Sequence record: AF322020.1
Direction: 5' to 3' (one strand)
Length of the DNA: 531 bases
Source of the DNA: a phage
Within the stretch, counting starts at the first letter, position 1. Every line of letters starts with the position of its first letter. The notes below the pieces were generated by a model. The model saw nothing but the letters and a program-made list of their open reading frames with translations. It had not been told where the DNA came from and did no database searches. Shown here piece after piece: positions 1 through 531 of the stretch. The translations under genes and the position numbers were made by a program.

Positions 1-6
1 AGGAGG
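1..6 (+). promoter_or_regulatory. Shine-Dalgarno-like AGGAGG hexamer; relevant only if the source is prokaryotic or organellar
   Basis: Seen directly: aggagg at 1-6, followed by taac and ATG at 11-13 (4-nt spacer, shorter than typical). A second purine run, gaggag at 17-22, lies 7 nt upstream of an ATG at 30-32. Both downstream ORFs are only 8-9 codons long. Confidence 0.15.
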
Positions 7-10
7 TAAC

Positions 11-37
11 ATGCAAGAGGAGAATTGGGATGTGTAA
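11..37 (+). other. 8-codon mini-ORF (MQEENWDV) whose TAA stop overlaps the first in-frame ATG of the longer ORF (taATG at 35-39)
   Basis: Hand translation: atg caa gag gag aat tgg gat gtg taa. The stop at 35-37 shares its last base with the ATG at 37-39, which is in frame with the 25-240 ORF. This is a coupling-like geometry but cannot be told apart from chance at this length. Confidence 0.12.
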
Positions 38-240
38 TGTTGGATATGGAGAAGGTTGAACCTCAGTGTTGTACAAGGATTAACCAAAGTAAAAATTTTG
101 ATATAGGCGTGTGTCAGCTCTCTCGCCCTCGCCCTCGCCGGATTTTCCCCATATGGGGCCGCGCTGCGGTTGGCTTGGGGATTGGGCTAGGCTGGGCCGT
201 CTTCAACCTGCTGCCGCAGGAAGCTCGATGGGTTGGCTGA
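25..240 (+). CDS. Hypothetical 71-aa ORF (TTG start; first in-frame ATG at 37), probably a chance open frame
   Basis: This is the ORF supplied in the six-frame track; I confirmed the frame and the TGA stop at 238-240. Arguments against a real gene: it starts on TTG, the segment SRPRPRR is encoded by the (CTCGCC)3 microsatellite, it spans a 12-bp palindrome and a sharp compositional boundary near 120, and I recognise no motif in the peptide. The window may also be eukaryotic, where an isolated 71-codon frame means little. Confidence 0.15.
   Translation: MGCVMLDMEKVEPQCCTRINQSKNFDIGVCQLSRPRPRRIFPIWGRAAVGLGIGLGWAVFNLLPQEARWVG
61..78 (+). repeat. Copy 1 of recurring 18-nt motif CCTYAGTGTTKKACAAGG (cctcagtgttgtacaagg), containing the 8-bp palindrome TTGTACAA at 69-76
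   Basis: Ungapped comparison by eye: 16/18 identical to 303-320 and 14/18 to 373-390. Confidence 0.8.
122..139. repeat. Perfect hexanucleotide microsatellite (CTCGCC)x3
   Basis: Seen directly: ctcgcc ctcgcc ctcgcc at 122-139, flanked by a partial copy upstream (ctct at 118-121) and g140. Confidence 0.95.
147..158. other. Perfect 12-bp palindrome CCCCATATGGGG (contains CATATG)
   Basis: Seen directly: ccccatatgggg at 147-158 is its own reverse complement. It could form a 4-bp GC stem with an ATAT loop, or serve as a dyad-symmetric binding site. Function is unknown. Confidence 0.85.
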
Positions 241-253
241 GGGTTGCCGAGGG
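155..253 (+). other. G-tract-rich segment with a recurring GGTTGGCT octamer (168-175 and 231-238)
   Basis: G runs of 3 or more at 155-158, 177-180, 184-186, 195-197, 230-232, 241-243 and 251-253. The spacing does not fit a canonical G-quadruplex (G3+N1-7)x4 cleanly, because the first loop would be 18 nt. Confidence 0.5.
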
Positions 254-257
254 CTGC

Positions 258-275
258 GCTTAGTGGTACACAAGT
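258..275 (+). repeat. Degenerate copy of the 18-nt motif (gcttagtggtacacaagt)
   Basis: 13/18 ungapped identity to 303-320, with the shared core cttagtg...acaag. This is weaker than the other three copies. Confidence 0.45.
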
Positions 276-302
276 AGAACGCCTAGGAAGCGCTAGGGCA
301 CG

Positions 303-320
303 CCTTAGTGTTGGACAAGG
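303..320 (+). repeat. Copy 2 of the 18-nt motif (ccttagtgttggacaagg)
   Basis: 16/18 identical to 61-78 and 15/18 to 373-390. Confidence 0.8.
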
Positions 321-323
321 TGA

Positions 324-336
324 TTGCCTTAGGCAA
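324..336. other. 13-bp interrupted palindrome TTGCCT-T-AGGCAA (core gccttaggc, contains CCTNAGG)
   Basis: Seen directly: ttgcct (324-329), t (330), aggcaa (331-336); the two arms are reverse complements. Confidence 0.8.
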
Positions 337-368
337 CCGTTTAGGGCTTACACAGGCCGTTTTAGGGC
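337..368 (+). repeat. Pair of direct repeats CCGTTTAGGGC (337-347) and CCGTTTTAGGGC (357-368), each containing TTAGGG
   Basis: Seen directly. Both exact TTAGGG hexamers in the window lie here, at 341-346 and 362-367, with the same flanks (ccgtt...c). A related CTAGGG sits at 293-298, and CCTAGG, CCTTAG and GCTTAG variants occur between 258 and 332. Confidence 0.8.
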
Positions 369-372
369 AATT

Positions 373-390
373 CCTGAGTGTTTGACAGGG
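373..390 (+). repeat. Copy 3 of the 18-nt motif (cctgagtgtttgacaggg), containing TTGACA at 382-387
   Basis: 15/18 identical to 303-320 and 14/18 to 61-78. Confidence 0.75.
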
Positions 391-410
391 TGTGAGGGTG
401 TGGGCTATCT

Positions 411-478
411 GTTCGTTTCGCTACGCTTNACTCACTGCTCCTCACTTCGCTGNCGCTCGCTACACTGCCTGTCGNGTA
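411..478 (+). repeat. C/T-rich tract with loose ~10-nt periodicity (ctcactgctc / ctcacttcgc / tgNcgctcgc / tacactgcct); recurring TCGCT and CTCACT; GC skew opposite to the upstream block
   Basis: Hand count for 411-480: C about 26, G about 13, A about 7. CTCACT occurs at 431-436 and 441-446; TCGCT at 418-422 and 447-451, and within CGCTCGCT at 454-461. Three N calls (429, 453, 475) make the exact sequence uncertain. Confidence 0.5.
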
Positions 479-531
479 CCTTANGNTATTCCTTGAGGGA
501 TGGCTTANGNTANCCTTANNGGGCTACCTTA
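479..531 (+). repeat. ~24-nt-period tandem repeat (about 2.2 copies) of a CCTTA-N-G-N-TA...CCTT..GGG unit; low-quality read end
   Basis: Unit 1 (479-502) is ccttaNgNtattccttgagggatg and unit 2 (503-526) is gcttaNgNtaNccttaNNgggcta; cctta at 527-531 restarts the unit. The N calls at 484/486 and 508/510 fall at identical phase in the two units. Seven of the window's ten Ns lie in this feature. Confidence 0.55.

Follow-up and report, generated by a model that had tools for sequence, protein, structure and literature searches.

Same-strand 18-nt repeats at the concatemer junction of Escherichia phage K1E are a long form of the end repeats of SP6-like phages

An 18-nt motif recurs in a single orientation within 531 nt of phage DNA (the whole stretch analysed here, hereafter the window), which raises the question of what these copies are and what they might do for the phage. 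The sequence-only reading had placed three copies at 61-78, 303-320 and 373-390 and a weaker fourth at 258-275, and all four stand: the three share 16/18, 15/18 and 14/18 positions pairwise, all lie on the plus strand and the spacing is irregular, with start-to-start distances of 197, 45 and 70 nt. A further member at 341-358 had been overlooked; with it, the distances become 197, 45, 38 and 32 nt. The claim that this agreement exceeds chance holds as well (3 matches at ≤ 3 mismatches versus a mean of 0.00 in 200 dinucleotide-preserving shuffles, with 0/200 reaching three matches). The worry that better sequencing might dissolve the copies is settled by the finished K1E genome (NC_007637.1), which has identical bases at every copy. 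Compared with that genome, the window lacks one T after 332 and contains 10 Ns, all downstream of 428; there are no other differences.

The window is the concatemer junction of K1E, an SP6-like Vectrevirus with a genome of 45 kb. Comparison with NC_007637.1 equates window 1-407 with K1E 44844-45251 and window 121-531 with K1E 1-412. An exact direct terminal repeat (DTR) is found at both ends of the K1E genome, and the junction reads right end, one repeat, left end (Table 1). The compositional boundary that had been noticed from the letters is the left DTR edge, between 120 and 121. The replicated K1E genome is cut for packaging at the DTR region that holds or adjoins the 18-mers. Neighbouring genes are those of the tailspike and small hypothetical ORFs, and a search of a plasmid collection with the window gave no match. 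DTR length varies between phages (288 bp in K1E, 234 bp in K1-5, 174 bp in SP6 and 160 bp in T7), with a range of 165-292 bp in relatives that arises via indels and duplications.

Table 1. Features of the K1E concatemer junction in window coordinates
Feature	Position	Strand	Remarks
Right-end unique DNA	1-120		
Long-form repeat, copy 1, CCTCAGTGTTGTACAAGG	61-78	+	K1E 44904-44921; in right-end unique DNA
AT-rich conserved block TAACCAAAGTAAAAATTTTGATATAGGCGTGTGTCAGCTC	81-120	+	Just upstream of left DTR boundary
DTR, 288 bp, one copy	121-407	+	Identical first and last 288 bp of NC_007637.1
(CTCGCC)x3 at DTR start	122-139	+	TRF; kept as CTCG(C/G)CC repeats in K1-5 and SP6
Palindrome CCCCATATGGGG	147-158	+	Begins at DTR position 27; kept in all relatives aligned
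Long-form repeat, weak copy 4, GCTTAGTGGTACACAAGT	258-275	+	13/18 versus copy 2; 70% over 20 nt
Short-form end repeats CCTAGG (282-287) and GCTAGGG (292-298)	282-298	+	Nearly invariant in Vectrevirus
Long-form repeat, copy 2, CCTTAGTGTTGGACAAGG	303-320	+	DTR interior, 87-104 bp before right DTR boundary
Short-form heptamer, CCTTAGG in the window, CCTTAGTG in the finished K1E genome	327-333	+	
Further long-form member, TTTAGGGCTTACACAGGC	341-358	+	K1E 45184
Long-form repeat, copy 3, CCTGAGTGTTTGACAGGG	373-390	+	Ends 17 bp before right DTR boundary
G-rich unit (AGGGTGTG)x2	387-402	+	TRF; between copy 3 and cut site
ATCTGTT, class II pause/termination heptamer of T7-type RNA polymerases	407-413	+	Straddles right DTR boundary (407/408)
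Left-end unique DNA	408-531		
Start of post-DTR heptamer array, CCTTAG(G/T) and variant at 479, 491, 503, 514 and 527	479-531	+	Some bases N

A genome-wide pattern search in K1E at ≤ 3 mismatches returned 5 matches versus 0.12 expected, all of them in the DTR or in the 60 bp upstream. The proposal of a short dispersed repeat family was right, but the family is confined to the genome ends. The terminal ~1.3 kb of K1E is filled with CTTAG(T/G) heptamers on one and the same strand, and the 18-mer, CTTAGTG-N3-4-ACA(A)GG, is their long form. CTTAGTG occurs 24 times in K1E versus 7.8 expected, with 13 occurrences at the ends, all on the plus strand; the shorter CTTAG is found 14 times on the plus and 0 times on the minus strand of the first 500 bp, and 21 times versus once in the junction. 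The gapped long-form pattern has 10 of its 15 K1E matches in the terminal regions (~6 expected genome-wide), and the layout in SP6 is the same. K1E thereby carries a terminal short-repeat array of the T7 SRL/SRR type, namely a one-strand unit concentrated at the ends, inside and flanking the terminal repeat, and its 18-mer repeats are ordinary and expected for this phage group.

A remnant of a diverged tandem repeat, which had also been considered, is not supported for the 18-mers: the only arrays that TRF (minimum score 30) reports in the window are (CTCGCC)3 and (AGGGTGTG)2. What does form a true tandem array is the ~12-nt heptamer repeat past the DTR (K1E left end 358-485, period ~12, given by TRF as 23-24). 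The short-form heptamer behind copy 2 reads CCTTAGG in the window because one T is absent there, and the block around it (321-338) has 74% invariant columns in 13 Vectreviruses. Elsewhere in the genome, CTTAGTG lies in the loop of a conserved terminator-like hairpin (K1E 16446, SP6 14744), and two look-alikes upstream of the window (K1E 44797 and 44830) are accounted for by a hairpin arm and a Shine-Dalgarno sequence. Scanning viral contigs with a 14-mer gave mostly chance matches, with just 8 SP6-like loci.

Column conservation, computed on the junctions of the 13 Vectreviruses, differs from copy to copy. Copy 2 reaches 0.94 and has 78% invariant columns, compared with 0.55 and 15% for the left DTR interior, and its GACAAGGTGATT is invariant across the Vectrevirus junctions aligned. 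In SP6, UAB_Phi78, L021, Koku and IME184, a counterpart, CTTAGTG(T/A)GGGCCAAAGG, stands about as far from the boundary, and such counterparts span Zindervirus and Ulipvirus, genera whose DTRs are otherwise not alignable. Judged by this measure, copy 2 is a core element of the DTR interior, as conserved as the cut sites. Copy 3 is split between a 3' half, TTGACAGGG (382-390), with a conservation of 0.99 and a 5' half with 0.76; at its position SP6 has GCTTGACAGCG and L021 has GCTTGCGCGG. For copy 1 the mean is 0.79, and its position reads CCTTAGTGTTGTACAAGG in LF31P3 and L020, CCTTAGTCCTGTACAAGG in T205P4, L036 and L055, and GGTGGTCACAAAG or GGATGTACACAAAG in other relatives. Going by the alignment, copy 1 is lineage-specific, and the palindrome TTGTACAA that had been picked out in it loses its appeal as a functional signal, being lineage-specific too. 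Copy 4 (0.85) reads ...GTACACAAGG in LF31P3, T205P4, PSK8 and L036, where it is the right arm of an inverted repeat, CCTTGTAC-N10-GTACACAAGG. The member at 341-358, which shares 15/18 positions with the early-promoter copy TTTAGTGTTGACACAGGC (K1E 708-725), is limited to the K1E-type DTR allele, and the K1-5 type carries CTTAGTGCATTCCTGAGG instead. The right half of the DTR occurs as two mosaic alleles, and three elements are specific to the K1E type: copy 1, the member at 341-358 and copy 3 in its 5' half. The SP6 counterparts of the 18-mers resemble one another weakly. Co-variation of copies 1 and 2 between lineages, suggested by K1E versus SP6, is broken by EcoP_B, K1-5 and L107.

Conserved blocks also surround the two cut sites: among the 13 Vectreviruses, invariant columns make up 72% of 79-158 and 64% of 391-415. 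Matches to Salmonella, Klebsiella and Proteus relatives persist at window 81-157 and ~391-428; the match to 81-157 extends to Salmonella phage SP6 and to Klebsiella and Proteus phages, and the Proteus phage records stop precisely at window 120. The AT-rich block at 81-120 is probably part of the left-end cleavage signal. Further into the repeat, the T7 terminal repeat carries CCCCCATAGGGGG from its position 26. At the right boundary, the number of G-rich units varies between relatives, which is why TTGACA and TATCTG are spaced by 18, 20 or 22 there; in L107 the G-rich box is duplicated. All relatives examined have GGGCTATCTGTT. ATCTGTT, identified after the published definition of the class II pause heptamer (bioRxiv 10.64898/2026.02.12.705533), has only two occurrences on the K1E plus strand and is position-specific, not over-represented genome-wide. 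As far as its sequence tells, the ATCTGTT at the right repeat boundary marks a DTR junction.

Of the readings offered from the letters, protein-binding sites are plausible: copy 2 is conserved like the cut sites, although the copies show neither iteron phasing nor a nearby initiator gene. We consider it quite possible, though short of probable, that the 18-mers act in cis in DNA maturation and packaging, as sites recognised by a protein. This model takes T7-type DNA to be packaged from its right end and the repeats to lie on the side that goes in first, in line with the general rule in PMC2366019. Ahead of the right DTR cut at 407/408 stand four sites in the same orientation (258, 303, 341 and 373), at 17-150 bp from it, and a fifth (61) precedes the left cut at 120/121 by 42 bp. 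With such sites, the terminase, probably through its small subunit gp39, would take up a fixed orientation as it assembles on the DNA that is first to enter the capsid, much as lambda gpNu1 binds cosB R1-R3, and phage RNA polymerase, paused at ATCTGTT, would work together with it. Selection would then have acted on a core made up of copy 2, its 3' flank and the half of copy 3 that reads TTGACAGGG, the other copies being lineage-specific reiterations. In favour of a packaging role, copy 2 and the 3' half of copy 3 match the cut-site blocks in conservation while neighbouring DTR DNA remains at 0.55, and the copy 2 counterpart keeps a similar distance from the boundary in Zindervirus and Ulipvirus. 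The restriction of the motif and of the one-strand heptamers to the ends and the architecture shared with T7 speak for it as well, and so does a Klebsiella sister lineage in which a different same-strand motif, described below, is reiterated at the equivalent DTR position. Against such a role, the 18-mer is not conserved as a repeated unit, and a family member forms the -35 region of a conserved host-type early promoter that lies ~420 bp beyond the DTR, a place where packaging sites would not be expected. The spacing to the cuts is also unequal (42 bp from copy 1 to the left cut versus 17 bp from copy 3 to the right cut). Nor are the ~75 bp upstream of the two cuts paralogous as a whole: their local alignment does not rise above shuffles in 10/12 phages (z about 1), the two exceptions being L036 (z = 3.2) and L055 (z = 2.7), and the short similarities TTGAYA...GYGTGTG...GCTM/TCT are unproven.

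The variability of the copies also fits an account in which they have no sequence-specific function of their own but are by-products of duplication, slippage and gene conversion in heptamer-rich, non-coding ends, their conservation being hitch-hiking with the cut-site signals. This account, which we judge unlikely without dismissing it, can draw on the DTR length changes through indels and duplications, the duplicated G-rich box of L107 and the varying number of AGGGTGTG units, the two mosaic alleles, the allele-specific copies (copy 1, 341-358 and the 5' half of copy 3) and the explained look-alikes at K1E 44797 and 44830. It does not readily accommodate copy 2 and its flank, which are as invariant as the cleavage blocks while the DNA on either side of the conserved zone diverges freely, nor a counterpart that holds a similar position across genera with otherwise unalignable DTRs; moreover, the strict strand bias of CTTAG in the junction argues for selection on orientation. 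Host RNA polymerase could be what reads the copies, if they were sigma-70 docking sites, that is -35-like elements or weak or decayed early promoters, paralogous to the real early promoter, that recruit or hold the polymerase on the first DNA to enter the cell. The early-promoter -35 region of every relative, CTTAGTGTTGACA(A/C)(A)GG, indeed belongs to the 18-mer family and is one edit from copy 2 in CC2, LI10P5, L036, L107 and Koku, and copy 2 with its flank aligns to the K1-5 early promoter over about 35 nt. The K1E early promoter itself is good (TTGACA-17-TACATT at 715-743, 10/12 matches to the sigma-70 hexamers), the exact TTGACA of copy 3 is invariant in the aligned Vectrevirus junctions and present in SP6, all copies face rightward as early transcription does, and promoter activity in E. 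coli that depends on context has been reported for the T7 concatemer-junction signal (bioRxiv 10.64898/2026.02.12.705533). Docking is nevertheless a rather unlikely explanation. A sigma-70 promoter scan of the window found no -35/-10 pair at 16-18 bp, and the TTGACA of copy 3, to which the sequence-only reading had drawn attention, has no recognisable sigma-70 promoter around it. A conserved extra G breaks the hexamer of copy 2 (TTGGACA), the SP6 counterpart GGGCCA is not -35-like, and L021 carries TTGCGC instead of TTGACA; the sole -10-like hexamer past copy 3, TATCTG, lacks the final T and lies at a varying distance from TTGACA (18/20/22 bp). Phage promoters are absent near the K1E ends, the last one being at K1E 41717, and copy 4 resembles a degenerate phage promoter, ATTTACTGGACACTATAGAAG, only when two indels are allowed.

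We find it improbable that the copies are iteron-like or host-factor sites for replication or for duplication of the terminal repeat, which would make the DTR an origin-like element. T7 has secondary origins near its ends, and its repeat must be duplicated by DNA synthesis during maturation. In K1E, the AT-rich stretch at 81-108 lies between copy 1 and the GC-rich DTR, like a DNA-unwinding element beside iterons. At the equivalent DTR position, a Klebsiella-type sister lineage (about 21 phages) carries six same-strand DnaA-box-like 9-mers, four of them exact TGTGGATAA, a number reached by 0/200 shuffles; DTR interiors in the subfamily therefore do hold binding-site-like repeat arrays. The K1E copies are, however, not phased like iterons, DnaA boxes are absent at the K1E ends and the motif fits no host-factor consensus known to us; among the hallmarks of an iteron origin (regular direct repeats, an adjacent initiator gene and an unwinding element), K1E presents the AT-rich stretch and neither of the others. 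Little credence is given to a broader scheme in which one factor, be it the small terminase subunit or another phage or host protein, would recognise CTTAGTG-N3-4-ACA(A)GG both in the terminal repeat and in the early-promoter -35 region, designate the junction as the place to cut and package and, late in infection, silence or modulate early transcription by the host polymerase, with the Klebsiella DnaA-box arrays as a lineage-specific swap to another factor. Action at the RNA level, in a late transcript that reads into the junction and would fold, ahead of ATCTGTT, into hairpins, RNase III sites or structures that enhance pausing, is very improbable. The region does lie downstream of the last phage promoter, the DTR folded as RNA is slightly more stable than shuffles (z = -2.4), copy 2 tops a predicted 17-bp hairpin in K1E, and CTTAGTG sits in the conserved terminator-like hairpin loop mentioned above. 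Yet RNAalifold on 10 relatives misses the K1E hairpin, with a covariation term of -0.35 kcal/mol and one compensated pair; changes in the hairpin's 5' arm are uncompensated and its 3' arm is invariant. An Rfam search at E up to 10 gave chance-level matches only, none of them near threshold, so that neither database nor consensus fold points to a structured RNA family; folded as single-stranded DNA, the region does no better than shuffles (z = -0.57). Scarcely credible is the last alternative, that the repeats reflect coding sequence, although a hypothetical protein of 71 aa that starts with TTG (gene 48, window 25-240) is annotated in NC_007637.1 across copy 1 and into the DTR. The closest relatives, LF31P3 and L020, have a TAG stop in the same frame exactly at copy 1 (CCTTAG), and nothing but a T-to-C change at this point keeps the K1E frame open; frame-shifting indels occur in other relatives, and copies 2-4 lie outside gene 48 or in other frames.

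To our knowledge, the DNA recognised by T7/SP6-type terminases is poorly defined, and we know of no function assigned to the T7 end repeats since they were noted in 1983. The K1E junction offers candidate cis elements ranked by conservation, namely copy 2 with its flank, TTGACAGGG with the G-rich box, and the two boundary blocks. The placement of DTR boundaries is useful for annotating SP6-like therapeutic phages, and K1E gene 48 is flagged as a spurious annotation.

Several known systems resemble this arrangement in part. In lambda cosB, the sites R1-R3 are bound by the small terminase subunit gpNu1 (PMC2366019), and both phages have several related sites of ~16-18 bp spread irregularly over ~100-150 bp beside a terminase cut (PMC2366019). 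They differ in that lambda has cohesive ends and K1E direct terminal repeats, that binding is proven in lambda and putative in K1E, that the sequences are dissimilar and that K1E has an extra copy outside the junction, at the early promoter. Iterons of plasmid and phage origins are likewise direct repeats of 17-22 bp in one orientation beside an AT-rich stretch, whereas the K1E copies are irregularly spaced, have no adjacent initiator gene and stand at a packaging junction, not at a mapped origin. The SP6-like sigma-70 early promoter has a -35 region, CTTAGTGTTGACA, that differs from copy 2 or copy 3 by one to three edits, but the window copies have no -10 at 16-18 bp and the hexamer of copy 2 is disrupted. 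The class II pause signal of the T7 concatemer junction is shared, in that ATCTGTT preceded by T stands at the right repeat boundary in both phages, beginning in T7 at the first base after the 160-bp repeat; in K1E it neighbours the 18-mers, 17 bp downstream of copy 3, and is not the motif itself. The closest parallel is the set of CCTAAAG heptamers in and flanking the 160-bp terminal repeat of T7, reportedly named SRL/SRR by Dunn and Studier in 1983. The core differs (CCTAAAG in T7, CTTAG(T/G) in K1E), the 18-nt long form with its ACA(A)GG tail has no T7 equivalent that we have seen, the SP6 group is without end-adjacent phage promoters like phiOL and phiOR, and the function of the end repeats is unproven in both. 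The layout agrees throughout: same-strand heptamers that precede the terminal repeat, recur within it and form a tandem array behind it, a TCTC start, a CCCCATA(T)GGGG palindrome at +26/27 and ATCTGTT at the right boundary. What the CCTAAAG end repeats are in T7, the CTTAG(T/G) family is in the SP6 group.

A search of the phage collection gave 99.8% identity between window 1-407 and the final 408 bp of the genome of Escherichia phage K1E (NC_007637.1; Autographiviridae, Molineuxvirinae, Vectrevirus), and the first ~412 bp of the K1E genome correspond to window 121-531; the plasmid collection gave no match. As the K1E genome starts and ends with the same 288 bp, the window is a read-through of a concatemer-type junction. 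The change from AT-rich to GC-rich DNA noticed in the sequence-only reading is the left edge of the direct terminal repeat (DTR). Set against the finished genome, the window shows just two kinds of difference: one T is missing after 332 (present at 332/333 in both K1E DTR copies; CCTTAGTG becomes CCTTAGG), and ten Ns stand within 429-520, where K1E has C, T, T, G, T, G, T, G, G and T. It has the look of the poor-quality end of one sequencing read through the junction. All motif copies are free of these differences, which settles the earlier concern about sequence quality.

Features of the K1E junction window, with mean majority fraction and invariant columns among 13 Vectreviruses (^, DTR cut)
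Feature	Position	Strand	Sequence	Majority fraction	Invariant (%)
Right-end unique DNA	1-120				
Copy 1	61-78	+	CCTCAGTGTTGTACAAGG	0.79	33
Left boundary block	79-158			0.92	72
Left DTR boundary, conserved	120^121		...ACCAAAGTCAAAATTTTGATATAGGCGTGTGTCAGCTC^TCTCGCCCTCGCC...CCCCATA(T)GGGG		
One copy of the 288-bp DTR	121-407				
Left DTR interior	159-257			0.55	15
Copy 4 (weaker)	258-275	+	GCTTAGTGGTACACAAGT	0.85	33
Copy 2	303-320	+	CCTTAGTGTTGGACAAGG	0.94	78
Copy 2, 3' flank	321-338			0.93	74
Long-form copy (conservation columns)	339-356			0.79	44
Further long-form member (heptamer-plus-tail listing)	341-358		TTTAGGGCTTACACAGGC		
Copy 3	373-390	+	CCTGAGTGTTTGACAGGG		
Copy 3, 5' half	373-381			0.76	33
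Copy 3, 3' half	382-390			0.99	89
Right boundary block	391-415			0.93	64
Right DTR boundary, conserved	407^408		TTGACAG(G/C)GTG...GTGGGCTA^TCTGTTC		
Left-end unique DNA	408-531				
Region after right boundary block	416-476			0.53	15

The repeated 18-mer is real and non-random. A consensus search with ≤3 mismatches finds exactly copies 1-3 in the window, and three matches were reached in 0/200 dinucleotide-preserving shuffles (shuffle mean 0.00); the three same-strand 18-mers and weaker fourth described earlier hold as written. The suggested genome-wide search, at ≤3 mismatches over all 45,251 bp of K1E, places the motif in excess (5 matches vs 0.12 expected) and confines it to the genome ends, with two matches per DTR copy and one sited 60 bp before the right DTR. 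Its 5' half is part of a wider family. K1E has 24 CTTAGTG sites vs 7.8 expected, 13 of these at the ends and all 13 on the + strand, while CTTAG is found 14 times on the + strand and 0 times on the − strand of the first 500 bp, and 21 (+) vs 1 (−) times in the 1.36-kb non-coding junction. Listed with their tails, the heptamers take two forms: a short form in a tandem array with a period of ~12 nt directly after the DTR (TRF), and a long form, CTTAGTG-N3-4-ACA(A)GG, whose members are the four copies first noticed, the one at 341-358, two look-alikes (K1E 44797 and 44830) and one at K1E 708. The gapped long-form pattern has 15 matches in K1E, 10/15 of them terminal (shuffles, ~6 genome-wide), and SP6 has the same layout. 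The 18-mers themselves do not form a tandem array in the window (TRF), so the proposed remnant of a tandem repeat is not upheld.

Hairpins accompany some family members. Just upstream of the window (K1E 44790-44850), the look-alikes CTTAGTGTACACAAGG and CTTAGTGTAATCCAAGG lie on either side of a 10-bp hairpin past the tailspike gene (arms AAGGGCAGAC/GTTTGCTCTT, loop TTAG), the second overlapping the Shine-Dalgarno sequence at window 1-6; this arrangement is kept in K1-5 and SP6. The sole conserved internal CTTAGTG sits within the loop of GCCCTGTCTGCCTTAGTGTAGGCAGGGTCTTTTG, a terminator-like hairpin with identical sequence in K1E (16436-16468) and SP6 (14731-14763).

Junctions were assembled from K1-5, SP6, nine more Vectrevirus records, five IMG/VR contigs and two Klebsiella phages; NIC06P3 was left out of the conservation counts. 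Long poly-G/poly-C runs break up the DTR region, throughout in NIC06P3 and at ~862-880 and ~932-946 in the junction of Klebsiella phage vB_Kpn_K22PH164C1 (L142), and are probably sequencing or assembly artefacts of these public assemblies. Wide conservation across the subfamily is limited to the two DTR boundaries. A copy 2 counterpart, CTTAGTG(T/A)GGGCCAAAGG, is present in SP6, UAB_Phi78, the related junction L021, Koku and IME184, at a similar distance to the right boundary. Conservation by element and these counterparts together indicate that the DNA is under selection, mainly at copy 2 and the boundary-proximal half of copy 3, and that the 18-mer is not selected as a repeated unit. In most relatives, copy 4 belongs to an inverted repeat as its right arm (window 245-277 equivalent), e.g. 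CCTTGTAC-N10-GTACACAAGG (read in junctions L004, L005, L008, L036 and L009/L010; CTCCTTGTCTAGTACAAGGGAG in K1-5, CCTTGTACTAGCTTAGTAGTACACAAGG in CrRp3), whose left arm is lost in K1E; such a repeat might act as a dimeric binding site or a hairpin.

Several readings of the long-form copies were weighed against this pattern. That they are coding sequence is hardly credible. The annotated gene 48 (PK1Ep62), a 71-aa ORF with a TTG start, does run across copy 1 into the DTR (window 25-240); its frame is open in K1E only because CCTCAG replaces the CCTTAG, with in-frame TAG, that the closest relatives LF31P3 and L020 have exactly at copy 1. The frame is shifted in other relatives, and the annotation is probably spurious. 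Window 1-37 holds AGGAGGTAACATG and then an 8-codon ORF (MQEENWDV*). Gene 49 of K1-5, which encodes a small membrane protein, starts with the same ribosome-binding site and ATG, which marks the sequence in K1E, LF31P3 and L020 as a truncated remnant of that gene; SP6 gp52 occupies this position too, behind a ribosome-binding site that differs slightly. RNA elements are very improbable: a hairpin predicted in K1E and capped by copy 2 was not recovered in the alignment of relatives, where changes are uncompensated, Rfam gave no match to the window, and the region as single-stranded DNA folds like shuffles. Neutral duplication in indel-prone terminal DNA is an unlikely source of the copies; copy 1 and the 341-358 copy are restricted to some lineages or alleles, and copy 2 has counterparts in other genera.

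Promoter-like docking sites for host polymerase are an unlikely reading, which draws on the early promoter: in several relatives its -35 region is a single edit away from copy 2. The left end of K1E has one good sigma-70 promoter only, TTGACA-17-TACATT (715-743), whose -35 hexamer is overlapped by the K1E 708 copy. A scan of the window finds no sigma-70 promoter. A conserved additional G interrupts the hexamer in copy 2, and the TTGACA of copy 3, singled out earlier, fails as a promoter signal: the sole -10-like hexamer after it, TATCTG, lacks the final T and follows at a spacing of 18, 20 or 22 bp, depending on the relative. The leader past the host-type early promoter holds TGCTCTTTAACAA (893-905 of the K1E left end), followed by CTTAGTGTAACCTATGTA; the former, which we take to have the same sequence as the boxA antitermination element of E. 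coli rrn, also occurs in the junctions of K1-5, SP6 (two copies), Koku and IME184. Origin-like or host-factor sites are improbable. A sister lineage of ~21 Klebsiella-type phages has six DnaA-box-like 9-mers on one strand in the corresponding DTR interior (L142 940-1165, OY979398.1 8396-8621; TGTGGATAA four times and TGTGGGTAA twice; spacing 55, 21, 22, 20 and 33), between the conserved boundary blocks; six were reached in 0/200 shuffles. The segment (63-244) is present twice in the record of phage Kp7, placing the array inside the DTR. No such 9-mers were found at the K1E ends. The array shows that lineage-specific sets of binding-site-like repeats do exist in DTR interiors of the subfamily.

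Direct sequence comparison with T7 places these repeats in a known setting. The 160-bp T7 repeat opens with TCTC, as in K1E, and the palindrome CCCCCATAGGGGG from its position 26 corresponds to CCCCATATGGGG from DTR position 27 (window 147-158), kept in all relatives examined. T7 also has CCTAAAG heptamers on one strand, before and inside its repeat with an array after it, resembling the K1E end repeats. Such T7 end repeats were reportedly described by Dunn and Studier (1983); we know of no proven function for them. ATCTGTT starts at the first base past the T7 repeat and lies astride the right DTR boundary in K1E (407-413), where the only other + strand copy is at 4580. These shared features indicate that the K1E junction is homologous to that of T7 and that the CTTAG(T/G) family is the counterpart of the T7 end repeats. 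The K1E 18-mers thus belong to a known feature type, the terminal short repeats of T7-supergroup phages. Class II pause/termination signals of T7 RNA polymerase, the natural T7 concatemer-junction signal among them, share ATCTGTT after A, C or T as their strictly conserved core (bioRxiv 10.64898/2026.02.12.705533). Before the right cut (window 387-405), the number of G-rich AGGGTGTG units differs between relatives, which gives L036, PSK8, L055 and L020 a canonical four-run G-quadruplex motif directly upstream of the pause site; K1E has three G-runs.

The long-form copies stand out by position, orientation, end restriction and selective conservation. All share one orientation: four are found 17-150 bp to the upstream side of the right DTR cut, and a fifth is 42 bp upstream of the left one. 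With the early genes on the left, the first-ejected end is the left one, and the sites would sit on DNA expected to enter the capsid first. We tentatively favour, as a possible role, recognition by the maturation and packaging machinery. Against such packaging sites stand mainly the poor conservation of the 18-mer outside copy 2, the family member at the early promoter and the lack of significant overall similarity between the regions upstream of the two cuts. They are nevertheless preferred because their geometry resembles that of lambda cosB, in which three R sites adjoining the cut are bound by the small terminase subunit (PMC2366019).

Follow-up and report, generated by a model that had tools for sequence, protein, structure and literature searches.

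Composition of the window and of the K1E terminal repeat

The analyzed stretch of 531 nucleotides (here referred to as the window) is composed of three parts which all belong to the genome of Escherichia phage K1E. A blastn search of a phage collection matched positions 1–407 to the last 408 bases of K1E (AM084415, 44844–45251) with 99.8% identity, and the left end of the K1E genome starts at window position 121 and runs on through the low-quality tail. A plasmid collection yielded a single 36-nt chance match to gyrA. The K1E record is linear with a size of 45,251 bp and represents an SP6-like coliphage (Autographiviridae, Molineuxvirinae, Vectrevirus). According to taxonomy and annotation of the record the genome is of the T7/SP6 type, carrying gp7 for an RNA polymerase and all CDS (62/62) on the + strand. 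All 13 phage-promoter-like sites (consensus ATTTACTGGACACTATAGAAG) are orientated in the same direction, 11 of them with the exact sequence ACACTATAG.

The genome ends of K1E, SP6, K1-5 and T7 used throughout are those of the deposited records. In K1E the positions 1–288 and 44964–45251 were identical without any mismatch and in the same orientation, forming a direct terminal repeat (TR) of 288 bp. On the + strand of the window, the right-unique end of the K1E genome downstream of the endosialidase gene (1–120; AM084415 44844–44963), identified by the blastn match and the junction alignment, is followed by one copy of the TR (121–407) and, according to the same alignment, by the left-unique region (408–531; K1E 289–412). 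Since the TR is present in a single copy between right-unique and left-unique DNA, the window is a concatemer-junction read, which may stem from a concatemer template, from a clone or from template switching at a run-off end. It shows the arrangement of replicative concatemers, and the G-rich block at 257–368 lies wholly inside the TR. The K1E sequence and the general biology of such genome ends are already known, and the block is an ordinary, previously sequenced phage genome end.

Aligned to a reconstructed junction of right-unique region, TR and left-unique region, the whole window was identical at 521 of 532 positions, the mismatches being Ns plus one gap. This gap was the sole non-N difference. 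A T is absent at position 333, where the window reads CCTTAGG (327–333) and each TR copy of the K1E record has CCTTAGTG. The base was probably dropped in base calling of the read, and with it missing the TR comprises 287 nt here.

Within the TR (121–407) the ratio of G to C was 102:70 and that of G-runs to C-runs 13:3. The G-skew of the + strand at about 150–410 described in the first-pass annotation was recovered as a positive GC skew from approximately 151 to 420. At the K1E terminus (position 407) it is the G-rich strand that carries the 3' end. A chromosome end to the right of the block had been proposed as well, and indeed the terminus is located there, 39 nt past position 368, although it is the end of a phage genome. 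The K1E TR contains many G-runs. A conserved G-quadruplex was considered and rejected: only two of the 15 SP6-like repeats, K1E not among them, contained a four-run motif with loops of up to 9 nt.

To describe conservation we used an alignment of 14 SP6-like junctions, including SP6 and a Klebsiella phage. Directly left of the TR the + strand carries a near-invariant block (AACCAAAGTAAAAATTTTGATATAGGCGTGTGTCAGC, 82–118; written as AACCAAAGTCAAAATTTTGATATAGGCGTGTGTCAGC in the alignment), which was at least 70–90% conserved wherever it was covered in three genera. Judged from the sequence, it is a candidate for the context that is recognised when the left genome end is cut. The TR itself opens with TCTCGCCCTCGCCCTCGCC. 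Its left terminus on the + strand, TCTCGCC followed by CTCGCC repeats (121–139), was invariant in the 14 relatives, and together with the CCCCATA(T)GGG palindrome it forms a strongly conserved block (121–157). The palindrome CCCCATATGGGG (146–157), in which CCCCATA..GGG was invariant, corresponds to CCCCCATAGGGGG of the T7 TR. Three copies of CTCGCC (122–139) and two of an 8-mer (387–402) were the only tandem repeats found in the window by TRF.

At the opposite side of the TR, a CTGAG variant and the right-terminal block TTGACAGGGTGTGAGGGTGTGGGCT (374–406, + strand) show the highest conservation within the TR. This block was near-invariant in all 14 aligned sequences including SP6 and the Klebsiella phage, and the match of SP6 to the K1E TR was confined to it. 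Even SP6 and IME184 showed no change in the stretch TTGACAGGGTGTGAGGGYGTGGGCT-ATCTGTT-CGTTT (382–418). Across genera, conservation was lowest in the TR interior, where the block 257–368 lies. Close relatives differ there by large indels, and the length of the TR ranged from 174 to about 305 bp. Determined by end-to-end identity it was 160 bp in T7, 234 bp in K1-5, 174 bp in SP6 and 288 bp in K1E. A CTTAG-bearing stretch at approximately 280–335 was conserved within Vectrevirus.

The right boundary is spanned by the heptamer ATCTGTT (407–413, + strand), the TR ending on A407. ATCTGTT is a class II pause/termination signal of T7 RNA polymerase which has been described at the T7 concatemer junction. 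It is defined as ATCTGTT on the non-template strand after A, C or T, and termination needs a downstream U-run. Each of the 14 SP6-like sequences in the alignment carries the heptamer exactly at the right TR boundary, as does T7. One copy is present on the + strand of T7 and two on that of K1E (288 and 4580). The TR ends on the A of ATCTGTT in the records of K1E, K1-5 and SP6, whereas that of T7 ends one base earlier. In K1E the signal is located on the non-template (+) strand and is preceded by T406, an allowed base. It is followed by CGTTTCG and not by a T-run, so that a pause is likelier than termination. The processing of T7 concatemers is said to need a polymerase paused at the junction signal, as reported by Lyakhov in 1997 and by Zhang and Studier in 2004. 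Given its strict conservation, ATCTGTT would, as in T7, pause the phage RNA polymerase at the K1E junction during concatemer processing.

The CTTAG(T/G) copies and the telomere-like motifs

The first-pass annotation had listed telomere-like motifs in the block 257–368, and each of them was read directly on the + strand of the window: CGCTTAG (257–263), CCTAGG (282–287), CTAGGG (293–298), CGCCTTAG (301–308), CCTTAGG (327–333), CCGTTTAGGGC (337–347, with TTAGGG at 341–346) and CCGTTTTAGGGC (357–368, with TTAGGG at 362–367). Their interpretation as degenerate TTAGGG-family sequence of a eukaryotic subtelomeric or interstitial telomeric region fails, the source being phage K1E and a tandem array being absent. 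Nor can TTAGGG be regarded as the repeated unit. Two hexamers were present in the window versus 0.55 expected, and 22 of 200 shuffles reached two, which is chance level; they are not conserved even among close relatives. In the whole K1E genome TTAGGG is found six times per strand, and the two hexamers of the window are 21 nt apart with unrelated sequence around them. Counts of the other motifs within the window were at chance level as well, with three CYTAGG (1.09 expected; reached in 25 of 200 shuffles) and three CTTAG (1.83 expected; 49 of 200 shuffles).

CTTAG is significant only in the genome context. With an expectation of 1.3 per kb per strand derived from the K1E background, 17 copies were present on the + strand of K1E 1–720 versus 0.95 expected (Poisson P=4.8e-16) and none on the - strand (split 17:0, P=1.5e-5). 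The 250-nt bin 251–500 of K1E alone contained 11 copies on the + strand versus a mean of 0.35. The enrichment inside the TR was modest (3 versus 0.38 expected, P=0.007). We further compared 15 SP6-like (Molineuxvirinae) junctions, covering Vectrevirus, Zindervirus and one Klebsiella phage. In 15 of 15 junctions 8–17 copies were found on the + strand and 0–1 on the - strand. The spacing pattern was nearly identical between the phages, and 98 of 121 intervals were 10–13 nt long. End-associated copies extend to the consensus CTTAGTG, the next base being T or G in 22 of 23 cases versus 21 of 41 elsewhere in the genome.

The copies are distributed over the TR and both flanking regions, always on the + strand. 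About 150 nt left of the TR three CTTAG copies are located at K1E 44797, 44818 and 44830. Within the right-unique part of the window a mutated copy, CTCAG (62–66), opens the 20-nt repeat CCTCAGTGTTGTACAAGGAT. Here four relatives (LF31P3, PhiNW-E1, T147P1 and P433.1) have CCTTAG in place of CCTCAG (61–66). This repeat belongs to a family of four copies of about 20 nt (CCTNAGTGTTGNACAAGGTG), which a repeat finder placed at window positions 61, 258, 303 and 373; the fourth includes the CTGAG variant next to the right-terminal block. Inside the TR, copy 1 (259–263, GCTTAGTGGTACACAAG) is kept in position in the K1E subclade, and CCTAGGAAGCGCTAGGG (282–298), a conserved block in Vectrevirus, contains two C-TAGG variants of the motif. 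Copy 2 (304–308, CCTTAGTGTTGGACAAGGTG), the reference copy of the 20-nt family, and copy 3 (328–332) are nearly invariant in position across Vectrevirus. Altogether, decayed or variant copies in the TR comprise CTAGG, tTTAGGG and CTGAG. SP6 and IME184 keep one CTTAG copy in the TR interior, and by sequence comparison the in-TR copies may be dispensable.

Right of the TR, a phased array of 11 copies extends over K1E 361–484. Such arrays start 50–100 nt past the TR with a phase of approximately 12 bp; the spacings in K1E are 24, 11, 13, 12, 7, 5, 11, 13, 10 and 13. The window ends within the start of this array (480–531, + strand), where Ns mask G/T. With the Ns resolved from K1E, CTTAG starts at 480, 504, 515 and 528, in line with the earlier remark that a CTTA-G-G motif continues into the tail (479–531).

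The two TTAGGG hexamers can be placed within this repeat family or beside it. TTTAGGG (340–346, + strand), which includes the first hexamer (341–346), is a degenerate CTTAG copy by comparison with relatives: the sister phages read CTTAGGG and the K1-5 clade CTTAGTG, and the C was lost in K1E, which has a T instead. The second hexamer (362–367, + strand) is restricted to the K1E subclade, the K1-5 clade having ATTCAGGG, and only GG at 365–366 is invariant. TTAGGG hexamers occur in 5 of the 15 SP6-like phages and are missing from most relatives; SP6 and UAB78 carry one CTTAGGG each at another position. As judged from these alignments, the hexamers are lineage-specific variants and the conserved unit is CTTAG(T). 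The telomere-like motifs are thus copies and decayed copies of CTTAG(T/G), a repeat of the phage lineage that is always found on the + strand. As a fallback, a repeat with a CTTAG(G) core and no relation to telomeres had been offered earlier, and the clustering on the + strand and the conservation bear out its essence.

Possible functions of the junction and its repeat

In T7-like phages terminal redundancy allows replicated linear genomes to pair and to recombine into concatemers with one repeat per junction; terminase cuts these concatemers sequence-specifically, and the second copy of the repeat is resynthesised during packaging (PMC3350473, PMC10438801). Since the boundary elements are strictly conserved, we infer a mechanism of the T7 type for K1E. 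The TR would supply the redundancy for joining into concatemers, terminase would cut at both TR boundaries, leaving fixed, non-permuted ends, and the missing copy would be resynthesised.

For the CTTAG copies we tentatively propose, at somewhat below even chance, that they are putative phased binding sites for a phage-encoded protein which would flag the junction to be cut and packaged. The most likely candidate binder is the small terminase, gp39 of K1E. This reading follows from the restriction of the copies to one strand, from the phase and positions being kept while the spacers diverge, and from the use of another motif in the same layout in T7. The phase of about 12 bp does not match the helical repeat of 10.5 bp, and simple binding to the same face is therefore not implied. 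No function for the CTTAG copies established by experiment was found in the literature searched, and we know of none assigned to the CCTAAAG arrays of T7 either. In a more speculative version, which we consider very unlikely, the CTTAG(T/G) copies together with the G-rich 3'-ending strand would constitute an end-recognition code read by a phage protein other than terminase. Such a reader would bind the duplex or the single-stranded 3' tail of replication intermediates and would protect, pair or process the ends. If true, this code would do the work of telomere-binding systems and would have evolved separately in the T7 (CCTAAAG) and SP6 (CTTAGTG) lineages.

Several other explanations have to be weighed against binding sites for a junction-marking protein. 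The copies might have no sequence-specific task and have arisen by local duplication or slippage within non-coding end DNA, whose main role would be to provide length and homology, recent common ancestry keeping them alike. The large indels in the TR interior of close relatives and the variation in TR length (174 to about 305 bp) fit this explanation, as do the decayed K1E copies (CTCAG at 62, tTTAG at 340 and possibly CTTAGG at 328) and the lack of any fold, RNA family or promoter signal in the CTTAG copies. However, the 17:0 strandedness, the phase of about 12 bp and the spacing persist from Vectrevirus to Zindervirus and the Klebsiella phage despite diverged spacers, T7 independently shows the same layout with a different heptamer, and drift would not hold a motif one-stranded and phased in two subfamilies. 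We rate a neutral origin as rather unlikely. A relation to host promoters is unlikely, too. Here the copies would be modules of E. coli RNA polymerase promoters (weak promoters, decoys or UP-like elements) acting on the leading genome end, the first part to enter the cell, with this polymerase pulling it in. The motif does abut the -35 element of a predicted early sigma-70 promoter at K1E 707–720 (TTTAGTGTTGACA; 17 nt further downstream lies TACATT, and 10 of 12 positions match). The early promoter, which reads (C/T)TTAGTGTTGACA, has CTTAGTGTTGACA in K1-5, SP6 and mutPK1A2, and the TR segments 304–339 (CTTAGTGTTGGACAAGGTGATTGCCTTAGTG...) and 373–392 (CCTGAGTGTTTGACAGGGTG) resemble it. In addition, the T7 concatemer junction has been described as a context-dependent E. 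coli promoter in a 2026 preprint. On the other hand, a consensus scan for sigma-70 promoters revealed no promoter-like site in K1E 1–670, a range that includes the TR and the array, the array copies have neither TTGACA nor a -10 partner, and further copies sit some 44 kb away from the entering end, at the right one. Relics of phage promoters were considered because of the similarity of TTTAGGG to ATTTAGG of the SP6 promoter and rejected: a weight matrix built from the 11 exact-core K1E promoters, with which 13 sites score above 23 bits, gave nothing above -5.3 in K1E 1–720. The search for intrinsic terminators in the TR and array returned one weak hairpin on the - strand, which is within chance expectation.

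A coding function or a structured RNA is extremely unlikely for the block. K1E gp48 is annotated at window 25–240, and in some relatives "hypothetical protein" annotations extend over the junction. However, gp48 ends before the block, and all ORFs overlapping 257–368 have at most 28 amino acids. In the closest relatives stops or frameshifts interrupt the gp48 frame, which is not conserved, and gp48 is probably not a gene. A search of the window against all Rfam families (E<=10) revealed chance-level matches only (best E=3.4), and a tRNA/tmRNA scan of the window found none. The folding z-scores (-0.92 and -1.77) speak against a structured RNA, and a folded DNA single strand in the TR or in 257–368, which had been considered, was likewise rejected as unremarkable on these values. 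An inverted repeat is present at 323–331/363–371 in the window and is broken in mutPK1A2. Finally, two exact TTAGGG on a G-rich strand with a chromosome end to the right are what had suggested a eukaryotic telomeric origin. Against it stand the identity of the sequence with phage K1E, the lack of a tandem array, the hexamers at chance level and missing from most relatives, and the conserved core CTTAG(T), which leave it with practically no probability. We are highly confident that the block is the interior of the K1E TR at a concatemer junction and that its motifs are phage CTTAG(T/G) copies of non-telomeric nature.

Comparison with other genome ends

Among the SP6-like TRs (SP6 174 bp, K1-5 234 bp, K1E 288 bp) the window represents the K1E repeat itself. 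SP6 and K1-5 have in common with K1E the start TCTC(G/T)C..GCC and the CCCCATA(T)GGG palindrome as well as CTTAG copies within the TR and in both of its flanks. In all three ATCTGTT lies at the boundary, and the terminal block reads TTGACAG.GTGTG.GGG.GTGGGCT. They differ in length and, due to large indels, in the interior. Peculiar to the K1E subclade are the two TTAGGG hexamers, and K1E itself differs from its sister phages by the T in place of the C of CTTAGGG.

The TR of T7 (160 bp) consists of a TCTC start, CCCCCATAGGGGG, three copies of CCTAAAG and a G-rich half, with ATCTGTT following immediately. Eight more copies of CCTAAAG are located past the left TR at multiples of 13 nt and two before the right-hand TR. 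The intervals are 13, 25, 13, 13, 54, 13 and 26, and 16 of 22 copies on the + strand fall into the terminal 400 nt at each end (left end P=3e-17). These short repeats were reportedly named SRL/SRR by Dunn and Studier in 1983. K1E and T7 share the TCTC start, a C5-ATA-G5 palindrome, the triple occurrence of the motif within a TR whose second half is G-rich, and ATCTGTT at the right-hand boundary. Both also have a one-stranded phased array after the left TR and a few copies before the right TR. The layout is analogous, whereas the motif is lineage-specific (CCTAAAG in T7, CTTAGTG in the K1E group). Furthermore, the phase is about 13 nt in T7 versus about 12 nt in the K1E group, and the T7 array begins 15 nt past the TR versus 50–100 nt. 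At its right end the deposited T7 sequence stops 1 nt short of the A of ATCTGTT, whereas the ends of the SP6 group include this A. Outside the short shared elements sequence homology between the T7 and K1E junctions was undetectable. Regarding the class II signal of T7 RNA polymerase, K1E has the same heptamer on the same strand and at the same place of the concatemer junction.

Finding a G-rich block with TTAGGG-like motifs in an anonymous read does not make it a eukaryotic telomere; the one analyzed here belongs to the TR of a linear phage genome. The telomere reading is wrong in kind, whereas the motifs themselves are real. This correction is the main value of our analysis, and the gain for annotation consists of the K1E junction features in window coordinates, namely the TR boundaries, ATCTGTT and the CTTAG array. 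Eukaryotic telomeres of the types (TTAGGG)n, (TTTAGGG)n and (TTTTAGGG)n resemble K1E in that the G-rich strand carries the 3' end at the tip of a linear chromosome, and also in the hexamer, of which K1E has two here. Unlike them, the K1E end has neither a tandem array nor telomerase and is probably cut from concatemers by terminase, and its TTAGGG hexamers reside in a phage, occur at chance frequency and are unconserved.

Boundaries of the terminal repeat and the adjacent conserved block
At both boundaries of the direct terminal repeat (TR) the cut lies just 5' of TCT, and each boundary is preceded by a GTGTG element. The left boundary (window 116-127) reads GGCGTGTGTCAGCTC^TCTCGCC and the right boundary (window 402-413) reads GGGTGTGGGCTA^TCTGTTC. 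The corresponding T7 boundaries are GACTA^TCTCAC and TCCCT^ATCTGTT. A shared sequence context for terminase cleavage may lie behind these likenesses.

The right-unique flank contains the block AACCAAAGTAAAAATTTTGATATAGGCGTGTGTCAGC (window 82-118), which showed almost no variation across three genera and was more conserved than the TR interior. As a candidate function, this block may be recognised either for cleavage of the left end or for packaging.

The record of UAB_Phi78 begins 17 nt upstream of the conserved terminus TCTCTCGGCC. Its positions 1-20 open with TAGGCGTGTGTCAGG, which belongs to the right-unique flank in all other phages. The TR boundaries as deposited for UAB_Phi78 are probably shifted relative to those of SP6.

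ORFs at the right-unique end
The annotated ORF gp48 of K1E (window 25-240; AM084415 44868-45083) enters the TR over 120 nt. In the closest relatives its frame is stopped by the TAG inside a copy of the short repeat core CTTAG (window 62-66), where K1E carries CTCAG. In PhiNW-E1 and T147P1 the frame is shifted by a 22-nt indel. Probably, gp48 of K1E is not a gene.

An ATG at position 11, with a strong Shine-Dalgarno sequence (AGGAGGT) ahead of it, opens an ORF of only 8 codons within window 1-37 (ATG CAA GAG GAG AAT TGG GAT GTG TAA). In K1-5 the counterpart of this ribosome-binding site opens the 43-codon 'gp49', and the short K1E ORF seems to be a truncated remnant.

Undetermined bases in the tail
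The Ns were confined to the last 103 bases of the window (429-531), the first one lying about 20 nt past the genome terminus at 407, and they coincided with G/T after CTTA. Ordinary read decay could account for them. They could also mean that the polymerase ran off the physical end of the template, and that the weaker signal after it came from switching to the left repeat copy as a new template in the cycle-sequencing reaction.

Promoter-like sequences
In total, 13 SP6-type promoter-like sites (consensus ATTTACTGGACACTATAGAAG) were found in the K1E genome between 6833 and 41726, all on the + strand. The last one with an exact core, at 41726, lies about 3.2 kb upstream of the TR. In T7 the promoter phiOR is located close to the junction, whereas none of the 13 K1E sites represents a counterpart there.

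The TR segment CTTAGTGTTGGACAAGGTGATTGCCTTAGTGCAACC (window 304-339) resembles a degenerate form of CTTAGTGTTGACA..., the region of the early sigma-70 promoter (K1E 698-743; K1-5 602-636). In K1E this region includes a predicted sigma-70 promoter, TTGACA-17-TACATT (715-743). The A1 promoter region of T7 likewise has a CTTAAAG beside its -35 hexamer.
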